From Ignavibacteria bacterium (GTDB taxonomy: Bacteria > Bacteroidota > Ignavibacteria > Kapaibacteriales > UBA2268), in the NCBI GenBank assembly GCA_040383785.1, contig JBEICW010000001.1, forward strand, positions 1-29,289: a stretch of 29,289 bases of DNA. The letters are read 5' to 3'. Each line of letters starts with the position of its first letter. Position 1 is the first letter of the stretch. This document shows, piece after piece, positions 1 through 29,289 of this stretch. The translations under genes and the position numbers were made by a program. The notes beneath the pieces are model-generated. The model searched no databases. It saw nothing but the letters and a program-made list of their open reading frames with translations, and was not told the DNA's origin.

Positions 1-469
1 CATAAGAAGTAAAATTTCCAACTATCGTTAAATTGCTCGTTACACCCGATGTTGTATTATTAAAACCTGTTCCCGAATAAAATGCAGGATTTAATAAACT
101 TGGTTGATATATATTCAGATTACCAAAAGTGTAATCTTGGTTGTAAGTGCCTATATAATCTTGTCCTAATTCTGTATAGGAGTTGAAATAACCGATTCCA
201 AGACCATTTAGTACATCAACTATTCCCTGATTGCTTTGAACTGGTAATAGACCACCAAAAGTAGAAAATACAGAAGCTCCGTTTATTTTGTATTGAACCA
301 ATACAGAAGTTTCTGTAGTAAATGTAAAACCAGTTACATTCCAACGAAACTCTCTCGTAGCGTTAGAAGTATCCAATAAATTTGCTGGACTACCAGCAAT
401 ACTTATCTGTTGTGGATAATTCCTATTGTTACGAATGTTTAATGATATATCAAGTTCGCTTAATGACAT
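1..469 (-). CDS. Putative virion/structural protein, runs off the window edge (partial)
   Basis: Own translation, absent from the ORF track: ATG at 469, open to base 2 (MSLSELDISLNIRNNRNYPQQISIAGSP...FYSGTGFNNTTSGVTSNLTIVGNFTSY). Beta-rich; the end resembles a delta-60 (DUF5122) repeat 'GTGFN...VGxFTSY'. Confidence 0.75.
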   Translation of the reverse strand, partial: MSLSELDISLNIRNNRNYPQQISIAGSPANLLDTSNATREFRWNVTGFTFTTETSVLVQYKINGASVFSTFGGLLPVQSNQGIVDVLNGLGIGYFNSYTELGQDYIGTYNQDYTFGNLNIYQPSLLNPAFYSGTGFNNTTSGVTSNLTIVGNFTSY

Positions 470-471
470 TT

Positions 472-609
472 TTAGTTGGTTTCAGCACTTGCTTTTTGGT
501 GTTTCACCTCTTGTTTTGAAATAGTTGGCTTTTGTCCTTGTTTCCAAATTAAATAACCTACAACCGCCACAGCACCTATTCCTAATAACATTTTTGTTTG
601 CTTGTTCAT
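472..609 (-). CDS. 45-aa single-pass membrane protein (N-terminal anchor)
   Basis: Own translation MNKQTKMLLGIGAVAVVGYLIWKQGQKP...; same anchor pattern as 7419, 7953 and 10293; packs tightly between neighbours. Confidence 0.75.
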   Translation of the reverse strand: MNKQTKMLLGIGAVAVVGYLIWKQGQKPTISKQEVKHQKASAETN

Positions 610-613
610 TTTT

Positions 614-916
614 TTATTTTTTTGTTTTGAATAGATAGATACCTAATGCAATTAGTCCAACACTTGCAACAATAACCCAAGTTTTACTATTTTTTTCCAT
701 AAAATCTTTTTCCAAAGGGGTAATTGTTGTTTTCGGACAAGGTTTATTAGCTTGTGTGAATGTTCCGTCTGGACATAACAGAAAACCCGATACTGGTTCA
801 TCATCTGTTATTGTTCCTCCTGCGTTTATACAAGGTGCTACTATACCATTAGCAACATCTGTTGTTCCGTCTTTACACTTTACTGTATCGAAAGGAAAGT
901 CAAATATATCTGCCAT
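614..916 (-). CDS. Cys-containing protein with C-terminal membrane anchor
   Basis: Four Cys (CKDG, CINAG, CPDG, KPCP); C-terminus WVIVASVGLIALGIYLFKTKK; A-rich leader. Confidence 0.8.
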   Translation of the reverse strand: MADIFDFPFDTVKCKDGTTDVANGIVAPCINAGGTITDDEPVSGFLLCPDGTFTQANKPCPKTTITPLEKDFMEKNSKTWVIVASVGLIALGIYLFKTKK

Positions 917-965
917 ATTTTTTTTTGTAAAAATATTGCTTTTTTAACATAATAACAACATTTGT

Positions 966-1012
966 TTTAACAACCGATTAACAACGTAATATCAGTTATC
1001 AATATACTTTTG
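966..1012 (+). promoter_or_regulatory. Bacteroidota-type promoter, TTTAACA...TACTTTTG
   Basis: TAnnTTTG at 1005-1012; TTTAACA at 966-972; ATG 4 nt after the box. Confidence 0.7.
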
Positions 1013-1016
1013 CTCT

Positions 1017-1172
1017 ATGAAATTAAAAGTAAAAGACAAGTCAATAGTATGTGAAGGCTGCCGTAAAAGGTACACTATTAACTTTTTGACTACTGATAAA
1101 GAAAAGAAATCAATTTGTACCTATTGCGGTAAACACAATACCTATAAAGTAAAGTTTTTAACAAGTGCTTAA
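1017..1172 (+). CDS. 51-aa zinc-ribbon protein
   Basis: Own translation MKLKVKDKSIVCEGCRKRY...ICTYCGKHN...; two CxxC pairs; directly behind a promoter. Confidence 0.75.
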   Translation: MKLKVKDKSIVCEGCRKRYTINFLTTDKEKKSICTYCGKHNTYKVKFLTSA

Positions 1173-1203
1173 CTACATCATTTATTATATCACTTTATCT
1201 TTG
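1157..1203 (+). promoter_or_regulatory. Bacteroidota-type promoter, TTTAACA...TATCTTTG
   Basis: TTTAACA at 1157-1163; TATCTTTG at 1196-1203; ATG at 1220. Confidence 0.6.
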
Positions 1204-1219
1204 ATAAAAATTACAACAA

Positions 1220-1528
1220 ATGATACTTACGAAAATTAAAACTATGCAAGAGATTGTTGAAACAATTCTAATACAATCTCCAGAATCAAGAGATGACGAC
1301 AATTTGCTTGTTAGCAAAATATGGGGATATACATTAGTCAGTATGGGGATAAAACCTAGCGAACATAATATGACTTTGTTTTTACAAATGTATAGAAGCG
1401 GCGATTTGCCAAGTGCAGATATTATTACGAGAGCCAGAAGAAAAGTACAAGAACTTCGTGAAGATTTGCGTGGCGATAAATGGGAAGAAAGACACAAAGA
1501 AGCAAAAAACATCAGAGACAATATATAA
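1220..1528 (+). CDS. Hypothetical phage protein
   Basis: 102 aa; A-rich leader; TAATG overlap with the next ORF. Confidence 0.75.
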   Translation: MILTKIKTMQEIVETILIQSPESRDDDNLLVSKIWGYTLVSMGIKPSEHNMTLFLQMYRSGDLPSADIITRARRKVQELREDLRGDKWEERHKEAKNIRDNI

Positions 1529-1659
1529 TGAAAGACAAACAAGAAAAGTTGGATGAAAAAATCTTTAATGATTTAATTAAAAGACACAATAAAGCGTTAA
1601 TATCAATTAATATCCCTAAAACAAAAAAAAATGAAAGAAAACTTAAATTGGCTAATTAG
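1528..1659 (+). CDS. Possible 43-aa basic hypothetical protein
   Basis: ATG overlaps the previous stop (TAATG) and fills a 100-nt gap, but overlaps the 1631 ORF by 29 nt. Confidence 0.35.
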   Translation: MKDKQEKLDEKIFNDLIKRHNKALISINIPKTKKNERKLKLAN

Positions 1660-1828
1660 TTGTATCAATTCTTGTGCAAACAAAGAACAGTTATCTGTTT
1701 GTCAAGTTATGATGGATTTATTTCGTAATCGTATGGTAGCAGATTCTACTACTGAAAGTGAAATTCGGGAAGCGGAGCAAAAAATGTGGGAAGCGTATGT
1801 AAGTAAAGAAGCAATGTTGAATATTTAA
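1631..1828 (+). CDS. Hypothetical helical protein
   Basis: 65 aa; poly-A leader; 2 nt from the next gene. Confidence 0.7.
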   Translation: MKENLNWLISCINSCANKEQLSVCQVMMDLFRNRMVADSTTESEIREAEQKMWEAYVSKEAMLNI

Positions 1829-1830
1829 AT

Positions 1831-2223
1831 ATGCCAAAATCGAAAATAAAATCTTGTGATTTTAAAAGAGAAAGTGTTTCTTCTTTTGGTACGTTTTATA
1901 TTTTCATTCTAGAATTAGAAGATGGAACAAGGGGTGATTATTTTAGCAAAGAAAGAGAAATTAAAAAGTCTGTTGGCGATGAAATTGAATACACCTACGA
2001 GCCAAACGCTAATCCCAGTTATTTAGGTAAAATAAAAGAAGTGGCGGTAGTTAAAAAGCCAACAAATTTTATCAAAAAAAACGAATCGGCTGAAAACGCA
2101 AGGCTGTCTTTATTGATTGCAAAAGATATTTTTATTCACGATACTGCTGCTAACAACGATATATTTGAATTAGCTGAAAAATACTTTTTTTGGCTAGAAA
2201 ACAAATCAAAAAATGCCGTATAA
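1831..2223 (+). CDS. Hypothetical protein, possibly OB-fold ssDNA-binding-like
   Basis: Beta-rich N-half (FYIFILELEDGTRGDYFSK...VGDEIEYTY); function is a guess. Confidence 0.6.
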   Translation: MPKSKIKSCDFKRESVSSFGTFYIFILELEDGTRGDYFSKEREIKKSVGDEIEYTYEPNANPSYLGKIKEVAVVKKPTNFIKKNESAENARLSLLIAKDIFIHDTAANNDIFELAEKYFFWLENKSKNAV

Positions 2224-2524
2224 AACCGACAAACTTGCAATTAAGTGTTCTTTTATTGATAGGAGAAGCAAATTATTGCCGTGTCAAAAAGAAATGATTG
2301 TTTTTTGGCGAAACAAAGGTTTATCACAACGAAAGTTAGCTATTATGTTTTCTGTTTCTAGAAGAACAATTATTTTCATTACAGACCCAGAAAAATATAA
2401 ACAAAATCTTGAATTAAGACAACAGAAAGGCGGTAGTAAAATATACTATATCAAAGAAAAACATACCAAATCAATACGAGAACACCGACAATACAAATAC
2501 ACAACTCTAAAAGACACACTATGA
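2213..2524 (+). CDS. Helix-turn-helix DNA-binding protein
   Basis: GLSQRKLAIMFSVSRRTIIFI fits the HTH pattern; basic protein. Confidence 0.7.
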   Translation: MPYKTDKLAIKCSFIDRRSKLLPCQKEMIVFWRNKGLSQRKLAIMFSVSRRTIIFITDPEKYKQNLELRQQKGGSKIYYIKEKHTKSIREHRQYKYTTLKDTL

Positions 2525-2826
2525 CAAAAAATGGTATTGTAATTACTGATGAAAAGTCGGGTATAATGGCTATTTTATATAATACAGGTAATCTATCAAG
2601 GAAATTAGGTTTATACAACACTTCATTATTATACAAAACCATATCTGAAATTGATAAAGATGCTGCATCAAGAATAGTGGTTAATTTAAATCAAGGAATA
2701 TTTGATGAATTTGATAAAGATAATATTGGGAAATATAAAAATTCAAAAATACTATTCATTTTTAATCAAAATGAAGTTTTGTACAATTCTAATAACCCCG
2801 CCGTGAAGGATTTAGTATTTTTTTAA
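2521..2826 (+). CDS. Hypothetical protein
   Basis: 101 aa; ATGA overlap with the previous gene. Confidence 0.65.
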   Translation: MTKNGIVITDEKSGIMAILYNTGNLSRKLGLYNTSLLYKTISEIDKDAASRIVVNLNQGIFDEFDKDNIGKYKNSKILFIFNQNEVLYNSNNPAVKDLVFF

Positions 2827-2885
2827 CAATTGATTTGATTGTTGTTAAATATATCAACACTACATTTGTACTCTAAAACGCAAAA
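2821..2885 (+). promoter_or_regulatory. 65-bp promoter/leader cassette, copy 1 (near-identical to 15600-15664)
   Basis: TTTAACA at 2822; TTGTT-N6-ATCAA at 2842-2857; TACATTTG at 2861-2868; 63 of 65 bases identical to copy 2. Confidence 0.85.
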
Positions 2886-2889
2886 TAAA

Positions 2890-4215
2890 ATGAAAAACTA
2901 CATTCTAATTCAAAATGAAGGCGAAATTGAAATTAATTCCTTTGAGCTGATTGGTGCATCAACAAAACGAGACGATAATACAAAGATTGGTTTCTTCGGA
3001 AGCGGACTAAAGTATTCTATTGCTTATATGATGCGAAACAAAATAGATTTTAAAATATTTTCTGGTGAAACTGAAATAATATTTAGCTGCAAAGAAGAAG
3101 TTTTTAGAGGTCAAATATTTGAAAGAATATGTATCAATGGCAATCCTACTTCTTATACAACAACTATGGGTGCTACTTGGACAGAAGATTGGTTTATTCT
3201 GCGTGAATTATACTGTAATGCTTTAGATGAAAGCTCTTGTCAAATGGTAAAATCTACTAGTGATTTGAATGCCGTATCTGGCAAAACGAGAATTTATGTT
3301 GAAGCAACTGAAAGTTTGCGTAAAGTGGTAGATAATTGGGATGTTTACTTTACAGACGAAAGAACAAAGCTACTTACAGAAGAAAATGTTTATACAACTT
3401 ATTTAGGGGAAGATAATTTACGTCAAAACGTAGATATTTACGATAAAATTGTTGGTTCTATCTATCGCAAAGGTATTAAGGTTGGAGAAGATAGTGAAAT
3501 GGTTTATGATTATGGTTTTACTTCTGTTACTATAAATGAAGACAGAACAGCAAAAAGTCTTGGTGCTTTATCCTATTGTTTTACGGATTTAATGAGCAAG
3601 TTTCCGTCTGAAAATTATGTTTGTAATATTTTAAGAACAATAAACAGCAGAGAATACAAATCACTACAAAATACAAAGGCAAATAGCAAGTTTTCGGATA
3701 AATGGATTGAGTTTTCAAAAAATTATTTACTGGTTATTGAAGAGCAATGTGCCAAATATTCTGACGAGATTTCAAAATCAAGAAAAGAAGTCTTTTTGAT
3801 TCCACGATACTTTGCAAAGCAGATAAAACAAAATTATGAAGAGTTCCAAATATTAGGTATTGGCAAATCGGTAGATAACATAGGATTTAATGTTGTTGAA
3901 GTAACTCCGAAAATGAATTACCTTATGAATGCCGTTTCCGCAGATTTAAAAGAAATGAAGTATGATATTCCATACGATATAACAATAGTAAAATTTGAAG
4001 ATTCAGCTATACTTGGTAAAGCGGATATAAAAGAAAAATTAATTTATTTATCTGATGCCGTATTTGATATGGGAAAAAGAGAGATAGCTATGACTATTAT
4101 GGAAGAAGTAGAGCATATTAATTCTGGTAAGCAAGACGAAACCAGAGCATTTCAAAATCATTTGATTAGTTCTTGGTTAAAAACTATGGAAAATCAAAAT
4201 GGATTGTTTCTTTGA
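2890..4215 (+). CDS. GHKL-type ATPase with permuted motif order and a C-terminal zincin-like segment
   Basis: IGASTK...IGFFGSGLKY (G2 lid) and WFILRELYCNALDE (N-box); C-terminal TIMEEVEHINSG. Start moved to ATG 2890 because the track's 2839 start lies inside the promoter. Confidence 0.75.
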   Translation: MKNYILIQNEGEIEINSFELIGASTKRDDNTKIGFFGSGLKYSIAYMMRNKIDFKIFSGETEIIFSCKEEVFRGQIFERICINGNPTSYTTTMGATWTEDWFILRELYCNALDESSCQMVKSTSDLNAVSGKTRIYVEATESLRKVVDNWDVYFTDERTKLLTEENVYTTYLGEDNLRQNVDIYDKIVGSIYRKGIKVGEDSEMVYDYGFTSVTINEDRTAKSLGALSYCFTDLMSKFPSENYVCNILRTINSREYKSLQNTKANSKFSDKWIEFSKNYLLVIEEQCAKYSDEISKSRKEVFLIPRYFAKQIKQNYEEFQILGIGKSVDNIGFNVVEVTPKMNYLMNAVSADLKEMKYDIPYDITIVKFEDSAILGKADIKEKLIYLSDAVFDMGKREIAMTIMEEVEHINSGKQDETRAFQNHLISSWLKTMENQNGLFL

Positions 4216-4236
4216 TTAAATTTGTAAAAAAATATT

Positions 4237-4794
4237 ATGCAATTTGAAAATCACTCAACTATTAAATTTAGTACTGCAAAATTATTGGCTAAATTATCCG
4301 AAAGAGTATGCAATATTCTTGACACTTTAAATTATGAAGGTGAAATGTATCTTGTAGATACAGAAACAAAAACAATTAGTGGAGAGATAATGAAAGGTGT
4401 AGATTTATTTTTGCACCGAAACGGAAAAACATACATAGCAAAGACTAATTATAGAATGTATTTACCGCCACATCTTAAAAATGATAATGCCGCATTTCTA
4501 CAAAGGGTAAGTGAATTGAAAGGTGAAATGACAGAATATGAAATGGCTGCTATAAACTTTGTTCCAAAAGATTACGATTGTTCAGAATACGGAGAAGAAA
4601 TTTATCAAACTTGTCCGTGTTGCGGAGTTTGTGAACTTTCTATTGATTATTTTAAAGAAGATAATTGTGTTGATGTAGAATTTTGGATTGGAAAAAATAG
4701 AATACAGATTACAAGTTTTATGGATGATGACGACAATGATAACGATACCGAAGTTTCACCGCCAGTAAAAACATTTAGTGATTCTATACACTAA
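4237..4794 (+). CDS. Hypothetical protein with Cys cluster and acidic tail
   Basis: 185 aa; TCPCCGVC; DDDDNDND tail. Confidence 0.7.
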   Translation: MQFENHSTIKFSTAKLLAKLSERVCNILDTLNYEGEMYLVDTETKTISGEIMKGVDLFLHRNGKTYIAKTNYRMYLPPHLKNDNAAFLQRVSELKGEMTEYEMAAINFVPKDYDCSEYGEEIYQTCPCCGVCELSIDYFKEDNCVDVEFWIGKNRIQITSFMDDDDNDNDTEVSPPVKTFSDSIH

Positions 4795-4985
4795 CGGTTT
4801 TTAACTTTACAAGCTTGTTAATCATACAAGGAAGGACTATCGGATTTATAAGATTGACTATTGTTAATTTCTTTTTTCAAGTTTTCAATCAACAAAACCT
4901 ACACTATATTTTTCCTATCCATTGCTTTCCAATACAAAACTATGTAGTCGTTCATTATTTATACTTAAATTACTTCTAATTTTTT

Positions 4986-6104
4986 TTATTTTTTTTCTTT
5001 ATTGCCACCCTCTTGCGTAGCATATTTAATACCCATAATAGTACCTACTATTGAAAAAGCATTTGTTAGCAATACGCTAAACATATTAGACCAAGTTGAA
5101 CCAATAATTTGTGTTTCCTTACCTGTAACCATAGCCAACCAATATAGTATAGTTGTTACAACGCCTACTCCTATAATTACCGCCAAAGCACATTTAACAA
5201 TCACTTTTATTAATTCACTTTGACTTTTTTTAATCATTACATCCAAATCATTCAACGCAGCGTTCTTTTCTAACTCTATTGAGTTTTTTAGTTTTTCTGA
5301 ATTTTCTAATTCTACTTTCAAATCTTTTGAAAGTATATCTATTTTATTTTTACTATTGACACTTTCGGTTATATCGGTAGCAATTTTAATTATACTTGTA
5401 ACATTTCCTTTATTATCTAAAATCGGATTGTAAGTCGCTTGTAAATAAATAACGCTACCATCTACTTTTTTTCTTTCAAATATTCCATCAAAAAACTTAC
5501 CACTTCTTAATGTTTCCCAAAATAGTTTGTAATCATCTGATTTAGAATACTCGTAGGCAACAAATATGCTATGATGCTTCCCGATAATTTGATTTTTTTC
5601 TTTAGGTTTATATCCCATCGCTTCTAAAAACAAATCGTTTGCATCTAAAATAAAACCATCTACATTAAAAGTAATACTTGCAGTGCTTCGGTTAATTGCC
5701 TCTAATTGTTTTTTACTATTGACAATGTTAGTGATGTCGGTAGCAACTTTCATTATTTTAGTAATCTTACCACTATCATCTAAAATAGGATTGTAAGTCG
5801 CTTGTAAATTAATAAGGCTACCATCTTTTTTTACTCTTTCAAATTCCCCTTTATAATACTTACCACTTTTTAATATATCCCAAAACTTTTCGTACTCCAA
5901 TGAATCTGAATAACTTTCACATACAAAAATTTTATGGTGCTTCCCAATAATTTCCTCATGGTCATCTACACCATATCCCATAGCTTCCAAAAAGATAGGA
6001 TTCACACCTAAAATAATACCATTTAAGTCAAAATATATTATGGCATTACTTCTATTTATCCCTTCAAGCCTACTCAACAACTCCTCTCTTGATAAATTTT
6101 TCAT
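4986..6104 (-). CDS. Tandem PAS/PAC domain protein with coiled coil and two C-terminal TM helices
   Basis: Two repeats of AINRSxAxIxFxxDGxIL.AN..FL..MGY....IIGKHH.IFV...Y..FW..L.SG....G.FER.K.DGS.I.LQATYNPILD..G......K.ATDIT, as in BdlA/Aer-type chemoreceptor PAS domains; no MCP signalling domain; two hydrophobic helices at the end. Confidence 0.9.
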   Translation of the reverse strand: MKNLSREELLSRLEGINRSNAIIYFDLNGIILGVNPIFLEAMGYGVDDHEEIIGKHHKIFVCESYSDSLEYEKFWDILKSGKYYKGEFERVKKDGSLINLQATYNPILDDSGKITKIMKVATDITNIVNSKKQLEAINRSTASITFNVDGFILDANDLFLEAMGYKPKEKNQIIGKHHSIFVAYEYSKSDDYKLFWETLRSGKFFDGIFERKKVDGSVIYLQATYNPILDNKGNVTSIIKIATDITESVNSKNKIDILSKDLKVELENSEKLKNSIELEKNAALNDLDVMIKKSQSELIKVIVKCALAVIIGVGVVTTILYWLAMVTGKETQIIGSTWSNMFSVLLTNAFSIVGTIMGIKYATQEGGNKEKK

Positions 6105-6107
6105 TTT

Positions 6108-6284
6108 TTATGCTAATGTATCTTGTGATAATTTGTAATACTTTTCTCTTTCAGCAAGTCCTATTGTACCGCCATTAATTCTTTTAGTGATAGTAACGAA
6201 ATCTCTTTTATCAGCCATGCCATTTAATTTCTTATCAATAGCATATTCCCAACAAGCACTATCTAATAGGCGTGTCTATACCAT
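6108..6284 (-). pseudogene. C-terminal remnant of a GH19 (chitinase-like) phage endolysin
   Basis: Own translation MV*TRLLDSACWEYAIDKKLNGMADKRDFVTITKRINGGTIGLAEREKYY...; 'SACW' and 'ITKRINGG.GL..R' are typical of GH19 endolysin C-termini; in-frame TAG at 6276-6278; catalytic N-terminal part missing. Confidence 0.75.
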
Positions 6285-6296
6285 AAAAATTTAGTA

Positions 6297-6324
6297 ATTC
6301 TACTTTTCTCATATAAAATGTCAA
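6297..6324 (-). promoter_or_regulatory. Possible canonical sigma70-type promoter, TTGACA-N16-TAGAAT
   Basis: Reverse complement reads TTGACA ttttatatgagaaaag TAGAAT, upstream of the GH19 remnant and the PAS gene. Confidence 0.4.
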
Positions 6325-6342
6325 GTTTTATGAACAGAAAAC

Positions 6343-6993
6343 TTAAAATATTTTTTTCTTTTTTAGGATATAAACATAAACACCAATTCCTAAAACTAAA
6401 GCACCGACAAAAAAGTAGTTTATATTTTGAGAGTTTCTTAAATAATAGCTAACCACTTCATTGTATTCTGATTTAAAAAGATTCGCTTCGTCTTTTCTGC
6501 GATTTTTCAAATTTGTTAACACTTTCCCACTACCAGAATCGGTAATCGCAATATTATGCCATACAGTGCTTGGGTCTCTACCTTCATTAACCGCTTTCAA
6601 AACACTATCGCCGTTTTTAGTATATTTAAGACTTCCTTCTCCAGCATTATAAGCTAAATCAATTAATGCGGCAAACTGATTATCATTCAAATCTCTTGTA
6701 ATCCAGTTTTTGATTGTATTTGCTTTTTTTCGCAATTCAAAATCTAATTCGTAATCAGCTCTTTCTTTGGTTATTGAAATGCCTTTTCTAACTTTTGTTC
6801 CGTCAGATAAAGTATCCCAACTTCCCCAGCCAATACTATAACTTTTTCCGTCTGGATATGAATACAGAACGGCACTATCTGGTTGTTTTGTTGGATTAGA
6901 ATAATAACTTACCTTATCTGGATATTTACTTGCCAGAGATTCCCATTTTTGAGTAAATGGTTTTACTATTGAAAGTGCATTTTCTAAATCCAT
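6343..6993 (-). CDS. GH24 phage-type lysozyme with C-terminal membrane anchor
   Basis: KWES (putative catalytic Glu), YSIGWG, LNDNQFAALIDLAYNAG, LKNRRKDEANLF; tail YFFVGALVLGIGVYVYILKKKK. ATG 6993 preferred over the track's 7020 start. Confidence 0.85.
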   Translation of the reverse strand: MDLENALSIVKPFTQKWESLASKYPDKVSYYSNPTKQPDSAVLYSYPDGKSYSIGWGSWDTLSDGTKVRKGISITKERADYELDFELRKKANTIKNWITRDLNDNQFAALIDLAYNAGEGSLKYTKNGDSVLKAVNEGRDPSTVWHNIAITDSGSGKVLTNLKNRRKDEANLFKSEYNEVVSYYLRNSQNINYFFVGALVLGIGVYVYILKKKKIF

Positions 6994-7412
6994 CTGAACT
7001 GAATTAAAAATATTAACCACATTAAAGACAATAAGAAACTGCTTATTCTAATATCGTTTGGATGTATTATATGCTTAATTTTAGAAAGCAAGTCATCATA
7101 CAAACTTTCTTTATTTCCAGAATAATTACCATTTGCATTAGGACTTACATACCACAAACTTTTTCCACGCATTAAATTTAGTGTAAAGTCAAACCAACCT
7201 GCTCTAATCAACAAGCAAGTTATTGCACAAAACAATCCCCATTTAATTGTGTATTCAGTTGTCAAAAGATACGCAAAGAATAAGCATAATGCCGTATAAA
7301 CACTTGCTTCAAAAATGTGGTTAATTCTTCTGTTTTTTTGAATTTGTATTGTATCAATTTTGGCGTGTGCGATAGTAATTATCACAACTATTACAAAAAA
7401 TAATATTGACAT
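6984..7412 (-). CDS. Multi-pass membrane protein (holin candidate)
   Basis: Three to four hydrophobic segments; stop overlaps the lysozyme start. Confidence 0.7.
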   Translation of the reverse strand: MSILFFVIVVIITIAHAKIDTIQIQKNRRINHIFEASVYTALCLFFAYLLTTEYTIKWGLFCAITCLLIRAGWFDFTLNLMRGKSLWYVSPNANGNYSGNKESLYDDLLSKIKHIIHPNDIRISSFLLSLMWLIFLIQFRWI

Positions 7413-7418
7413 AGATTA

Positions 7419-7910
7419 TTAATAGTTTAACTTCTGTTTCTGTGTATTAAAAAAAGAACTACTTACATAATTTTTAAATCCACCATCGGCATTATTGAAG
7501 AATGGGTGTAAGCCAAACATCATATCAGATGATACATAGTTTTTAAATCCACCAGAGAATTCAGAACTTGGTGCTGATGAAACTTGAGCATTTATTAATA
7601 CTTCTTCAAGTTGTGGTTTTTTCAATCCTCCAGCAATTCCACCACCATACATTAATTCTTCAAGTGGAAATAAATCAGGACGATAACAGCCACTTTTAGG
7701 GTCTCTTGTATTACAAGCAATACCAGAATCTTCTAATACTGGAGCTTCTTCTACATCGTCTAATGGTTCTTCTTTTTCTTTTTTCAAATCAAATCCGCCT
7801 TTGTCTGTTGGTTCGGATTTTGTTGATGCCATTGTTGTTTTTGGTTTAAAAATGAAATAAAGTGCCGCTGCACCTAATCCCAAACCGACTAAAAGTTTTG
7901 TATTGTTCAT
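7419..7910 (-). CDS. N-terminally anchored membrane protein
   Basis: MNNTKLLVGLGLGAAALYFIFKPK; internal duplication GGFKNYVSS x2. Confidence 0.8.
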   Translation of the reverse strand: MNNTKLLVGLGLGAAALYFIFKPKTTMASTKSEPTDKGGFDLKKEKEEPLDDVEEAPVLEDSGIACNTRDPKSGCYRPDLFPLEELMYGGGIAGGLKKPQLEEVLINAQVSSAPSSEFSGGFKNYVSSDMMFGLHPFFNNADGGFKNYVSSSFFNTQKQKLNY

Positions 7911-7952
7911 ATTGTTGTTTTTTGTTTTTGTTTTGTTTTTTATGAGAATTAA

Positions 7953-8480
7953 CTAGGAAAATATAACTACATCATTAGGAAGAACAAATAAAGGATTTTT
8001 GTCAATTTTTGGAACACAACGGCATCCAGCAATACCACACGCCATTTCTTCGCCTTCTTTACAAGTATTTTGTGGCTGATGATAATCACCACCCATAAAC
8101 ATATCAAGACCTTTATTATTATTAGGTTTACTAATTGGCTTACAAGTTTTAATAGGAATCTGAACGCAAAGACCTGCGTTAATAGAATCTTTGGTACAAT
8201 AAGAAGGATATAAATCATCTACCAATTCTTCACCTTCTTTGCAAGTTGTACTAGCAACATACTCTTGAACGCAATTTTTCATAAATTCATCTTTCTCTTT
8301 TTTCCAATATTCTTGAGATTCCATAACCCGAGGTCTAGCCATACGAGAATATTCCCATTCACATTTGGTTAAAGCTGCTTGATTCACATTTGATGCCGCA
8401 CTGCCTTTTGGTTTAAAAATTAAATAAAGTGCTACTGCACCTAATCCTAAACCGATGATTAATTTTGTGTTCTTCTCCAT
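7953..8480 (-). CDS. N-terminally anchored Cys-rich membrane protein
   Basis: MEKNTKLIIGLGLGAVALYLIFKPK; about 10 Cys; TCKEGEE x2. Confidence 0.8.
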   Translation of the reverse strand: MEKNTKLIIGLGLGAVALYLIFKPKGSAASNVNQAALTKCEWEYSRMARPRVMESQEYWKKEKDEFMKNCVQEYVASTTCKEGEELVDDLYPSYCTKDSINAGLCVQIPIKTCKPISKPNNNKGLDMFMGGDYHQPQNTCKEGEEMACGIAGCRCVPKIDKNPLFVLPNDVVIFS

Positions 8481-8518
8481 TTCTTTGTTTTTTAGTTAAT
8501 TAATGGTAACATATTATT

Positions 8519-8899
8519 TTAATTTTTTTTGTTTACTTGATACATAATAAAATATAAAACTCCTGTTATACCAATTACCCACATCCACTTTTGAGTGTTG
8601 GTTAAAGGTTTTTTATCGTTGGTTGTTGGCGTATCTGCACTTACTTCTTTAACTACATTAAATGGTATTGAAACCCAAACTTGCCCTGCCATATTCCAAT
8701 TAGGCATTTTTCCTTCTAATGTTGTTTGAATTGGAATAGCACTTTTTGTTTCCATCCCTTGCATACTTGGGTTGTTTCCACCCTCAATAACATCGCCTAC
8801 TTTAAAACTTTTTACACCTCTTTGTCCATTGCTTGTAGGAGATGCTAATGTAATCAAGTATTCAGCATCATAATCTTTGATAAACTTAAACTTTGCCAT
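8519..8899 (-). CDS. C-terminally anchored membrane protein
   Basis: Tail KWMWVIGITGVLYFIMYQVNKKN. Confidence 0.8.
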   Translation of the reverse strand: MAKFKFIKDYDAEYLITLASPTSNGQRGVKSFKVGDVIEGGNNPSMQGMETKSAIPIQTTLEGKMPNWNMAGQVWVSIPFNVVKEVSADTPTTNDKKPLTNTQKWMWVIGITGVLYFIMYQVNKKN

Positions 8900-8954
8900 A
8901 ATTTTTATTTTTGTTGTTGTTTACTTGCAAAATGTATTAAACCTAAAAATGCAA

Positions 8955-9311
8955 CTATTTCGTTGTTACAACATCACTTCTTACCCAGCCAGTCCAGATA
9001 ATATCTCCATTAGTATCTTTTTCTTGTACTTGATACCAAGTGCCGTCTTTCTCAACTTTGCTCTTGATATATTTCAGTTCTTGTATCTTTTGATACGTTT
9101 TCAATATTTCGCTTTGTGTATTTGAATCCTTACGAAGTCTTGCACCAAGTTTAGTTTTTACGGAAGTTGGTACTGCTGTGTCTGGTTTTTCTTCTTTCTT
9201 TTGTTCTTTTGTATCGTCTGGTGCGGTTAAATATAGTTGTTTATATATCAAATACAATCCAATAACTATTGGAACGCTGAATAAGATTACAAGTTTTGTT
9301 TTTTTGTTCAT
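8955..9311 (-). CDS. N-anchored protein with a bacterial SH3 (SH3b) domain
   Basis: Anchor MNKKTKLVILFSVPIVIGLYLIYK; ARLRKDSNTQSEIL...GTWYQV...GWVRSDVV matches the SH3b pattern. Confidence 0.75.
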   Translation of the reverse strand: MNKKTKLVILFSVPIVIGLYLIYKQLYLTAPDDTKEQKKEEKPDTAVPTSVKTKLGARLRKDSNTQSEILKTYQKIQELKYIKSKVEKDGTWYQVQEKDTNGDIIWTGWVRSDVVTTK

Positions 9312-9321
9312 TTTGTTTGTT

Positions 9322-9696
9322 TTATAAAAAAAATATTGCTGTTATTCCCAATGCTGCAATTTTATATGCGTCTCTTATATCCGACCTTCTGTGTCCTTCA
9401 ACAACTTCTAAAACATAATCTTCACAATTAAAAAACAATTCATTCCATACATCTCTCTTGCACCGCCGAGATGCTTTTATGATTTGTTCGCCAGACACTC
9501 CAGTTCTAACTATTTTCAAAATTTCTCTGCCTTTGATAAATTCGGCATAAGTTTCTGAACATACAGAACCGCCATACTTATTTTTTATATATGGAGAGTT
9601 ATGATAAACTTTTGAGCCATACACAATTCCTATGTGATAGCACAAAGGCACATCTACACAGGAACAATAAATTACATCACCAGTTTTTAATTTCAC
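9322..9696 (-). CDS. LRAT/H-NC-like (permuted NlpC/P60) acyltransferase or phospholipase with C-terminal hydrophobic tail
   Basis: GDVI...YHIGIV...VYHN...FFNCEDYV; His precedes NCE, as in the LRAT family. Confidence 0.75.
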   Translation of the reverse strand: MKLKTGDVIYCSCVDVPLCYHIGIVYGSKVYHNSPYIKNKYGGSVCSETYAEFIKGREILKIVRTGVSGEQIIKASRRCKRDVWNELFFNCEDYVLEVVEGHRRSDIRDAYKIAALGITAIFFL

Positions 9697-10292
9697 ATTA
9701 ATCTATTTGATACCACCGTCCAATTGATTACTTTGAAAAAGTCCTCAATATAAGATTTTCTATCAGCTAAATGTTTTAGGTAATATGCGTGTTCCCAAAC
9801 ATCCATTCCGAGCAATACATTGCACGACATTGCCATAATTGGATTATCTTGATTAGCGGTAGTAACGATTGAAAGAATACCATTTTTCTCTATTAGCCAA
9901 ACCCAGCCAGAGCCAAAAACTTCTGCACCAGCTTTGCTAAATTGTTCTTTGAAATTTTCATAAGAACCGAAATCTCTAATAATACTATATTTTAGTTTAT
10001 TGCTTGAATCTTTGTAAAAATTGTTGTAAAAAGGAGATAAATTTTCAAAATACAAAAAGTGGTTATAGTAACCACCTCCGTTTTGTCTTAACTTTAATGT
10101 ATATTTTTTGTAATCCGATAATATTTCAACAATAGAAGCAATAGAACCATCATTTGTGATAAATTCTAATTCATCATTAAGATTATCCGTGTATTTTTTG
10201 TAATGCACGTTATAATGCTCATTCATAGTTTCGGTATCTATGTATGGCATTAATGAAGATAGTCCATATAATAAAGGTCGTCTAAAATACAT
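9693..10292 (-). CDS. sod: Fe/Mn superoxide dismutase (Mn-type signature residues)
   Basis: HYNVHYKKY, NGGGYYNH, FGSGWVWL, NQDNP, LGMDVWEHAYY: all four metal ligands present. Confidence 0.95.
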   Translation of the reverse strand: MYFRRPLLYGLSSLMPYIDTETMNEHYNVHYKKYTDNLNDELEFITNDGSIASIVEILSDYKKYTLKLRQNGGGYYNHFLYFENLSPFYNNFYKDSSNKLKYSIIRDFGSYENFKEQFSKAGAEVFGSGWVWLIEKNGILSIVTTANQDNPIMAMSCNVLLGMDVWEHAYYLKHLADRKSYIEDFFKVINWTVVSNRLM

Positions 10293-10499
10293 TTATGTCA
10301 ATATTTTTTGGTCGCATTTTAATCCTAAAAGTTTTCTAACACTACAAGATACCGAATCTTTAGTGATGGTAGTAGTAGTATCATCTTTTTTAGTATTGAT
10401 GTCTTTTGGTTTGTATTTATTTTTGATATATTTATAAGCTATAAAACTTATAATTGCTACTGCACCAATGCCAACATATATTTTCGTTTTGTTGTCCAT
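10293..10499 (-). CDS. Small N-anchored membrane protein
   Basis: MDNKTKIYVGIGAVAIISFIAYKYIK. Confidence 0.75.
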   Translation of the reverse strand: MDNKTKIYVGIGAVAIISFIAYKYIKNKYKPKDINTKKDDTTTTITKDSVSCSVRKLLGLKCDQKILT

Positions 10500-10500
10500 T

Positions 10501-11652
10501 TTAATCTTTTAATAATTTTGAAACAACAAGAAGTCCAACAACAATTCCAAGTCCAATAACTATTGGTTTCAAATTGTTAGAAAGAACATCTGTCTTTACA
10601 ATAGGCGGCTGGTCTGCTATCAAATCACACTTTGCTTTTAGAATTTTTGCATTTTCCAGTCTTTTTTCTAATTCGTTTCTATTACTTTCTAGAAGTCTTG
10701 CAGTCATCAAAGTATTTGTAATAGATTCAATTTCTTTGTTTATTTCACCACAAGACATTTTTTCTAAATCTGTCATAATTGGTTCTTTTTTAATATTGAT
10801 AATGTCGTCTGCTTTATCAACTTTACGGCAAACTACATTCCCAAATTCATTCCTAAAACAACCTTCTGGTAAAGTATTATCAACTTTATGGCAAACTACA
10901 TTCCCATATTCATTCCTAAAACAACCTTCTGGTAAAGTATTATCAACTTTACGGCAAACTGAATTATATTTTTCTGTTATAGTGTTGAAAAAATCTTGTT
11001 GCCTTTTGCTATCGTTTGGAGAAATATTTGCTGGGAATTTAATTTTTGCGTTGAGATAATCGCTTATTTGCTCACAACTTAATGTATCAACTTTTGGTAA
11101 ATCTAATTGGTCATAAATTAAATCATCTACAAGCACTTTTTTTTCTGGCATAGATGTACCTAATTTGAATCTTGCTAAATCTTTATGCGGAATTTCTTTT
11201 TGTTGTCCGTTTCGTAATTCAATTTCCCAAGCGGCTGGACTATACCAACGCTTATATCCGTTTTCAATTAAAAATATTGCCCAATCGGTACTATCATAAA
11301 CAATCATTCCCTCATATTGAGATAAGTCATTCTGTAAATGTAGTTCATCTATTGGTAGAGCTTCTACACCACTATCTCCACCTTGTTCTATACCGCCACT
11401 CCCTAATCCTAAATCATCATCAAATACACCAACACCGCTATCTCCACCTTGTTCTATGCCGCCACTCCCTAATCCCAAATCATCATCAAATACACCAACA
11501 CCGCTATCTCCACCTTGTTCTATGCCGCCACTCCCTAATCCTAAATCACCACCTAATCCAATATCATCAACAAATAAACCTTCTTTATCCTCAAATAAAA
11601 CATCGCCCATTCCTGTATCAATTGGCTTTTCAAATAATTGTTCGATTTTCAT
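10501..11652 (-). CDS. Repeat-containing protein with C-terminal membrane anchor
   Basis: Acidic Gly-rich 22-aa repeats, Cys-containing 21-aa repeats, coiled coil, tail PIVIGLGIVVGLLVVSKLLKD. ATG 11652 preferred because the track's 11673 start lies within a TAATTTTG box. Confidence 0.85.
   Translation of the reverse strand: MKIEQLFEKPIDTGMGDVLFEDKEGLFVDDIGLGGDLGLGSGGIEQGGDSGVGVFDDDLGLGSGGIEQGGDSGVGVFDDDLGLGSGGIEQGGDSGVEALPIDELHLQNDLSQYEGMIVYDSTDWAIFLIENGYKRWYSPAAWEIELRNGQQKEIPHKDLARFKLGTSMPEKKVLVDDLIYDQLDLPKVDTLSCEQISDYLNAKIKFPANISPNDSKRQQDFFNTITEKYNSVCRKVDNTLPEGCFRNEYGNVVCHKVDNTLPEGCFRNEFGNVVCRKVDKADDIINIKKEPIMTDLEKMSCGEINKEIESITNTLMTARLLESNRNELEKRLENAKILKAKCDLIADQPPIVKTDVLSNNLKPIVIGLGIVVGLLVVSKLLKD
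10814..10960. repeat. 63-bp coding tandem repeat, about 2.3 copies
   Basis: Units start at 10814, 10877 and 10940; encode C(R/H)KVDNTLPEGCFRNE(Y/F)GNVV. Confidence 0.9.
11366..11548. repeat. 66-bp coding tandem repeat, about 2.8 copies
   Basis: Units start at 11366, 11432 and 11498; encode DLGLGSGGIEQGGDSGVGVFDD. Confidence 0.9.
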
Positions 11653-11670
11653 ATTGTTTGTTTTGTTATT

Positions 11671-11678
11671 CAAAATTA
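11671..11678 (-). promoter_or_regulatory. Bacteroidota -7 box (TAATTTTG) for the leftward operon
   Basis: caaaatta on the + strand, 18 nt upstream of ATG 11652. Confidence 0.55.
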
Positions 11679-11694
11679 CATTTTTTACATTTAT

Positions 11695-11740
11695 TTTAAC
11701 AAATTATTTTTGTTGATTTTTTTATCAACAAGTAATTTTG
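11695..11740 (+). promoter_or_regulatory. Bacteroidota-type promoter with palindrome
   Basis: TTTAACA at 11695; TTGAT-N6-ATCAA at 11713-11728; TAATTTTG at 11733-11740; ATG 4 nt later. Confidence 0.75.
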
Positions 11741-11744
11741 TTTT

Positions 11745-12248
11745 ATGAATTTATTTATACTTGATAAAAACCCAGAAATTTCTGCAAAGTATCACACAGA
11801 CAGACACATTGTAAAGATGCCAACGGAAACAGCACAAATGATTTCTTTTGTTTACCACGACTTAAATTTATGGAACAAAGAAATACCAGATTTTATAATG
11901 AGTTTTTCTAAAACACACTATAAACACCCCTGCTCAATATGGATAAGGGAAAGTTTGAGTAATTTCATATATGCAGCAAACTTTGGAATACAACTTTATG
12001 AAGAATATCAGTATAGATATGAACAACCAGAAAAACACAATAGAGCAATTCGTATTTTCAAGTTTGCTTTAGAGAATTTACCAGAAATTCAAGACAAAGG
12101 ATTGACACCGTTTGCACAAGCAATGGATAAAGAATATCTTTTGTATAACGATGCTGTACTCAATTACAGAGAATATTATAGAAGCGGTAAAAAACACTTG
12201 CATACTTGGAAAAAAAGGGAAAATCCGCCGTTCTTAACGAATGTTTAA
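11745..12248 (+). CDS. Pyrimidine-dimer DNA glycosylase / endonuclease V-like protein
   Basis: MNLFILD.NP..SA.YH.D.HIVKM..E.AQM; THYKHPCSIWIRES..N; TPFAQAM; YREYY...K; WKKR..P. Confidence 0.75.
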   Translation: MNLFILDKNPEISAKYHTDRHIVKMPTETAQMISFVYHDLNLWNKEIPDFIMSFSKTHYKHPCSIWIRESLSNFIYAANFGIQLYEEYQYRYEQPEKHNRAIRIFKFALENLPEIQDKGLTPFAQAMDKEYLLYNDAVLNYREYYRSGKKHLHTWKKRENPPFLTNV

Positions 12249-12289
12249 CAACTATATTGATTTTTATATCAATATTCATACTATCTTTG
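12244..12289 (+). promoter_or_regulatory. Bacteroidota-type promoter with palindrome
   Basis: TTTAACA at 12244; TTGAT-N6-ATCAA at 12257-12272; TATCTTTG at 12282-12289; leader TGTAAACAAACA shared with the 14105 copy. Confidence 0.8.
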
Positions 12290-12305
12290 TGTAAACAAAC
12301 ACACT

Positions 12306-12707
12306 ATGAAAGCAATAATTAAAGTTACCAATCCAACTACTTTAGAAGTAGTATCACAGTATGAACTCCCGTACAAAGATTCAAAAGAACTTAAAATTTT
12401 ATATGAAGAAGCAAGACAAGTATGGAGTGAGTTTCAAGTAGAAGCCGATACACCAGAATTTAAAATGGGAAAACTCCATACTTATCAAGAAGAATTATTA
12501 AAGAAAAATCACAACCCAGTATCTTACAAAGCTTACACTGAAGAATTACAAAAGAAGGGATTTGTTGAATTTTCAAACTACAAAACATTAGGTAGTAGCT
12601 ATATCAATAGATATGAAGTATGGATATTGCCAAAAACACAAGAAACTATTTTGTTAGAATGTTTTAATGATGGCGGTACAAAATGTTTAATTTATAAACC
12701 AGAGTAA
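12306..12707 (+). CDS. Hypothetical protein
   Basis: 133 aa; behind a promoter; TAATG coupling. Confidence 0.75.
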   Translation: MKAIIKVTNPTTLEVVSQYELPYKDSKELKILYEEARQVWSEFQVEADTPEFKMGKLHTYQEELLKKNHNPVSYKAYTEELQKKGFVEFSNYKTLGSSYINRYEVWILPKTQETILLECFNDGGTKCLIYKPE

Positions 12708-13108
12708 TGGAAAAAGTTATAATAAAAATACTCCCAGAAGACAAAAGTCAGTTGCGTAAAATTTATGCAGATTTTATGAATGTTCAAATGTATGATGAAA
12801 ATGGTCGCCTACAAACATTAAAATCTATTCGTGAAGAACAGAAAAGAATAGTTGATAACTATTTTTTATCTTTTACCGACCTTGCTGACAAAGGTTGTAC
12901 TATTACTCACTTGCCAGAATATATTTTTAATAAAAATCAGTTGCGGTTTATTAATGATTGTAACGATAATTATTTTCAAGTCAGATTTTTAGAAATCGAT
13001 ACAGAGATATACCCAGCAGTAATTGTAGATAGTATTTATGAACTTACTACTAATACAATCTGTGAAACCATAATAAGAAACAATTTTATTTACCAATACG
13101 CAAAGTAA
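12707..13108 (+). CDS. Hypothetical protein
   Basis: 133 aa; coupled on both sides. Confidence 0.75.
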   Translation: MEKVIIKILPEDKSQLRKIYADFMNVQMYDENGRLQTLKSIREEQKRIVDNYFLSFTDLADKGCTITHLPEYIFNKNQLRFINDCNDNYFQVRFLEIDTEIYPAVIVDSIYELTTNTICETIIRNNFIYQYAK

Positions 13109-13272
13109 TGTATAAATTCTATCGTATGTTACCAAATGGAGTTTGGAAGTACACCGAAACTTTTAATTCAACACTTTCTCCCGATTACCATTCACTTATC
13201 AACTATTGCCGTGAAAATAATATAAAATGGAAATTAGTTAATTCATTTAATGAAATAAAATTTGAAGGTTAA
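13108..13272 (+). CDS. 54-aa hypothetical protein
   Basis: Own translation MYKFYRMLPNGVWKY...; TAATG overlap; ends 2 nt before the next ATG. Confidence 0.65.
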   Translation: MYKFYRMLPNGVWKYTETFNSTLSPDYHSLINYCRENNIKWKLVNSFNEIKFEG

Positions 13273-13274
13273 AT

Positions 13275-13499
13275 ATGCAACTACACGAAACAGTTATGGG
13301 CAGAAGACTCATAGAAGGAACTCTACCAGATATTGCAAATCAACTTGAAAGAATTGCAAATGCTTTAGAAAAAAAAACAAAGTCAAATGATGAAGAAATT
13401 GAAAAATTTGCAATTGAATTTGCTAAATTCTATTTGCAGACTTTCAATTGCAACAAAAGTGATAAAGAATTATTTGAAGACTTCATAAGTAGTATATAA
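13275..13499 (+). CDS. Hypothetical helical protein
   Basis: 74 aa; operon packing. Confidence 0.7.
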   Translation: MQLHETVMGRRLIEGTLPDIANQLERIANALEKKTKSNDEEIEKFAIEFAKFYLQTFNCNKSDKELFEDFISSI

Positions 13500-13720
13500 T
13501 GGAAAATTGTGGTAAAACAAACCTACCTTATGGAACAAGGGTTTTGGTCAAAACAAAATTTGATTTTGATGTTGAAGAGTTTACGAATGTAACTGGCACG
13601 GCGGTACATCCTTTCAGTAAAGGCTGCAAAGAAAAAGATTGGGTTGGTGTCATTTTAGATAAAGAAACTCTTTGGGGAAAAAAATTTAACTTCCATATTA
13701 CTGAATTAATAATTGAATGA
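13499..13720 (+). CDS. Small beta-barrel-like hypothetical protein
   Basis: 73 aa; GTRVLVK...WVGVILD. Confidence 0.65.
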   Translation: MENCGKTNLPYGTRVLVKTKFDFDVEEFTNVTGTAVHPFSKGCKEKDWVGVILDKETLWGKKFNFHITELIIE

Positions 13721-13908
13721 AAATTTTTCAAGTTAAATATAAAAGTTCATTTTCTGATTGGCAATATGTTTATTGCAGAGCTGAATCTCCAGAAGCCATA
13801 AATAATGAAACCGTTTTTTATTTAAGCTATGTTGATTGTAGAGATGAAACTAAAAAAATAGTTGACAAATTTGAAGCCAGTAAAATTTTTGAAGCTATAA
13901 AAAAATAA
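13717..13908 (+). CDS. Hypothetical protein
   Basis: 63 aa; ATGA overlap. Confidence 0.65.
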   Translation: MKIFQVKYKSSFSDWQYVYCRAESPEAINNETVFYLSYVDCRDETKKIVDKFEASKIFEAIKK

Positions 13909-13909
13909 A

Positions 13910-14098
13910 ATGACACAAGAAAAAGCAAACCAAATTTTTGCCACAGAATTAGGGCAACAATTGAATGTTATTTATGTAACTTCTGATGACAAGTCATTCA
14001 TTCGCCACGAAGAAGCAGTGATACATACAAACGAAATGTTAAACGCTGACCCCGAAACTTTTGTTGATACAACAATTACAGAATGGTATCCAGATTAA
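13910..14098 (+). CDS. Hypothetical protein
   Basis: 62 aa; 1 nt after the previous stop. Confidence 0.65.
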   Translation: MTQEKANQIFATELGQQLNVIYVTSDDKSFIRHEEAVIHTNEMLNADPETFVDTTITEWYPD

Positions 14099-14104
14099 CA
14101 AAGT

Positions 14105-14150
14105 TTTAACAATCGTGTTGATTTAAATATCAACACTTATAGTATCTTTG
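14105..14150 (+). promoter_or_regulatory. Bacteroidota-type promoter with palindrome
   Basis: TTTAACA at 14105; GTTGAT-N6-ATCAAC around 14118-14133; TATCTTTG at 14143-14150. Confidence 0.8.
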
Positions 14151-14166
14151 TGTAAACAAACAGAAT

Positions 14167-14823
14167 ATGAAATACGATAAATATACCTATCTATATCCGC
14201 CAAGACCAGTACAAACAACAAGTCCTACTGAATTATCAAAGTATGATACAAACGAGTTTATTGCTCAACCAAAATACAACGGAACTTGCTGTGTAGTATT
14301 TATATCTGAAAAGGAATTGATTGTAATGAACAGACACAATCGTAAGATAACTTCTGATTATAGCCATATTGATTTTAGGGGATTGTATTCTGGTAAAGGC
14401 TGGATGGTTTTATGCGGAGAATTTTTGAACAAAAACAAATTAGGAGAAAACGGCAAATCATTCAATCTTAAATTCATAATGTTTGACATACTTGTTTACG
14501 ATAGCGAATATCTTTTAGGTAGTACATTTTTGGAAAGACAACAACTTCTTGAAAAATTATTTCCTTGCAGTAAAATTGTAGTTGGTAAAGACAATATTGA
14601 AATGCTTACACACGCTTGTATTACAAATTGTGTTGGAGTTTATAAAGCACCCAATTACTTTCATTCATTTGATATTTTATATAAAGATATTGTAGATACT
14701 GATGTGTACGAGGGATTGGTTTTAAAAAGAAAAGATGCAAAACTTACACTAGGAATGAATGAAAAGAACAACTATGGTTGGCAATTCAAATGTAGGAAGC
14801 CAACAAAAAATTACGATTTCTAA
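14167..14823 (+). CDS. ATP-dependent ligase-type nucleotidyltransferase, adenylation domain only
   Basis: Motif I QPKYNG, RHN, III LCGEF, IIIa FIMFDIL, IV EGLVLK, V FKCRK; ends at 218 aa with no OB domain. Confidence 0.85.
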   Translation: MKYDKYTYLYPPRPVQTTSPTELSKYDTNEFIAQPKYNGTCCVVFISEKELIVMNRHNRKITSDYSHIDFRGLYSGKGWMVLCGEFLNKNKLGENGKSFNLKFIMFDILVYDSEYLLGSTFLERQQLLEKLFPCSKIVVGKDNIEMLTHACITNCVGVYKAPNYFHSFDILYKDIVDTDVYEGLVLKRKDAKLTLGMNEKNNYGWQFKCRKPTKNYDF

Positions 14824-14833
14824 AAAAAAAATT

Positions 14834-15028
14834 ATGAACAATTTTAACATAGATTATTCTGTTTATACAGATTGTGAAATTTTAGCTATATACAAGTCTG
14901 TTTTAAAGGTGCAAATTCTTTCTACAAAGAACTACTGGTACATAAACAAGAATTATGTTTTATACAACACACCTTTCAGTGTTGGCGACATTGTAAGAGT
15001 TAATAAAAATTATTTATCTATTTATTAA
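14834..15028 (+). CDS. Hypothetical protein
   Basis: ATG 14834 after a poly-A leader; the track's longer start overlaps the ligase. Confidence 0.55.
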   Translation: MNNFNIDYSVYTDCEILAIYKSVLKVQILSTKNYWYINKNYVLYNTPFSVGDIVRVNKNYLSIY

Positions 15029-15042
15029 TAAAAACAAAAAAA

Positions 15043-15594
15043 ATGAAAAAAACAACAATGATTGTGGCAATTTTATTAGCCAGTTTGATTAGTTATTCAC
15101 AAGAATTTATGGGAATTTTGGTTGATGGAAAATTGTCTGATGCCGTAACAAAGTTTAAAGACAAAGGGTTTATTACTTCTTCTGTTAGTGCTGGAGGTAC
15201 AATTATGAAAGGAATGATGGGTACAAAAGAAATAGAAGTTGTCATCTGTAATACAGCGATTACTAAAACAGTTTGGGCGTTTAAGGTATATCTTCCAAAA
15301 AAAGATACTTGGAATAGTTTAAAAAGTGAATATTTAGAATTTTTGGATTTGCTTACTAAAAAGTATGGAGAGCCTAAAAGCAAATATGATTTTTTTACAA
15401 GTCCTTATTATGAAGGAGACGGTTATGAAATGAGTGCGGTAGCTAATGATAAATGTAATTTTGCTTCTTATTGGAATGATAAATATGCAGTAGATATAAG
15501 TAAATACAAACAAGTTCGTATATCATACGAAAATCCTATAAATTCAGAAAAACAAGAAAAAGAAAAAAATCAATCATTTAACAATTCACTTTAA
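15043..15594 (+). CDS. Secreted/periplasmic protein (Sec signal peptide)
   Basis: MKKTTMIVAILLASLISYS/Q; Gln follows the predicted cleavage site. Confidence 0.8.
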   Translation: MKKTTMIVAILLASLISYSQEFMGILVDGKLSDAVTKFKDKGFITSSVSAGGTIMKGMMGTKEIEVVICNTAITKTVWAFKVYLPKKDTWNSLKSEYLEFLDLLTKKYGEPKSKYDFFTSPYYEGDGYEMSAVANDKCNFASYWNDKYAVDISKYKQVRISYENPINSEKQEKEKNQSFNNSL

Positions 15595-15599
15595 GTTTT

Positions 15600-15664
15600 T
15601 TTTAACAATTCATTTGATTGTTGTTAAATATATCAACACTATATTTGTACTCTAAAACGCAAAA
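15600..15664 (+). promoter_or_regulatory. 65-bp promoter/leader cassette, copy 2
   Basis: 63 of 65 bases identical to 2821-2885; TATATTTG box. Confidence 0.85.
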
Positions 15665-15666
15665 CA

Positions 15667-23882: not shown

Positions 23883-23969
23883 ATGAAAATATTACAGTGG
23901 ATACGGCTTATTATTGTTTTAATTATATGTTTGCCCTTGATAATTTTTGCACTCGTAATTAAAAAATAG
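23883..23969 (+). CDS. 28-aa single-TM peptide
   Basis: Own translation MKILQWIRLIIVLIICLPLIIFALVIKK; starts right after the previous stop. Confidence 0.55.
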   Translation: MKILQWIRLIIVLIICLPLIIFALVIKK

Positions 23970-24653
23970 TTATTTATTATTTATAAGATAATATCCTAAT
24001 GATGCCGCAGCTAACCCCAATAAAGCAATAGGTATCGTATCATTTGTTTCGTATAGCTTGATATTATTTGATGACTCATTTTTACCGCCATCACCATCTG
24101 CATTTAAAAAGTTTGAACTTGCAGTTTTTTCAATTTCTTTATTTGATTGTTGAATAGATTCTATACTTGAGCCATAATTATAGAATTTACTTTTATTGGT
24201 AATTCTTTCCATTTCTTTGAAATTGTATAAATTCATTCCAAAAGAATTTGTAATCCTTTTAGATAAAAATTTAATCTGTAAATCTGTTTGTGGAAGAATT
24301 GTAGTTGATACACTTGAATTTCCATTTAGAATAATAGGTGTGGGTGTATTTGTTAAATCAACAACAATAGAGCCTGAAAATTGATAAGGGTCAACTGTTG
24401 TAACAATATTCGTTATATTTTGATTGCCACTAACATCAAATCTTTGGTAATTAATAACTCCTATAAGTTGAGCAGCACTTGTTGAATATAAGTAAAAGCC
24501 TTGCACATCATAAACTTGATTACCCAATGATTGCTTGAATTGTGCATAAGTAACACCAGCCGTATTCGTACCACCACTTGTACCGCTATCTTGTACTACG
24601 ACAGAAACGGCAGGGGTTGTATGATTTACTATTGTGGCATTAAATATGGGCAT
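23970..24653 (-). CDS. Beta-rich putative capsid-type (jelly-roll-like) protein with C-terminal membrane anchor
   Basis: About 140 aa of alternating beta pattern (YDVQGFYLYS...VINYQRFDVSGN...VDPYQFSGSIVVDL); tail IALLGLAAASLGYYLINNK. Fold is inferred. Confidence 0.6.
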   Translation of the reverse strand: MPIFNATIVNHTTPAVSVVVQDSGTSGGTNTAGVTYAQFKQSLGNQVYDVQGFYLYSTSAAQLIGVINYQRFDVSGNQNITNIVTTVDPYQFSGSIVVDLTNTPTPIILNGNSSVSTTILPQTDLQIKFLSKRITNSFGMNLYNFKEMERITNKSKFYNYGSSIESIQQSNKEIEKTASSNFLNADGDGGKNESSNNIKLYETNDTIPIALLGLAAASLGYYLINNK

Positions 24654-24982
24654 TACTTGGTAAGCATTATATTTCCAGAAACATCACAAACGATAAGCTT
24701 TTCGTCTTTTACATAACATCTCATTCCAAAATCTTTCATACACTCTTTATTAAGTTCTGTAAGACGGCTTGGAGATTCACCAGCTTTCATTGCTTCTGTA
24801 TAAGCAGTAGCAACTATTTCAGCGTTTTCCATAGTAGGTTTAACTGGTATTGCAGACGCATCAAAATCTTTTATAGGACTCGTTGTTGTTGGCGATGTTT
24901 TTGATTTAGGTCTTAATGCCCAAAACAATAAAAATCCTCCGCCAAAAATCAATGAGAATTTTAATAATTTTTCTTTGTTCAT
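24653..24982 (-). CDS. N-anchored membrane protein
   Basis: MNKEKLLKFSLIFGGGFLLFWALRPK. Confidence 0.8.
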   Translation of the reverse strand: MNKEKLLKFSLIFGGGFLLFWALRPKSKTSPTTTSPIKDFDASAIPVKPTMENAEIVATAYTEAMKAGESPSRLTELNKECMKDFGMRCYVKDEKLIVCDVSGNIMLTK

Positions 24983-24983
24983 T

Positions 24984-25316
24984 TTATTTTTCTTTTGATA
25001 TAAACCATAAGATACCGAAAATTGCTAAAATACCAGCAGCATAAATACCAACTCTTTTTACAGAATCTAATGTTTCAGCTTGTAGGTTGTTAATCTTCGC
25101 TGTTTTCATTTGTTCTTGTAGTCTATCATATTGGTCTGGTGTTAATACTCCACCTTTTGTAAGTACGCTATCAATGATGTTTTGAATATCATTTGAAGAA
25201 CTCAACAACTTTTGTTTAAGCTGTTCGCCTAATTTAGCATTTTCAGCATTCTTTTTGCTTTTAGATACTAATTCTTTGGCTTGACTCAATAATTTTTTAA
25301 TATCTTCTGTTAACAT
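24984..25316 (-). CDS. Helical protein with C-terminal membrane anchor
   Basis: Tail VGIYAAGILAIFGILWFISKEK. Confidence 0.8.
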   Translation of the reverse strand: MLTEDIKKLLSQAKELVSKSKKNAENAKLGEQLKQKLLSSSNDIQNIIDSVLTKGGVLTPDQYDRLQEQMKTAKINNLQAETLDSVKRVGIYAAGILAIFGILWFISKEK

Positions 25317-25594
25317 TACTTAAACTTTTGTTTTAAATATTCAACAAAAAGAGTAGCCAGAGTACCAATGCCAAACATATAGCCATACATCCAGTTAATC
25401 TTATTAGTCCATTTTTCTTTAACGCTTTCCAACGCTTCAAGTCTTGTTACAATACCTTGCTGTCCTAATTCTTTATTACCAACCAATGCCGTGTATATCT
25501 TGTTCATCTGTGTTTCCATTTGCTTTACACTTGCTGAAACACCATTAATTGTATCTTCAAGATTACTGACTTTGTTTTCTTGTTCCATACTCAT
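25316..25594 (-). CDS. Coiled-coil plus C-terminal TM protein (XhlA/holin-like architecture)
   Basis: Heptad N-half; WMYGYMFGIGTLATLFVEYLK. Confidence 0.7.
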   Translation of the reverse strand: MSMEQENKVSNLEDTINGVSASVKQMETQMNKIYTALVGNKELGQQGIVTRLEALESVKEKWTNKINWMYGYMFGIGTLATLFVEYLKQKFK

Positions 25595-25604
25595 TTAAAA
25601 ATTA

Positions 25605-25638
25605 TGCTATTATAACACTAAATTAATGTATAATAGCA
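25605..25638. repeat. Perfect 10-bp inverted repeat containing opposed TATAAT boxes
   Basis: TGCTATTATA (25605-25614), 14-nt spacer, TATAATAGCA (25629-25638). Confidence 0.75.
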
Positions 25639-25665
25639 AAAGTCAACTATTTTTTTTAAAAATTT

Positions 25666-25893
25666 CTATTCTTTTTTTTCACTATCAGTATTTTTAATGC
25701 CGTATCTTATATATTTCCACCAAAATCTTTCGTGAATAAAATACAAAACTGGTTTATATAGTAATTCTGCTATCGTAAAAGTAGCACCTATTTTAGCACT
25801 TCCAGTGGTTATAAAAAGTATCAAAAACCCTATTGAGCTGCTTAATATTCTGTATGATATTGTTTTCAAAATATGTCTTTTAAGTTGTACCAT
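25666..25893 (-). CDS. DUF2061-like small membrane protein
   Basis: RHILKTISYRI...K..LY..HER.WW; family commonly found beside sulfate-activation genes. Confidence 0.8.
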   Translation of the reverse strand: MVQLKRHILKTISYRILSSSIGFLILFITTGSAKIGATFTIAELLYKPVLYFIHERFWWKYIRYGIKNTDSEKKE

Positions 25894-26294
25894 TATAATA
25901 AGCTTTTATTTTGTTTTTGCTCTTCTCTAATTTTTGTTGCTGATATTTCGGCTATATCTGTTGGTGGTATGTATTCAATAATATCGTATCCAACTCCTCT
26001 CCCAAAGTTTATGGAAGCTATATCTGGTATAATAATTACTCGTACTTGTCCTAATAAGATATTATCTACATAATGTTTGCAGATATTACTCATAACCTCT
26101 TCTGCCGTATATGGATTTTTTTCGTCTGTTGGCATATCTCTTACCGCAATAAGTACTTTTTCGCCTTTATCCAATACTTGCTGAAACAATTCTTGATGAC
26201 CTTTGTGTAAAGGCTGCCAACGACCAATAAACAAATTGAATTGTCCTTCTTTTTTTTCCATTGAGCTTTTAACGTGATTTTTCGTAGTCCACAT
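25893..26294 (-). CDS. HxGH-superfamily (cytidylyltransferase-like) nucleotidyltransferase
   Basis: FIGRWQPLHKGH; IAVRD...NPY; GRGVGY; ISATKIR. ATG 26294 preferred. Confidence 0.85.
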   Translation of the reverse strand: MWTTKNHVKSSMEKKEGQFNLFIGRWQPLHKGHQELFQQVLDKGEKVLIAVRDMPTDEKNPYTAEEVMSNICKHYVDNILLGQVRVIIIPDIASINFGRGVGYDIIEYIPPTDIAEISATKIREEQKQNKSLL

Positions 26295-26299
26295 AGTTT

Positions 26300-26734
26300 T
26301 TAATTTAATTTTTCGATAATTTTGTTTACACATTCATCAATACTTAAAACAGATGTATTCAAAACCAACTCATTCCGTACTTGTTCTTCAAAATCACTGG
26401 CAAAGTTCATATTTCTACCCCTGTCTTCGTCATACTTCAAGTATATCTCTACTAACTTTTCCGAATTATCATATAAGTAATTCCTTAAATCTTCGTATGG
26501 TGTAACAAATGAAAGTATTGGCGTGAAACCCTCTTTTTCTAAATACAATGCCATATCAAAAGCACCCTTTAGGTTTCTTAATCTTCCCTCTTTGCTGTAA
26601 TCTTTATTCTTGGTAATATCTCGCCATTTATCGCCGTCAATTTTTATAAATGGTAAAACATAATACCTTTTTGTCAAAGCATTAGACAATGTAGTTTTTC
26701 CCGAAGCTGGTTGTCCGTAGAACAGAATAATCAT
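26300..26734 (-). CDS. cysC: Adenylylsulfate (APS) kinase-like P-loop kinase
   Basis: GQPASGKTT, IDGD..R, DYSKEGR..N, SF..PY..LR; shorter than canonical CysC. Confidence 0.75.
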   Translation of the reverse strand: MIILFYGQPASGKTTLSNALTKRYYVLPFIKIDGDKWRDITKNKDYSKEGRLRNLKGAFDMALYLEKEGFTPILSFVTPYEDLRNYLYDNSEKLVEIYLKYDEDRGRNMNFASDFEEQVRNELVLNTSVLSIDECVNKIIEKLN

Positions 26735-26737
26735 AGT

Positions 26738-27550
26738 TTATTGTTTATAATTAAAATAATCGAAATACCATTTGTTTTTTTGATATATCTGGTTGTAAAT
26801 ATTTAATCCTAATACTTCTTTGGCTACTGATGGAACAAATGTAATATTGTTTTTTATTTTATGGTCGCCATATATTCCGTGAAATTTATCGTCTTCAAAA
26901 GTAACTTGCTGAATATTTTTATAATCCAATTCATAATAAGGAATTTCTAAAAAATCGTAAACTTTTTGCATTTCATCTTTTGGATTAGTGCATAAATCTT
27001 CAAACTTTACAAATAGAATTTTTTTATCAAAACCCCTATGTATAACTTCTTTTAAATTTTTAGTTGTTGTGCCGACTGGATTTTTTTCTAACCATATAGA
27101 AACTCTTTCCCCAATAGTTACACCCGTTGGTTCAGTTTCTTTTGGATTGCCTTGCCATTTGTGCGGATTCTTTCTATAATTCTTTTCCATACTTGCCAAA
27201 ATATCACGCAAATCTCTAACCATACATATAATCTTCGGATTGGGATAAAACTTGTCTAAAAACGCTGTATTTATCGCCCAAGCACGACTTTTATCTATCT
27301 TGTAGGGTTTATTCGTCAAGCCAGAAAAATAGCCTTCTAATGCAAATCTACAATAAGTTAAAAATGCAGATTTCATTTCCATTTCGTCTTGCGACTTAAA
27401 TGCTGGAGAATTAGTATAAATTTTTTTGGAATTAGTAAGGAGTTCTGCCAATGGACTTGTTGGTGTTGCATAAATATCTGGATTGTTTCCAAGTATATTT
27501 TGCATCAAAGTACTACCAGAACGAGGCATACTACTATTGAAAAAAATCAT
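26738..27550 (-). CDS. PAPS-dependent sulfotransferase
   Basis: 5'-PSB MPRSGSTLMQNIL; DKSR; 3'-PB VRDLRDILAS; VKFEDL..NP...M.KVY.FLE. Confidence 0.9.
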   Translation of the reverse strand: MIFFNSSMPRSGSTLMQNILGNNPDIYATPTSPLAELLTNSKKIYTNSPAFKSQDEMEMKSAFLTYCRFALEGYFSGLTNKPYKIDKSRAWAINTAFLDKFYPNPKIICMVRDLRDILASMEKNYRKNPHKWQGNPKETEPTGVTIGERVSIWLEKNPVGTTTKNLKEVIHRGFDKKILFVKFEDLCTNPKDEMQKVYDFLEIPYYELDYKNIQQVTFEDDKFHGIYGDHKIKNNITFVPSVAKEVLGLNIYNQIYQKNKWYFDYFNYKQ

Positions 27551-28374
27551 TTTTGGTAGTTAAATTTTTGATAGTACCATTTATAATTTTCGTAAAGCCA
27601 GTTGCAAATATCTTTTCCAAGTACAGAGTCGGCATCGCTTGGTTTTAGTTCTAATTTAGGTCGTATGGTGTGTAATCCAACACCTAATCCATATACGCTA
27701 TCATCTTCTTTGGTTATTTGCTGAATGTTTTCAAAATCGTGAGCAAAATAAGGGACTTCTAAATAGTCGTAAATTCTTACCATTTCTGCGTCTGGATAAA
27801 GACATAAATCTTCTGCTTTTACAAAAAGTATCTTATCGTCATAACCCAAACGTATCATTTCAAAGATTCGTTCTAATGCTCTGCCAATGGTATTTGTAGG
27901 ATGTACCCATTCGTCAACTCTTTTATGAACAGTAGTGCCTGTGGCGGTACTGTCATTTCTTATAGGGTCGTGTTGAAGTTGATTCTTACGATAAATTTTT
28001 TCGTAGGAGCAAAAAATATCTTTTAGGTTTCGCACCATACAAATAATTTTTGGATTCGGATATATCTGTTCCAAAAATCCTCTATACACACCCCAGCCAC
28101 GACTTTTATTAAGCACATATTTTTTATCTGTTAGATTATCTGCATAACCTTGCAAACCTTTATTACAAAAGCCTATGAATGCTTTATTCATAAGTTGTTG
28201 GTCTTGTGCTTTAAACTCTGGAGAAGTTGTAAAATTGGCTCTTGCACCAAAAAGAAGTTCTAATAAGCCATCAGTTCCAGAAACAAAAAAATCTGGATTC
28301 TGTCCAATTATATTTTGGAGTGTTGTTGACAAAGCTCTTGGCATTGAGCTTTGAAAGAATATTTTCTCTACCAT
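27547..28374 (-). CDS. Sulfotransferase paralog with altered PAPS loop
   Basis: MPRALSTTLQNII; NKSRGW; VRNLKDIFCS; VKAEDL...P. Confidence 0.85.
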   Translation of the reverse strand: MVEKIFFQSSMPRALSTTLQNIIGQNPDFFVSGTDGLLELLFGARANFTTSPEFKAQDQQLMNKAFIGFCNKGLQGYADNLTDKKYVLNKSRGWGVYRGFLEQIYPNPKIICMVRNLKDIFCSYEKIYRKNQLQHDPIRNDSTATGTTVHKRVDEWVHPTNTIGRALERIFEMIRLGYDDKILFVKAEDLCLYPDAEMVRIYDYLEVPYFAHDFENIQQITKEDDSVYGLGVGLHTIRPKLELKPSDADSVLGKDICNWLYENYKWYYQKFNYQK

Positions 28375-28384
28375 AGTTTTTTTT

Positions 28385-29257
28385 TTATTTCTCTAAAGAT
28401 GCGATTATTTTATCAACATCAAATATTTCTTCTTCGTTATTATATGGGAATTGTTCTGGATTTCCAGAAATATCAAATTCTTCATACATAGCGTGTCTCA
28501 ATTCTGGCTTGTTTGTGAATGGATTTGCCAATATGTTATCGTGTATAGTATAGCCTAAATTTTTAGGACTATTAGTTATCCAACAAACTGTTGACGGAAG
28601 ATTTAATGCAGCAGTTGAGTGCTGTAAAAAACTATCAATCAATAATCTTTTTTGAGATAGTAAAGTAAGTGCCAATAATTCTCTAAAACCAGCGTTTATT
28701 GGTGTTGTATTTTGATAACCAATTTGGTCTTCTCTTTTTATGTGAACAATGTTATATATTGGTGAAAAATGTTCAATAATTTTTATTACAACTGAAGATG
28801 GCAAATCTCTTGCAAAAGAATATTTTATGTCTTTGTTTGCACCACCATTTGTTTGCATAACCATAATTGGTTTATCAGACTGATATTTCTTTTGAAAGAA
28901 ATCTAATTCTCTTTGATTTAAGAAAATTTCTGGCTGTTCGTTATGATAATTAATGCCATTCATAGAACACCAAACATCAATCAAATGTTTTTTATGGTAG
29001 ATATAATCACTTTCTAAATAAGGGTCGTGAGCCATTACTTTTACATCTTTGCCTTTAACAAAATCATCATAAAAGTAGGTGATAGCACCATATTGTAGTG
29101 ATTTGTTTATGTTTGGATTGTTCAGAAAAACTTCTGGATAACCACTTACAACAATAAGGTTTGAATCTGGATAATTTTCTTTTACTGCTTTACAAACAGC
29201 AGTTGCAGCAACGCATTTTCCAATGCCGCCATTAATTTGTAGAATGTAGTTTTTCAT
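28385..29257 (-). CDS. GT-B glycosyltransferase (GT9/heptosyltransferase-like)
   Basis: GGIGKCVAATAV.K..KE.YPD; EVFLNNPNI; IDSFLQH.TAALNLPSTV.W. Confidence 0.8.
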   Translation of the reverse strand: MKNYILQINGGIGKCVAATAVCKAVKENYPDSNLIVVSGYPEVFLNNPNINKSLQYGAITYFYDDFVKGKDVKVMAHDPYLESDYIYHKKHLIDVWCSMNGINYHNEQPEIFLNQRELDFFQKKYQSDKPIMVMQTNGGANKDIKYSFARDLPSSVVIKIIEHFSPIYNIVHIKREDQIGYQNTTPINAGFRELLALTLLSQKRLLIDSFLQHSTAALNLPSTVCWITNSPKNLGYTIHDNILANPFTNKPELRHAMYEEFDISGNPEQFPYNNEEEIFDVDKIIASLEK

Positions 29258-29289
29258 TTTATTTTCTCTTTTTTAAAATGTAAATATAA

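Follow-up and report, generated by a model that had tools for sequence, protein, structure and literature searches.

What is the function of a phage gene that sets two PAS sensor domains in front of a pair of transmembrane (TM) helices, encodes no conventional signalling output and lies among lysis genes? The question is raised by an open reading frame on a 29,289-nucleotide stretch of DNA (referred to here as the window), which is the entire 29-kb contig of a fragmented MAG. Judging wholly from architecture and gene context, we lean, with a little better than even confidence, towards the view that the product of this gene is a one-component membrane effector, gated by a signal, that sets the time of phage lysis. 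The reading frame is intact over 372 codons, and the parts of the encoded protein are as follows (coordinates in the window).

4986-6104, minus strand: PAS-PAS-stalk-hairpin gene, 372 aa (open reading frame, Pfam and AlphaFold2 [AF2] model)
5730-6044, minus strand: PAS1 (aa 21-125), Pfam PAS_3/PAS_9; the nearest solved sequence is MmoS, 3ewk (FAD)
5364-5684, minus strand: PAS2 (aa 141-247), from Pfam, alignment with the Aer PAS domain (8dik) and an internal blastn repeat
5214-5363, minus strand: coiled-coil stalk (aa 248-297), within a single AF2 helix (246-327) and of fixed length across the family
5121-5213, minus strand: TM1 (aa 298-328), from hydropathy and AF2, continuous with the stalk; 82% mean identity
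5016-5114, minus strand: periplasmic turn and TM2 (aa 331-363), with 33 invariant residues (alignment A1)

The first-pass annotation had read the protein as two PAS domains, a coiled coil and two TM helices with no kinase, chemoreceptor (MCP) or cyclase output domain, and Pfam, AF2 and hydropathy bear this out. Pfam detects the two PAS domains at aa 33-120 and aa 144-247 (E ~1e-23), the two domains (PAS_3, PF08447; PAS_9, PF13426) scoring 83.9 and 83.5 bits against curated cut-offs of 25.6 and 27, and finds no match in the 372-aa protein to MCPsignal (PF00015; E up to 0.1), HATPase, GGDEF or cyclase domains. More than 100 clusters of full-length homologues exist, at 79-97% identity across the whole length. 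In the AF2 model, which was built on an alignment of 29 sequences (mean pLDDT 77; 83-90 in the PAS domains), both domains have the fold of the PAS superfamily (a five-stranded antiparallel sheet with flanking helices), and they are followed by an uninterrupted helix in which the stalk runs into TM1 (residues 246-327), a four-residue turn and a second helix (332-364) that corresponds to TM2; Kyte-Doolittle peaks fall at 298-328 for TM1 and 339-362 for TM2. The absence of a signal peptide and the Lys-rich C-terminal end indicate a topology with the sensor inside, a short loop outside and the C-terminus inside. A homodimer prediction for residues 240-372 scored 0.00, which is evidence neither for nor against a dimer.

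The tail had also been called holin-like, a description that holds for its topology but not for family kinship. Taken alone, the hairpin consists of two TM helices, N-in/C-in, with a Lys-rich end, but no holin family in Pfam or PHROG matches it, and the whole protein has 372 aa versus less than about 150 aa for holins. The possibility that the tail is a paralogue of the 88-aa, two-TM holin-like protein encoded beside it in related phages was ruled out by hhalign (alignment A1 versus A2, probability 0.7%). A different origin is suggested by the 'methyl-accepting chemotaxis protein' label that JGI gives to many homologues and by the PAS pair, which resembles the BdlA/McpS type; the protein would then be a truncated chemoreceptor or decoy. 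We give this next to no credence, because the missing MCPsignal domain refutes it and because the C-terminal region forms a conserved module of its own, confined to phages and strongly selected.

The nature of the signal is suggested by the relatives of the two PAS domains. The nearest by sequence (phmmer) are those of MmoS (3ewk), Aer (8dik) and NifL (2gj3), at E 7e-9 to 6e-5, together with LOV domains, and the top Foldseek match is the MmoS tandem PAS (3ewk, E 2e-17), followed by DosP, NifL, LOV-PAS and FixL. The Trp that these FAD sensors conserve in the F-alpha helix has an aligned counterpart in the phage protein; the flavin-contact stretch RHPDMP of Aer and the NSG stretch of NifL/MmoS are not conserved in the phage PAS domains, so that flavin is a candidate cofactor. 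Tandem PAS domains of the BdlA/McpS type are predicted FAD binders (PMC8694187). On these comparisons, the signal is likely to be read by PAS domains of a flavin or redox type. Ahead of PAS1, the N-cap helix (aa 1-20) is 97% conserved. PAS1 and PAS2 are a tandem duplication (window 5338-6065, minus strand) that still retains 71% nucleotide identity (blastn against the related contig L091). Aer, BdlA, McpS, NifL and MmoS (8dik, 2gj3, 3ewk; PMC8694187) are the closest PAS relatives, alike in tandem arrangement and (Aer, NifL and MmoS) in the conserved Trp, whereas their outputs are an MCP, kinase or NifA-binding module and the output of the phage protein is a membrane hairpin.

We evaluated the association with lysis genes over 83 related loci (80 of them fetched from IMG/VR), calling and clustering the open reading frames within 3.5 kb and annotating the cluster representatives. 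The PAS-hairpin gene is 75-92% identical across these phage loci, and the homologue contigs, which reach 308 kb and carry gp32-like, DnaB, RNR and baseplate genes, belong to large phages. An endolysin-type gene lies on the same strand within 3.5 kb in 67 of the 83 loci, and no more than two genes away in 56; these lysins fall into four classes, namely GH19 (37 loci), a PG_binding_1 type of 269 aa with PHROG endolysin matches (20), GH24 (15) and Peptidase_M15_3 (11). The 88-aa two-TM protein, which has a charged tail, adjoins the PAS-hairpin gene in 54 of the 83 loci, and Phage_holin_4_1 (27 loci), a three-TM protein of 104 aa (12) and a lipoprotein (12) also recur. The usual order is 88-aa gene, PAS gene, lysin, holin and lipoprotein, although both the lysin and the 88-aa gene can be found to the left or right of the PAS gene. 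About 50 GH19/GH24 tblastn matches served as an internal control: with flanks of up to 10 kb, all but one fell within 3.5 kb. Sixteen loci are lysin-less: four contigs end just after the gene, one locus has GH19 on the opposite strand, in a subclade (L008, L011-L013 and L021) replication genes flank it and the surrounding 3.5 kb hold no lysin, and six further loci have no recognisable lysin within that distance. The loci are phylogenetically related, so that they do not represent 83 independent events; the linkage persists through replacement of the lysin (four classes) and reordering, which argues for function rather than inheritance alone, and the proposed tie to lysis genes thus extends to the homologues in both gene orders; the unlinked homologues that the first-pass annotation had named as grounds for refutation are not what these loci show. 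One locus (L009:11574-12269) encodes, two genes beyond PAS-hairpin, a 231-aa protein that has a TM helix at each end and weakly matches 4HB_MCP_1; it precedes a lipoprotein-like 151-aa gene and GH19, a spanin-like position.

This linkage bears on a reading in which the protein is a host-takeover effector unrelated to lysis: TM2 would dock on a conserved host inner-membrane machine (of respiration, transport, division or envelope synthesis) and modulate it according to redox state, and closeness to lysis genes would be a mere clustering of late or membrane genes. The subclade that sits among replication genes and the presence of an Fe/Mn superoxide dismutase in the same operon of the window both agree with such a role. 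Adjacency across four lysin classes and both orientations is left unexplained by it, and a GAF-fused variant of the protein also lies five genes upstream of a GH19 and glucosaminidase gene; overall we judge a host target unrelated to lysis to be unlikely, both as a function and as an account of the gene order.

If the gene product times lysis, which part of it acts? When 1.84 billion representatives were searched with a profile built from the final 85 residues, 100 representative clusters matched (74 below 1e-10; best E 1.5e-41), and the match was always C-terminal. The parts ahead of the hairpin differ, comprising PAS-PAS, a single PAS, GAF (PF01590) or, most often, a domain of about 45 aa with a long coiled coil, and the members of the stalk-hairpin family share a C-terminal coiled coil and two TM helices with the TM2 motif W, TN, FSI, GT and G (alignments A1 and A4). 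Because the same stalk and hairpin stand behind PAS-PAS, PAS, GAF and a domain served by a kinase and receiver, the hairpin is the constant output and the sensors are interchangeable inputs, in support of the earlier proposal that the membrane segment is the output. The GAF-stalk-hairpin variant (L096:5843-6925, 360 aa) has GH19 and glucosaminidase genes five and six genes downstream. A five-PAS bacterial protein (P0005) that aligned into the tail was rejected as an alignment artefact, as its sequence has no hairpin.

The stalk-hairpin family is restricted to phage DNA. It occurs in more than 700 IMG/VR stretches, and its look-alikes in the Atlas are 100% viral; 185,579 species genomes gave only four hairpin matches, all on short MAG contigs from four phyla. 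These contigs (L178-L181) are binned in MAGs labelled Saccharibacteria, Saprospira, Flavobacteriales and Verrucomicrobia and are probably mis-binned phage contigs, so that the MAG holding the window may likewise not be the host. Searches of Pfam, PHROG and PADLOC with the hairpin module gave no match, and PHROG and PADLOC searches with the hairpin, the 88-aa protein and a 142-aa protein of the window (described below) gave nothing useful. Among cultured phages, a hairpin protein (P0152) had no match, tblastn of the whole 372-aa protein gave PAS-level matches only, and megablast of the window gave none. A membrane-anchored, phage-only and mobile gene could also be expressed with late genes for superinfection exclusion, anti-defence or some other task of a membrane gatekeeper. 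To this we assign a very low probability, given that PADLOC returned no match, that a cytoplasmic PAS, GAF or kinase input would be unexpected for sensing an incoming phage, and that the linkage is to lysins and not to injection or immunity genes.

The hairpin is also encoded beside separate signalling proteins. Short hairpin proteins match over 555 stretches in IMG/VR; the contigs (L093, L097 and L098-L177) are of marine and freshwater origin and measure 16-322 kb. A TM-PAS-HATPase_c kinase is present in 71 of the 79 loci analysed and a stand-alone receiver in 69, the receiver, where present, always lying no more than two genes upstream of the hairpin gene; kinase and receiver are directly upstream of it in 66-71 of the 79. 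Lysis genes (the 88-aa family, Phage_holin_4_1, or M15, GH19 or Amidase_2 lysins) are near the kinase-linked hairpin in 35 of these loci, and the PAS domain of the phage kinase is 41% identical to PAS1 of the window. On the evidence of these sequences, the window protein is the directly fused form of a larger kinase-receiver-hairpin system. This triad, itself uncharacterised, has the same stalk and hairpin (invariant W, TN, FSI, G-T and G) and the same PAS type in its kinase, and it often belongs to the same lysis cassettes, where the 88-aa and Phage_holin_4 genes are again its neighbours; the input differs, being phosphotransfer to a stand-alone receiver plus a small N-domain in the triad and a fused PAS in the window protein. 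In several contigs (L107:3567-4037, L111, L119, L132, L137, L163 and L166) the place held elsewhere by M15 or GH19, with the 88-aa two-TM gene on one side and Phage_holin_4 on the other, is taken by a DUF5675 protein (phrog_1501, 156 aa), which may be an unrecognised lysin. A four-TM protein of about 356 aa repeatedly follows Phage_holin_4 or the hairpin gene in kinase-linked cassettes (L167:6650-7690 and relatives, 14 loci).

The genes upstream of the PAS gene in the window include the following.

6108-6275, minus strand: C-terminal fossil of a GH19 endolysin (about 54 codons and a stop codon), separated from the PAS start by 3 nt
6297-6324, minus strand: best sigma-70-like promoter match (11 of 12 consensus positions; weak), between the lysozyme and the fossil/PAS gene
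6343-7020, minus strand: GH24 lysozyme with a C-terminal TM anchor (PF00959, E 2e-17; PHROG endolysin), the upstream neighbour
6984-7412, minus strand: four-TM protein of 142 aa (open reading frame, hydropathy), overlapping the lysozyme start

The first-pass annotation had placed the gene directly after a GH19 remnant and next to a GH24 lysozyme, and both neighbours are confirmed. In translation the fossil, which has several stop codons upstream, is an almost exact copy of the C-terminal end of the intact 212-aa GH19 in L091, and the lysozyme lies upstream of both the PAS gene and the fossil. The 142-aa protein has no Pfam or PHROG match; together with the anchored GH24 it forms a candidate pair of holin and tethered endolysin for the window phage. 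In a scan of the window for sigma-70 promoters and terminators, site counts equalled the shuffled expectation.

How the gene came to lie here is indicated by L091, a 28-kb contig that is the closest informative relative; its PAS protein is 92% identical, and its cassette consists of a three-TM protein, the 88-aa two-TM protein, the intact 212-aa GH19 and the PAS gene. Nucleotide similarity between the window and L091 (blastn) is a single block, 4955-6267, at 90.8% identity, and nothing else, and the other window genes have no homologue among the 83 related loci. The confinement of the shared block to 4955-6267 indicates that the PAS gene entered the window phage by recombination along with the last 163 nt of its GH19 neighbour. 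We conclude from this comparison that the 1.3-kb block was acquired from an unrelated phage and came to lie again beside a muralytic enzyme. For the same reasons (other genes without homologues there, and similarity to L091 only at 4955-6267), we rejected the assumption that the window derives from the jumbo phages in which most homologues are found.

Conservation within the stalk and hairpin indicates how the protein might work. Residues T331-T363 (the loop and TM2) are identical in 27 non-redundant sequences; in 65 distinct nucleotide sequences, each of these 33 positions is encoded by as many as six synonymous codons (mean entropy about 1 bit, as elsewhere in the gene). An invariant TM2 protein sequence with freely varying synonymous codons indicates purifying selection at the protein level rather than recent spread or a nucleotide element. 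On a helical wheel, small and polar residues (S336, N340, S343, T347, S351, G354 and G358) form a stripe within about 100 degrees of arc, and TM2 contains GxxxG. The stalk is conserved in length within the PAS family: every one of the 37 unique sequences scored has 44 aa between PAS2 and the stalk motif, the distance onward to TM2 is a constant 50 aa, and indels are absent from the stalk. In the kinase-linked family, stalk lengths are 79, 87, 94, 107, 114 and 121, in steps of about 7 residues. A fixed stalk in the one family and steps of about 7 residues in the other are as a register-dependent coiled-coil transmitter predicts. The PAS-hairpin proteins of L008 and L029 are 77% identical, versus only 25-41% for the replication genes of the same phages.

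The invariance of TM2 can be read in terms of a binding partner. As an antiholin-type regulator, the hairpin would bind the phage's own holin (the 88-aa two-TM protein or Phage_holin_4) and block or promote its oligomerisation according to the PAS signal, as T4 RI acts on T. Environment-sensing antiholins have precedent (PMC11413866, PMC7182436), the 88-aa gene is immediately adjacent in the 54 loci noted above, and Phage_holin_4_1 genes are close. TM2 is invariant, however, versus 35% mean column identity in the 88-aa family, with no sign of co-variation; both holin families are absent from the window and several other loci, and kinase-linked hairpins often have no holin nearby. An invariant TM2 beside highly variable holins, and loci without those holins, weaken the strict antiholin model, which we regard as unlikely. 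Constancy of TM2 across very different holins fits the conserved host target discussed above at least as well as it fits a lysis partner. The host-target reading is favoured further by the absolute conservation of 33 residues despite saturated synonymous sites, by a level of conservation above that of core replication genes (as for auxiliary genes that fit host machinery) and by the portability of the gene between unrelated phages.

For the preferred reading, a lysis-timing effector, we infer the following sequence of events, including the cofactor and signal, the coupling of stalk to TM helices and the action at the membrane. The two cytoplasmic PAS domains, being of the Aer/NifL/MmoS/BdlA kind, would probably carry flavin and report redox or respiratory state. 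Their support would be a rigid, length-invariant stalk that continues as one helix into TM1, so that a conformational change in the PAS pair could be passed down the stalk and shift TM1 against the invariant, polar-striped TM2. The hairpin might thereby switch between an inert and an active state in the inner membrane; in the active state it would leak ions or depolarise the membrane and so fire adjoining holins sensitive to the proton-motive force, or would otherwise license or block hole formation, and the time of lysis would follow the internal state of the host. The fused window protein would then represent a short-cut of the larger system, where the same hairpin takes its input from a TM-PAS histidine kinase together with a stand-alone receiver. 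That the stalk-hairpin constitutes a new class of signal-gated lysis trigger, a small pore or depolariser opened by a redox or flavin sensor or by a kinase-receiver relay, is a more tentative proposal, to which we give rather less than even weight.

Lysis timing sets burst size and phage fitness. To our knowledge, the only understood environmental input to lysis is its inhibition by superinfection, in T-even phages and ICP1. The T4 holin T with its antiholins RI and RIII, and TeaA/ArrA of ICP1, resemble the present case in that a phage membrane protein in or near the lysis cassette allows an environmental cue to alter lysis time (PMC11413866, PMC7182436). T4 RI differs in that it senses superinfection in the periplasm via a small soluble domain and binds the periplasmic domain of the holin, whereas the phage hairpin protein has a cytoplasmic sensor (tandem PAS, GAF, or kinase and receiver), a coiled coil and a hairpin, has no sequence similarity to RI, and its contact with a holin is hypothetical. 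Closer in topology are the pinholin S21 68 and antiholin S21 71 of phage 21, which have two TM helices, N-in/C-in, and a small/polar face with glycine-zipper spacing; by this likeness, one helix of the hairpin could line a small pore that the other could restrain. Pinholins, at about 70 aa, lack a sensor domain and have a SAR helix as TM1; the phage hairpin is not homologous to them and is preceded by 290 aa of cytoplasmic sensor and stalk. In Firmicutes, the LytSR two-component system controls the holin-like and antiholin-like proteins CidAB/LrgAB (PMC4830213, PMC6997555), and the likeness here lies in a signalling system that takes its cue from membrane or energy state and targets membrane proteins of holin type. 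LytSR is cellular and transcriptional, whereas the phage sensor is fused to or directly precedes the membrane protein, an arrangement that implies post-translational control. None of lysis inhibition, pinholin/antiholin pairs and LytSR shares sequence, architecture or cytoplasmic-sensor logic with the hairpin system, which is thus probably without characterised precedent. Our literature searches found no description of a PAS-coupled or kinase-coupled phage lysis protein, in agreement with the remark in the first-pass annotation that no characterised example was known.

If the lysis-timing reading is correct, uncultured freshwater and marine phages would time their bursting by the respiratory or metabolic state of the host, with a module that moves between unrelated lineages, and viruses would thereby have a second means, distinct in mechanism, of sensing the condition of a host that they are about to kill. 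Lakes and oceans hold the family in abundance (IMG/VR contigs in the hundreds, with phages of 28 kb up to 320 kb). The hairpin would likewise add a membrane-acting output domain to those known for PAS, GAF and receiver signalling, and a domain so compact (about 90 aa) and naturally modular could serve as a switchable part for lysis or permeabilisation; the invariance of 33 of its residues suggests that its mechanism or target in the membrane is highly specific.

Further genes accompany the lysis genes on the minus strand of the window. An intact Fe/Mn superoxide dismutase (9693-10292, minus strand; Sod_Fe_N and Sod_Fe_C, E 8e-36) lies in the same operon as the PAS-hairpin and lysozyme genes and is a second redox-related gene in this 29-kb phage. 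The run at 7419-9311 (minus strand), which has no homologues in the 83 loci, encodes small proteins of 163, 175 and 118 aa with near-identical N-terminal TM anchors, the 118-aa one bearing SH3_3, together with a C-terminally anchored protein of 126 aa.
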